Position numbers and translations under genes: made by a program. Below the pieces are notes generated by a model. The model was not told where the DNA came from, made no database searches, and saw only the letters and a program-made list of their open reading frames with translations. DNA of 64,000 bases from the NCBI GenBank assembly GCA_002811645.1, contig PDIP01000077.1:1-64000 (forward strand), read 5' to 3'. Of the stretch, positions 1 to 64,000 are shown piece after piece. The stretch is from Corallochytrium limacisporum Hawaii. Lineage: Eukaryota > Protista > Pluriformea. Numbering within the stretch: the first letter of the stretch is position 1; each line of letters begins with the position of its first letter.

Positions 1-42
1 ACCCTAACCCTAACCCTAACCCTAACCCTAACCCTAACCCTA
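1..42. repeat. Telomeric repeat (CCCTAA)n, left chromosome end
   Basis: Six perfect CCCTAA units at 2-37, then CCCTAG, at the very start of the window; C-rich strand at the 5' end as expected for a TTAGGG telomere. Confidence 0.95.
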
Positions 43-59
43 GGTCTGCTCTAATTCGT

Positions 60-1670
60 TTATTTTTTGACCTGGGGTATGAACTCACCCAAAGTCGTCG
101 TACTCGGACTGAAATGTACACGCCATTGAGAGTCTTTGAGTCCCAGATCTTGCCGGTAATCCGCAATTAGTTTCCATTCTCTTTCTGAATGATAGAAGTT
201 GCAGAACAATGGCTGAAATGAATCAAGTTGATTCCCACTTTGTTGCACACATCTTTGACGGGTACACTCTAGAGCTTTGAAATTTGGGTTCACCAACAAC
301 ATGTCCGGAAGTCTGTGTAGTTTTGTACAGTTGTCAAGGCTACAGTCCATGAGAAAGATACAGAAGTTGAAAAACTGTCCCGCTACCTTCGTATTCTTTG
401 TGCGATGCTTTGCAGTATCATATGTGACAAGCTTGCAAAACTTTTTCTTCAGATTGTAAAATGTGGAGACTTTCGCAACGATATCCTGTGGGTCAATCAC
501 CCCGCGAGTACAAATTTTGTTGTTCTGTGGATTCACTGTGAGTCCGGTCCCGCCTGATTCTGAAACCATAAAAGCTGAACTGTCATTGGAAGAACTCGTG
601 TCATTACCATTCATCTTCAATGGTGTTGTTCGAGAATCATACTCGATGTTGGGAACCTCACGATCTAAATCTTGCCCGCTGTTCAATGCGTACAATGATC
701 TCTGCTTAGCCTCCTTGACGAGTGCAGCATTCAAGCTTCTGAAGAAACTGATATCGTAAAGGGACATCAGGAAGTTTATGAAGTCCTGTTCGCTCTCAGA
801 ATGAAAGGCGGCGCATGATACCGATGCTGAACACAACGGGCCTTTGTCGCATTTATCATGTTTGTACTCAGGGTGTAGGTAGAGCAGATCGGCGAGGGTC
901 TCCACTCTTTCTCTTCCCTTTGTCCGGACCAATTCGCAGCGATTGGCCTCAAACTGCATACCGCCCAGGTCGGAGACGCCACAGTATAGCTGAATTCCCT
1001 TGTTCTGAAGCATTGAATACAACATGATTCTGGGACTCGCATTATTACTCTTCCTAGTGTATACCACTGGGTGTTGCAGAATGTATTCCAAACTAAACAC
1101 AAGACCTCTAATATCCTCAAGGAACCTTAGCAAGGAAGTTGGAATAGTTACCTCTTCGGAATGTACCGCCGCATTTCGAAGTCTTCGGAGGAGATCGATT
1201 ACATTAATGATTTCCTGAAAGGACGTATACATTTGGCGGCTGGTCTCGTAGTTGTCAGTTTGGGCTGTCAGTAGCAGCTCTTTCATCCATAAGAGAACGT
1301 TAACGACAGTAGGTCTTTGGTCTGTATTCTTTCGATCTTGCAACCAGTCGGTGAATATGTCGTCAATCACACCCGTCATTCGCGAGTCCAGATGATTGGA
1401 CAAGAGAGGATAGAAAGTGCGGTATTTGTTCTCCAGATGTGATGTCCAAAACTCAACACAAGCGTCAAGTAGAGGATTTGTCGAGGTATAGAGCTTGTCA
1501 TCCACATGGAGATCATTCTTCAATGTTCTGTCAATGTTCCTCAGAAACTCATACACACCTTTCCCAAAATCACGAAACGCCGTTGAAGACAACTGATGCG
1601 ACTGCGCTAAAAGCTTAGAAATGACGTCTACAGCATCGTTCTTCTCATCCTCGGTACGCAGGTACAACAT
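60..1670 (-). CDS. 536-aa protein with HEPN-like domain (RxxxxH) and Unkempt-like CCCH zinc fingers; putative RNA-binding ribonuclease
   Basis: Long ORF, caaacATG start with an in-frame stop just upstream. IDLLRRLRNAAVHS lies in a helical context (motif at nt 1161-1178). CCCH-like modules: LHPEYKHDKCDKGPLCSASVSCAAFHSE, CIFLMDCSLDNCTKLH, FKALECTRQRC..FCNFYHSE. Confidence 0.7.
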   Translation of the reverse strand: MLYLRTEDEKNDAVDVISKLLAQSHQLSSTAFRDFGKGVYEFLRNIDRTLKNDLHVDDKLYTSTNPLLDACVEFWTSHLENKYRTFYPLLSNHLDSRMTGVIDDIFTDWLQDRKNTDQRPTVVNVLLWMKELLLTAQTDNYETSRQMYTSFQEIINVIDLLRRLRNAAVHSEEVTIPTSLLRFLEDIRGLVFSLEYILQHPVVYTRKSNNASPRIMLYSMLQNKGIQLYCGVSDLGGMQFEANRCELVRTKGRERVETLADLLYLHPEYKHDKCDKGPLCSASVSCAAFHSESEQDFINFLMSLYDISFFRSLNAALVKEAKQRSLYALNSGQDLDREVPNIEYDSRTTPLKMNGNDTSSSNDSSAFMVSESGGTGLTVNPQNNKICTRGVIDPQDIVAKVSTFYNLKKKFCKLVTYDTAKHRTKNTKVAGQFFNFCIFLMDCSLDNCTKLHRLPDMLLVNPNFKALECTRQRCVQQSGNQLDSFQPLFCNFYHSEREWKLIADYRQDLGLKDSQWRVHFSPSTTTLGEFIPQVKK

Positions 1671-2977
1671 GTTTGTACGCTCTTATCGCCAACTGGGAAT
1701 TTGACTATGGCTAACTTCCTGGCGAAGGATTTCCACCTAGATACCCCGTTATGGCCGCCGGTTGAGACGGGGTCTGATGATTGGCCCCGCTTGTTGTTGT
1801 GTGACGTTTGTGACCAAAATTCCACGCACTCCTTTCGAAAAAACGGAAGGAAAAAAGGAATCCCGATGGCGATCCGAGCTGAGGTCAGATGTGACATACG
1901 GCGGTCCTAACATCTTGGCATGCTTAGGTATAGTAAAGGGATCGTCATTAGTGGGCCCGTGCCATTGAAAAATGAACCCTAATACTTTAGAGCCTCCAGT
2001 AGCCAATTGAAGGGGGCTGGTCAGGTTCATCGAAAACTTGAGAGACCGGCCGGCAGAACATGACGGCCAGAATAACTTATGCTGTGTAGTTGCTGCATTG
2101 TGCCAGATTCACCAAGCGAAGGGGGAAGACGGCTCAGGAGCTGAAATGATATTTCTCTAACATCTAGTGCACCATCGTAACCCGTATTGTTGACTACGCG
2201 CCTCGTACATGTCGAAAACATGATATGATTCCCACAAAATAGAGGACATCCTCTCGTCCAAAGGAGCAAGACGATATGTGCTTTGTTTCTCTTGCGTGGA
2301 ACCTTTGAAATATCCCGTTAACCCCTTGCCACCCACCACTGCTGCAAAGAACGTCGTGAGTATTTATGTATGTAAACCCGAAGACTTAGGGGTACAGTTG
2401 GAAGAAAATGAAACTAAAAGCGAATGACAAACAAATATAAATATAGATAAAGGGAGACGTTTATGTCGCTAAGGGGTGGGTGACTGTTGATAGGTGTATT
2501 TTAACTGTCCTTGGTTGAAGAAAAGGCCACCCTCCCTAGGTCCTCCTGTCGACGGAGAGGTAAAAGTGGGTCAGCCCCCCAATCCTCGTTTTCTGTGTAA
2601 CCATTTCACGTGTGGAGACGGGGTGGAGAATTTGAAACTAAATACACACTCGCGAAGCACGGAGTCTCCGACTCTTCGCTGTAGAGAAACTGTTGTTTGC
2701 GGTCTTAGTGTTGTACATGGTGATCTTTGCACACCGTGGTAATCCTAGCCCATGATTTATCGATATCGGAAACCTTTGAAACAACATCTTAGTACTCTAC
2801 AGAAATCTGGAGACATTGTGTAAGTTAGAAAGGGCCCAACAACGCGGGGGTTTGCGTGTCCATCAACTGTGGATCAATGGATGACGAATAGATCCGCCTC
2901 GAATGCCGAGTCCATACCATCATCGGCAGAAAACTTGCGCAGTTACAACAAAGAGTGCGGACAGTGTACATGAGACG

Positions 2978-3390
2978 GTGCGTGCAGTCTTGATCAGTGG
3001 GTACGTGGTCAGCTAACAAGAGTTGCTGCGTGCTGCTGACACCAATGTTATGGTATGCCAGTTGTACGTTTCTGTTTTCTGTTTACGTCAAGGGTATGGT
3101 GCGCTAGTGTGTATGAACGAGTATGTGCACTTCAAGTCAGTGGGTGTGTACACTGGACGTCAATGGGTGTGCCGGTTGACATCTATGGGTTTGTGCAGTT
3201 TAATCATTGGATGTGTGCACTTGACATCAGTGGGTATGGCAGTTTGCGTCTATTGGCGTGTGCAGTTTTCAAGAATGTTGTGGATGGTTTGCACTTGTGG
3301 TTGCGAGCATTTTATATCAATAACTAGGCGCAGCTGACCAGAGTGGACGTGTACAACTTACATCCAACGGCGTACATGCAGTTTTCACCC
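2978..3390. repeat. Degenerate 22-23 bp subtelomeric tandem repeat (approximate consensus GTGTGTGCAGTTGACATCAATGG)
   Basis: Consecutive units at 3121-3256: gtatgtgcacttcaagtcagtgg, gtgtgtacactggacgtcaatgg, gtgtgccggttgacatctatgg, gtttgtgcagtttaatcattgg, atgtgtgcacttgacatcagtgg, gtatggcagtttgcgtctattgg; more decayed copies on both sides. Confidence 0.75.
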
Positions 3391-5024
3391 TTCGCTTACA
3401 CGATCGCCGCTGCCAGTGTGTCTCCAGTGGATGGTTTTGTTCGGTTTTGGAAGCTAAAGAAACCAAATTCGGAAAGCGGCTCATCTAGAGGTATCCCCGC
3501 TGATCATCCGCGTTAATTGTGGACTCATAGGTGTTGCGGGTACCGTACCAGCTTATTCATTAATGAAGGTTACTTGGGATCTGATCCATTCGCATGTTTC
3601 GCATGGGTTCGTGAGTCTTTAGGAGTATACTTCTGAATACCGGGGCGGGGGGCTACCTGGATTTGCCCCAAGGGACTGTAAGCTGCCTGAACATATGTGT
3701 GTGAAGGAATTTGTCCAGTACAATTTTCCTATGTAAATAGACATACCGCGCGCACAGTATATGTGACACCACCTCGGTTATCCATGCTATCGAAAAAGTT
3801 TTTGCGGAGCTGGCCCGAAATCCCGTAAGCAATATTTAAGTGCCCACGCAGTTCCTGGTAATCACATCCGCCAGAACGACCTCCATTGGTTCTTTGTTGC
3901 CCACTGCATCGGTGTTTGCAATTTGAGCATTTATCCTAAGAAACTCGCCTTTTATTGGTTACAGCGGTCTTGGGAGTCACTTAGGCATCTCTGCGGTGGG
4001 TTTGGACATGGTTTCAGCGAGGGTGTAAGAGAGCACCATCTTGCGGCGGCTAATGGTTCCGAGGGAACCTACACAGTCACTAGTGAACGCAGATAAAAGA
4101 ATTGCCGATGTGTAAATGCCCCAAACTGCTTTACAAACTGCTTTACAAATTTTGCACAGCCAGAACGCATCCACGAGGACGTCCTTCATTCACCCCGGGA
4201 CTATTACCCTGTGTTTTTCCAAGATACCTTTACAGACGGCTGGCTTTATCCGGTTTTCATAGTCATTCTTTCCCATGGAGAGCAGAAACAATGGTCGGTG
4301 CTACTTAATTTTCCCTAGAACTTTGTCCACATTTCTCTGCGACCTTCGCCTGCATGCGTGGGGGGAAAATAGTTAGGGTGGTATCTGTTCAGAAATCGAT
4401 TGTCGCAGTACGGTCCCCAGGCAGAACCGAATCTCGCGAACTCTGGCGCGGAGTGAACAACCGGAGCAAAGAATTGGAACTTATCGCAGGGTCGCGGTTT
4501 GGGACACCCAATTGAGAGAAAAGAGGAGTGGTTCAATGACGTATTCGACCGGCAGGGGGCGGACGAACTGAAGGAAGTTCTGCCCTGCTGGAAATGGTGC
4601 CGGTTCGAGAAGTTTGGGGTTAGACCCCCGAAGCGAGAACTGACTGCACCCTTTGTCAAAACCTAAGCAGCAACGAAGACACACATCATCTGCCACATAA
4701 ATGCAACCTGGGTAGTAAAGTACACGTCGCAGGAACAGCGACCTTTCCCCCCACCCGGGGGGGAAGAAAGGAAGGGCCGGGGCCGGGGGAAAGGGAGAAC
4801 GAAACTGTCTGAATTGCCGGTGGATCAAAGAACGACGCCTGAGATTTCCTGGATGATGCTTGCTGTACAATGTGCTGAAATTTTGAAGCACCACACTATA
4901 GTTGTAATAATTTAAGTTACACACAGTAGGGTATTTAACGATCATGTCCATTCAGAAAGAGGATTCGAAGGTGAAGCAGCAATCGAACAGTCTAATCAGA
5001 GTCACAACGAACAAAATATCAACA

Positions 5025-5387
5025 ATGTCGACTGGTTATTGCGAATGCATTTGCACGGGAAAGACCTTGAGAATTCCTACCAGTGTCGTATCAACTCCCG
5101 CTGGCTGCAACTATGAAGCCTGCAACCGCCAATTTTCGGTTATGTGTAACATACCTACCAGTACCATAGTTAGGTGGGAGGGGCCTCAGCCGGCTCACAG
5201 CGACGACGGCCTGTCCGATGGTGCTATTGCCGGCATCGTCGTGGCTTCGGTTGTTGCGTTGCTCTTATTGATCCTCTTGACATGGTACTGTTGCTGCCGA
5301 AAGAGCAACACTGCTGCTAAGGCGAACGCCCAGAAGCTCGATGAAATGAACGAACCTGAGCCAACCCAAATGCTTGCCGCAGCATGA
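5025..5387 (+). CDS. Small single-pass membrane protein with Cys-rich N-terminus
   Basis: caacaATG at 5025 (the ORF track starts at 4944). TM segment GLSDGAIAGIVVASVVALLLLILLTWY is followed by CCCRK (stop-transfer/palmitoylation-like). Confidence 0.7.
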   Translation: MSTGYCECICTGKTLRIPTSVVSTPAGCNYEACNRQFSVMCNIPTSTIVRWEGPQPAHSDDGLSDGAIAGIVVASVVALLLLILLTWYCCCRKSNTAAKANAQKLDEMNEPEPTQMLAAA

Positions 5388-6014
5388 GCAACAAGCCAGC
5401 CAAATTGGCCAGCCCCAGTGTCGATAATGTGAAACGCCCAGCAGCACAGAAATTGAATGCTCCTCCTGTGCCTACGAACAGGTGTGACGGCCGATCCTAG
5501 ACAAGCTGCCCCAAAATTTAATCAACGTCCGTTATTTTAGTGTGCCCTGTGGAACATATGCACCGAGGGCAATGCATTGTGCAAACATCCGATAAAGAAT
5601 TTGAAGAATGCCTACAAAGTCTCGAGTACCGTGTGATTTATGAGATCTTGTAAGAACTAGGGTAAATCTTGACATCCGCATCAAATAGCTATTCGCTTTC
5701 TGTATTGACAAGAAATTTCAAGCGTGATCACAAACAAGGCCAGGCAAGGATTGAATGGTCGAAAGATGTTCGAATTATATGGCGCTTTCGTAGTTGGTGG
5801 CTTGGGGAGTTGACACGGTGGTCACGCTGCCAGTGGCAAGCATCGTCCCCGCAAAAAAGGAACATTCAAGGGATCAGGACAACAAAGAGCTGGAGAATTT
5901 TGAGTTCCTCTAAAGTCCCCACAATCCTATGCAGCAACCTCGCAACACTCGGGATACCCATGACTGTGAGATCGTAGAACCCTATTTGTAGGCCATGGTG
6001 CGGTGTTTTCCGTC

Positions 6015-7163
6015 TTATGGTCTCTCATTGAGAGTGTTTGGACATTTGGTCAACACATTTCCCCCCGCAAACGACCTGACATTCGACAGGGTTGTCTCCG
6101 CGATGGCATGTAGAGCATCAGTGGTGAGAAATGCTTGGTGCGACGTCACAATCACATTGTTGAAAGTCAAAAGACGTGCGAGTGTGTCATCTTGAATCGT
6201 TTTCTGGCCACTGAGATCCCTGAAGAAATACTCCGCTTCATCCTCGTATACATCTAAGGCAGCTCCTCCTAGCTTATCCTCTTTGAGCGCCCTTATTAAT
6301 GCATTTGTGTCTACAAGGCCGCCACGGCTAGTATTGATCAAGATTGCAGTTGGCTTCATGATCTCCAACGCATTATAGTTGATGATATGTCGAGTTTCTC
6401 CGGGAATAAGAGGTAGATGCAATGACACTACATCTGAGTTCCGTAATAGTTCGTCAGGCTCAACATAGGTGACAAAGGAATTGAGAGATTCCTCCGGATA
6501 CTTGTCATAGGCGAGCACCCTCATACCAAACCCATGACAAATGTGGGCAAAACATTGGCCAATTTTTCCGGTGCCCATCACCCCAACGGTACGTCCACGT
6601 AGTTCAAAGCCCACAAGTCCATTCAAGGAGAAGTTACCGTACTTGACCCTGTTGACCGCAATATGCATATGTCGATTCAAAGACAGTGTACAAGTCATGG
6701 CATACTCTGCAACAGCATGAGGGCTATATGCTGGTACGTTGGAAACCGTCATTAGGTGTTTGTCTGCCGCCATGAGATCTACGTTATTGTACCCGGCACA
6801 CCTTAGTGCTATCATGTTCACCCCTGCCAATTTGAGGTCGCTAATAGTTCTTTCATCACACCGATCGTTCACAAAGACACAGACCACATCATATCCCTCA
6901 GCTTCCGAAACATTGTGTCTGTTCAGCTCAATAGGTCGGTAATCTATGGAAACGGGACAATCTGCACATTGAGTCTTCTTGACGTTCTCGAAACTTGTTT
7001 GCTCGTATTCCTGGGTTGAGAACATCACCATTCTGGTGTGCTCACCGTTGGTTCCGAAATTTCGCCATTGTGTTGACCCCGAAAGCCCTCGTCGATTCAG
7101 GCTCAAACGGTATACAGTAGAAAACCATGAACAGTTGCCACTCCTTCGCAACGGTGCCAACAT
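6015..7163 (-). CDS. ldhA: D-lactate dehydrogenase (LdhA-type D-2-hydroxyacid dehydrogenase) with probable mitochondrial presequence
   Basis: Motifs ALRCAGYNNVDL, VPAYSPHAVAE, GVMGTGKIG, INTSRGGLVD, LDVYEDE, VTSHQAFLT; first 40 aa are Arg/Ser-rich with no acidic residue. Confidence 0.9.
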   Translation of the reverse strand: MLAPLRRSGNCSWFSTVYRLSLNRRGLSGSTQWRNFGTNGEHTRMVMFSTQEYEQTSFENVKKTQCADCPVSIDYRPIELNRHNVSEAEGYDVVCVFVNDRCDERTISDLKLAGVNMIALRCAGYNNVDLMAADKHLMTVSNVPAYSPHAVAEYAMTCTLSLNRHMHIAVNRVKYGNFSLNGLVGFELRGRTVGVMGTGKIGQCFAHICHGFGMRVLAYDKYPEESLNSFVTYVEPDELLRNSDVVSLHLPLIPGETRHIINYNALEIMKPTAILINTSRGGLVDTNALIRALKEDKLGGAALDVYEDEAEYFFRDLSGQKTIQDDTLARLLTFNNVIVTSHQAFLTTDALHAIAETTLSNVRSFAGGNVLTKCPNTLNERP

Positions 7164-8338
7164 ATTATGACTATGGCTTACCTACTAGCCACAGTTAACC
7201 ACTGAAGTGGTGGGACGGCAATTGGAAAGAGCGTCAGCTGTATTCGAAGTTAAGATTCTCCCAACAGGCGGCTGCAAACCCACTGCGGTTGAGCTACCTG
7301 TAAGTTTTCAAAATCTGCAGTGCTCAAGGCGTTCGAGTGCCACCGTGGCCAGAGAACAGCTAGGATGGCCTGTACAGGGAGAGGGAATTACTGGCCGGAT
7401 AGCGCCGCAACCCAGGGCAGCCAACTTGTAGCGCCGCCCCCCCTCCTCGCCCTCGCGGACCGACGGTGAGGGATTCCCCGACCGCGGAACTCGGTGCGTT
7501 CTCATAAATTCGGCCCCCCTTCAGTTCGGACCCCATTTGGAAGGAAATTTGTGCCGTATACCAACAGAAAAGATTGGTGGCATGAGGTTGTTCCCAAAGC
7601 GTTGCCAGCTTCCTGCACCCATCTCATCAGCCCCACTAAAAGACATGGCTTGGGGCCCATGGCTCTCAACTTCTGTCTATGTAATCGAAGATGAAGGATA
7701 TTAAAGAAAATACAAACACAAGGATGATAGTAGGTGAAAAAACACCGGTATTTATACTATAGTTTGTCTGCGCGTCGGTACCAAGTCACACACCTGACAA
7801 CCCTGCAAGGATGTCGGCTGCGCGGCCTCTAGGGGAGTGTTTGGATGGGACGAAACCTTCGCAGTCCGAAGGGAGCGAAGGGACAATCCACTGCAAACGT
7901 TCACAGCGCAAAATAGTCATGTGTTATCTCTACCTCGTATGCCCTACGATCTGTCGTACTTTGTACCATCGACGATTCACGCCATTGAATGGAACAACAG
8001 AAACAATCCAAACCGCAATAGCTCTCACTTTCAACAACAAAGAGGACGATCTAATCTTCCTCGGAAGGGTAGAGGCTCAAAGGATTGGTCAAAACACAAA
8101 TATGCCCCGCAGCTGGAGGGGTTTGCACAGGTCATTTTGTATGACTTGATTGTCTTTCCAGGGGTCACAGTTGAAAACCGGTCCGATTTCTTTTTTCACG
8201 CCGAACCCGGAAATGACCGAGCCAGAGAAACAGGCAAAAAAAATAGTGGGCGGCTTTTTGACTCCCGTGTTCTCATCAGGGACGCACTTCGAAAGGGAGG
8301 GGTTAACACTTCAGACGGAGCCCAGCGGAGCTGGACTC

Positions 8339-8414
8339 CGGACAGACCCTTAAGGACATAAGGGCTGCGGAACTACTACGGACAGACCCTTGAGGACATT
8401 AGCGCCGCGGAGCT
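8339..8414 (+). repeat. Imperfect direct repeat, 40-bp period, two copies, upstream of the TrxB-like gene
   Basis: cggacagacccttaaggacataagggctgcggaact versus cggacagacccttgaggacattagcgccgcggagct. Confidence 0.85.
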
Positions 8415-8516
8415 CCACAAGCGGGATGTTCCAAACGTATTTAAAGAGCAGTGGCAGTGACCATTAAAACGGGAATACGATCAACAAAAATTCAGATTCA
8501 CGCAAACCCTGCCAAC

Positions 8517-9536
8517 ATGCCACAGGCAATTTCCGATACCGTAGATGTCGCTATCATTGGCGGCGGGCCGGCAGGCCTGACTACGGCCTTGTACTTGCTT
8601 CGTGCTCGTCGTACAGTTGCGATTATTGATGAAGAGATGCCGAGAAACAGATATACCGCTCACTCGCATGGTGTGTTTACTCGCGAGCACATCACACCGA
8701 GTGAATTGAGACAACTGGCCAATGCCGATCTGAAGAAGTTCACCGGCTGGGCCCGTTTCAATTCTCGCGTAGTTGCGGTTGAGAACAAATCCACTCCCAC
8801 CGGTCGCTTTACACTAAAAACCTCAGATGGAAAGGTGCTGAAAGCCCATGCCATAATGTTGGCCACCGGACAAAGCGACCGCCTACCCATCGACAAATAT
8901 GAGAACTTTGAGGCCTTCTGGGGGAAGTCAATTCACAACTGTCCGTTCTGTGATGGCTATGAATCACGCTCCAAACGTATTGCTGTACTTGGCAATGTCG
9001 GGGTGGCTATGATGAAGTCACAGATGCTACAGCTGTGGACAGACTCTGTGTCCCTCTTCACAGATGGCAAAAAGCTCCCGGACGAAAAGCGGCACATGCT
9101 GGAGAAGCGTGGCATCACCATTGTGGAAGATTCTGTTGTTGGATTCAAAGGGGACACTGATGCTGGCGAGGTAAAGGTTATTGTCGCTGAATCCGGCAAG
9201 GAGTATCCAGTCGACAAGGTATTCTACCTCCCGCCAGCCTCTGCAGTGCTGCCCTTCATGCGCGAATTGGGTCTGGAAACCTATGGAGCTCCCGATGGTG
9301 CCGTCCCCAAGGCGCAGGAAGGTGACTTTGAGTTCATCAAGATAGGTGACTTTGCGGCCACCAGTGTGCCGGGCATCTTTGCCGGAGGTGACCTCACGAC
9401 TATGCAAACTCAAATTAACCTGAGTGTCGGCAGCGGTGCCCTGGCTGGCATGGGCATTGTCAAATACCTCTCCTGTGAGCTTGGCATGGGAATTAAAGAT
9501 AACGAAGACACTAAACTCTGCACCATGGCAGCGTAA
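8517..9536 (+). CDS. NAD(P)/FAD-dependent disulfide oxidoreductase, thioredoxin reductase (TrxB)/GliT-like
   Basis: IIGGGPAGLT FAD motif, LATG, redox motif HNCPFCDGYE, TSVPGIFAGGD. ATG at 8517 in ccaacATG context; the ORF-track start at 8451 is GTG. Confidence 0.88.
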   Translation: MPQAISDTVDVAIIGGGPAGLTTALYLLRARRTVAIIDEEMPRNRYTAHSHGVFTREHITPSELRQLANADLKKFTGWARFNSRVVAVENKSTPTGRFTLKTSDGKVLKAHAIMLATGQSDRLPIDKYENFEAFWGKSIHNCPFCDGYESRSKRIAVLGNVGVAMMKSQMLQLWTDSVSLFTDGKKLPDEKRHMLEKRGITIVEDSVVGFKGDTDAGEVKVIVAESGKEYPVDKVFYLPPASAVLPFMRELGLETYGAPDGAVPKAQEGDFEFIKIGDFAATSVPGIFAGGDLTTMQTQINLSVGSGALAGMGIVKYLSCELGMGIKDNEDTKLCTMAA

Positions 9537-9618
9537 ACGAAAATAGTCAGTGCTACGAATCTATTTTTCACAATGGAGGATTAAACTATTTTGATTGAAC
9601 AAAACGCAGGTGCTGAGT

Positions 9619-10266
9619 CTAGAACATGATTTGATGAAAGGGCCCCAAGAATGCAAATGCCACACCGCCCATAATGAGGAAAAATGCAACAAGGAAATTA
9701 TAGGTCATTGGCTCCTGTAGAACAACGCGTGAGAAGGCTGCGAAGGCCACAATCGTAAAGGCCTCTGCAATGACACGCAGTTGACTTGCAGACATAACTT
9801 CGTAGCCGATACTGTTAGCTGGTACTTGCAGGGAGTACTCTCCGAGGGCAATAGCCCAGGATACGAGGATTGCTTGCCATACGGGCCAGTTCGGGAACTT
9901 CAGGTGGGTGTACCATGCAGCAATCATCACGCAGGAACTGAGCCCCAGAAGGGAGATGGCAACAGTCTGGTCTTGCATTTTCTTGCGGCGGCTTCTCTGT
10001 ACTTGCTGTTCCTCTTGAGGGACACTCTCTATTTGACTGGTCGTATCTCCGTTGGTTCCGTAGATTCGTTCAGTGAGTTGCGCAGTGGAAGTGGTGGCAG
10101 TGCTGGATCGAGCTTCGGAACTGAGGGTACTCAATTCGAACGCGTCTTTCCCGAGCGATAGCGAGGATTTCTTTTCTGTGAGACGGGATGCGCAGTTTTC
10201 AGGATGGGTTGGAAAGGTAAAGTCTTGGTCGGGTGCAGGATGCTCTCGCAGATCTTCCAGCTGCAT
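9619..10266 (-). CDS. DMT-superfamily small transporter (DUF486/DMT_6-like) with low-complexity N-terminal extension
   Basis: AWYTHLK..AILVSWAIALGEYSLQVPANSIG..QLRVIAE signature and about 4 TM segments. First in-frame ATG at 10266 (cacaaaATG); the frame stays open to a TTG at 10425. Confidence 0.8.
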   Translation of the reverse strand: MQLEDLREHPAPDQDFTFPTHPENCASRLTEKKSSLSLGKDAFELSTLSSEARSSTATTSTAQLTERIYGTNGDTTSQIESVPQEEQQVQRSRRKKMQDQTVAISLLGLSSCVMIAAWYTHLKFPNWPVWQAILVSWAIALGEYSLQVPANSIGYEVMSASQLRVIAEAFTIVAFAAFSRVVLQEPMTYNFLVAFFLIMGGVAFAFLGPFHQIMF

Positions 10267-11181
10267 TTTGTGGTCGCTGATCAACAGCTGTGCGCCAGCC
10301 GACTGTGTTAAGAATTGATCGATTGAACTCAGAGACGGCTCACTTCCGTATCTCTTCCTTTTTATACCGTGGGCTTTGATATATCTCTTGATGCCATCAT
10401 TATTCTTTTCATCTTGAATCACCAACTGCCTGGGGGGCGTGGCATCTCTGTGTGCTCAATCGAGTATGCTTTGGCGGTCCATCGCCTAACCTTTTCCCTT
10501 GTTGCCTATCCAATAACCCCCCCCGGGGGGCGGGGGGGGGAATTGCAACTGCACAGAGTGTTGCCCCCGCCGCTCGCCAAGAAACACATTCACAGCCACA
10601 CAGCAAAGAGGGGGGTACTGACACCCAGGATGACACTGCAGCCTGCTTTGTATATAAAGTCTATTGGGTTTTCTACCTCAGACTGCGGCTTCGTCCCTAC
10701 CTCGATCGAGACCACCCGTTCTCCTCCATTTTTCTCTTAATGTTTCGTTGTGATATCACCTTGCCCCCCCCCCTTCTTCCTCTCCTCCTCTCCGCTGGAG
10801 ACCCGTTTCCACTGTCTACGGTATTTACTATAGGCGTTGTTTTACCAAGGTCCAACACGTCTCTTCCACTTCTTCCAAGTTTCCTGTTCCCCCCCCCGCC
10901 CTGCCCTGTTCAAGAACTAGCAGGGACATGAATAGAATGAGAAAATTTATTTTCCATCGCGCCATCGAGCGGCAGACAACCTGAATAGCCATATGTTTAC
11001 TATTCAACGCGAGCTATGATATGGCGGGGAGGAGGTGTCAAAATTTTCTTTCAATGGTTTCACTCGCTGTCTCTGACTGTGTGTGTCGATGACTCGCCCG
11101 GTCAAGAGATAAGGATCCCTCCCTCCCCTCTCTCCCTCTCCCCCTCCCCTTTTCGTCCTTTTAATCGCTGCAGCAGACACG

Positions 11182-11257
11182 ATGGTGGGGACTGGCTTTT
11201 ATATGTATGGTGGGGACTGGCTTTTGTATGTATGGTGGGGACTGGCCTTTATTGTGT
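11182..11257. repeat. 25-bp tandem repeat, three copies (atggtggggactggcttttatatgt)
   Basis: Units start at 11182, 11207 and 11232. Confidence 0.9.
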
Positions 11258-12245
11258 ATGTCTGCAGCAGAGCCGTTGGCCGAAACCGGCTTTGGTGCCG
11301 GGGGTGGTGGTGTTGTTATGCGGTCGGGGAAGCTGGGGATTCATCGTGATGAAGTGGGAGTCCTCACCCATGTCCTTTGTTGTGCTGTGTTGTGGTGTGC
11401 CCAGTCACCAACCCTAGCATGGCATGCATTGAGTACTCATCATGTGGCCATCGACATCGGTACGGGCAATGCGTGCTGCAGTGCATTACAATGGTCTGCA
11501 AGTGAAAGCGGTGTGGTGGGCCAAAGGGGGAGGGGGTTGGCCATGGCAGACGGTACTGCCGCCTAGGGTAGTCTGGTAGCGTTTTGGACGGTGTCGGTCT
11601 GTATTTGGCTGCCGCTGGCAAGAGATTTCGCCGCTGCCGCTCAAACGGCAAAATCCACCCGTAGGCGCGATGTCTTCCTACTCCTGTCCGTTCCTCAGTT
11701 GTCTTCTCGTTCTGCCAAGAGTCTACACTCCCTAGTGAAAATGATGAGCGAACCGGCTGGCTGGTGGCGGGAGGGCATTTTTCCCCTCGTACGGAACCTG
11801 GGCACGCAAAAGTCCCAAGGGAGGAAGTGAGTGACCGGGGAGGAAGACAAGGAAGAAATGGATGGTTTTTGGGGGAGGGTGAGAGCGGTGAGGCGGAGGA
11901 CGCTCCGGCTCCGGTTGCACTGGGTCAGGCTGTCCAAATTGGAACACTTCTTAGGGATTGACTGTGCAAATGTTTAGCATTTTGATGAGCGCCTTCACAA
12001 CACCAGACTTTGCAAAGTGATCAAATCTTCCCCGAACTCCCAAGGAACTTAATCCCCAACACAAAAGAGGGAGCTGAAAGGATGTCATTGAGAGCACCCT
12101 GTCATTGTCTGCTTGCACGTACCCAACGCTGTTGCTAACGCTGTTTTCTGATTGTGATCTACTGGTTTGCTAAGAATGTTATTGATATATATATATATAT
12201 ATATATGTGTTTGGCATGGCTTGATGAGCAAAAGGTTCGTGTGCC

Positions 12246-14849
12246 TTATCTATCATCAAAGTTTGCATAATGAAGTGGGAAGTGGCCCAGCCACTTTGTG
12301 AACTCGGCGATGCACCGCTCACGCTTTGCCACATGATCAGGGGCATGAGAGATACCCTTGCCATAGTCCTTGATCACAGAGCGATCACGGGTTCTAGCCG
12401 GGACAGCCATCGGAGGCTCCTGGTATTCCTCGCCAAAGACAAAGTTGATAAGAATGTCCTCACAGTTGCGGACCTCGTCCACCAAGTTTTTGAGGTAGTT
12501 GGGTACGCGCTTCTGGTATCGGTGCAAGAGTTCACCCCCAAAGAATCCGGAACTTGGAAGAACCATGTTGTAGTGGTTCTGGCGGCGCGCATCCCGTTCG
12601 TGACCGTAACGGAAGACTCCATTCAAATCAGGGTAAATGACACGCGGGAGGAAGCCGGTCAGGCGCTCAGGATGGCTACGCCAGTTTATGAAACCACGCT
12701 CCACATCCTCGCAAGGAATCAAAATATCATCATCCACGCTGAAGATGGCAGACGCGACCGCATTGTACGGCCAAACAGCACCATCAGCGTAGTCTCCGTT
12801 TGGCACCTCTTTCCAGCGATTGTTCATCGAGTTCACATGCTCCGTACGGATGTAGACGGGGATGGACAGATTGTCAGCATCCAGGTCCTCAACGAGGTCC
12901 GGGATCATATCGGTCGTGTTTTGCCAGACGAGTACAACCTCAGTGAACGCGTCACAGCGGGTGTAATGGGCCAAAGCCTCACGCAGCAAGGGCAAACGTC
13001 CGTGATGTGTCACGATCATGGCCGTGAAACCACCGTGGCTACCATCTTGCACATCGTGACGTCCAGTGTCAAAGTAGAATGGTGCCCAATAGTAGGAGTA
13101 TCCAAAGACAAAGGCCGTCACAACCGCCATAGCTAGGTAGAAGAGGACATTACGGATATTCATGGCTCGACCAATGCCAGTCCTCGAATCAGAATTCACA
13201 CGTATCTTGCGATCCATATGCTCCAAGTCCCGGACATCAGGGCTGGACACGGACTCCGTGTCGCTTCCGCGTTCACTGTCACTGACGCTGGTAGCGCGCT
13301 GGCGGGTGGTCATTTTCATGGAACCCAGATTTGGTGCACGCTTCAGGTTAATGATGGTCCGGCTGTTGCGCAAATCCTCGTACCGCCCACTGCCCCGACG
13401 GTGCTCATCGGGGTCGTGGGTAGGCAATAATTCGTGTGTGTGAACTCCAGACATACGGAGGGCTATAGACGGGCCCACACCGAACCTCTTGAGCAGCAGC
13501 ACAATCAGTCCCATGACGAGCATGGCAGCGCTAAGGTACGCAAAAATCGGCAGCAGAATGTGAATAATGGACCAAGACTGCAATTGCAGACCTTGAACAT
13601 AAACGTAGACGCGGTCCCTATTATCCCAGTCCCGCTGGATTTCCAGCTCAACCCGGCCGAAACCTAACGAGTTCCATGTCCATTCGGCCACGCCAGGCAG
13701 CACCTGAATGTACATTTCAATTCCCGTCTTGATTTCTCTATATTCAGTTGCGCCAAGGGAAAGCACCTCAAATAGTTCCAGGCGCATCTCCTCCTGAATC
13801 CAACCCCCATGGGCCCGCTGATCGGAGCGGGCTTCCTTGGTAAAGACGGGGCGGTAGTACTTACCATTAATCGCAAGCACCCGTCCAGCAGAACCAGGCA
13901 GGCGCGGGTAAGCACGGCGATCGCACCGCACAAGCGGATCGTTGGCGATGCCGCAGAAGTGCGGGTGGGCGTGCCACTGGCCAGTAATGCCGTTGGAGTT
14001 GTTGAAGATGACCATGGTGTCCTCACTGTTGTTACCCATGAGGAAGAGTTCACATTTGAGGTCTTCTTTGTTCTGATGCAGACAGCCCGCTGGCGATGTC
14101 AGAACGCTCATTCGATTCAGCGACTGAGTTGCTGCCATGTATCCCGGTTTGAGCTTGCTGTTCGTCTCATCAAGCTCCATTATCCAGGTTCCATCGTCAT
14201 GTGCAAAACTAACAAATACGTACACCACACCACGAAATTCTAGGGGGGTAGCAGATACCATTTTTGCTTCGTTCATGGCCTCAGGCAGTTCGAGTTGGGA
14301 AGAGTTCCACGTTACGCCTCCGTCGGTACTCCTTAGGAATGCCAAGTGTTGATTGTTTACTAAGGTCACAGCCTTCACTACATGCTTTCTGCCAGCCCCA
14401 TGATCATCATGACTGGTCTGAACAATGCTCATCTCCCGAACTTGGGCTCCCGTGTTGTGACACCCAATGACCGGGTTCACGGCATAGGCTCCTGTGAGTT
14501 GTGTCATATCTTGGTATCTGTGCGGTGTGTTCTCCATGGGCAGCAGAGGGTGAGCATCATGACTTACCGCAATACTGCGACCTTGTTGTGCAAACCAGCG
14601 CCAGTTGCGTTCCTCTGTCTCGTGGCCCATCAGTTCAGGGACTGTGGGGCCGACATAGAGACCGACGCTAATGTGGTGCGGATCATCGTCACCTCCTTTG
14701 CACACGGGTGACAGAGGTGCATAAGTGGAACTAGGGGAGAGGTTTCCAAATAATGTAATCGCCGCAAGAATAGTACCAATACACAGGTAGATTAAAATTC
14801 GAACAGCCCAGCCAGAGCTCAGCTGCCGAAGTAGCTTGACGGCCGTCAT
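12246..14849 (-). CDS. GINT1: GT64 glycosyltransferase with N-terminal beta-propeller; glucosamine inositolphosphorylceramide transferase (GINT1)-like
   Basis: N-terminal TM; propeller motifs like plant GINT1 (SVGLYVG, NPVIGC, RSTDGGVTW, GQWHAHP, AGRVLAINGKYYR, EYREI); two internal TMs; C-terminal exostosin-type GT64 domain (NSMNNRW, SVDDD, GFLPR, RNCEDILINF, KRERCI). Confidence 0.82.
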   Translation of the reverse strand: MTAVKLLRQLSSGWAVRILIYLCIGTILAAITLFGNLSPSSTYAPLSPVCKGGDDDPHHISVGLYVGPTVPELMGHETEERNWRWFAQQGRSIAVSHDAHPLLPMENTPHRYQDMTQLTGAYAVNPVIGCHNTGAQVREMSIVQTSHDDHGAGRKHVVKAVTLVNNQHLAFLRSTDGGVTWNSSQLELPEAMNEAKMVSATPLEFRGVVYVFVSFAHDDGTWIMELDETNSKLKPGYMAATQSLNRMSVLTSPAGCLHQNKEDLKCELFLMGNNSEDTMVIFNNSNGITGQWHAHPHFCGIANDPLVRCDRRAYPRLPGSAGRVLAINGKYYRPVFTKEARSDQRAHGGWIQEEMRLELFEVLSLGATEYREIKTGIEMYIQVLPGVAEWTWNSLGFGRVELEIQRDWDNRDRVYVYVQGLQLQSWSIIHILLPIFAYLSAAMLVMGLIVLLLKRFGVGPSIALRMSGVHTHELLPTHDPDEHRRGSGRYEDLRNSRTIINLKRAPNLGSMKMTTRQRATSVSDSERGSDTESVSSPDVRDLEHMDRKIRVNSDSRTGIGRAMNIRNVLFYLAMAVVTAFVFGYSYYWAPFYFDTGRHDVQDGSHGGFTAMIVTHHGRLPLLREALAHYTRCDAFTEVVLVWQNTTDMIPDLVEDLDADNLSIPVYIRTEHVNSMNNRWKEVPNGDYADGAVWPYNAVASAIFSVDDDILIPCEDVERGFINWRSHPERLTGFLPRVIYPDLNGVFRYGHERDARRQNHYNMVLPSSGFFGGELLHRYQKRVPNYLKNLVDEVRNCEDILINFVFGEEYQEPPMAVPARTRDRSVIKDYGKGISHAPDHVAKRERCIAEFTKWLGHFPLHYANFDDR

Positions 14850-15440
14850 ACTCTACCAGTTTTACGTAAAACTTTTTCCTCGTTTGTCACTGTGCCAGCA
14901 CAGACCTTGTTCCTGTTCTATTATGTCGAGGCATTCATTTCGTTTATGTGCACCCTTGGACTGTAAAACACTGTTCAATAGTCGCTGTTCTCAGTCCACG
15001 TTTCGTCGTTTCTGTTGGATAAACGATTACACTGTTTTCGGAACTTGCTATTCCCTCCGAATACCTTCCACCACGAACACTCAGATCCAAACACATATTG
15101 TCGACACGGCCATGCCACACTCAATGTACTGCCCCGGTATTTAAAGTAGACACAGCGCCAGCAGATTTGGGGCCACTTCTGTAATTTGTCCATGCGTATG
15201 CGATAGTGCGTGGGTACTGGGGTGCGTGTAGAGATGCGAATTGGCATATGAAACACTTGATAACCAACATAGGAATTGAAAATCTGGCGAACCACTCAAA
15301 ACGAAACCCCCCGCGGGAGCTCTCCTCTCCCCTTTCGCCACTCCTCTCTGGGGATTTCTACTCTCTCGGTTTTTTTCCCTGCGTTCTCTTGGTCCGGAGA
15401 CAGTGCGGATGACTTTGTAAGAGGGTACTTACACCCCACC

Positions 15441-15457
15441 ACACACACACACACACA

Positions 15458-15531
<74 letters not shown>

Positions 15532-15615
15532 CTCTCTCTCTCTTTCTCTCTCTCTCTGTCTCTCTGTCTCTCTGTCTCTCTGTCTCTCTGTCTCTCTGTC
15601 TCTCTGTCTCTCTGT
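15441..15615. repeat. Compound microsatellite (AC)n-(TC)n-(TCTCTG/TCTCTCTG)n
   Basis: Directly visible. Confidence 0.95.
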
Positions 15616-17254
15616 AACGAGAAGGGAAGGGAAGATGGGGGGGTTCCGGAGAGCTGCATGGAGAAACTGGTTCCCCCCCCCGGGGGCCCCCCTCTCCAAT
15701 GGTTTCGCCAAGAACTGTATAAAAGCACCTATTTGACATAATATCCTTATTATAGGAACGAAGCCAAAGAGCGAAATCGTAGCGCACATGGTTTGGAGCG
15801 GTCGAAACAAAAAACCTCCGAACGTAACGTTCTCATCAATCGGCGCTATCCGTTCCGCAGAACAACCCTTCTAGCCAAAGCAAAGCAATGGTGAGGGGCG
15901 GGAGTAACAGATTTTTACTCTGACTCTCCAGTGGTGCTGCAATGCTGCCACAATGTGTACCTAATGAATGGAAACCAACTGTCTTCTTCTTGTTTCTGTC
16001 TTCTGTTCCATTTTCTATTTCTACGCCTTCATTTACGCCACCCGACCTACCTCTCTCTCTCTCTCTCTCTCTCGCTCTCTCGTTTATATTCACCAATCCT
16101 GTATCCTGAGTGAAATGATGGCAGTTTCGAAAAAAAAAATAAAACGGCCATGTTCGGTTCTGGTCGGATGCCGCGCGTCGGTCAGCGCGTCCTTGCGAGT
16201 TTCGTGTCGAGGATTGCGTGGGTGTTGGTGCGAGACTTAAGGTGTGCGAATGGTGCGATTTGGTGTCTGTGTTTCCCACTTTCCAATTCTTTTTCTCTCT
16301 CCTCTTCTTCTTCTTCTCTGGTCCGACTTGTCGTGCGCGTCTTGGGCCTATTGCTCTGTTACCCCCAGAAACAATGGAAGGGAAGAAGAAAAAAAGACCA
16401 AAGGGAGGATGAATAGAAGGGAAGGACTGCCCGGGGGTGGGGGGTGGGGAGCCAATCCCCGGTGAGGATTTTTAAGTGATTCAGTCGAGGGCCTAACCAT
16501 GTTTCGTACAATATGTATAATAAGGAGGCCAGTGGGATAACACAGAAGTCTGCGATATGAAGTTGTAGGGGTGCGGACAGAACGACCAAAAAACAAAAAA
16601 AACAAAAGTAAAATACAGATTCTCTATCGCAACACCTGGCTCAAACAGTTCCTCGGATCAAGAAAATCAATCAGTACGGAACGAGCGTGAAGTCGCCTCA
16701 CTTTGGTCCTCCAACCCCCCCCCTCCACCCCGGCCTGCTCTCTCGCCACTGCTACCACATTGTTCTCTTTCACCAAATTGTACGAGAGACAGGAGGGCAA
16801 GGGGGGGGGGGAAGGTTTAAAAGGGGATGTGTTTGCCTCATGTGCCCAAAAAGAAAAAAAAAATAGAAAAAGAAAACGGTTCTTGTTTTGTTTTGTTTTG
16901 TTTTGTTTTTGCCTTCGTGCTCCTTCCTCTGTCGGGTCGATGAAAGAACTAAAATCAGAGTAGAGAATATATGGATCTTTGAGTTTCTGACCTTGCTGGG
17001 TCCTCGTATCACACGCACTCTCTCTGCTGGTATAAAATGAATTAAAATTTCGTTGAATTGCTTGGCACTCAGTCTGCGCGCTTTCGCAAGGGTTCCCTCA
17101 AAGAATTTTTCGGCCGCCGAGTAGCCCACCAACCTTTAAACAGCACACACACAGGCACGCATAGGCCCCATCCTCTCGCCTACCTGGATATGACATCAGT
17201 ATGGGCCCTTCACACACACATACATACACACACACACCCCCCACAGGCCAGGCT

Positions 17255-17288
17255 ATCCATCCATCCATCCATCCATCCATCCATCCAT
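17255..17288. repeat. (ATCC)n microsatellite
   Basis: About eight ATCC units. Confidence 0.9.
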
Positions 17289-18551
17289 CGGTTAGACCCA
17301 TTCTATAATATGTGATTTCCTTTCTCTGGTGGCTGTTCGCTGTGGGGCGGCGGCCTCCCGAAGATGGATGAGAAAATTGCACCGGTGTTGTAATCAGCAG
17401 AAGGTAAGGGAGGAGGGGGGACCACCAGTCCAGTCCCCCCCCCAACCCCCCCAACCCCCCCTTTGTCTCCTCTTCCCACCCCTTTTCCCGTTAATAACCA
17501 AAGATGGCCTTTCGCTGGTTCATCAGTTCGCAATGTTCCTTTGGGGTTGTGAAATGGTTGGGGGTTGGTGTCCATGATGAGATGGATAGGGATGAGTGAG
17601 CTCACACGGAAAACCTTCTTGGTAACAGAAACTGATAGTAGTACTTTGTATTCGAAATGGACGTTACGTCCTTGATTCGTATTCAGATACTTAACTCACA
17701 CGCAGTGTACCAGATTCCTGTATCCTTATCCCCGCTCTCGTCTGTCGCAACAGAATCTCTTCTGGTTGTCACTCACAACGCCTCTCCCCCCGTCTCCTCT
17801 GAGGCCATTTGGTGGTTTACTAGGGAAACTATACCGCGGTTCCGTCGTATCAAATCAAATTCCGCTTCCGATTCGCTAGTGCCAGTGGCTACCTGCGAGA
17901 AAAGTTTTAGGTTTGTCGTGGGTTTTCATTTTCGTTGCCCAACTCGTTGGTCAAAGTGACCATCAGCTGAGTACTGATTGGACCGGAAAGATCTCCTGAC
18001 CCACCACGACGCGCATCTGCCTCTCGGTTTGCTTTGGTCCGTGACCGCGCCCACCGCACCCGTAAGAAAAAAAATCATCTCACGCCAGAAAGAAACTGAC
18101 AAGACATCCTCTCCGCTCATCGGTTCATTCAACACTGAAGATACAAACGTGAAGGTGGAAGAGAGTCTTGGCCGACTACGTGTCACCTGCACATCTTTCG
18201 TCCTGAGCTGGACAAATTCACAGCAGGCTCTCTCGCTCTCTCTCTCTTGCCCCCCCCTTCCCCCCCCCCCCGCGAGGAGAGAAAATTGTTTTCCGTGTAT
18301 ATATGAACACGGGCCTGCAGTGTAATGCTCTCTATCCGCCGACCTCTCCCTCCACACCCCCACTTCACCAGCCGCGTGCGTTCACACAAAGAAAAATTTG
18401 CTTCACATGCGGCGCAGCAAAAGGGGAGTTTGGGGGGGGACTCGAGAGTTGACACTCGAGAAAATGAAATCTGATTACATATATACGAATCAATGGGATC
18501 TATATAATCTATGGTGGTGGTTTTTCAGCGGGTTGGTGAGGAGGGGGGGTT

Positions 18552-20039
18552 TCACACTGGTTGCTCCCGCACATAGCTTTCGGCCACCACCTTCTTCTGG
18601 AGTCCCAGGGCTCCACGTTTCTTGGTAGCATCCAGTGTTTCTTTACTCGAGTCACGACCGAGGTAGATGGTGCGACATCCTTTGCACAGAAGCCAGAATT
18701 TGGTGCAACCGAAGCAGCATGCTATCGCAGGTCCACAGATGTAATTGTCCTCGTTAATGTCCAGACAGACATCTCCCCGTGATGTGCGGTCGCAGACGGC
18801 GACGCTGGTGAAGACGTTAAGGAAATCTTTGTAGGCCATAAAGAAGCGGCCATCGTTTGCCTTTTGCATCTTTACCTTCTTGGCAATGTTTGGATGCTTC
18901 TTCCAGATCGGAGAATCGTCGCTCCAATCTCCCTTCCACTCATTGTCACCGTGCGGGTTCCGCAGCTCCACGAGCTTGATCTTGCCTTTGTTAAAGCTGT
19001 GTACATTGAGCAAGGTGTATGCATGGCATGTGATGATGCCCAACTGTGCCATCTTCACCTCATCAGGGTGATCAGTGGCACATGACATAACTGCACGGTT
19101 CCTATCATACTTGGATAGCAAGACCCACAGCTGATTGTCTGCGTACTCCTCGTCCAGGCGTTTATAAAACTTGAAGTCCTCGCCTGGCTTGGGGTCGGCC
19201 AGGTCGGCACGGTACCACGTCTTTCTGTCCCTGTCGTATTTGAGACGAAAACAATGGTCTCCTGTGATAATTCGCCAAGCAATCACTTCCCAGCCACCAT
19301 TCAAGGCCGCACAGCTACCGAAGTACTTTGCCATGGCCTTTTCCAGCATCAGCACCCACAATTCCCGGCCATTGGGGCTGGTGAAAATCGGCCGTTTCTT
19401 GATCACGGGAATGTAGCTATCCACAGTGTACGTCCTGAAACGCTTCTTGAAGACATCATACAGGCGTACATTGTACTTTCCACGTATGCTGCGTTCGCGG
19501 GTCTCAAATACGTTTCGGATGGACGCTGGATGCTCCGCCAAGGCAGACAGTGCAGCCAGGAGCCAGCAGTCGCCAAGCTTGCCCTGCCGAATATCATTGG
19601 GCTCAATCTTGCCTTGGAAGAGACAGGGACGCTGTGACTTTTTTATATTCGGGTTCCGTGGGGGAAGTACTTCTTCAGCCCGTACCCACTCGACCTTTTT
19701 GAAGTCGATTGCCTCCTTGAGCTCGTCAATTTCCTCGATCGCTTTGATGGCGAAGAAGCTGAGGTCTTGGTCGGTCTTAATCTTGCCATCTCCACTCAAG
19801 GAGGTCATGTCCGGAGGAAACGCTTTGTCAGTATACTGAATACACGAGTGTATGCAGCAACATAGAAGAAAGCCTAGCCGCTCTATGTACACCCCAATGC
19901 ACGGGAACAAGTAGGCCCGCAATGACCGCCAGATCAGCACAAAAGGTGAAGCCAAGAGGTTCCACAGCCAAAAGTCGGCAGTCCCCCAACAGACACCATT
20001 GCAACTTTTGCTGGTCTTCCTACCCTTGCTACCACCCAT
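18552..20039 (-). CDS. Calpain-family cysteine protease (CysPc domain only) with Cys-rich hydrophobic flanks
   Basis: Catalytic motifs QGKLGDCWLLAAL, HAYTLL and LRNPHG; also LEKAMAK and WKGDWSD; N-terminal MG. Confidence 0.92.
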   Translation of the reverse strand: MGGSKGRKTSKSCNGVCWGTADFWLWNLLASPFVLIWRSLRAYLFPCIGVYIERLGFLLCCCIHSCIQYTDKAFPPDMTSLSGDGKIKTDQDLSFFAIKAIEEIDELKEAIDFKKVEWVRAEEVLPPRNPNIKKSQRPCLFQGKIEPNDIRQGKLGDCWLLAALSALAEHPASIRNVFETRERSIRGKYNVRLYDVFKKRFRTYTVDSYIPVIKKRPIFTSPNGRELWVLMLEKAMAKYFGSCAALNGGWEVIAWRIITGDHCFRLKYDRDRKTWYRADLADPKPGEDFKFYKRLDEEYADNQLWVLLSKYDRNRAVMSCATDHPDEVKMAQLGIITCHAYTLLNVHSFNKGKIKLVELRNPHGDNEWKGDWSDDSPIWKKHPNIAKKVKMQKANDGRFFMAYKDFLNVFTSVAVCDRTSRGDVCLDINEDNYICGPAIACCFGCTKFWLLCKGCRTIYLGRDSSKETLDATKKRGALGLQKKVVAESYVREQPV

Positions 20040-21046
20040 GGTGCCTTGGGATCGAGTCTAGTGAAAGCTACTTGCCACCTCGCAAGTTGCGTTGCTAACG
20101 GGCGTTGGTCTGATCACTAAGGCTCTTGCTGTAGGTTTAGTACCCTCTTGGGCTCAGATTATAACCTTCTTGGTACGATGTGCGCCACCGCAAAATATAG
20201 TCGCCGCATGTGGATGATATTATTTGGAGCGTGCAGCCTCGTAGTTGTCGTGCGCAGCACAAGTGGTCGACATCTCAGAATGCACTGCCCACGGACCGCA
20301 GTTGCAGGAAATAAATGCCTCGGAGCCCGAATTTGCAGGCGCACGAATATTAAGGGGGTCAACGAAAACTGCAAGGAATTTTTACAATTATATCAGTGTC
20401 CCTCTCGCCAGTGGCGGGGACAACTGAGTGATGCAGTAAGTAATCTCGGTCGAGGCAGTGCCCGGTGGCGATCGAGATGGGTGCTTGCAAAATTTTCCGT
20501 ACTCTCAATACTACCACTATAGCCCGAACCCTCCCGATGAAGGGGTGCTATCGATCCGACACTTGTATCACCAACCAACCAACCAACCCCCCTCCCGACG
20601 CCGGGACGGTAGTTGGGGGCCTCCGGGTGGGTGGGGAAGGAGGGAGGTGTTTGCGTCTCTCTCCTTCGTCGAAGTATTTTCCGAAGATCCCTTTTCTCTC
20701 AGGGGGGGGGTTGGTCGCTGTGGCTTCATCTAAGGTCACTTGCAAAACCGCTCCGGAAGAAGAGGGGCGGGATGCCCTCCTCCCGGCAGCCCTCGTCCGG
20801 ACGACGGGCAAAGTGGTTGGTATTTTCGAGGGCGGACTCATCGGAGTCTATTTTTGGGCCCCACAGCCAGTCGCTTGCTGGTGTGTTTGTGTGGACCTGT
20901 TCGGGAACGAACGTGGCCAGGTATGCTATGCCCAACATGCTGATCCACCTTAGAAGCATGATTGGTGTGGTATTTGGGATTCGTCTTACCGAATTGATGC
21001 GGAACGTGATTTTCAAAACACCGCAGGGTTCTGGAGGCATTGTGAC

Positions 21047-21451
21047 ATGACATTACCGAGCCTTAAGGTATTGGAGGAACGGTTCGCGGTTGTCCGGTTT
21101 GCTGCGCACGCAGACATTCCACAATGGGCATTCAAATCGAACAGTTTCTTCAGCATTACTAAAACAGATGAGGAGATTTCTATCACCTGCGCAGAAAAAA
21201 GCATCCCTTCAGAGATCCTTGATGACGTATCGACCATTGAGCGACCGTGGGTTGCGATCAAGATACTGGGCCCTTTAGATTTCGGACTCATTGGCATCTT
21301 ATCACATATCTCCAGTACTCTCGCCAAAGCCTCGGTTTCTATCTTCGCCATTTCCACTTACGATACAGACTATGTTCTTGTTAAAGAGGACAAGATAAGT
21401 GAAGCTCTGCCAGCCCTGCGTGACGATGGGTACCTAATCTCGGAACGATGA
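21047..21451 (+). CDS. Small ACT-domain protein (CASTOR_ACT/ACT_7 type)
   Basis: FFSITKTDEEIS, GPLDFGLIGILS, SIFAISTYDTDYVLVK. Confidence 0.9.
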   Translation: MTLPSLKVLEERFAVVRFAAHADIPQWAFKSNSFFSITKTDEEISITCAEKSIPSEILDDVSTIERPWVAIKILGPLDFGLIGILSHISSTLAKASVSIFAISTYDTDYVLVKEDKISEALPALRDDGYLISER

Positions 21452-24400
21452 CCATTGGGTAACCACGGTGTAATGGCCGCGTTCGTCTCTGCCCAGACTA
21501 CAAAATCACCCTCGAGGGGGGAGGAGGAGGGGTTGGATTGGGTTGGGCGATCTCTTAAAATATATTTATCACTTTAGAATCACTTGATTTGATTTTCTTT
21601 GCCCGCCCCTGTGCCTGCTCAGAAATGTCCCGCCGCGGGACGCGCGAGGTGCCTGCTGCAGTGTTGAACATTTGCTGCATAGAAATTGCATACTAATTTA
21701 CATTCCTACATAACACAATGGGTCACAACCGCACAGTTTTGTTCTCTTTCTTATTTCACCATACTGAATGTACTGATCTTGTGGTGCCCACAAACAGTCG
21801 GGCATCCTGATAATGAATCATACACTTTGCCCTGTGGCGGTGGTGCATCTGTGTCTAAGCAATCATGCGGGGAATGCCGCATAGCATGGCCAGTTTTCAC
21901 AATGTCTAGAGATCATCTATACCCGGGATCTTCTACTTCATCTGTCGTATTCACTTCATGTGCAACAATGTGAGTAGCCCAGCTACCTGCTTTGTCAGTT
22001 CCTGTGCCATCCTGCAGATGTACAACAACGGCTTGACATTGGCAAGATCCTCACACTCCTGCGGCGTAGATTCAATACCGGGGACATACAAATGCCCTAA
22101 TTCCAGCCAGTGCTTGTGAATGCAGCCCTGCGTGTGGCAGTAGTCAGAACTTCATCCAAGTTTCGCGCCCGAGGGCTTCAGATGGGAAGACGAGATTTGA
22201 TATAAAATAGAGTGTACTTTGTGCCAATACACTGGTTATGCGGCCTCATCTAGAAAAGAAGGAGGGCCCCGGTTCGTCCCTGCAGTGTTCCCGCCGTTTT
22301 TGTTATCCCTGATTCTCTCCATCTGCTAGAGACACACGGGGCACATACACATCCACAAACAGTGTGCCCTTTGCAAGCTGGAAATGGTGTTCTCCTGCAT
22401 GTCTTTATCCCCCTCATCACTGCCTCCCCGGAGCCCCCCGCGAGCGGACCCCCAATTAATGGCCTTCCTCTGTATAAGCCAGTCTGCGGCAGTGCACCAC
22501 CTTGCGACCGAAAAAGAATCCAATCCAATGGGCATGAAAGGGATGGTACGTGAAGCGCGCGGCAACCGTTTCGGCGTAAACCCCGAACCTTGCCGGAGGG
22601 AGGGACACCTGGAAGGAAATCCCAGCCATCGACGCCAATAGTAAACCAGTCAATCGCAGGAGGAGGTGAGAATGATATCACATACTGCTTCGTGGGTATT
22701 GGAGTTCGCATTGGCTGGTTTGTAGCTTCTGTCTTCAATCCCTCACGAAATGTGATATGGTAGTTAATGTTTGGCCACTTATGACAAAGAGCGGTGACCC
22801 CGACCACAGACTTCAGCATTTCCTGTTCCTTCCGCCACCCAAAAAAAAACACAAAAAACAGCAAAGAAAATTATCCATTGATCGCACAGCCGCGAAGTAT
22901 TTCCGAGGCGGGCCGGGTATTGAATGTGCCACGTGCTGAAATACATGGCACCGAATTTCGGCGGGCTTTGCAAGCGCAACACCGCGGCTCGGCGCCAGGC
23001 ATGCGCCCATAACATTCAGCACAACCTGTCCGCCTGACAGCGCACACAAGAGAGGTGCAAGAAAGGCCAAGAATTAAAAACGGAAAACATTCCAAAGTCA
23101 ACCCAAATGTATTGAGAGTTCATAATGAAGTAAATGTCCACTTGTCTAACAATTGATCCTATCGTTTTTGCTCCTCCATTGAGGCACCCGAGTGCGCGGC
23201 GAAAACAAAGACATGGGGGGAGGGGAGGGGTGTTCCCCGCCCGTGTTCTCTTTACAATCAACAATTAAAACTCTTGCGGTTGTTGTTGTTGTTGTTGAGT
23301 CCCAGCCTGCCTACTGTGTCTACACAGTGTGGGTAATTCCTATCCATTGACTACGCCGCCATTTTTCCCTGGTCACTCTGATCTGTTCTGACCGAAAAAA
23401 ACAAAAAGAGCAGCAGGGTAGACTACTCAACTTTTCCGCTACGTTTTTCTATACTCAATACACTGATCAATAGTTGTTGGCACATGAAGCAAGAACATGT
23501 ACCCAGGCTTAGAATAGAGTCACGGTGGCCTTTCTGAGGCATCTGCAAGAGAGAAGGCCATACCCTAGATTATCGGTGGGATGGCCGGGCAGGCAGTATC
23601 TGGTGTACGGCCTCGTGAGCAACCGCAGCACATCCCGGAATGACCAGGACCAAAAGCTGTGCATAAAGAAAAAGGGAGGGGAGGAGGATTAAAAAGATGA
23701 CTCGGATTACGGCAGCATGTGGTGCTTGAGTACTGTGGTAAGGAGAACACCCCCGTACGAAGAGATCGAGCATGAGTGGACCTGAAAGAGAAGTGCAAAG
23801 AGGAGGTTTACGCGATCAACAGCAAAATCATCCGTAGCGATCGACTACGTTGTACCGTGCACATACCCAATCTGATACTGAGAGAATAGGAGACAGATTG
23901 CCATTTGTGGGAGACATAGGGAAGGAGCCTGACGCATCTGTCGTTGATACCAGCAACACGAGTTAACCATATTTGCGATTGACTCGAATCTTTTCGGATA
24001 CAGACCACTCTTCCTAGTAACTTTTATATTGACATGTTCCACCTAAAAATACAGTTTTACAATTTCCGAAGCAAGCCCCAAGGGCATAGCGGCAATCTCT
24101 ATGTTGCATATTTCCTTTCCCGTTTCTGTGTAGAGTCCAGCCACATAGTAAAATAGAGAACAACCGGGGCTATTCCTCAAACTCTGCAAAAGGAGATCTT
24201 GTTTATTTCAGATCTTTACGATTAGAAAAAGACACTCTGTCGCGGTCGTGATCTACTTCTAGCACTAAGTCCACGATCACTATCGCTTTGTGACACCCTT
24301 TCCACACCCGCCAGGAGATCGGAATCGAAAGGGGAAGAGTCGGGGACGGGTCGACCAGCCCGCATGGCAATTTTCGTGCCCCTCCTCTGCACATTCGATT

Positions 24401-27400
24401 TGCAAATCACAAAGTGCCGACAAAAAAAAAACCAAAAAATAAAAAGAAACCGGTGGAGAAGACAAAGCGATACCCGCTTGTGCAAGCAGCAGCAGAGCAA
24501 GGAGTGCGGGGGATTGTGCTCAGTCCACGGTACACTCCGCACCAAAATTCAGTAAGGATGGATACCAGAAAATTGACAGCAGAAAGGGGGTGGGTAGGGG
24601 CGGGGCAGAGTTGCCAGAGCATCGATTTCCGTTTGCAGAATCAAACCGCGGTGCACCCAACGGAGATTATACACTGGAAACATTGGGTTTGTCGCGGGAT
24701 TAATTGCCAACCCGTCGTGTGCACGCAGAGGAGAAGAGATAGAAGGATTAATACCCAAGAGATTAACAGCTACTACAAGACATTCGGTTTAAGTCACGAA
24801 AACAAAACCCTGCGATCCCCGGGCGCGTGTTGGTGAATGAGATCACCCTTAACACACGCAAACACACCTACATTTTTTTTCCTTTGGGCAACTGCGGACC
24901 ATGAGCGTTCAAGAAGCAAGACAATTGCCTGACTATCTAATAGTCGTCGTCACCTTGAATTCCATGATGGGTGCCCGTTCCCGGTTGCAAACCCGAACTA
25001 CCAGGCCCGCTCGAGCCGCCTTCATACAATATCGATAACTTCATCTCTCCCACTGCGGCAGAATGTCTTTTTCCATTTACTTCTCTACCACCTGCGCAGC
25101 GGCAGCGCTCTTTAAGAGGGATTCATCGCCTCAGGTTGCACGTACCCTGTTCGCCAATGAGCGCCAAGGAATCGCTTGCAAATTACCGGCAGTCAGGAGC
25201 CCCCGCCCCACACGCCTACTGCGAGTGATTGACAGTTCGAAGCCAGCTTGTCCGGTCCCCGCTTTGGCTATTCTGCGCAGCGCTCCTCTGACTCATCATT
25301 TTGCGAAATCACTCTCCCCTACTTGCTCGTATATTCAGTATTAAGAATGCGTACCAGCCGGAGAGCCAGGCAGCCGGACTGGGGAACAAGTCCGCTGTGC
25401 ACACACCGTCCGACATCAAAGCACGTAAGATAAACTGTTCTGTTAGCCCGATACGAATCATTCCATTGTCATAGCGGATCACTGACTTTTACTGGGGGGG
25501 GCTCCCCTCAAAAAGCCACCTAGGACGGCCCGGGTAGGGCCAGGCCAAGCATTGGCCTGGAAAAGCACACACACTAGTAGCAGTGTCACCAAGTGGGTTC
25601 GCCCGCGAAGTCCAGTCCATTCCTTATACTGCAAGTTAACCGCCTACAGCATCATATCACTTCCCCTGAATTGGAAACGGAGAAATGGCGGCCCATTCAG
25701 GGATTGTGTGAGTTCTTGCTGAAAACAACACCGAACTGTGTATAAAACTACTTTCTTAAAAAATAACAAACTCCCGTCGTGAGAATGGGTAACTGCCCGA
25801 AATGTATGGAAAAAAAGAGCCATGTTGATTCCGATACGCTTTCTGAATGCAGGATCTGTGGGAGAATTTGATCACCGATCCATTACTGTCCTTTGCCTTT
25901 GCCACTCCGTTCCATTCTGTGTTTCCATATCCAATGTATCGCTTCTGTCATTGCTGTTTCTTTCGTAAACGAATGCTTACTGTTTACCTTTTCGTGCCTG
26001 GCTGAGCTGATATTAGTGTGTAACTGACGTCTAGTCACGGTGTGGGCGCTCCTCCGTCCAGGCCCTAACATAGAGTACTAATCTGTGTATTAGCTAGCTA
26101 GCTAACACACAAACCGACCCGGAAATATTGATGGTCATTTTCGTCCGAATGAGGTCATTCTGCGACGAGCATCGCAATACTGAACGCATTGCCACATGCC
26201 CCTGTACGCCAAAAAATCACACCGTATAGAGTGTTACCGTACGCCCAAATCTGCGCAAGCAATACTACCAGCCATTCACCATCACCCCTACACACCTCCT
26301 TCCACCTCCGCAACCATGTCCATCTCATCACATTCCTTCTCTCGCAGGTGTTCCATTTCTAACTGATCCTCTGATTTTCTAAGCTACTTTTTGGAAACGC
26401 AGATTCCAACCCGTCAACTCGCTAAGGACGGATATACCCGTCCGGTTCTCTTCGTAAACTATTGTATTTTCACCTTTGGTCTCCCTTTGCCCAGGAGGCC
26501 TTTATAATCGATGTCTGTTTGACTTGCGTTCTTCTCGACGCTTCCTTTCTTCTTCTTTCCGGCGCGCCATCCCCGATCTTTCTTACTTCGTTATCAGCAG
26601 CTAATTTCCTAGTACAATGGAAGACCCTTTGCTTGCTTGCCATGCTGCCACTGGGACAGTTGTCTGCTCGCTCGCTCGCGAGTCCCCGAGTCTTTTATTT
26701 TTTTTCCGTCTCCTCCCCGTTGTCCATTTCGCTGGGATCAAAATTCTCCACTCCGGATTCTCATGTATGTTAAGTATAGAAAAAACCCGGTGCGATGAAA
26801 CACCCAGGCAAGTTGTGGCCGGCGAAAAGAACGTTCAACATAAACTTAGCGGGTTCACTGGCATTTGTGTTCCAGTTTCTCTTTTCTATTTTTGTATCCA
26901 ATTGTCCTCACAGCATGGTGTAAAACGTAAGCGATGCTTCGGAAGGACCGCGATGCGAAGACATATGAGTAGTATTTTCCTGTCCTGCGTGTCTCCTACA
27001 GGGCCCATCAAACTCTGCTCTTTGCAAGGGCCCAAACCTTAGAAAAAGAAAAAAAAATGAAAAAAATGAAAGACGATCGGTCATTCAAAAGAGACACAGA
27101 GTCTGTGCAACAGTTCGGTGGACGGGGTCGGTTGCTATTGGGATGGACCTACGGACGATATGCGCGCATGGCAAGGCGTGGTAGTTGCGTTGGTCAGGCG
27201 TGTCTTTGGCGTTAAAACTCTCTAAGATCCCAGTTTGCGCAATGATTTTTCTTTGTCGGTAAGAGCCCCCTTGTCCGAGGTTTCGAACTGCTCAGCTGAT
27301 TGAGACCCGCCCAATGGCTCAACCATCCTCGCTTCCTCTTTTTTTTTTCTTTTGCGGTCGTGTCTGCTGTCGGCGGTGAAATTTCCCTCCCTTAGTTCAT

Positions 27401-29164
27401 GACCAACTTTTTGCGCCAGCGGACCGAGCCCGCGTGTAGATGGAAGGCAAGCCAGAGTGTGTGTGTTATTTTTTTCTCCCAGTTACTACTACCAAAATGC
27501 CGCAACAGCCTCGTGATTTCCAAAAGCGATAGAGAATGCCTCCACGCTCACTTTCTCTGCCGCACCAAACTCATCTCGCTGGCGAGGGGACTGCCGAACG
27601 GGAAACCGGAGACTCATTTGCAGTAGTCTTGTCCTGCACGGGTACGACCTTCTCTCAGACCCGTGGCTGCCAACTCATTGTGACAGCATAGCGTACCGTA
27701 GCAGCAGCGGGGAAGAAGGTTTTCCACCCAATGCTTGTAATTACAAAAAACTACCCGCACCAAGTCTACGCTCACCTGCTAAACCGCACAAATTATGCGG
27801 CCAGTCTACGCCCTTGATTTCATCTCAGTACTACTACTATTAAATTAGCTGCTCCGCATGTGACGCTGCTCACCATCCATCATGAGCCATGGCTTGAATG
27901 AAATTGCCTCCTCTTGTCGGAAGAAGCAACTATGGTGTTGGCAACTTCCGCATGCTGTGTATGTATAGCCCACGTATATGCCTATTGGTTGCCCCTCTAC
28001 TACCCATATGCGCCCGTGCCTACTGTTGCTGTGCTGCTGTGCTGAAGTGAGTGTGTGTGGGTTGGGGCCCCCCCCAGTGCTCTCGATTCTTTGTCTTTTT
28101 TGGCTGGTCCCTTCGGTAGGGCTCCCCTCCTTTTGCCCCGAGCGGGAGCGCAAAATGAACGGAAAGCTTAGGTATTCTGGCCAATGGTCTTCGTATTTTT
28201 CTGTTGTGACCTGTGGGTCACCCACCAATTCCTCGTGGTGGCTGGCCCCTGTTTACCTTGCAAAGGTGCGATTCCCTGGCTCTTATTTGTCCCTTTCCGT
28301 TTGCACTGGGGCAATGCAGTAGATTCTGGAACCATCCAGTTGACCAACAAAAAGTCCCCGTGCCATGGCGGAAAACCAAAAGCCGTGTTCCTTTCTCATA
28401 ATATTCAGTATGGAACCACGATACGCAGCGGAAGGGGGAGGAGGGGGTGTTACCCCTCCTACCCCTTTGAGCACGCACGCTCTGTTTCCCACTTGCGGGA
28501 GACGCAGTGCACGCCCTTCCCCAGGACAAGCAGCAATATATCAATCCACTGCACCACACCAATCCACTTCAACCAAGCGAAAAGCACGTCAGTGGTGCAA
28601 ATCCTACGCTTCTCCTTCCTTCCTGCGCTACTCTCCCCACAGGGCGTCTCCCCCGCCCCTCTTCTTTCTCTCTCTCTCCCTCTCTCTCTCTTCCCTTCCT
28701 CCTGCGCGTTCGCTCTGCCCCCTTCCCGCTGGGGGGGTGGGGGACCGACCACCCAAAAGTTCCCCTCACCAAGGAGCGCGGAAAAGGATCCAGCGATTTA
28801 ACACGCCCTCCTCCCCCTTCCCTCGTCCTTCCGCCAATCTCTTCCTCCTCTTGCCTGCTCAGTCTCGTGGTGGTGCTTGCGCATGCCGTTGTAGGGGGAC
28901 TTGCCATTGGTTTAGTACCGAAATACTACGGTATCGATTTCCTTCGGAATTCTTGTTTCCCATATCCCCACACTGATTTTCTCTCGCTGTCATGCCTTTT
29001 TTTTGTATTGCTAGGCGCAGATCCCGAGGCCGCGAGCAACATCTATTGATTTAGTATAGATATTTTTTGCCATTGATGGTGGGGGAGGATAGGGAGGCAT
29101 GGGAAAAACTTCCCGAACTGTTGCCATACAGAGATGGAGCGGTAGGGGACCACGGGCGAGCGAT

Positions 29165-29209
29165 GAGAGAGAGAGAGAGAGAGAGAGGGAGACTGGGAGA
29201 GTGAGAGAG

Positions 29210-29248
<39 letters not shown>

Positions 29249-29258
29249 AGAGAGAGAT
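29165..29258. repeat. Interrupted (GA)n microsatellite
   Basis: Directly visible. Confidence 0.92.
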
Positions 29259-30558
29259 GATTTGAAACACCGGGAGAGACCGTGACCAACCCCGCACGTA
29301 GAGAAGGAAAAAATTAATTTTCGTCTCAAATCACGGGGTGGCAACAGCGGTACATAAAGTACTGAACTCGCGGTCACGCCCAGGGGGGGCCCTACCTCTC
29401 CTCCCCTCCCAAGCGGTTCCTCGCCCGTAAAAACTTTTTTTCTTCGGTTCTTGTCCCGTCGGGAATCAACCCTTCCTCCCCTCCCGTTTTCTGTCCCGCC
29501 TTCCCCCCCCCCCTCTCCCTTCCTCCCCATCTCTCCCTTCCGGGCCATTGCCCACTGACTTCGTTGGCAGCTGCTGCCTTTTCGAGTGTGGGTGTGCGCC
29601 GCGAAATCTGCCACTGCCCGGAGACGCCCTTTGTGTTGGTGGGGCCTTACTTCCAAACTTCCAGCACCCAAACAAACCGCAGTGTGAATCTGTTCACCGT
29701 AGGACTTATATTTTTAGTACTGAACGGGCGGCGATTGGGGCAGGGCAGGAGGGTCTTTGGGCGAAGAGATTTTTGGCTCCTGTTCTTGTTTTCTTGCGTT
29801 GGGTTTTGTGTACGTGTGCAAACCTTCCCGGCCACCGCGCAAAAAAAAAAGGGCGGGCTTCGGTGGGTTTTCCAAGGTTCCCGAGCCCGTCCAGCCCATA
29901 GAAAAAGCCTTACGAAGACGGGAAACCAAAAAAAAAATGGAAGAAAAAGGAAAAGGAGAAGTGGGACAATTAAAAAGGAGGAAGCGAAAATAGAAATGAG
30001 ACTTCATACACAAACAGAAAACGGAAGACTGGCTCCCCCCTTGTTACAGGTATGCTGTGATTACGATGGTCCAAAGTCAGTAGTAAATATTCCCGAGATA
30101 TTGCCGGCTTTCGGTATTCCTTTCTTGCCTACCTTGTTCGTCGCTCGACGACGGTGGGGAATCCGATTAAGCACCGAACGCGCCGCATACACGCACGCAC
30201 GCAGGCCTCGTCAGAGCGATGAATTCGACGCCAGTGTCGGTTCTTACGTCCTTGTACCGTTGGTGTTTGTACATATTTTGGCTGATGTGTTTGTGTTCTT
30301 ATCGGCTTATTCGATGTTTCCCTTGGTTGCGAGGCAAAGCACCATTAGGAAGCTGTCGTGTCAGTACAGGTATGTCAAGAACGACATGACGGTTTGTGTG
30401 AAGCCTAGACGAATTGATCGCTGTATAGTGTACCATCGACTAGCGACACACGGTTTTATGCTTACGGGAAAACATAACATATGGTTCTTTAGCAACAGAC
30501 TTTAGTCCCACTCGTTTTAGTTTAACGCAAAATTAGCGCAACAAACTAGAAAGCCGCT

Positions 30559-32172
30559 ATGCGTGTATTTTTACAATCCTTCTGGGCTCTTGTCCTCCTA
30601 CTCTCAATGTCCATGGTTAACGCCATGGCCAATGAGGCCATGGGAAAGGACGACGACGCCCAACAAAACATCAACGGAGAAGAGCACGGGCTTGACGGTA
30701 ACGCAGCGAACGATGCGGGTAAGTATGCATACGTCACTCTGCTTTACGGGTCCACCGAACTCTCCTTGGACCAGCAGTTCATCGGCACTCGCGTTCTGGG
30801 CCAGAGCATTCGTGAGTCGGGAACTCCCCACGAATACCTGGTTCTGGTTACCCCTGGTGTTTCCAACGAGTACATGCGCATTCTTGCTGATGATGGGTGG
30901 ACTGTACGGATGGTCGACAAGGTTAAGAACCCCATCAAAGGCGCTCCGGCCTACTTTGACCAGGTGTACACCAAGCTTGCCATCTGGAACCTGACCGAAT
31001 ATGATAGTCTCGTATTCCTGGATACTGACACTCAGCTGGTCCAGAATGTTGACGAACTTTTTGGCTGCGGTGACTTCTGCGCCAGCTTCCGTCATTCTGA
31101 CAAGTTTAACACAGGAGTCATGGTATTGCGCCCTGACAAAGAGGCTGCCATTGAGATTATGAAGGCTACTGCTGAACTGGGATCGTACACGGGCGGTGAC
31201 CAAGGTTTTCTGAACGAATACTTTGCTGATCTGAATAATATGGAAATGTTCCAGCCTCACTTGAAGTCCGAATACGGTGGTCGCGGCATTCGCCGTCTGC
31301 CTGCGGGATACAACTCTGATGTTGCTATGTACTACATTAATAGCCACTGGGTTATGGACCAGGAAGACATTCACATCGTGCACCACACTCTCGGACCCTC
31401 AAAGCCCTGGAAATGGTGGACTTATCCTGCCCTGGACCTGCACTGGAGCTGGGCCGCCCTCCGTGACCGTCTGCCTGGTGGCCCAAACCAAGGCGTTCAC
31501 AGTGTCTCCAGGAACGCTTTCTTCCCCCTCGTGCGGATGCTCGTGACTGGTGGTATTATCTTTGCGCTGACTGAGGGCCTGCGCCGTTGTGCCGTACATC
31601 GCAGTAGCTTGCTCTCCCCTAGCGCGTGGCAGGCTCTGGACTGGCTCATTGGACCCCGCAGTGTGCCATGCCGTGTGTTTGGTGTGCTTGCTTTCCTTCT
31701 GGCCGTTAAGTGGGCTATCACAGAGACTCCATTGCTCATGCATTACCGCAAGGCCTGGGTTGTGTGCAGCATTTTGTTTGTAGGATATCTAGGCAGCCTC
31801 TTCTATGCTTACTGCCGTATTCTGTACGTTTTGGGTTACGTTGTAGACTCCGAGAAGAAGGCGCGTTTCATTGAGCCTGAAATGACAAAGATCTTCCGCA
31901 CCAAGGTCGGCATCTATCGGGCCTTCCTCATGATGCTTATTCTCATGTATATCTGGGTGTGGGCGTGTGTTTGGGGTGTGTACCAAGCCAGCTTTATGGA
32001 CAAGCACATTGGCAAGGAAGTCCAAGTGGCCGTCTTGATGTACGTTGCCGCCATGATTGGCATGAGCTTCTTCGCCTGCGATCTGTCCCGTGCTTGGTAC
32101 TTCACTGGCGATATGGACCGCAACGTGCCCACCGGCGCATATGCCTTCAAGGCCGCCAAGTTGCTTCCTTGA
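30559..32172 (+). CDS. IPUT1: GT8 glycosyltransferase; inositol phosphorylceramide glucuronosyltransferase (IPUT1/PGSIP6)-like
   Basis: Signal peptide; AYVTLLYG, GTRVLGQSIR, VYTKL, FLDTD, FCASFRHSDKFNTGVMV, SYTGGDQGFLN, HHTLGPSKPW; multiple C-terminal TM helices as in plant IPUT1. Confidence 0.88.
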   Translation: MRVFLQSFWALVLLLSMSMVNAMANEAMGKDDDAQQNINGEEHGLDGNAANDAGKYAYVTLLYGSTELSLDQQFIGTRVLGQSIRESGTPHEYLVLVTPGVSNEYMRILADDGWTVRMVDKVKNPIKGAPAYFDQVYTKLAIWNLTEYDSLVFLDTDTQLVQNVDELFGCGDFCASFRHSDKFNTGVMVLRPDKEAAIEIMKATAELGSYTGGDQGFLNEYFADLNNMEMFQPHLKSEYGGRGIRRLPAGYNSDVAMYYINSHWVMDQEDIHIVHHTLGPSKPWKWWTYPALDLHWSWAALRDRLPGGPNQGVHSVSRNAFFPLVRMLVTGGIIFALTEGLRRCAVHRSSLLSPSAWQALDWLIGPRSVPCRVFGVLAFLLAVKWAITETPLLMHYRKAWVVCSILFVGYLGSLFYAYCRILYVLGYVVDSEKKARFIEPEMTKIFRTKVGIYRAFLMMLILMYIWVWACVWGVYQASFMDKHIGKEVQVAVLMYVAAMIGMSFFACDLSRAWYFTGDMDRNVPTGAYAFKAAKLLP

Positions 32173-32398
32173 AGACAGTAGAGACATGCCACATCTCAAA
32201 GTTTTCCAAATCCTGAAGGAACGAAAGGACCCGCATTCTTTCCTCAACGCTAGCATTTTAGCAATTTTTCCATTTTTCTATTCATCAACATATCATACGA
32301 CATAATTCCATATCTTTCTACATATATCTTCGTTCATCATCCGTGGGCATTTACATTAACGTAAAACGGAAATAAAACAAAAAATCTATACATATACG

Positions 32399-33625
32399 TT
32401 ATGAGTGACATAGCCACAAGCTGGGGTCCAGTTTCACATCAATGGCATTCAGCGCCTCCGTGCAGAGGCTGTGCGCTCCTTCAAGGATGCAGCCATGCGT
32501 GTGCGCAATGTCTACGCCGTTGATACAGTTTGTAACCTTGCTTTCTTGTTTTCTGTGATAGCGCTGCTGTACCCAAGTGCGTAATCGCTTTCTGCGTAGT
32601 GTGACGGTTAAATCCGGATGCCGGTCGTGTCCGATCTCTTCGTCAGTTTCGGTGGTCACCTTGTGGACCCGAATGGTCATCTCGTCTTCCTTCTCGTCAG
32701 AATCGTCCAGGAATTTTTCACGACGAACAACAGTATTGCTTCTGTTTTCCTGGTCCTGCAGGGCGGTTTGAACTCTGGAATGCATCTTAAGTTGCCCTGT
32801 AGCTACCCAGGCGATTGTGTTTGTGTCTGACGGGTGCTTACCCATTGCCCGCAGACGTTTGTGGTGCGTGTTCGGTTCCAATGGGTTGCTGTCCACCAAT
32901 CCACGCTTTCGTTCTCTGAGGTCGCCGTAGTCTGGACCTTGCAACCGAAGCTTCATCATGGCGGACAAATCATCACCTGACAGGTGCTGCGCAGCCAGTT
33001 TACCCAGGGCAAACGCATTCTCCAGGCAGGTGAGGACCGTCCTGCGAACGGCCTGATCACGGCAGCCCAAGAAGAACTCAGACTCAAGTGGACGGTAGGC
33101 CAAGAACGCTGTCCGTTTGTGTTGATGGCGGCCACTTAACACCTCGGTAAGAGCATCCTGCCTAGCTCGTTCATCGTGGAATGCTATTCCAGCGATCCCA
33201 CCAAAGTTGACCACAGTGATTGAAATCCACACACAGCCGTTAACAACCGTGGATGCCACCACATTATTGTAGTAGGGCTTAAGCAGACCATGCAAACGGT
33301 TGCGAATAGATTCCGGCAGTTGAAAATTGTGTTTATCGTCCTTCTGTGCCTTGTATAATGCCCATTTTAGGAGCTCCTTTTCCGGGTACAATGCTGTGTG
33401 GAGTGCATCCACTGAATGCACAACCGCAATCTGTGCGTCAATGTCCCCTTGGGCGCGTGCTATAGCGTCTTCCACAATGACATCGACGTATAGCACCTTT
33501 GAAGCATTCCTACCTTCTTTCCGACACACGGGAAAATGATCGCACAGTTCTGCTGCAGTGAATCGCAGTAAGGTCTTCTCCAGCTTGTGCCGGACAAGGT
33601 GCTCCAGCTCCTTAGCGTTGCCCAT
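32399..33625 (-). CDS. Probable centromere protein N (Chl4/Mis15)-like kinetochore protein
   Basis: 408-aa ORF with motif order resembling CENP-N (LEKTLLR..EL, KWALY, NVVAS..VWISI, LAYRP..FF, LSGDDLSAM, C-terminal ILEGAHSL). Weak, by-eye similarity. Confidence 0.55.
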   Translation of the reverse strand: MGNAKELEHLVRHKLEKTLLRFTAAELCDHFPVCRKEGRNASKVLYVDVIVEDAIARAQGDIDAQIAVVHSVDALHTALYPEKELLKWALYKAQKDDKHNFQLPESIRNRLHGLLKPYYNNVVASTVVNGCVWISITVVNFGGIAGIAFHDERARQDALTEVLSGRHQHKRTAFLAYRPLESEFFLGCRDQAVRRTVLTCLENAFALGKLAAQHLSGDDLSAMMKLRLQGPDYGDLRERKRGLVDSNPLEPNTHHKRLRAMGKHPSDTNTIAWVATGQLKMHSRVQTALQDQENRSNTVVRREKFLDDSDEKEDEMTIRVHKVTTETDEEIGHDRHPDLTVTLRRKRLRTWVQQRYHRKQESKVTNCINGVDIAHTHGCILEGAHSLCTEALNAIDVKLDPSLWLCHS

Positions 33626-34202
33626 GGTTGGCCCGTTTGCTATTCCATAGCCACATACTGTATTTATTCACGAAGGGCAGCCCTTATGAAGGTTCAGCTC
33701 ATGTCAGAACTGTAGGATGTGATGCCTTCTGCTAGTCTGCGGAGCTGTCTCGTCTCCGGCATCCATCATTCGTCATCGTCCTAAGTAGCTTGGTCCCTTC
33801 GCTACCCTGTGGCTCCCGGTGAGACTCTCCTCAGGCCTGGGGGCCACTGACAAGGGCAGATCGATACGGGGTTGGACGGCGGAAGAGGGAGGGGTTGGGG
33901 TGGGGTGGGTACCGTTGATCCGGTGCCAGGGAAAGAACGGAGGGAGGCCCTGAGGGCCCCCTTCGCGCCAATTTTCTCTCTCTTCGACCGCCTCGCTGGA
34001 GGGTTGTTGAGCTCCCTGGTCTAAACTGCCAAGGAAGCTGCAGCCTGTGGTGTGCGAGTGTGTTTTGAGCCTGTCAGTTAGAGCCGACAAGCGACAGACT
34101 GGTAGAAGAGGGCAGGTGAAGCGTACTTAAACACCAGATGTGTAAGTTCAAAATAGACTTAAACTTTATCATAGACTGAAGTACTATTCATCAGAACAGA
34201 AA

Positions 34203-34910
34203 ATGCCTTCGGCAACAGAAGACCGCACAGAAGAAGAGCTAAACGAGCTCAAATCCCTGGTGGCGAGTGCCCTGGAAACTAGTGGATCTTTGGGAAAGAT
34301 TCGTGCAGAACTACGAGCGTCAGTATTTTTGACTTTGAAGTACCAGGAACAGCGGGAAGATCCGAGTAATGCTCTGACTCTGCACAATCCAAAACTGCAG
34401 AAGTACTTGGAAAGTGACCGTGGGGCATTAGCTGTGGCTTTGCTGAATGACTTCTTTGACCATTTCGACTTACCGTACACAAAAGGTGTCTTTTTTCAGG
34501 AGATCTGTAGTGAAATGGATCAGAATGCCGGAGAGCAGCTTTTGCAGACAGCCCGTCTGGACACTGGCGGATCTCTCCCCGCATTGGATGTTCTCTTGGA
34601 CTATCTTCCAAAACCGGGACGTGAAACCACAACGAAGAAGCAGCGTGACCCAATCTCTTTGAATGACTCAGTCGACGATGAAGAAGGGTTCTTGCCACCT
34701 CGGGATCCCGCCAGCGGCAATCGTGCCAAGGCTCCGCTGCACAAGGACCTGGATACCACAGACGAGGACGTCGCTAAGCTCGCGGACATTGAACGGCGGC
34801 TACAGCATTATCGCGAAGCCGAGCGAAGCGAGCAGGTGACTTCAGACCACACTCTGTCGCATTCAATCAACAGCGATGAATATGACTACGTCGAAGATGT
34901 TGGAAACTAA
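34203..34910 (+). CDS. FGFR1OP: Centrosomal protein FOP/FGFR1OP (CEP43)
   Basis: ELKSLVASALETSGSLGKIRAELRASVFL N-terminal motif, LisH-like LLNDFFDHFDLPYTKGVF, and C-terminal DYVEDV as in FOP. Confidence 0.85.
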   Translation: MPSATEDRTEEELNELKSLVASALETSGSLGKIRAELRASVFLTLKYQEQREDPSNALTLHNPKLQKYLESDRGALAVALLNDFFDHFDLPYTKGVFFQEICSEMDQNAGEQLLQTARLDTGGSLPALDVLLDYLPKPGRETTTKKQRDPISLNDSVDDEEGFLPPRDPASGNRAKAPLHKDLDTTDEDVAKLADIERRLQHYREAERSEQVTSDHTLSHSINSDEYDYVEDVGN

Positions 34911-35020
34911 CTTCAATGATCAAATACAAATAAAACTGTCATGGATTTACTTGCTAGCACTATACCGCAAAACATTAATTATGAACACTGTGGATGTGAA
35001 GAAAAGGCGATCACATAAAG

Positions 35021-36091
35021 CTATTTGTACAGCATGCGCATCGCTTTATCCAGAAATGCAGCTGCAGCAGCATAGTCATCGTACTGCAAGCTGCTGATGG
35101 CGTACTTGCAGTTCTTGATAGCCTGCTGCTGGTCTGCTGGGCTCATGTCGGATATGAGGGAGCCCATGGCACTGTAGTCTGGAGCATCCGTAGGTGCTTG
35201 ACCACGGATCCCTCCACCCGTTGAAGGTGCCGCTGGCTTTGCAACTCTGCTCGCTGCGGGTGGCGGTGGATGTCTGGGCGGATTTGGGCTCGGCACACGC
35301 GGAGGAGGCTGACGCAAAGCATCCAGTCGTGCGGCAGCGGCCTTGTCATCTTCTGGTGGAGGTGCTGATGATGTCGGCGGCTGGTAACCTGTGGACGCGG
35401 ATGACGAGGACGCTCGGTTGGCTGCGGCAGCCACATCCAAGTCACTGTCAAAGCCAGCTCCCGGTGCTCCCGTAGGTACGGACGGTAGTGCAAACTCATC
35501 GTCGTCCTGAGGCTGTGCCGGCAGAGCTCCTGCTCCTGTTCCTGGCTCCGCCGCCCCGGTCGCATCAATCGCTCCTTCCTCACCGGGCACGCCTGGGGCA
35601 GGGGTCCGTCCCTCCTTCAGAGCCTTTGTAATGTCTGCTGCCTTAAACCGGGCGTAACGTTGCTTTTCAAAAATGTCTTGCGGTAGCTCGCCGTCCTCCT
35701 GCCACAGTTTGAGCACTTCGAAGACAAATGACGAAGCATAGAAGGACCGAGCTGTCTTTTTGTTGGCCCTTCCAGCACGGTCTTCTCGATCGGAGTAGGC
35801 AAAAAGCTTCATGGCAAATTGTTCTACTTCGGCTGAGCCAATGTCATCGTTAGCAATACCTTCGTGTTCGGATAACTCCTTCTTGTCCGACTCCAGTCTC
35901 ATCATGATATTCAGAAGGAACTTCTTTACTTCTGGGTCTTTCTGATCCACGGCCGGATCCTTAAGTGCTGTCTGACAAGTGAACAACCGGCAGTAGTACG
36001 ACACCACTGGTGCGACGCGCTCAAACTCCTCAGCTCTCTTCAAAAACGGCTGAAGAGGCAGCAGTGAGTCTGGCATAGCGTCCGACGACAT
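35021..36091 (-). CDS. VTA1: Vacuolar protein sorting-associated protein VTA1 (ESCRT-III/Vps4 regulator)
   Basis: PVVSYYCRLF, KLFAYSDREDRAG, KQRYARFKAADI, Pro-rich linker, C-terminal VSL motif AIKNCKYAISSLQYDD; ATG at 36091 (caaaATG). Confidence 0.93.
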   Translation of the reverse strand: MSSDAMPDSLLPLQPFLKRAEEFERVAPVVSYYCRLFTCQTALKDPAVDQKDPEVKKFLLNIMMRLESDKKELSEHEGIANDDIGSAEVEQFAMKLFAYSDREDRAGRANKKTARSFYASSFVFEVLKLWQEDGELPQDIFEKQRYARFKAADITKALKEGRTPAPGVPGEEGAIDATGAAEPGTGAGALPAQPQDDDEFALPSVPTGAPGAGFDSDLDVAAAANRASSSSASTGYQPPTSSAPPPEDDKAAAARLDALRQPPPRVPSPNPPRHPPPPAASRVAKPAAPSTGGGIRGQAPTDAPDYSAMGSLISDMSPADQQQAIKNCKYAISSLQYDDYAAAAAFLDKAMRMLYK

Positions 36092-36975
36092 TTTGTTGTG
36101 GCCCGACTGGGTGATAATAACGCTGATATGTGGGGAAGATTGACAAACTATGTTGTTCAAATTTCCAACTTATCACTGTCTATCTTCTGTCCTCCTATAC
36201 CTTCACAAACCCTCGGGGACGCGCATTAAAGTGAACGTGGAGAAACCCGGTATATTCCCAAGCAGAACCAACGCCCGTGATCTTGACGCGATTGCATGCC
36301 TGTGATGCGGAACTTCCCGGGCGCACTTACAAGGCCTGTTAACCACCGATTCCCCTTTTCGCCAAGTGTTGGTGAATAGGTACACAGCGGCCCCGCCAGA
36401 GTCGTCGGCCGTATTCTCAACCCGTTCGCCTGTTTGGACTCTATCCCCCTCTCCATCGGTCACTAGCCATCCCCATAGCCGCCCTCCCTGCGATACCCAA
36501 TGAATAAACCAGGCGCTGACCCGTCACCGGCCGGATACGGAACCGAAAAATATTTTTTCCTTCCCCTCTATCAAGATATATAACTGAACAACTTATTTTA
36601 CGAATTAAACCGGAGTCCTACTATACCAGGTCTTCCCATCGGGGGTCTCTCGAGGGGCAGTTGGCCTGTGGCTGCTGCGCTCGTTGTCGGGAGAGATCCA
36701 CAGACCCCCCCGGCTAGAACGCATGCTCGTGCATACGGACCCATCACGTCAGTTGGCGTGTTTTGAACTCGCCGGGCCTTCATAAGTTCTATTCTGGGCT
36801 TCTTTTTGTAGATCAGTAGATGTGTCCCGCCTCGTATTTATTGGTCGCATACATTATCGTTCAACAGTGTGCACCGGACCGCATCATGTAACGACACGTG
36901 AAAGTGTTCTATCCATTGTTCAGGTTGAAACATTCGGAATGACATAGGCCGTATTATATTTGAATTTGGTCTCCG

Positions 36976-39171
36976 ATGCAACCAGCAAACATGCAACACG
37001 AGCACCGACCTGTGGCAGGAGATGGCCGTGCTATTTTGATCATTGGCCTAGGATTCACAGGCCAAAGACTCGCAAAGAAACTGATGAAGGACCACAACTT
37101 GTCTGTAATCGGAACCGTTCGTTCAGAAAGTAAAGCGAAACAATTGGAGACGGACAATCCTGGTCTGCGTTGCTTGGTGTTTGATGGATCAAGTGCGAGC
37201 AATCCGGGTCCAGGCTTATCTGATTTGGTGGCTGCGTTGGACAATGGCGACATTAGTCATGTTCTACAATGTGCACCTCCCAATGCGGGAGACATTGATG
37301 GTGATGCCTTCTTGAAGAATCAGGATGCTTGCAAGGCACTGAAGAATGCAGTTGACAACAGGTGTATTGTATGGATGGGTTATCTGAGCACAGTTGCAGT
37401 ATACGGCAACCACGATGGCGGTTGGGTCGACGAGGAATGCCCTCTTAACCCGGTAAGTCGACGGGGGAAGCTTCGCGTCAAAGCAGAGTCACAATGGCGT
37501 GATCTTCAGGGTCCTTTGCACATCTTTCGACTGCCAGGTATTTATGGACCCTTTCGCGGGCCCCTGAACCGCATTCGGCAGGGAACTGCGCGTCGCATTA
37601 GGAAAGCGAACCAATACTTTAGCCGTATCCACGTTGAGGACATTGCCGGAGTTCTAATAGCCTCTATGCTCAGTCCAGAAGTTACTAACGCCAACGTTGT
37701 AGAAATCTTGGCCGCACATCCGCTATCTGCGGGTGTCTACAATGTTGTCGATGACATGCCGGCACCAAGTTACGAAGTCACCGCCCACGCTGCATACTCC
37801 GCTGGCCGATACCCGCCACCATTGCAGGACTGGGATCAAGTGAAGGACGAGCTTTCTCCCATGGCCCGTAGTTTCTACGGAGAGTCAAAACGGGTAAAGA
37901 ACACGAAAATCACGACGGAATTGAAGTACGAACTGGTGTATCCGACTTATGTTGAAGGTCACGCGGGACAACTGCGGGAGGAAATGAGTGGGTTGCCGTA
38001 CCTGGAGCGTCTGCGAAGTCAAATATTGCCTGTCCGGACCATCGGCATTGTCATAGGCTACTTTCTGCAGCAACCTGCCGTGCAAGCCTCCTTATCGCTT
38101 ATCAATGCCATGGGCAGCAAGGTGTCTAGTTTGTTTATACATGGTACGGATAATTCATCTAAGCGGACGGAAGACTACATTTTACTCACGGATAATGGCT
38201 CGCTCAAGCCAGCATCGACCCTCGCCCTACGCGATGTCGCACGTCGCTTAAGCAAGGCTTTGGGTAAGGACGTGAACCCTGTCAGTTTCCGGTTCAGCGA
38301 CCGCATCCCTCAGGATCTACTTGGCAACATGCCTGCACATTCTCTGAAACCCTGGCTAGAGAGCAACAAGGACACTTTGCGCTCTATCATTATTCTGCCA
38401 TACTTCCTGGGACCCAGCAGTGCCATCGACCAGGGCATCAAGGGCGTACTGAAGGAAGTGTTAGGCGACGACAATGGCGGAAGCGGTAAGCCCGCAAACG
38501 GCACCGGCGATCCAAAGGTACCACCGCACCGCTGGGCCGTAGCGGAACCAATGGCCATCGATGAGTGGGGTGTTGACGCCGTGGCACGCATTCTCCTGGA
38601 CAATGCAGCTGAATCGCTTCGCGGTCTGCAAGCCGATGGCCTGGATCACGAAAAGGGTGATATCGTCCGGCTCGTTGCCTGCGATCATGGTAGTCCCAAG
38701 AAGGAGGTCGCGGCCGTGCGCGATCGTATTGCTGCGCGTATGCAAGCTCTGCTTGATCCGTCTTCGAGTGATGTGGCTCACGCCAATGCCGTGAAGGACA
38801 TCAACAGTGACAACGAGTCCTCAATAGCTGAGCTGCGCAAGTTTGTGACTCTGCCGGTAAGCCCGTGTTCTATGGAGCGCCGGGAAGGTGATTTGTACAA
38901 GTTTACAGACCCACTGCTGGAAAACTTGGTCGATGCTCTGGATCTGCACAAAGACGCCGGTGAGCGTCGAGATCTGTACGTTGTTATTGCTATGATGTTC
39001 TTGAGCCCTGGCCGGCATGCTGGGCCCGGGGGGGACGTTGCGCAGATCATCCAAGAGCTCGAAAAAAAGCATGCAACTGCTCGCATCTCAACCGTTGTCA
39101 CGGGCCTCATGGGAGCCCATCCAGCCACCACACAGATTCTGACCAAGCGCTTCAAAACGCTGTCGCTGTGA
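36976..39171 (+). CDS. Fusion of an atypical SDR NAD-dependent epimerase (YeeZ-like) and a CbiX/sirohydrochlorin chelatase-like domain
   Basis: SDR part: GLGFTG, YLSTVAVYG, FRLPGIYGP, FSRIHVEDIA, SFYGESKRVKN. From about nt 38176: DNGSLKP, LPYFLGPS, DHGSP, SMERREG, FLSPGRHAGPGGDV. One uninterrupted ORF. Confidence 0.8.
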   Translation: MQPANMQHEHRPVAGDGRAILIIGLGFTGQRLAKKLMKDHNLSVIGTVRSESKAKQLETDNPGLRCLVFDGSSASNPGPGLSDLVAALDNGDISHVLQCAPPNAGDIDGDAFLKNQDACKALKNAVDNRCIVWMGYLSTVAVYGNHDGGWVDEECPLNPVSRRGKLRVKAESQWRDLQGPLHIFRLPGIYGPFRGPLNRIRQGTARRIRKANQYFSRIHVEDIAGVLIASMLSPEVTNANVVEILAAHPLSAGVYNVVDDMPAPSYEVTAHAAYSAGRYPPPLQDWDQVKDELSPMARSFYGESKRVKNTKITTELKYELVYPTYVEGHAGQLREEMSGLPYLERLRSQILPVRTIGIVIGYFLQQPAVQASLSLINAMGSKVSSLFIHGTDNSSKRTEDYILLTDNGSLKPASTLALRDVARRLSKALGKDVNPVSFRFSDRIPQDLLGNMPAHSLKPWLESNKDTLRSIIILPYFLGPSSAIDQGIKGVLKEVLGDDNGGSGKPANGTGDPKVPPHRWAVAEPMAIDEWGVDAVARILLDNAAESLRGLQADGLDHEKGDIVRLVACDHGSPKKEVAAVRDRIAARMQALLDPSSSDVAHANAVKDINSDNESSIAELRKFVTLPVSPCSMERREGDLYKFTDPLLENLVDALDLHKDAGERRDLYVVIAMMFLSPGRHAGPGGDVAQIIQELEKKHATARISTVVTGLMGAHPATTQILTKRFKTLSL

Positions 39172-39259
39172 ACTTGGATTCTCCACTTGGCATGTCTAAG
39201 AACAACACAAAGTCATTAGCCTGTACAATAAGATAGCACTGTAGGAATCGACAATTGGC

Positions 39260-40873
39260 TCAGGCCACTGTTTGCACTTTCGGCTTCATTACGAGTGGAA
39301 TGTCAGCTACAGGCTGAGCTAGGCCACTGGTGCCGTAGCCGTACTTTGGCAGCGCTTCTGGAGGCAGCGGCAAGGCATCGAAAGGCAGTAGCTGCAGCGC
39401 ACGGGCCACTCCGACCACGCACTCGATCTCAGCTAGAGACATCCCGGGACACATGTGCAGGCCACGGCCAAATGCTAACATCCTAGCAGGATCGGCAAGT
39501 TCTTTACCCTTGCTCGAATCCCACCGGTCCGGCATGAATACATTGGGCTCAGGGAATATCTCTTTGTCATAATGGACTCCAATCTGCGCAAGGCCAATAA
39601 ACTCCCCAGCCTGGACTGTCTGGCGACATCCTGGCATGACAATGGTCTTCACGACCAGCCGCGCATGCATTGGCCCTGGAATCATGCGGGCCGTCTCCTT
39701 AAAGCACATCTTCAAGAATTTCATGCTGTTAAAACCGGCCTTGTCAAGCTTGAAGTCTTCTCCTGTGTCTTCATTGCTGCCAAAGACGAGATCAATCTCC
39801 TCTCGAGCCCGCACAAGGAATTCCGGATTGCTGATGATTTGGTGTAACATGAAAGTGGCTGCCGCATGGGTGTTAGCAATGGCAGCAAACATCATCGCAA
39901 AGATCTCGCAGGCTATGAGGTGCGTAGAGATTCCTTCCTGTAGCATGCCGCGCAGATAGACACCGAGTTGTAGCTCTGCTTCGTCCTTTTTTGCATCGAA
40001 TGCGTCGGATAGGGGGTGTTCCTCCGGGTGCTCCTCCAAGAAATCATCAATTACTTTCTGTATCAGAGCGGCGCACTCTAGTCGAATTCTCTTTCCTTCG
40101 TTCTTGGTCTTTGTGTCCCAGCCACCACTGTGCATGAACCTAGCAAACATGACCTCGAAGCGGCCCAAACGTTCCAAAACCTCAGGATTTCGGTAGCACG
40201 CCGTTGCCCAATTTCCCAGGAATAGACGCGCTGTGGTGCCCACGAAGGCCTGTTGAAACACAAAGAGTGGGTGCATATGGGGCAATCCCGAATGCGCGAC
40301 GTGACCGCAGGTTTTCTTAGTCCATGGGTGGCCACCACTCCGGCACGGGTCATCATTATCACTACTGCTGTTTTTCAGAAGTTGTCGCATATGATCCGAC
40401 AATTCATCGTCGATGTCAGGAAGGCGGAAACTGAGCTTCGGCATCACGGTCTTCTTCAGTAACTTTGTGCCTCGATGATTTTCCTCCGGTCCGGTCAAGC
40501 CGAGGGGTAGCAGATCATTGTTTAATCCCAGAGCATGTAACCCCTCCCAGAAACTCATCTCCTGAAGGTCGGCAAAGAACATGTGTTTGATGTCCTGTGG
40601 TCCAAAGACACACAACATCGGTTTGGTCCCGATCATGACCCATTGGTACGGTTCGCAGGATTCAGTTGCGGCATTAACTATTGCCTTCTCATAGATTTCC
40701 ATTGAAAATGCTTCGGGGCGCTGAGCCAGCTCTAGGCCTGCTCCGACTATTGGAATCCAGCCACCGACGTACTTTCTACGGGACCAGAGCCAGGCAGTGA
40801 AAAGCACCACCGCGAGGGCTACGTACAATGACAGCTTCTCCATCACAAATTGTACTATTGCTGCAATCTCCAT
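39260..40873 (-). CDS. Cytochrome P450 (CYP7/CYP39/CYP51-like appearance)
   Basis: N-terminal TM anchor, I-helix FAAIANT, ETAR, PDRW, haem motif FGRGLHMCPG. Confidence 0.93.
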   Translation of the reverse strand: MEIAAIVQFVMEKLSLYVALAVVLFTAWLWSRRKYVGGWIPIVGAGLELAQRPEAFSMEIYEKAIVNAATESCEPYQWVMIGTKPMLCVFGPQDIKHMFFADLQEMSFWEGLHALGLNNDLLPLGLTGPEENHRGTKLLKKTVMPKLSFRLPDIDDELSDHMRQLLKNSSSDNDDPCRSGGHPWTKKTCGHVAHSGLPHMHPLFVFQQAFVGTTARLFLGNWATACYRNPEVLERLGRFEVMFARFMHSGGWDTKTKNEGKRIRLECAALIQKVIDDFLEEHPEEHPLSDAFDAKKDEAELQLGVYLRGMLQEGISTHLIACEIFAMMFAAIANTHAAATFMLHQIISNPEFLVRAREEIDLVFGSNEDTGEDFKLDKAGFNSMKFLKMCFKETARMIPGPMHARLVVKTIVMPGCRQTVQAGEFIGLAQIGVHYDKEIFPEPNVFMPDRWDSSKGKELADPARMLAFGRGLHMCPGMSLAEIECVVGVARALQLLPFDALPLPPEALPKYGYGTSGLAQPVADIPLVMKPKVQTVA

Positions 40874-41516
40874 TTTGGCGAGAAGTTTGAGTGGTTCTCA
40901 TACACCCACACGAAACGTCAATTACCTTTACTGCACGGACGTATGCGCTCCTGCATCACAGACACAAGCCCTGAAAAACGGAGCGACGGTCGTCCAGATA
41001 CTGAGGCATAGGTTCTGTTGCTGTCCCCGCGAGGGTGGCTTTTCCTCGTCCCCACGGGTGCTATCCCCGCTGTCACCGCTTTATCAGCAGACTCCGCACG
41101 CAGTGCAGTGGCCATAATTCGGGTGGGTGCGCGGGAGTTTAGTGGAAAAGCCGGCAACGGTACCAACCCGCATTCCTCCCGATCCTCCCGACCCCTTCGG
41201 CCACCCACAGGGCGGAGGGGCCGCATTCTTTCTCAATCAAACGATAACTTTCCCTTCGGGCCCTTGCAACGGCTGGAAACTGCGCAGGGCAAGTAGGAGC
41301 CCGCTGCTACCATCCCGAATCGCTCGCAGCAACAACAAAACTAACCGGTTCGGACGTTCGATAGGACAAAGGACTGGTGTTTCAGCTATCACATCGTGTC
41401 ATTGAATTGCTTTACAAGGACAATAGCGGTATATTTGACATTTTGTTTGGATGAAAAGCTCACGGGAGGCAGATGCGTGCTTGACTAGTTACCTGTAATG
41501 GCCAGACAACGAAAAC

Positions 41517-44396
41517 ATGATGAAGATGTTTGGCTGGACCTGGTACGCTCTCACCGTGTTCTCTCTGTTCTCAGCGGAAACTCCATATGGAGCGTCGCTG
41601 TTTGAAATAGATGTGGCGCCACAGCACGTCGGGTATTTACAGTCTATTGTTTCGGTACCCAGCACTGGCAAGGAATGTCGTCGAGTTGACGAATCCTGCG
41701 GGCATGGCACAGGTAGGACTGCGCACTGGGGCGTACATGAGTGGAGCCGCTGTACATATACTTGCGAAGGTGTCACACCTGCTGACGATTCCAATTGCAT
41801 CGACGCCGAAATAGACCTTGAAGTTCGTACGATCAAGGCCTGTGGCCTGCTTCCTGGATCCGCGGTGTGTACAGAATTCATTCAGCACTTCACCACTGGT
41901 GTGGGCAGTTTCGGGAAGCAGGAACCGGACCCTGTGTTTCACTCCGTCGGTGGAGGAAGGGAGGATGATCCGCACAAGGGTGAGGCCGACATGAACATCT
42001 TCCATCAGGAGGCCAGCGTGCACGTTGCTTTCCCCAATATTCCGTTGACTGAAGGTCAGCAGTTCTTAGAGTATCGGGCCCGGCACGTCATTCCGTACCT
42101 CGGTACGATAAACGTGTCAAAAAAGGATCTCCCTCGTGGTGGCCTGGACAGTGGTGGCTTTGTCATGCTCTTCGATGGCAGCAGCTACATTGCACAGGAG
42201 GACATCAGTGAAGCGAAAGAGAAGAATAACTGCATTTCGCCTAGACAGGATTGGACCAGTATGCATAGTGGTTCAAGTGTGAACAGAGTTGCTACTGAAG
42301 ACTTTGTAGGTTCCGATCCGTTACCGCCATTTCTGCAGAATCTAGCGCTGATGTACAAGCATGTTGAACCCTCTGCCTCGCCGTCCAAGCCTGTGACCAT
42401 TTACTCATCCTCGTCACACTTCCTGGTGGCATCGCATGCCAACGTTGAGCGCCACCTGGAAGACGACGGCGTACCCATGCTCAAACTGGGACTCATGGGA
42501 TCGGTAAAATCTGTGCCTGTTGGCTATGACGTCAGTTTTATGGAATTCTCCTGGGACATGGGCATCCACGCTGCATTCCTGCAATGGGGTAGTGCTTTGC
42601 GCATGCGCTACAATCTGCCTATAGAGAGCACCAGACCAAGTCGTTTCACAGATTATCTCGGATACTACACCGACAATGGTGCGTGGTACTACTACCGTGG
42701 AGAGCCGACTGGCAAGCGACAGAAGGCCCTCAACCCCAACGGAACACGTTTCCCCGCTGATATGCCGTTGCTACTAAAGGCAGTGGCAAATGCCGCGGAC
42801 AACGACGGTATTCCCTTCCGCCATGGCCAGATGGATTCGTGGTGGTATGAGCACGGTGAACATGATGGTGTGAAGGCCTGGGAACCAAACTCCCAGTATG
42901 TGCCGTCTGGTAAGCTGGACGCCTCGGATCTGCCCCATCAATGGTTTGGCTGGACCGCCCACAATCGCTGGTGGGACGAGGACACAACGTATGCAAAGGA
43001 CAATGGTGGAGAATATGAAATTTACATTGAACATGTCAATAATGTCTCCATTCCTTTGGGCACCGATGATTTCTGGAATGACCTCATGCGGAAGGCTAAA
43101 GTTGAAAGAGAAATTGGCGTGTACGAGCAGGATTGGCTCGATGAGCAGATGAAACGTACAGAGCTCGTGAGGCAAGATGCTGAAGCTGGGGATCGATGGA
43201 TGCGGTCCATGGGCAAAGGAGCCATCGAGCAAGGCGTAGAGATCCAACTGTGCATGGTCTACCCTCGGCATGTCCTTAGCGCCGTATCCATGGCCAGTGC
43301 AAATGGACGAGGTGGCAGCGGACCAGTGACCCCGGTCGTTACTCACATCCGCGGCAGTGATGACTACCAGCCAGGCAACCAACAATGGCAAGGCCTCGGC
43401 CTGAGCTCGTATTTCATTTTTGCAGTCGGTGCAAAACCGTTTAAGGACACTCTGTGGTCCACTCCCGAGCAGCCTGGTAGTCCATACGGAACAGATGCCA
43501 AGGAGCCGCGGCCGGCACTGCAAGTTGCGGTGTCTGTTTTGACTAGCGGTCCGGTGGTGCCCGGTGATCGCATGGGGCACTGGGATGCCGCCCTGATCAA
43601 CCGTGCATGCAACTCCTCCGGTCGTCTGCTGCGCGCTGGGCACCCAGCTCATGCGGATGAAACGCTGCTGGCACTGCAAGCCATGGGAATCCCTGGATGG
43701 TGGGACTATGTCGAATTGTGGGCGACCGGCTCATACCTGGCGGGGTACCCAGACGGTCCCATCTTCATCACAGTATTTGCAGCGCTGCGCAGGCTGGACA
43801 ACGATAAGGAAACTTGTATGAAAGAACTCTTGGGCGATGAGGAATTCAACCCGCTGGAGTTCGCTCCGATGTACGCAAAACATTTGCTAAAGAGCCGCAT
43901 CTCCACAGCTACGAAGACTGATGGCAACGCAATCGAGCGCACCGGAGTACAGCACCAGGGCCTTGGCGGTACAATTGAGTACGTCCTGGATACTGTACAA
44001 TCCACGATTGCGAACGCCAGACCCCCGCCATCTGCAACACCGGTCACCGATTTTGACCTATATCATTGGTCGCCGGTCTTGCTAGGGGGCCGTATTGCTG
44101 TTCTAGGAGAGTACACAAAATGGATGCCTCTGTCCCCGGATCGCATGACGCTGTCCATGGAAGATTTGGCCATGACTATTTCTTTCTTTGGGGGGCCTTC
44201 TGAAGATATTTCCTTGGCCTTTGCCTCCATTCCGGGCACAAAAGTTTGCTTCACGGGCATTGGAGGCGCGACCGTGACAAAGCAGATGCCTCATGTGGGC
44301 GTCAAGACCCATAATGACGACGTGCTTGATGTTTACGATGTGGCGGTGAAGCTTTCTATCAGTGGCGATGGTGGCCTACTCGTCACTGTGGCATAA
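41517..44396 (+). CDS. Secreted TIM-barrel glycoside hydrolase-like protein (possibly clan GH-D/raffinose synthase related)
   Basis: 959 aa with a signal peptide; motifs GYYTDNGAWYYY, QMDSWWY, AHNRWW, YEQDWL, LCM.YPRH, RGSDDY, LTSGPVVPGD. Confidence 0.65.
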   Translation: MMKMFGWTWYALTVFSLFSAETPYGASLFEIDVAPQHVGYLQSIVSVPSTGKECRRVDESCGHGTGRTAHWGVHEWSRCTYTCEGVTPADDSNCIDAEIDLEVRTIKACGLLPGSAVCTEFIQHFTTGVGSFGKQEPDPVFHSVGGGREDDPHKGEADMNIFHQEASVHVAFPNIPLTEGQQFLEYRARHVIPYLGTINVSKKDLPRGGLDSGGFVMLFDGSSYIAQEDISEAKEKNNCISPRQDWTSMHSGSSVNRVATEDFVGSDPLPPFLQNLALMYKHVEPSASPSKPVTIYSSSSHFLVASHANVERHLEDDGVPMLKLGLMGSVKSVPVGYDVSFMEFSWDMGIHAAFLQWGSALRMRYNLPIESTRPSRFTDYLGYYTDNGAWYYYRGEPTGKRQKALNPNGTRFPADMPLLLKAVANAADNDGIPFRHGQMDSWWYEHGEHDGVKAWEPNSQYVPSGKLDASDLPHQWFGWTAHNRWWDEDTTYAKDNGGEYEIYIEHVNNVSIPLGTDDFWNDLMRKAKVEREIGVYEQDWLDEQMKRTELVRQDAEAGDRWMRSMGKGAIEQGVEIQLCMVYPRHVLSAVSMASANGRGGSGPVTPVVTHIRGSDDYQPGNQQWQGLGLSSYFIFAVGAKPFKDTLWSTPEQPGSPYGTDAKEPRPALQVAVSVLTSGPVVPGDRMGHWDAALINRACNSSGRLLRAGHPAHADETLLALQAMGIPGWWDYVELWATGSYLAGYPDGPIFITVFAALRRLDNDKETCMKELLGDEEFNPLEFAPMYAKHLLKSRISTATKTDGNAIERTGVQHQGLGGTIEYVLDTVQSTIANARPPPSATPVTDFDLYHWSPVLLGGRIAVLGEYTKWMPLSPDRMTLSMEDLAMTISFFGGPSEDISLAFASIPGTKVCFTGIGGATVTKQMPHVGVKTHNDDVLDVYDVAVKLSISGDGGLLVTVA

Positions 44397-44709
44397 ACCT
44401 GTTCGACTGAATCCTAACATTCTGGTGTCATGCAATTGCTTTAAGTTAAAATGACGTTAGGTGGCAGGCCGGACTCCTGCCCTGCGCACTCTTGAGCTCT
44501 ACGATGGCCGCAGCCCCGCAGTACACTCTCTCCCCCTCCCGGATATCACACGATGCTCGGGTAGTGTTTGGACCCTTGTCCCGGAAAAGGGGAAGACCCG
44601 GAGGGGGGAGAGGGGGAAACACTGTCGATCGCCAGCGGTGTGTGTGCCCGCCCCTTTCCCGGCACACGCCGTTTTCTATTTTTTTTTCGTTTGTGGTTCT
44701 CCTGCCCCC

Positions 44710-44919
44710 NNNNNNNNNNNNNNNNNNNNNNNNNNNNNNNNNNNNNNNNNNNNNNNNNNNNNNNNNNNNNNNNNNNNNNNNNNNNNNNNNNNNNNNNNNN
44801 NNNNNNNNNNNNNNNNNNNNNNNNNNNNNNNNNNNNNNNNNNNNNNNNNNNNNNNNNNNNNNNNNNNNNNNNNNNNNNNNNNNNNNNNNNNNNNNNNNNN
44901 NNNNNNNNNNNNNNNNNNN
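44710..44919. other. Assembly gap (210 N)
   Basis: Run of N flanked by a C-run and a G-run. Confidence 1.
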
Positions 44920-45535
44920 CCGGGGGCGGGGTCGGTGGGGTGAGGGCAAATTGCTACCGACGCCCCAAGGTGCGCACCGATTTCTACGCAGGATCCTCTC
45001 CCCAAATGCCATCGCTGCCGAGTGACTTTGGCCCCTCACCACCTCCCCCTCCCCCACTCCAGGGCCGTAGTGGGACTTCAAGGAGTTTTCTTTTTTTTTT
45101 TTTCGTCTCCGAGTCCCGCTTGTTGCCAAGGAAAGTGGGCGAGCGATAAATTGCAGCGCAGTGTTTTCCTGCGTGTGTCCGGGTGTGCTCAGAGTGTGGG
45201 TGGGGCCGAGGGTACACTGGGCACTGCGTACGGACGGACCCTTCACCGGCACGGGAAAAGTAGAATGGGAGAAGGCATGAAGGCAATGTACAGGTTTATT
45301 GGTTGATTGTTTGAGATGTTTCCTACTCTGTTTTTCCCATATTAGCATGTTTGCTTTGAATGCAAGGGTTTTCATCGATGGATTGATGAGGCTCCACATT
45401 GTGATTTCGTCGCGTCAGCGTGCCAAACCGTGAATCTCCTCGAATAGGTACTTTGTAGTCTATGTATACCGTATTGTGTACAACAGCGCCGACTATACAC
45501 TTTTTTGGACCACGTCGTTGGGAAATTGAAACAAG

Positions 45536-47251
45536 ATGACGGACCTCGTGCGAAAACTGGTGAGATCTGTGGGGATCGCGCCGGAGCAGACCAAGCCGGC
45601 ACCTCCTCCTACCTTTGATGATATGCCGGACAACATCTTGAAACAAATATTCAGACACATTAAAGACGTTCAAGATTTGACAGCTTGTGCTCATACATGT
45701 CAAAAATTTCGAAAGATCTTGACCCATCACCTTCTGTGGAGCCAGACCATCCACGACAGACACTTGATAATTTGGCAGGGAGATAAGTCCTGCTGTCCAA
45801 AGTCGGATCACCTGGAAACAGGCTCACCCTATGCGCGGTTCATGAGGCTAAGTCGCCATCGCCATGCTGCACTTAGCAAGCAGTTCACAATTGACCAGAT
45901 GAACCTGGATCTTGCAGGTGCACGGGTTTTAGCCTACTTGAAGCAGGCCAAATACTTGATTGGTGTGAAGGACGAAGCGCTGAGTCTTCTAAAGATTGGT
46001 GAGACTACTGAATGGGAACATATTCCTACCCCACACCATATCCACTTCGACACCACAGATGTAAATTTGGTCGTTTGTAGCGGTGGTCTGGTGTTGACGT
46101 CCTGGGACGGTAGCTTCAAATTGTTGTGCCTGCCTTTCCCGCAACCGCTCTCCAACATGACCGATGCTCAGCTTGAGAATTGTCTGGTTAATCAGTCGGA
46201 GTATGCTGAGGGGTGGAAGGAAGTTGAGCTCCCCAGTGATCCTCGTCTAGAGGCCTGGAGCAAAAAGCGACTAGCAACAGGGGACCACAACGTGATTCGG
46301 GTCGTACCAAGCGTAGACAATTTGCGTCAGCCTGTGGTCGGGTACTGTGATCTGGCTATTGACGACCACCCCTACATGATTTTCGTCCGCGTCAAGATGA
46401 ACACTGGTCAGGGATTTGTTAGGTTGGTCAAATCTCATGCGGGTGGCACTCCCACTCGCAGTCTGAGCTTTAATGAATATGTCTGCCTCATCTCACGTGA
46501 GCACGCTTTGACTAAAGAGCGCAGCACAACCCTGGCTTTCTGGCAGGATAACCACTTCCCAACCGGCGGGCTAACCGAACCTGTGGAGATCAAAGATGTC
46601 TGGATGGCGGATCTCGTGCCACAGACAGCAACACCTCCTGGCATAGATCATGTCAACGGATCTGACGCTATGGACCGTGGTGCTGTGGTCATGGCGACAT
46701 TGAAGGTACCTGACTTTCCGGACCACGAGCGTCGGTCAACACTGACAATCAGGCCAGACGGGTCGTATATTGAGTCAGCACCTGGAGATATCCGTGCCGA
46801 ACGCAAATTGATTTGGGACAGTATGTGTACCCAACTGGTATGGTATGGAGATGTGTGTGCCTATTATCGTGATGCCTCGAGTACCCGTATGAGTCTGGCG
46901 CGTAGTGCTTCCAATGACAGTGCCAAGGAACTTGTAACTGTGGGCCGATTGCATATGGTGGAGAACGATCCGAGCCCGGTCTGTGTGTTCAAGACGACCT
47001 CCCGGCCTGGTTTGCCGGCGTACGGTAGTAAGTACATAGCCTTCTGGGCTGCGTGCGGCCTGACCTTCCTTAACTTCGGTAAAGACGACGGCCCGTCCCC
47101 ACTGTACCGCATCTGGTATAGGAACGAATGGGATGCACCGGAAGAAGAACCTCCTTCAGAACCCGTGAACCGCAGGAGGAAACAGAACACTCCTGTCCGG
47201 GACTCTGGAGAGCCAGAAAAGAAGACAAATCCCCTGAGATCCAACGCTTAG
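45536..47251 (+). CDS. F-box protein
   Basis: FDDMPDNILKQIFRHIKDVQDLTACAHTCQKFRKIL..LLW near the N-terminus. Confidence 0.85.
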   Translation: MTDLVRKLVRSVGIAPEQTKPAPPPTFDDMPDNILKQIFRHIKDVQDLTACAHTCQKFRKILTHHLLWSQTIHDRHLIIWQGDKSCCPKSDHLETGSPYARFMRLSRHRHAALSKQFTIDQMNLDLAGARVLAYLKQAKYLIGVKDEALSLLKIGETTEWEHIPTPHHIHFDTTDVNLVVCSGGLVLTSWDGSFKLLCLPFPQPLSNMTDAQLENCLVNQSEYAEGWKEVELPSDPRLEAWSKKRLATGDHNVIRVVPSVDNLRQPVVGYCDLAIDDHPYMIFVRVKMNTGQGFVRLVKSHAGGTPTRSLSFNEYVCLISREHALTKERSTTLAFWQDNHFPTGGLTEPVEIKDVWMADLVPQTATPPGIDHVNGSDAMDRGAVVMATLKVPDFPDHERRSTLTIRPDGSYIESAPGDIRAERKLIWDSMCTQLVWYGDVCAYYRDASSTRMSLARSASNDSAKELVTVGRLHMVENDPSPVCVFKTTSRPGLPAYGSKYIAFWAACGLTFLNFGKDDGPSPLYRIWYRNEWDAPEEEPPSEPVNRRRKQNTPVRDSGEPEKKTNPLRSNA

Positions 47252-47340
47252 ATGATTTATACAGTTATGCAGATCTTCTTTAATTGTAATTTGTTTGATG
47301 TGATCAAAATAGATTTGTCCTTGGGTGGCCGAGCGCACAT

Positions 47341-47643
47341 CTAATTTTCTTCTTTCGATGCCTGCTTGAGAAGGAATTTGTTAAATGTACCCCTCTGGTA
47401 ATGCGTATATGCTAGTCCAGCAAGAAAGAGAGCTGCAATCCCACCATATCCGAAGTATACGTAAGAAGTGTATCGTCGAGAACTAGAGTCATTCACCTCC
47501 TTTAAGACTTTGTTCGCATGATAGACACAGTTGAAGGATGCCCGACCGACTAGATGGTTGTAATTGATATCCCCCTGTACTTGAGGTTTCTGCGGCAGAT
47601 ATCCTCTCTTCAAGTCCTGGATGTCGAAGAACCCACCTCCCAT
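47341..47643 (-). CDS. Small (100 aa) single-TM protein of unknown function
   Basis: tacaATG at 47643; TM segment YVYFGYGGIAALFLAGLAY; converges on the F-box gene with an 89-nt gap, like the other gene pairs. Confidence 0.55.
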   Translation of the reverse strand: MGGGFFDIQDLKRGYLPQKPQVQGDINYNHLVGRASFNCVYHANKVLKEVNDSSSRRYTSYVYFGYGGIAALFLAGLAYTHYQRGTFNKFLLKQASKEEN

Positions 47644-48435
47644 TGTAGTACTGGTGGCTTCCCTGATGGCTCCGTTAGAAGTTCTGTCACCGCTTGTCAG
47701 GTACCCATCGGTGACAATTCTGCAGCTGATAACCGAACAAAATTTGGTTGAATACCTTAGGATAAGACTGTACCATTCCATTATACAGAGTACTAGTACA
47801 CAGAAAGCTGAAAACTCTGGAAAGGTGCATAAAGACCCGAGAACGACCTTTCATCGGGTCATGGACCCGTCGTGCACTCTTTCTCTCGAGACCTGTGCAA
47901 GGGAAAGGGAGCCCACACTCGTTCGCCCTGCGCAGTCTACCCTGGTGTATTATCCGTCCGAAGCGGCTCCGGCTGACCCGCCTTCGCTTCTGACCAGGCA
48001 CTCACCAACGGGCTCGCGCGGCTTACCGGGCCATCGGCCAGCAGTGTGTTTGACCCCGGGAGTGCGCCAGCCCACTCCCGTACGGGCAGCGCTTGGCTGT
48101 TTTCCCTCCCTTCCTAAGGGCCGGTCCCTTGGGAGGGGACACAGAGAACGGGACGAGGTCCGACTGGTTGGGAAGTTTTTGAGGCATTGGTTACCGAAGA
48201 CTCTGACCAGTGGGCTCTTGTGCTCTGTAATGCCAGTTTTTGCACATTCTTGGTATTTCAGGAATATAAGTGTACTTGACAAGTCTTGTGGATCAATTCA
48301 TAGTCACAACTGAGCGGGGACAAGTTATTGGACAATGACGTGAAATATACAAGCATGGGGCTACGGAAGCCTCCGGAACCAAACTGTTAGATATCTATGC
48401 CTTGTATGGTGGCCTGAGAAGCCGGAAAGAATAGA

Positions 48436-50880
48436 ATGGTATCAGAACATACATCACCTGTCGGTGAGCCTGTGGAATATCGGGCATGCCGACAGTGGAG
48501 AGATATCATTGGAATATCTTGTCGAAATGTGCAGATTCCTCAGAGTGTTTCCACAAAGGGAGTAACACATATATACTGTGAAGTGTGGAAGGATTCAAGG
48601 GATCCAAATCGGTCGCTCTCCGAGGGAGATCTTTACAGTTCTTCAAAAGATGCAGAAATTGTGTACCGATCCGAACCTCTTACGTCAACAGAAAATCCTT
48701 CCTGGTTACCGTTCCCGGCTGCACTCACACAACAGGCACCGCCCTTGACGCGCTTATCTGCCTCGTCCACGCGAGGTGGTGGAATACCACGGGACAGTTC
48801 GCTATCTACCGTTCGGCGGAACCTTGCGTGGCCCAGCGATGCTGACGAAGTTATCATCAAGTTTGCTGTCACTAACGACTTTGAGGCAGCCCAAACGGCA
48901 TCATCTCTGCACCGGTTTCGCATGGGCAACTCTAGGGCTAACGCCCTGCCTTTCAAAGTGGACAATAGTGTGCTCATCATGGAATTAACATTGCAGTTGG
49001 ACGCTTTGTGTGTACTGGGTAGTGATCTCGCGAAGTTCAATCCGTTTCTCAAACCAAACTGTATTCTCCTGCGTACCAACAATCGAACACCAGTTGGTGG
49101 CATTTTGGACTACGGAACAGCAGAGCGTAACATGGCAGACGACGCTTCAGTGACATATCTATGTCCTCCAACAATGCTTAGGAAGGGTAAATGTCTTTGT
49201 GGGATGGATGAAATGGTCATGGACGGGTCAGATCTGTTATCATTGGTACAGAGCCCACAACCGTTGCTCAGCGGAGGCCTGGTGCCCATGACTGCAATGA
49301 CTGAGGATGATGCGGAGTCTTCGCTTGGAGAATGGTCCCAGCCTAACACACCTCTGGGACCGAGGAACGAGAACGAACCACCCCAATTTCCGTCTCCACA
49401 GGAGGGCGGAGCACCACCGACTAATGGTCACTCCAGAGATGTGCCACCAGCAATGGGTGAAGACCGAACGGTCGGCGCATACGAAGAATTTGGACTCAGA
49501 AATACCACATCCGCCGACAGTGCTGAAAGCAAGGCACACCAACGTCAAATTCTCCATCAAAAACAGCTTGGCGATGACCTGTTTGTAACAGATCTACCTT
49601 CACACCCGACAGTGAATCTGCGCCAACCGTCACCCATCCCGGACAGCCACGGTTCTGCACAAGAGCGCCGTCATAACCGTGGCAGGGCTGCTACAATGAC
49701 CTCTGAAAGTGCGGGGTATACGAGCGCAGCAGTACAGGACCTTGAGGCCCAGCGACAACAGCGTGCTGCAGAGTTAGAAGCCGCAAAGATTCCAGCGGCT
49801 GGACCCCGCGAACTAAAGACGCTACTGCAGCTGCAAGCCGTTTATGACGCGAGCCGAGACTACACAGAGAGCGTTGAGCATGCAATAGAGGGCATGTCCC
49901 TGTCCGTCGCTGCACAGCACCGCGGGGCCACAGATCGGGGACTGCTTCAGAATGCAATTACCCGCCTACAGGTGGCCTGCGAGCAACGTAGACTGCACAT
50001 TGCGTGCATGAAACTGCTTTTGGAAGAGAGAAGCAAGGATATTCAGCATCGTCGCGAACTGTTGCACTATCGGAAGACTACATTGCAACGCATCGGTCGG
50101 GAGATTGCCACATACGCGAAGCGAGGGGATGCGCAGACCACGCGACTGCGGGAAGTTTCGACTCTACGTAATGCACGTCGAAATGAAATGCTTGGGATAC
50201 TAACGGGCATTCTACCGGTTCTGGGTACCGGAAACAACGGTGTCACTGACATGAGCGGTGGGGTCCTCAACGCGTCTGGGGATGTTGTGGATCACAGCAC
50301 TTTCACGGTGGCTGGTCTGCCGATTTCTTTGGAAATGTCGGAAGGGGACAAGCAAGAAGTTATCGCCGGTCTGGCCGCGTTGCATCTGTTGGTGAGCAAG
50401 ACTTTTGGCATCCTGAGTATTCCACCCCGGTATCCGCTTGTGCACATTGCATCTATTGTGGACGATGGGGATCCCAGTGGGCGACCCAACGACGGAGACG
50501 ATGGCGAGGAAGGGTCTAGGTCCAAAACGGGACACGAAGTGGGCCCTGCCGGCGATTTAGTGACATCAGATGGCAGTCCAGTCTTCCCATTGAACCGCAC
50601 AATGAGTTCCAACCGCGAGACGTATCAAAGAGCCCTGAAATATCTGAGTCGGGACATCGGACAACTCTACGAAACCATTTTCGACAAAGACGTGCCTACA
50701 TCGAGCATGCTGAGCAAAATGTTGCGCGTATACCAAGTCGAAGCGTTGATGACACAGGGAAATGCGGCTAGCGATCTCCGTGTATTGCTTGAAATGGAAC
50801 CCGACTCGATTGACTTGGCGTACTTTGCTGACAAGGCGGATGAAAAGCCGGAGCAAAAGAATCCTGAAGTCATCGAGTGA
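48436..50880 (+). CDS. UVRAG: UVRAG/Vps38 (class III PI3K complex subunit)
   Basis: IIGISCRNV, VYRSE..ENPSW (C2-like), central coiled coil, then GILSIPPRYPL and FPL..YQRALKYLSRDIGQL (BARA2-like). Confidence 0.8.
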   Translation: MVSEHTSPVGEPVEYRACRQWRDIIGISCRNVQIPQSVSTKGVTHIYCEVWKDSRDPNRSLSEGDLYSSSKDAEIVYRSEPLTSTENPSWLPFPAALTQQAPPLTRLSASSTRGGGIPRDSSLSTVRRNLAWPSDADEVIIKFAVTNDFEAAQTASSLHRFRMGNSRANALPFKVDNSVLIMELTLQLDALCVLGSDLAKFNPFLKPNCILLRTNNRTPVGGILDYGTAERNMADDASVTYLCPPTMLRKGKCLCGMDEMVMDGSDLLSLVQSPQPLLSGGLVPMTAMTEDDAESSLGEWSQPNTPLGPRNENEPPQFPSPQEGGAPPTNGHSRDVPPAMGEDRTVGAYEEFGLRNTTSADSAESKAHQRQILHQKQLGDDLFVTDLPSHPTVNLRQPSPIPDSHGSAQERRHNRGRAATMTSESAGYTSAAVQDLEAQRQQRAAELEAAKIPAAGPRELKTLLQLQAVYDASRDYTESVEHAIEGMSLSVAAQHRGATDRGLLQNAITRLQVACEQRRLHIACMKLLLEERSKDIQHRRELLHYRKTTLQRIGREIATYAKRGDAQTTRLREVSTLRNARRNEMLGILTGILPVLGTGNNGVTDMSGGVLNASGDVVDHSTFTVAGLPISLEMSEGDKQEVIAGLAALHLLVSKTFGILSIPPRYPLVHIASIVDDGDPSGRPNDGDDGEEGSRSKTGHEVGPAGDLVTSDGSPVFPLNRTMSSNRETYQRALKYLSRDIGQLYETIFDKDVPTSSMLSKMLRVYQVEALMTQGNAASDLRVLLEMEPDSIDLAYFADKADEKPEQKNPEVIE

Positions 50881-50918
50881 TAAATACTGAATGCTTTGTT
50901 TGTTATTCTCGAGGAGGT

Positions 50919-51266
50919 CATCTGTTTCAAGGACTGCTCAATGGCAAGTTCCTTCGATGTGCCACCAGATATGGCGCTCAATTGATCAAACAGCCACTCA
51001 ATAATGACACCAAGGGTAAACTCAGAACTGTTTGGATCAAATCTGCATTGGACGGTCTCCTGAACTTGGTTCCAGTGTCGTTCTCGCAAGGCAGGAGTCT
51101 TGAGGTTGCTTATGACGGACATGGTCACCTTAAGCTGCCCTACCTGCTTCTTCAGTGCCCCAAGAATGTTCAGATCAGGACTCTTCCTATATGTCTTCGC
51201 AACTTTTGAATAGAAAAGCGCGCTCTCCGTCTCCAGAGTCTGCGTGTTCACATTATTGTACTAACC
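50919..51266 (-). pseudogene. Fragment of an axonemal dynein heavy chain (DHC_N2 region, DNAH2-like)
   Basis: TLETESALFYSKV..KKQVGQLKVTMSVISNLKTPALRERHWNQVQETVQCRFDPNSSEFTLGVIIE..ISGGTSKELAIEQSL. About 110 aa only; the homologous frame opens at GTG with a TAG four codons upstream. Confidence 0.8.
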
Positions 51267-51391
51267 ATGAAGACTGGGTGCGTAGAACAATATCCACTGA
51301 TGAATGACAATGAATAGAAAGAATTGGCTTTATTGTTGTCCTGCTTACCCATTCAAGGACGGTTTTGTTGCCGATTCGCTGTGCGGGTCCT

Positions 51392-52522
51392 CTAGTCTGC
51401 AGCATCCACAATGCCTCCATTAGCGATGGCAAAAGTACATTCAGCCTCTGGCATGTCCGGCGAATCGTAAAGTTTGCAGATGCGGGACTCACCTCGACCT
51501 TTGCGGAAGTAGAGTCGGGTGGCACTCGCGTGGGCAATAATATTACCACCAATTGGCTTCTTGGGGTCCGCGGCAAAGGTCATGCCACCAGGATCAGCAG
51601 TCATTTGGTTGGTGATGACTACCGCAAGGTTGAATTCCTCAGCAAGACGACAGAGGCGGGCAAGGTGCTGGTTTAGTCGCTGCTGACGTTCCGCCAACTC
51701 ACCACGGCCGCTATAGTCACAACGAAAGAGAGCCATAACGCTGTCAATGATCAATAATCTGTACGTTCTATCATCCGCCATCAGTGCTGCTGCTTGCAAA
51801 ATTATGTCATTTTGCTGTTCGCTGTTATGCACACGGATGTAAGTCACGTTTTCCAAAACGATGTCTGGATCCATATCGAAGCGTTCAGCAATTGGTCTCA
51901 GACGATCGGGGCGAAATGTGCCTTCAGTGTCGATATACAAGGCCTTGCCCGCCGCACCACCCAGCTCGAGGGGCAGCTGGGCAGTGACGCACAATGTGTG
52001 ACAGCACTGAGTTTTTCCAGTGCGAAACTCGCCAAAGATTTCCGTGATGCTTCGCGACTCCGGTCCACCGCCAATAAGGGCATCGAGTTCCTTGGAGCCT
52101 GTTGTTAGCTTGAAGATGCGTTCTCGAACGGAACTCAATTCCTTCGCAGATATGAAATGCAGGCCCTGTCGTTTGTAGCAGAGGTTAGTGTTTCCATTTA
52201 GGCAAATAAACTACCAGGTCATACAGTATATACTAACTACTCCTTTGGAGGCGGCCTCCTTGATTTTCTCGATTTTGGCCTCGCTGAGACCCTTAATCTT
52301 GACCAAGTCTTTGGTCATGGCCATGGAAACTCCCTTCATGGACGTGATACCGGCAAGCTTCAGCTTGGATATGTCAGCTGCATTTATCCCATAAGATTGA
52401 AGTTCGTCAAGCTCAATAAAATCATCAACAGCAGCGTTGGTCATCTCGTCAATCATGGGATCGTCCAAGTCAGCGACCAGCTGATCACCGTCATTGGTCT
52501 CGGCAGTGTTCGTCCTGCCCAT
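51392..52522 (-). CDS. DMC1: Meiotic recombinase DMC1, two exons (52522-52238 and 52165-51392), about 352 aa
   Basis: [62 protein letters not shown]; these residues fit DMC1 better than RAD51. Confidence 0.92.
52166..52237 (-). other. 72-nt spliceosomal intron in DMC1
   Basis: GTTAGT donor, CACTAAC branch point (52190-52184), CAG acceptor. It contains an in-frame TAG; removal restores [16 protein letters not shown]. An alternative donor 3 nt upstream is possible. Confidence 0.85.
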
Positions 52523-52972
52523 TTTGTTGGAATCAGATCACAAAAGTATTCTACAGCGACACTTACCTGTGGAAAATTACCAAGCTTCAGGACGTTCAGA
52601 CCTGTGTGATGGGTCTCATCCTCCTCAGCAGATAAGTAGCTCTCGAAACCATATGCGGAATCCCGCCGCTGGGCAGTAATTGTCTGCCAATCGACGAGGG
52701 GGGAAAGGGGCAAGGAGCGGTGGGGGTGTTTGTGAGACCCGAGCCCCCTTTTCGAACTGATCCCGCCAGGGCGTAGGCTGGGAGGGGTGGGGAGAGAAGG
52801 GGCCGGTGCTCAGCGGTCCAGGCCAGTGGTGAGATGGTGGCCCTAGACGAATGCTGGAAGCTCAAGAAGGCTAAGGGCTGACGCGGGTATTGGGAATTAC
52901 TACGTGGTGTCTGCATAAGATCTACAAGCTCGTATCTTGATATATGCACGGTGAGTATAGGAATTGTATTGT

Positions 52973-54463
52973 TCACTTGTTCTCCACCGGTCGCAGGTAT
53001 AGCGGGCAGCCCTTCTTGAGGCCCGTTGTGAGTGAAGTGATCGTCTCGTATTCGGAAGCTTTCTTGGCCAGGGAAAACTCGTAGCTCTGCAACAGCTTGG
53101 CCACAATAACCCGGACCTCCAGCTTGGCGAGGCGCTCGCCAATGCAGCCCTGGGGGCCAGCCGAGAAAGGAATGTACGTACCCGGCGTGGGTTTGAACCC
53201 ATCCGCGAGCCAGCGATCTGGCAGGTACTCATCAGGATCTTCCCAGTGCTTGGGATCGCGCATCATGGCCTGGAAGTCACAAATTAGTTCAGTCTCTGGT
53301 GGTACATAGAGATTTTTCCACTTTAGACCTTTTTCGGCTATTCTACGGGAGACGAAGATTACAGTGGGTTTTAGGCGCATGGACTCCTTGACCGCTGCAT
53401 CGAGAACGGTAAGGCGGTCCAGTTTTTCGTACGGGATGTCGTCAAAGTTCTTACCGAGAACTTCATCCATCTGGTCACGGATACGTGCCTGCACATCTGG
53501 CCGTTGTGCCAGCATGTACAGTGCCCAAGTCGCGGTCGTGGCAGAGGTCTCGTGGCCGGCACCAAAGAACATGAGCGCCTCATCAACAATTTCTTCCTCG
53601 GTCATGCTTTCTCGCTGGGCGGCTCGGATAAGTAGACTCAAGATGTCTTTTTCCTCGTCATCAGTTTCTGCTGTGGAATCAGCACGGGCACGCAATTTTT
53701 CAACGATGTCATCACGCACCATTTGAATGGAGGCCCGCCAGAGCTTCTCGTCCGGTAGGAAGCGCCACAACGGCTTCGGAAGGGTCGCCCGGGGCTCCAT
53801 GCCGAGTACAATGAGGTCCAGCTTCCGATCATAGTTCTCATCCACGGGCTTGTTCAGAATGTCTTCATCGAGACCGAACATGCTTTTAAGCAGCACCTGC
53901 AATGAGCCGTTCAGCAATTCCTTGGTCATGTCTACTGGTTGAGCCTTGAGCTTGCCCAGCTGATCCAGCGCCTGGTACCGGGCAATCATTAGCTTCGCAA
54001 CCTCACTCGACACGGCACAGACCTGCTTCAAGCGTGCAGTGTTGAATGCAGGCAGAACCATCCGACGGTGGGCGCGCCAGACATCGCCTTCAAGGATGAG
54101 CAGACCGTTGGAGAAGGGCTTGAAGACCTCCACCAGCTCCCTAGAGCGCCGTACAAGGCCGTCGCCGGAAGCAGTGCGCAGAATTTCACGGCAAAATTCG
54201 GGGTCCTTGGAGCAGAGGATGACCGTTCCAAGCATGTTTACTTGGACAAAGTCATCGTTTCCGCAGTTGTTAACCATTAGATCGTAAAACCATTTGTGGG
54301 TGTGACCCTTCTGGGCGTGCGGGAAGTACTCAATCACTGCCCCGAACACGGGAATGGAGGGCACCACGGTAACTCCCTTAACATATATAGGCTGCATATA
54401 GTACAGGACATACGCAATACCGCACACGATCACAGCCGTGACCACTAACCACAGGTCAGCCAT
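52973..54463 (-). CDS. Cytochrome P450 (CYP4/CYP3 clan-like)
   Basis: TM anchor, WRAHRR, FFGAGHETS, ESMR, PDRW, PFSAGPQGCIG. Confidence 0.95.
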   Translation of the reverse strand: MADLWLVVTAVIVCGIAYVLYYMQPIYVKGVTVVPSIPVFGAVIEYFPHAQKGHTHKWFYDLMVNNCGNDDFVQVNMLGTVILCSKDPEFCREILRTASGDGLVRRSRELVEVFKPFSNGLLILEGDVWRAHRRMVLPAFNTARLKQVCAVSSEVAKLMIARYQALDQLGKLKAQPVDMTKELLNGSLQVLLKSMFGLDEDILNKPVDENYDRKLDLIVLGMEPRATLPKPLWRFLPDEKLWRASIQMVRDDIVEKLRARADSTAETDDEEKDILSLLIRAAQRESMTEEEIVDEALMFFGAGHETSATTATWALYMLAQRPDVQARIRDQMDEVLGKNFDDIPYEKLDRLTVLDAAVKESMRLKPTVIFVSRRIAEKGLKWKNLYVPPETELICDFQAMMRDPKHWEDPDEYLPDRWLADGFKPTPGTYIPFSAGPQGCIGERLAKLEVRVIVAKLLQSYEFSLAKKASEYETITSLTTGLKKGCPLYLRPVENK

Positions 54464-56065
54464 GTTTTCATCTGATAACCTATCTTTGTGTCTGCCCGAA
54501 TATGTTTTTCACGGGTATGTAGCCATTGCGTTGTGCTTGGGCAACAGAATATTGATTCCTTCGACTCAAATAGCAGTCAAGTCGGGGGCATCACATGGTC
54601 GGTGTATCATCAAGTGCTTTTGATGCCACGTCCTTGCTCGCGATGGCTGGCTTATCGCTTCCTCGCAGACCCGTGTCTGTCTTCGTGGGGTGGTGCATTC
54701 TCTCGTGATTTGGGCGGAGTCTGTCCCTCCCGTCCGTCATCGCGCACGGCCCGGCCCCGCACAGAGAAGCCCGGGAGTGGACTTGGCGTTCTTAAGCCCA
54801 AATGCCTGATGGTTACCAGTACCACCACGGTACCCCACCGGCCCCCGGAGTGAGCGGGGAGGGGGAGGGGGGGAAATGGGTTCCGAAGGGAGAAGAAAGG
54901 AGGAGGAGGAGGAGGAGGGGGGGGGCCTCAGGTGAGAGGGACCGGTGACTTGGCAGTTCTGTCCGCTGATCGGCCAACCGACCAACCAAACTGAGTTCGC
55001 TCATTACCCACCCATTGTTTTTTCTCCTTTTTTTTTCCTTTTTTTTTCAAACAACACAAAAAAGAACACTGCGGTGGCACTGCGGCGAGGAACGGAGAAG
55101 GAATGAAAACACCGCCCCCCCCCCCCCGCGGGGCACCGCCAAAACCTCTAGGCAGCAGCTGACCCCCAAGACCTCGTCCAAGGCTACTCACGCACAGAGA
55201 GAGAGAGAGAGAGAGAGAAAAGGGGCGAGCGGGGCCGGGCCCCAAGACCCGACCGGCGTGAAAATGCAAAATGAAAAACGCCAGATTAGAAAAAAAATGG
55301 ATCGTCGGCGTAAAAAAAAATAAGGGCCAGTACTGTGCAATGAATGTACCGTACTTTTTGTATGAAATAGTCAAGTTCCAAACGAGCCAAGAGCCCGCGG
55401 GACGTAGACATCAGAAGCCAAGCGAAAGGGCGATGACGGAAAGCCAGTCGAGTAAATTAAGCGGGTATCAGCAGACACCACAAGCTGCTCAGTACATTCG
55501 CTATAGATACCGAGGCATTCCAGACGGTGTGCCACTGCGCAGAGGGGACGGGTAAGGTAGGCAAGGAGCCACTTGAGCTGCCGATGTGTGTGTGTGTGTG
55601 TGCGTGCGTCCGGACGTGGGTGAATTCGTCCGACGATCTCTGATTTCCTTACGACACCCGGGGCAGTTTATTCACCCAAAATGAATAATTCATTTATTCT
55701 GATCTCCTCTGGCACGCAGGTGGGACGACTGGTAAAATCTCCCGGTTCTTCGTGTTTTTCCTCTTTTTTTTTTTCTCCCCCTTTTGCCTGGGCTTCCTTT
55801 CGCTGCGCTCTTTCCTTTCGCCTTCTCGCTTCGGGGCCGTTTGGGCTTTGGGGGGTGGGGGGGAGTTGTGAACGAGCACTGCCCTGCGTGTGTATTACCG
55901 GAGCAATTGGAAAGGCTTTGCGGAATCAGAAAGCATGGCTTTCTTGATCAGCCGGCGATTGGTTGTCGTGTGGGCATACAGATAATGTGAAGGTTGACAT
56001 GTCGACACACGTGTTGGCCGGTAGGAAAACGAAATAATGTGTACACAATACATGGCAGGTTTATT

Positions 56066-57748
56066 TCATTCGTCCTTGGTCAGATAGGCACCAAGGGCAC
56101 CAAGATACGAGTCCGTGTCTACAAACACCGGTTTGATGTGCCCTTTGGCCCAAAAGCTCACACCAAAGCTGGCCGCGGCGCGACTAGCTGGATTTTGGTG
56201 CAAGTAACTACCAACAAAGATGACATTGCGGATGGTATTCACGCGTGCTGTCAGGTAGGCTATATGTCCAAAGTTGTAACCAATCATTGTGATGATGCTA
56301 GCAGCGAGGTCGGCCGGCCTGCAATCGTGAGGTTGAACCTTTCCGGTGGCAATCTTACCCAGTGAGGATGCCAGGATATCTGGATTTAGACCAGCAGCCT
56401 CGTATCCACGGCCATAGATGTCGCCTACAACGAGATCGACATTCTTGTGGTCTCCCTTGGCTGACATTTGGAGCGCCTGGTTGAAGCTGTCTGCCCCGGT
56501 GATCAGTTTGGCCATACCCCAAGCCGTGCCGCCACCGATGCAGGATCCAGTGACGCGCTCAAAGGTTTTCTCGTCATCCACACGCAACACTGACAAGCCA
56601 GACCCAACAATCATAACTAGATACGGGAACACACCCGAAGTGGTCTCTTTCGCCGTCATGAAGGGTTTCTGGTCAAACTCGCCCGTCTCCGGGTTCGCCA
56701 TGAGGAAGGCCTCTGGGTTATTTCTCAGAAGGTAATTGATTCCGAGTACCACACTACCCAACTCGTCTTTACGACACTTGTTCACGGTCAAACCATCTCC
56801 CAAGACGCCGCTGTTGGTCAGTTCCTCGGTGAATTTAACACTGCCGCCGCCCGTGCAGCGCACCATGCGCAGAGAATAGTATTTCATCCAGTCCAACACG
56901 CTTCCGATGGCGCTAGTATGGAATTGGCGTGTGCGGAACACCAATTCTTCCCCACTTTCCAACGGTATCTCCGGAGCATTATCTGCGGCATCTCCGTTCG
57001 TGTGGTTGGCGTCGTGCGGCTGGTGGGGCACCAGAGGGTCATTCTTGCGATCCAGCCAGACACACTTGCACAGAGACCCACCAATATCCAGCGCTGCAGT
57101 ACCAACGTCCGCTTCTGTCAGACCGCTGCGCCAAGTGGTCTGCAAGGGTCCGGCTTGATGCTCCGCCTGCTTGCTCTGATAGTTCCGGGTCGATGGTGCA
57201 AGGCCAAAACTAGAAGGAAGCTCCACACCGTGTTCTGCGGCCACGACTTTCATCATCGCGGCGTGGTGGATGGCATGGTGATTAACAAAGTGGAGTTCAC
57301 GCGCAACCGTCGACCTTAGGTCATTTTCCGTCCCGTCTGCAGTAATCATGGCACGGACCGTGACCTCCAAATCTAGATCCTCGTCCTTTACGTCCTGGAA
57401 GAGACCCTGAATGCGCCTGATCGCCTCCAGAGCAGATTCTCGGCTGCTTTCGATATCCGTTTCTCGTCGCCTCCGGTCGTACTCAACAGGTTCAGATGTC
57501 AGTTTGCGCCTCTTGCCCTCGGCTGAGAGCAAACCATCGGCCTCTTGCTGCTTCGCCTCCGATAGTTGGGCAATAATCTTATCGTAGTGGTCCAAACAAT
57601 GGCGCAAGTGTTTGCCTACGGTGCTTCCCTTGATCAGGTTCGAAGGGGCTACAAACTGATCATCTGTCGTGCTGTTCACCAGACTGCTAAAGGTAGCCAA
57701 GGTGTCAGCCGCGGCAGCGGCCACAATAGGGGGTTTTGCGGTGGCCAT
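56066..57748 (-). CDS. Fusion of a DinB-like domain and a type II (Fumble) pantothenate kinase
   Basis: N-terminal STVGKHLRHCLDHY, YDRRRRET, STVARELHFVNHHAIHH, FGLAPST. C-terminal DIGGSLCK, TGGGSVKF, DEL, GSGLS, GSCIGGGT, VDLVVGDIYG, ASSLGK, YLGALGA. Confidence 0.88.
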   Translation of the reverse strand: MATAKPPIVAAAAADTLATFSSLVNSTTDDQFVAPSNLIKGSTVGKHLRHCLDHYDKIIAQLSEAKQQEADGLLSAEGKRRKLTSEPVEYDRRRRETDIESSRESALEAIRRIQGLFQDVKDEDLDLEVTVRAMITADGTENDLRSTVARELHFVNHHAIHHAAMMKVVAAEHGVELPSSFGLAPSTRNYQSKQAEHQAGPLQTTWRSGLTEADVGTAALDIGGSLCKCVWLDRKNDPLVPHQPHDANHTNGDAADNAPEIPLESGEELVFRTRQFHTSAIGSVLDWMKYYSLRMVRCTGGGSVKFTEELTNSGVLGDGLTVNKCRKDELGSVVLGINYLLRNNPEAFLMANPETGEFDQKPFMTAKETTSGVFPYLVMIVGSGLSVLRVDDEKTFERVTGSCIGGGTAWGMAKLITGADSFNQALQMSAKGDHKNVDLVVGDIYGRGYEAAGLNPDILASSLGKIATGKVQPHDCRPADLAASIITMIGYNFGHIAYLTARVNTIRNVIFVGSYLHQNPASRAAASFGVSFWAKGHIKPVFVDTDSYLGALGAYLTKDE

Positions 57749-60700
57749 TATTTTTTGCTACTTGGTCTCTAAACAGAATCTCTCGGCAACCTGAGCGCTT
57801 TGGATCAGGCCGACCAGCATCTGTACTCCAAGAACAGAACTTCCCACTAAGTAATACCTCTGTAGCTACTGTTTGCCGTTGACCAGTCCCATCAACAAAC
57901 CCAGCCGGATGAAGAGGAACGAACAGCCTGCGCTGACACCGTACACAGCTCTTAGATTGCCCCAGCACAACACCCCCCCCCCTCTCCCCTGTACCGGAGG
58001 ACCGACTCCCCGGAGGGGCCGGTTCCAAACAGTGGCCGCGTCCGGACACCGGACCCTCCTCCTCCACCAACACTGGGTCCCTGGGGCGTCTGGGACAGTG
58101 GGGGGGGGACTCCGTGGGCAGGGGACCAACAACAGAAAGAAAAAAAGGAAGAAAAGAAACAGAGAGCACCTCCCCTTCGCTTTTTTTGCCAAAAAATATC
58201 ACGAGCACCGGCCAGAGAAACCGGGGAAAAAAAGTGAAAACACCCCCCCCCCACTGGCCCGGGCGGGGTGTGTGCTCCGAGGAGGCGGGCAGTTCCTGAG
58301 TTATTTTAGTACGGCGGCATCGGGGCCGGAAGGGCAGGGCCATTCAGTACGGGGTGAGCCTCCGGAACCGACAAGAGGGGAAGTTCGATCGAAAACTACG
58401 CGCTTCCCCGGCCTCCCCTAACCCCCAACACAGGAGAAAGGCCCACCCGCTCCCGTTGTTTCAGGCCCGGAAGTGGCTTTTTTTTGCAAATTGCGAGCAG
58501 AGCTCCGGGGCCAGTTTTGTCGGTGGCGGGGGAGCGGAGAGCCCAGGTCCCGTCACCGATGGGCCGCTCTCATTCAAAACTGAGACTGAGAGCGAGAGAC
58601 CCGCCGCCATCTCTACACACACACACACACAACTGTGCACTACATTCATTATCGAATTGACTATATATAGTATATTCACTATGGAAGATGAAAAATTAGG
58701 CCCCAAGAGTCGTCCCGCGACCGAGCAACAGGTGGCCCGGTGTGGACCCACCGGACGGTCAGACAAAGAGGGAATGGGGGGGGTCCCGCCTCAGAAGTGA
58801 AAAAATTTTTCAGTCTCTTCGTATGGCTTTTTGGTCCACTGCGTTCCTTGGGTGGGAACGCCTCATAGCGTAAGCACACAATTATCCGTGTTACCCCCCC
58901 TTCTTCTTCGGGGGCCCCTCACAGGTGCGCACCCAAGAAGCACACTGCACCAAGGCACACGAAGTGGGTTGGCCGCGGCAACTGACCGGTCATCGGTAGC
59001 GATGCCGGTGTTCCGAAATTCGTAGCAAGTTTGGGATTCGTCAACCTCGTGGATGGCCGGAACGAGTTTCCGCTTGTCAGTTTAGACCTTTAGAGATATG
59101 TAAGTGAGCGTTGGACGCGCCGTTGGGTTGGTGCCATGGCGGTCCCTTTGGCGGAATTCGCAAGCACGCACGCACGGGCGGGACTTTTTGGTTTGCCATC
59201 AGCTAGTGATATTGTGTGTCGTTTTCCGTAGAGCACGGGCTTTGGTCGCGTTTTGCCAGACAACCTTCATCCTGATGGAAGGAAGAGTGTGAAAACCTCT
59301 CCGGCGCAGACGGTCAGATAATGGCGAGCGATAGTTTCACCTAAACTTTAATTGAAGAAAAACGCATGTGCGCGAGCATACATTGGTTCACGCACGGCAG
59401 GTACACTGCACAGGTCACACACAAATATGAATTCCCGAACGCGGTTTCCGATCTCGATCGGGGTCTTGCGAGCGGACATGTAAAGACCAGCATGTCCTTC
59501 TGAGAAGCACGGAGCTGTAGGGCCCAACAGAAGAGTCACGGTTGACTTGTGGATGGCGAGGGTAAGAATAACGTTGCCCGAGGGCAGGGGAGTGCCCGAC
59601 CCTGATGATCGACTGAGCATTTGCGACATATTGCAGTAAAAGAAGTAGGCATGAGCGTGACCATTTCGCAAGAACCACACCGAAAAATTCTACCTGCTGT
59701 TGGATGCGGATGTGGCTGTTCCGTGGCTATAAACAGCCAACACACTGTCCACTGTGTGCGCCAATATCGATCGTACATCAAATTACGGATACACCCTCCA
59801 AAGATTTTTGATGGCTACACAGTGTTCGAATTAACACAGCCTGCGTCTCAAATCTGTGTGCCAGGGCTTGCCGGCATTCCGCAGGCAAGCATCCAAACCC
59901 GTCGATGGTTGTACATGTTAAAAAGATAGTTGCACATCACATCCGTGCATCTACAGTGAAGGATCTCTCACCCTTTTCTCACAAAATCAAGAAAGAGCTC
60001 ATGGGGGCTTGGACGGCCAACGTTTGAAACCAAGCATCCATAGCATGCTGAGAAATTGTCCTGCCAAAGAGGCTTGGGGTTTCGGATGTGCAATGTCATC
60101 ACTGCGTGTCATAGATTGATATTTGGGTTAGAAGGCTGGGTCTTGTTTCCGAGTCATGCGGCTCAGTCCCCTGTCCCAAATTGTCATGAGAGATGAGCAG
60201 GGCATCCGCGTCAATCGTATCTCTCCTCCTTTCTCTATCCGATTCACGCTCGGTTGTATGGCCCAAGATGGCCGTCTTCTTGAAAACCGGTGCTTCGCTC
60301 AGTATCATCTCCGAGGTGCATTAGAGCACATTCGCCCGCAATCAGGAAGATCTCAGCATTCACCCAACAGGAAAGAGGAGGAAATTGGCTGGAAAAGTAT
60401 ACCGCCCGACCCAAATAGAGAGCGACGGACACCGACCGAGAACGAGGGACGGAGAGAGAAAGAAGAGAAAAGAAAGGAAACAAAAGAGCGGGCTACCACT
60501 GGGTATCATCAGCACTCCTAGAAATTGATTTCTTGGCGAAAATGAGCGACCACGAGGCAGGTAGGCCTACTGCTGCTGGCTGTGGTTCCTCGGCTCGTGG
60601 CTCCGGGCCAGGCGAGACGGGTTGAGAGGTCTCTCCTGCATATCCCCCCCGCTCCGGGCGGGGGAGGGAGCTTGCGCCACGGCTTGAAGGGCGGTCTTTT

Positions 60701-63700
60701 TTTGTTTTGTGTGAATGAATGGTCCTCTTCCTTTCCCTGATGTGCCGCCCCGGTTGGCAGATACTCAACACCCAACTTTCGATGCAAAGTACCCACGTCA
60801 CGTATTCAGGTAGGACGTGACCATGATGCAAACTTTGTTTATCTGTGTTTCCGGAGCCAAATTTCCGAAACCTTTCAAATCGCCACCCACAGGTAGGCGT
60901 AACTGTTTGCTGATAACTAATAATCTGGAGGCCACACTAGAATTCTCTCCACACATCGCCCGACGGCGCACACTCACGCGATGGGTTTTGCAGTCATCCA
61001 CCCAAGCACCACAGTATCTTCGCACCTACCTTCTTGACAAACTATACCTTCCTCCAAAAAATTGGTGTCTAGTAGGGAATCATGGGCTGTTGTTTCAACA
61101 TGACTATGACCATCGATTCCCCAATGATGAAACATTAGCCAGAGGATGATGGTAGTTGTTGTATAGAAGCTCGCGTGGTCCCCGTGTCCCGGAGCACAGT
61201 GATATGTTGGAAGAAAGCGGACGAGGCCACTGTGGACACTGGTTTCGACCACGGTGGAGCACGCGTGTGTGTGTGTAAATGTGTGCTCACCGGCAGAAAC
61301 CTACGATGCTGGGTACAACCAAATGGTGGCGGTGATAAGGTGTTGATGGTTGCGGTGGGTCGTATGAAATACGTCCAGTCAGACCTACATTTCCCCTTTT
61401 TCTAAACCACCATGCCCACAAGCACGGTGCGTATGCGCTTGACCGCAGCCAAGCAGATACATACAGCATGACAATATCTGATAGCTTAAAGGACCCCGAT
61501 GCTCGCTTCCCTGTGCGTTTTGCGGGATGTGATGAGGATGCTCCTGCCAATACCATCATCCTAAACCGGTGCGCCCGTCGAACCCAAACAAACTGTGTGT
61601 AGGGATCTCTCGCGTTGGCAAACAAAAAAAAAAAGGGAAAGAAAACGAAGAAAATTTTCTTCCGCAGTTTCCGTTCTCTGTGGCGCATTGCGCTGCAGTC
61701 CCTCTATCTCTACTGAAGAAAGACGGAACAATAGACAAGGAACGAATGAAACAGGTGGACACAGCCCGGCCAGCAAAAAGATTTTGAGTGGATTCTGTCT
61801 GAACAGACTCTTTGGTACCCTGCAGCTCTGCCAGTTACAGTTCTTTTAAGTCTTGGTTTCGCGCGCACTGCCTGTACTCAGTGGGCTCGTGTACCTGCCA
61901 TCTCTCTGCTGTACAATTGTCAGAGCGCTCTGAGGATTTGACTCTTCAATGCTGGCATACCTCGGCTGTGGTGAACTAATACAGCCAGATTAAACCGAAA
62001 TCACCATGCTGATTCATGCCGATAGACTTTGAACCGTGTCCGGGTGTGAAGAGTACATAGACCTTGACCTACCACTCCAAGGCCCCAATTCCCCCCCCCC
62101 CCTTTTCTTCCCGCTCTGCGGGGCGGCAGTCACAGGGGAGGGCCGGGAGAGAAGAGGGGGGGGGAGGAGGAGGAGCCAGCGACCCAGAGAAGTGCGTAGA
62201 GGCAGGGAGACCTAACCCACTCGCAAAATTACCTGCCGCAAAAGGCTAGTCAACATGCCCAGACAGCACCCTGTTCGATACCATTCATGAAGGAAGGGGA
62301 TTTGGTAACTAAGAAAAGGAAGAGTGAACGAATTACAAAAACAACATCATGTATTATCGCGTGTTGAAGGGTATATCTCCAGTTTTCCTTATCTCCAATA
62401 TAGAAACAATAGAAACATTACCAGTGAATACACATTGAGCTGTCGTGTGTCTGTCAGAGACATACATACCATGTCCCGCTTCGAAACCAAACTATTACTC
62501 AAACGGGAAGGAAATGACGCTCTTCATCTATTCCCAAAGTGCAGGCTGTGAGTACCGTTTTGCATAGTAATTGAACGAAGCAGATTACTCGTACATGTGC
62601 CTCTTCCCTTCCTCACAAGGACTAGTCCGACGAAGAAAACAAAGACGCACGCTCCAGAATTCGAGAAGAAACAAGAAAAAATTCTTCCCAAGAATAACAA
62701 CTGAGAAGCAATGCAGCAATACCCACTGGTAGGTCGGTAAGTACCACTGCCTCCACTTACTCACTACCCAAGTTCTGCTAGTTGGCTGGGTCAAAGGGGA
62801 AGAGGAGGGGGGGTGGCTAGAGATAAGGGGGCAGGGGTGGGCGAAGGGAGGGGGGGAAGCTTTTCCTGATGAATGTGCCCAGGAGGGCAGGCTCCGATAA
62901 AAGCTTCAACTGCCACAGCTCGAGATCTATCAAGCGAGATATCTGTGACCGTCCGCCCAGCACGATCTTTTTCGCAGCTTTTCCTGGTTAGACAGAAGAT
63001 GTGACATTTTAGAGTGAAGGCACTCGGAAAGCCCGACTTTTTGTAGAGATGGAGGAGTCTGGTGTGGTGTAGGGGTAGGGGTAGGGGGGAAGTATTACGA
63101 CGCGTCTGGGTTTTTGCGTGTGCGCTGTCCATCCTGTGCTAAAAGCCCCGTTGTCGTCTCTTTTCTGAATTGTCCATTGGGCCGTAGAGCAAAAATTTCT
63201 TCTTCCCAGGAGCGCGCAAGGCAGAGAAAGGGAGGGGGAGAGGGGGGGGAGTGGCGATAGAGTGATGGAGTAGGCCCCCCCCCCCCGGGGGAGGGGGGCA
63301 GCAACAGCTCTATAGCAGTTCTCGCACAGTGTGTGCGGCGACGTTGGCTGTTTGTGAAGGCAAATTTCGTCCGAAACTAAACAAAATGCCAAATGTGAAA
63401 CGGACTAGGAAACTTGAAAGCCAAAATTCATAGGGAACCAAGAATCCCTCAGAACCTTTTCAGCGTGACCTACTTTCAAGGCCCTGGGCTGAACGATGCA
63501 CAATGATCGGCGCGGCATGAGAGAGATAGCCATCTGAGAAGGGACGCGAAAATTGAATCCATCTCTCCCGGTTCGTGCCGTAGAGTATGTACTGCAAACG
63601 GCTGCGTTTCAGACCATAGATTTCCTGTCTTTCCAGCACTTCAGCGTTTGGACGGCCGCGGTTGAGTAAGGACGAATCCGCTAACTATCCATCGAGCAGG

Positions 63701-64000
63701 CCGGTGTGTTGCGGCAAGAAGGGGCGCGGGCGTCAACGCGTCGGTAATTGAAATACGGACAGCAGTAGCGATGCGATGAGCACATGCTTCATCAATTAGC
63801 CTTGACACAGAACAAGCAAGACCGGGCATAACGGTAGCATGGCGAAGTGCATGCGTGATTATGCGGGGTGTGGGTGTAATATAGTCCTCTGATACCATCA
63901 ATCCATCCAAAGGGTTCCGCGATCCTTCCGTGCTCGCTTGGACACGTCAAGGGCACTAAGACGTGGATCATTTTAGGTTTTATACTTTCAGTACAGGATC

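Follow-up and report, generated by a model that had tools for sequence, protein, structure and literature searches.

A telomere-adjacent orphan gene of Corallochytrium limacisporum with three CCCH-type zinc-finger modules and a HEPN-like motif

The closest described systems are CCCH zinc-finger proteins and HEPN RNases. Cleavage by the latter is metal-independent and yields 2′,3′-cyclic phosphate ends. In plant TZF proteins, the tandem fingers are separated by 16 residues, and the second finger is spaced C-x5-C-x4-C-x3-H. Regnase-1 (ZC3H12A) pairs a PIN-like RNase with one CCCH finger. A survey of HEPN domains describes the motif Rx4-6H, in which the Arg is directly followed by a polar residue (N, D, or H), and helix 2 of the fold often carries Ex3[KR] with a conserved acidic residue (PMC3710099). 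In KEN domains, the Asn after the Arg contributes to catalysis, and some proteins fuse KEN domains to CCCH fingers (PMC3710099), while Roquin (RC3H1/2) has the order RING-HEPN/ROQ-CCCH, with ROQ interrupting the HEPN domain (PMC4614863). The original prediction for the locus studied here, a ribonuclease with a HEPN-like motif and Unkempt-type CCCH fingers, treated that architecture as undescribed; as a class, this is wrong, given the precedents of Roquin and the KEN–CCCH proteins.

The locus lies at the start of contig PDIP01000077.1 of C. limacisporum Hawaii, in a 64,000-nt stretch that was analyzed whole (hereafter, the window). The contig opens with a (CCCTAA)n telomere repeat, which was found at nine contig ends of the same assembly. 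Reading the sequence directly, we located an intact 536-aa ORF on the minus strand (window 60–1670), 17 nt from the repeat; it is the last gene before the chromosome end, as had been proposed. The gene-level features, in window coordinates, are as follows.

1–42, plus strand: telomere repeat (CCCTAA)n, read directly; chromosome end and contig start.
43–59, minus strand: 3′ untranslated stretch, 17 nt of unique sequence from the stop codon to the telomere repeat; the contig from another strain ends at base 44.
59–64, minus strand: poly(A)-signal-like hexamer (reverse complement AATAAA), a candidate signal by sequence, overlapping the TAA stop codon.
60–1670, minus strand: intronless coding sequence, 536 aa plus stop codon (60–62); a second strain has the frame open as well, and the start, MLYLR, is as in the annotated paralogue.
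44–1680, minus strand: extent of a single 1,637-nt contig of sequencing run X1, a probable mRNA, which puts the 5′ UTR at 10 nt or more.

Run X1 comes from the other strain and is transcriptome-like (13.5 Mb, 10,617 records), although its RNA nature is only a guess. One contig in it matches the gene, its ends falling exactly at window 44 and 1680, and window 1681–5000 has no coverage in this run. We regard transcription of the telomere-adjacent gene as probable but unproven, because the X1 record does not state that the material is RNA. The gene contig is absent from a second run with the same species label. Bases 1–42, the telomere repeat, were left out of the comparisons with sequencing runs, as TTAGGG is the unit of human telomeres too. 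Between the X1 contig and the window there are 17 differing positions, 10 synonymous and 7 non-synonymous, a clear synonymous excess given that 21.5% of sites are expected to be synonymous (binomial P = 0.0009). The ORF is a real gene, intact and under purifying selection.

A full-length, intact paralogue is 46% identical to the protein (dN about 0.48, dS saturated). Searching the genome of the same organism with profiles A1 and A2 returned only these two copies and a pseudogene fragment, C84, and each of the three is less than 4 kb from the end of a contig. The idea of a gene family tied to telomeres in general was dropped, because the other eight telomeric contig ends of the assembly carry unrelated genes or sequence. 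The 536-aa protein is itself missing from the public protein collection, and when 1.84 billion representative proteins were searched exhaustively with the two-copy profile (hmmsearch), the paralogue was the only hit. Word-index searches with the whole protein and with an N-terminal profile (E ≤ 10) found no relatives; feature searches of the ESM Atlas with the whole protein and with aa 1–205 were blank, as were searches of NCBIfam and PADLOC. Sequence and profile searches of the Protein Data Bank (PDB) gave no relatives beyond a sub-threshold match to Unkempt finger 4. The family is thus a well-documented orphan, restricted to C. limacisporum. The G+C content of the gene is 0.44, compared with 0.52–0.54 for its neighbors; a foreign or viral origin was dropped, as the family has no relatives anywhere and the drop in G+C is mild and common to the next subtelomeric gene.

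The C-terminal part of the protein, from the central segment onward, comprises the following features.

885–1055, minus strand: conserved central segment, aa 206–262, with predicted β strands, running into finger 1 (paralogue comparison, AlphaFold).
801–866, minus strand: CCCH module 1, C274-x5-C280-x5-C286-x3-H290, with a YK-x3-C lead-in (YKHDK); ligands kept in the paralogue.
486–680, minus strand: linker, aa 331–395, rich in Ser/Asn/Gly/Asp/Thr, poorly conserved and with indels; without secondary structure in the AlphaFold model.
315–362, minus strand: CCCH module 2, C437-x5-C443-x4-C448-x3-H452; the paralogue has x7 between the first two Cys.
189–281, minus strand: CCCH module 3, C469-x4-C474-x15-C490-x3-H494, with an FK-x3-C lead-in (FKALE); starts 16 residues past H452 and therefore forms a tandem pair with module 2.

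The predicted presence of three CCCH-like modules, two of them introduced by (Y/F)K-x3-C, was borne out. All 12 Cys/His ligands are invariant in the paralogue. Overall, 11 of 14 Cys are conserved between the two proteins, including all nine finger Cys, and only 3 of 13 His, which are exactly H290, H452, and H494 (chance of 1 in 286). When the protein's own residues were shuffled, 0.01% of the shuffles contained at least two strict CCCH modules and 0.04% contained at least three loose ones. The strict form, C-x(n)-C-x(4-6)-C-x3-H, is seen in modules 1 and 2; module 3 conforms only if its 15-residue loop is allowed. The finger pattern is far beyond chance, and from the sequence a zinc-finger identity is well supported.

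Assigning these fingers to a described family is a different matter. No Pfam CCCH model scores above its cut-off in the gene, which is also not among the 13 matches of a genome scan with PF00642, and the spacings C-x5-C-x5-C-x3-H and C-x4-C-x15-C-x3-H are atypical. The only Pfam and PDB matches of finger 1 are to Unkempt finger 4, and they are below threshold and at noise level (Pfam E = 0.056–0.16; PDB 5elk, E = 4.6). The Unkempt model PF23035 reaches 12–13 bits in the gene against a cut-off of 27; other places in this genome score 13–15 bits, and at E ≤ 10 the model also matched three control genomes, bacterial or archaeal, below threshold. The lead-in, HPEYKHDKC, is similar to NYKTEPC and HPEIYKSTKC of Unkempt, and the spacing of Unkempt finger 4, C-x6-C-x5-C-x3-H, differs from that of module 1 by one residue. 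However, Unkempt has six CCCH fingers, in two triplets, and a C-terminal RING, whereas this protein has three, with no triplets and no RING match. The label "Unkempt-type" therefore describes a resemblance, not membership, and as a family assignment it does not hold. An unfiltered hmmsearch with the family profile covered the open frames at 16 loci of the same genome, namely the 13 PF00642 matches, two sub-threshold PF23035 matches, and one weak match to profile A2. As the best hit reached only E of about 1, descent from the genome's own canonical CCCH or Unkempt-like genes is not supported.

There is also a likeness to TTP/TIS11 and the plant RR-TZF proteins, which share the [Y/F]K-x3-C lead-in before the first Cys, the C-x3-H ending, the H-x3-E tail, an aromatic residue just before the His, and an arrangement of two tandem fingers with a 16-residue spacer. 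Module 2 is spaced exactly like finger 2 of plant TZF proteins. Departures from these families include the 15-residue loop between the second and third Cys of module 3, Pfam CCCH scores that all fall below cut-off, the placement of module 1 alone and 150 residues upstream of the pair, and an N-terminal domain unrelated to anything in them. That domain contains the HEPN-like motif.

1056–1670, minus strand: N-terminal domain, aa 1–205, predicted all-helical (AlphaFold, low confidence), 52% identical to the paralogue; relatives not found.
1419–1433, minus strand: E80-N-K-Y-R84 (Ex3R), invariant between the copies, in predicted helix 66–93; weak evidence, since helices often carry such motifs and the assignment of this helix is itself uncertain.
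1161–1187, minus strand: RRLRNAAVH, aa 162–170, a HEPN-like RNx3H running from the end of predicted helix 141–168 into a loop (sequence, AlphaFold).

The RRLRNAAVH motif sits where the original prediction had it, and its numbering of R165 and H170 is correct; R165-N166-A-A-V-H170 conforms to Rx4-6H with a polar residue right after the Arg. The proposal of a helical N-terminal half agrees with two separate AlphaFold runs, which both make it all-helical, but their confidence is low (pLDDT of 31 over the full length and 43.6 for aa 1–205). The fold check by AlphaFold and Foldseek that had been suggested returned only generic helical bundles from this low-confidence N-terminal model, both with Foldseek against the PDB and with VIA-align wide. 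Taken alone, the motif is not beyond chance, because shuffles of the protein's own residues contain Rx4H in 55% and Rx4-6H in 91% of cases; the narrower RNx3H appears in 4.7%. Conservation of the Arg and His in homologues, which active HEPN families should show, had been set beforehand as a check, with loss counting against a HEPN RNase. RRLRN, and with it R165, is invariant in the paralogue, and H170 is kept in the second strain, but the paralogue, which is the one intact homologue, has Tyr in place of this His, and the C84 fragment has Asn.

Profile comparisons gave a similarly confined signal. The Pfam KEN model (Ribonuc_2-5A) matches 21 residues of the protein, aa 155–175 (E = 0.057), where its 14 bits fall short of the 23.3 cut-off, and it has no match in the paralogue. 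Since this match is confined to the motif, it is not independent of it. With the same model, the genuine Ire1 of this organism, encoded on another contig, reaches 102.7 bits. An hhalign comparison with the KEN domain of this Ire1 gave a probability of 0.6% over 16 columns; the KEN side of that test was a single sequence, because a word search for KEN-domain relatives of the organism's Ire1 found Ire1 alone. No HEPN family in Pfam reaches threshold in the gene, and searches for HEPN in PADLOC, NCBIfam, and PDB profiles were blank. The claim of a HEPN RNase is not established: the His is replaced in homologues, no HEPN family reaches threshold, and the motif is within chance. The targeted cleavage and the defence role proposed along with it are conjectural.

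An active nuclease, as originally proposed, is one alternative. Under this reading, R165, N166, and H170 would be catalytic, the domain would probably dimerize, the CCCH fingers would select RNAs, and the Tyr-bearing paralogue would be an inactive or regulatory partner. The polar residue after the Arg is typical of HEPN domains (PMC3710099), and RRLRN is invariant between the copies. Both AlphaFold models put the motif where a long helix gives way to a loop that precedes a final helix, and the survey places it at the end of helix 3 (PMC3710099). The invariant E80-x3-R84 occupies an earlier predicted helix, and between it and the motif helix is a predicted helical hairpin, at a position where HEPN inserts are common. 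As in KEN RNases such as Ire1 and RNase L, the motif has an LLR-x-x-RN-x3-H context with Asn after the Arg; the organism's Ire1 reads LLRAIRNKRNHY against LLRRLRNAAVHS at this point, and the weak Pfam KEN match falls here as well. RNA-binding fingers in the same chain would suit an RNase, as the KEN–CCCH proteins and Roquin illustrate, and the joining of a nuclease domain to a CCCH finger, the principle originally proposed, is that of Regnase-1. Against this stand the Tyr and Asn at position 170, the frequency of RNx3H in shuffles of a gene that was chosen for the motif, a KEN match that is below cut-off and no wider than the motif, the negligible hhalign probability, and the lack of a PADLOC match. 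The similarity to KEN RNases spans just 16–21 residues and the kinase domain is absent here; in Regnase-1, the nuclease fold is a different one (PIN-like), sequence relation is none, and the nuclease here is putative. We consider it unlikely that the copy in the window joins an active HEPN-type endoribonuclease to three RNA-binding CCCH fingers. The history that would go with such an enzyme is equally doubtful, with the family born in the Corallochytrium lineage, the old His-to-Tyr paralogue perhaps an inactive heterodimer partner, and both copies at fast-turnover chromosome or contig ends.

The same placement of the motif and layout of helices could reflect a HEPN-type fold that is non-catalytic, as in Roquin or Swt1, and that aids RNA or partner binding together with the CCCH fingers. 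That the paralogue lost the His but kept the Arg and Asn speaks more for a role in structure or binding than for catalysis. Roquin, an RNA-binding protein of the animal lineage, likewise places a helical HEPN-type domain before a CCCH finger (PMC4614863). Pfam finds neither RING nor ROQ in either copy, and no sequence similarity to Roquin exists. The HEPN domain of Roquin is non-catalytic and lacks the motif, whereas here the motif is present and the HEPN fold only putative. With low-pLDDT models that match generic bundles and a profile signal that never extends past the motif, we find this reading improbable. The fingers themselves might bind zinc and yet have DNA, telomeric or otherwise, or a partner protein as their target, and the position of the gene, last before the telomere, might then bear on function; the contig-end location of all three copies and the atypical, sub-cut-off finger spacings are in keeping with this. 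The lead-ins, the C-x3-H endings, and the aromatics before the His are nonetheless those of RNA-binding CCCH fingers, and the unrelated genes at the other eight telomeric ends argue against a telomeric role, so that a target other than RNA appears quite improbable. Finally, absence from the public protein collection, a G+C content below that of the neighbors, and a subtelomeric position would be expected of a chance or decaying frame without function. This is strongly disfavored, and we judge it very improbable, as 536 codons are open in two strains with synonymous change in excess, the paralogue is intact over its full length, and the X1 contig matches the gene bounds exactly.

On balance, we think that this genuine, apparently transcribed gene, restricted to C. 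limacisporum, most likely encodes an RNA-binding zinc-finger protein. It would contain three CCCH-type zinc knuckles, one after the central segment and a tandem pair near the C-terminus, with a presumably disordered Ser/Asn-rich linker between the two finger-bearing parts. Two knuckles have both the Y/F-K-x3-C lead-in and the H-x3-E tail of TTP/Unkempt-type fingers. Each knuckle would hold one zinc ion, and its aromatic residues may contact a few bases of single-stranded RNA. The helical N-terminal domain of about 200 residues would be the effector or partner-binding part of the RNA-binding protein. Its RNx3H and upstream Ex3R, apparently placed as in HEPN domains, offer a lead only. Any HEPN-type cleavage would be limited to the window copy, because the paralogue lacks the histidine. 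The binding of zinc and of RNA, like any catalysis, is inferred.

If the fingers bind RNA, the gene would encode a regulator of RNA specific to its lineage, in a protist that is among the unicellular organisms closest to animals, and it would indicate that CCCH modules with TTP/Unkempt-like lead-ins have been built into new proteins outside animals. If a HEPN domain were proven, the protein would be a further self-targeting RNase architecture, this one from a holozoan protist and with its nuclease on the same chain as the CCCH fingers, and it would bear on the origin of animal RNA-decay and antiviral effectors. The case also illustrates that a HEPN domain cannot be deduced from a motif as short as Rx4H. 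Of practical value is a real gene that is seemingly absent from public annotation; its paralogue is annotated in EukProt as Clim_evm1s60.

We regard the window gene as a modestly interesting orphan, a CCCH zinc-finger protein variant whose helical N-terminal domain is unclassified. The original prediction of a telomere-terminal gene carrying an RxxxxH motif and three CCCH modules was confirmed, with the stop codon separated from the (CCCTAA) repeat by only 17 nt of unique sequence. Since the window opens with seven CCCTAA units, it begins at a chromosome end. The features of the gene, of its relatives in this assembly (G000), and of the organism's true Ire1 are as follows.

Window 1-42: telomere repeat of seven CCCTAA units at the start of the contig, read directly
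Window 59-64: AATAAA hexamer, overlapping the TAA stop codon of the window gene
Window 1670 to 63, minus strand: uninterrupted ORF of 536 codons, TAA stop at 60-62
Protein aa 162-170: RRLRNAAVH motif
Finger 1: YKHDK-C274-x5-C280-x5-C286-x3-H290
Finger 2: C437-x5-C443-x4-C448-x3-H452
Finger 3: FKALE-C469-x4-C474-x15-C490-x3-H494, beginning 16 residues past finger 2
G000:C60:386-2122: full-length, intact paralogue, 46% identical to the window protein
G000:C84:78244-78397 (locus L003, about 1479-1630): relic of 126 nt with an in-frame TGA, covering aa 163-203
G000:C239:45090-48458 (locus L004): true Ire1 of the organism (P0002, 922 aa, Clim_evm12s207)

Two findings show that the window gene is real: a matching contig of a second strain and the full-length paralogue. 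The contig comes from X1, a public 2015 sequencing run labelled as this species, whose 13.5 Mb in 10,617 contigs look like a transcriptome in size and shape and not like the 24-Mb genome. A single 1,637-nt X1 contig covers the whole of window 44-1680, reaching from the telomere junction to a point 10 nt 5' of the ATG, and no X1 contig covers the next 3.3 kb (window 1681-5000). Contig ends at both gene boundaries, beside an uncovered flank, are as expected for an mRNA; the run record makes no statement about RNA. This contig has 17 differences from the window, and therefore derives from another strain, and its reading frame is uninterrupted. The differences split into ten synonymous and seven non-synonymous changes, with synonymous sites making up 21.5% of the total (binomial P = 0.0009 for 10/17), and none alters R165, N166, H170, or a finger ligand. 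In X2, another run of 2015 under this species label but of a different sample and study, no contig covered the window gene when window 43-5000 was compared, which could reflect differing expression, presence of the gene in some isolates and not in others, or a filter artefact.

The three CCCH-type modules are present as originally proposed, and at least two strict CCCH patterns arise in 0.01% of shuffles of the window protein. The strongest evidence for zinc fingers is ligand conservation: the paralogue keeps 9/9 finger cysteines despite 46% overall identity, and the only histidines it keeps, three out of 13, are those of the fingers (a 1 in 286 chance). RNA-binding fingers of the TTP/Unkempt type are also matched in the lead-ins (HPEYK-x3-C and NFK-x3-C, the latter FKTAVC in the paralogue), in the H-S-E-x-E tails, and in the aromatic residue preceding the histidine of fingers 1 and 3. 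Read as family membership, the label "Unkempt-type" did not hold. The Unkempt fourth finger is the sole match of finger 1 in both Pfam and PDB, at noise level (12-13 bits vs a Pfam cut-off of 27; PDB E = 4.6). With the same Pfam model, other places in this genome reach 13-15 bits, and three bacterial or archaeal control genomes have sub-threshold matches at E ≤ 10. The canonical CCCH model has 13 matches genome-wide and none in the window gene, and the family profile showed no link to 16 loci comprising these matches and three weak-match loci from other searches. In our reading, the modules are probably CCCH-type zinc knuckles in an atypical form particular to this family, and not members of the Unkempt family; as a kind, the zinc-finger interpretation is well supported.

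The N-terminal half was originally read as a HEPN-like RNase. A HEPN survey places the Rx4-6H motif at the close of helix 3, entering the loop before helix 4, with a polar residue after the motif arginine; helix 2 often has an acidic residue within Ex3[KR], and helical inserts are frequent between it and helix 3 (PMC3710099). In the window protein, N166 directly follows R165, and in two AlphaFold runs the motif lies at the close of a predicted helix (141-168) that gives way to a loop and then a helix at 178-199. E80-x3-R84, invariant between the copies, falls in predicted helix 66-93, and two shorter predicted helices lie between this helix and the motif helix. The AlphaFold models themselves are unusable (pLDDT 31 and 43.6). 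Queried alone, the N-terminal domain weakly matched the Pfam KEN RNase domain of Ire1/RNase L (E = 0.057) over 21 residues, below its cut-off; the paralogue had no KEN match in Pfam. As a positive control for HEPN-domain detection in this genome, the true Ire1 scored 102.7 bits for its KEN domain, and its motif region reads LLRAIRNKRNHY vs LLRRLRNAAVHS in the window protein. Aligned to this KEN domain with hhalign, the window protein matched over 16 columns at a probability of 0.6%, and searches for HEPN families with PADLOC, NCBIfam, and PDB profiles were blank.

The gene was chosen because of its motif; Rx4H occurs in 55% of shuffles of the window protein and RNx3H in 4.7%. None of the HEPN-like features stands apart from the motif or carries enough weight to serve as support. 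The most important point against the reading is the catalytic histidine: R and N are kept in both the sole intact homologue and the C84 relic, and H170 is Tyr in the former and Asn in the latter. The original prediction had listed a lack of R/H conservation in homologues among the outcomes that would refute it. We consider a HEPN fold of the N-terminal domain possible but doubtful, and an active RNase in the window copy unlikely. The HEPN RNase reading remains a tentative lead that histidine loss in the paralogue weakens, and the proposed role in defence is entirely speculative.

Regnase-1 is the textbook combination of a nuclease and a CCCH finger in one chain, with a different nuclease fold. 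The original prediction recognised no described family of this architecture, but as a class it is known: Roquin unites a RING, a ROQ-split HEPN domain, and a CCCH finger (PMC4614863), and KEN domains are fused to CCCH in some proteins (PMC3710099). The window protein falls in none of these families and shows no signal for a RING, ROQ, kinase, or PIN domain.

Searched exhaustively with the family profile, 1.84 billion representative proteins returned the paralogue only. Word-index searches with the whole protein and the N-terminal domain, as well as ESM Atlas searches, were blank, and the organism's own genome, searched by profile, yielded no further relatives, so that the family appears confined to this lineage. 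Because the exact protein is absent from a 15-billion-protein public collection, public annotation seems to lack the window gene; the paralogue is annotated in EukProt (Clim_evm1s60), in line with a genome of Corallochytrium limacisporum, a unicellular relative of animals.

The window gene and the paralogue differ by a dN of ~0.48 with saturated dS, and therefore represent an old duplication of which both copies were kept. The relic shares 90% DNA identity with the window gene, and the sole DNA-level match of the paralogue to the window gene is 66% identity over 312 nt; the relic, which adjoins a multi-pass membrane-protein ORF, derives from the lineage of the window copy and not from the paralogue. 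None of the three copies is more than 4 kb from a contig end: the window copy 17 nt from the telomere, the C60 copy 386 nt from a contig start without telomere repeat, and the C84 relic 3.6 kb from a contig end. Across the assembly (24.1 Mb, 286 contigs), CCCTAA repeats occur at nine contig ends, each with unique sequence directly after the repeats. The other eight (L005-L012, on contigs C99, C262, C274, C7, C43, C75, C92, and C263) carry unrelated genes and no common subtelomeric repeat. The family is therefore end-associated and not a general telomere element.

The 3' end of the window gene looks like it abuts a healed chromosome break. The repeat starts approximately where poly(A) cleavage would be expected, and the other-strain contig stops at base 44 and does not enter the repeat. 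At the telomeric ends, ORFs often begin or finish 60-500 nt from the repeat (e.g., 60 nt on C274). On its other side, the window gene is separated from the next long ORF (6015-7163) by 4.3 kb (window 1681-6000) with no ORF of at least 250 aa and a G+C content of 0.45-0.49, below that of the rest of the window.
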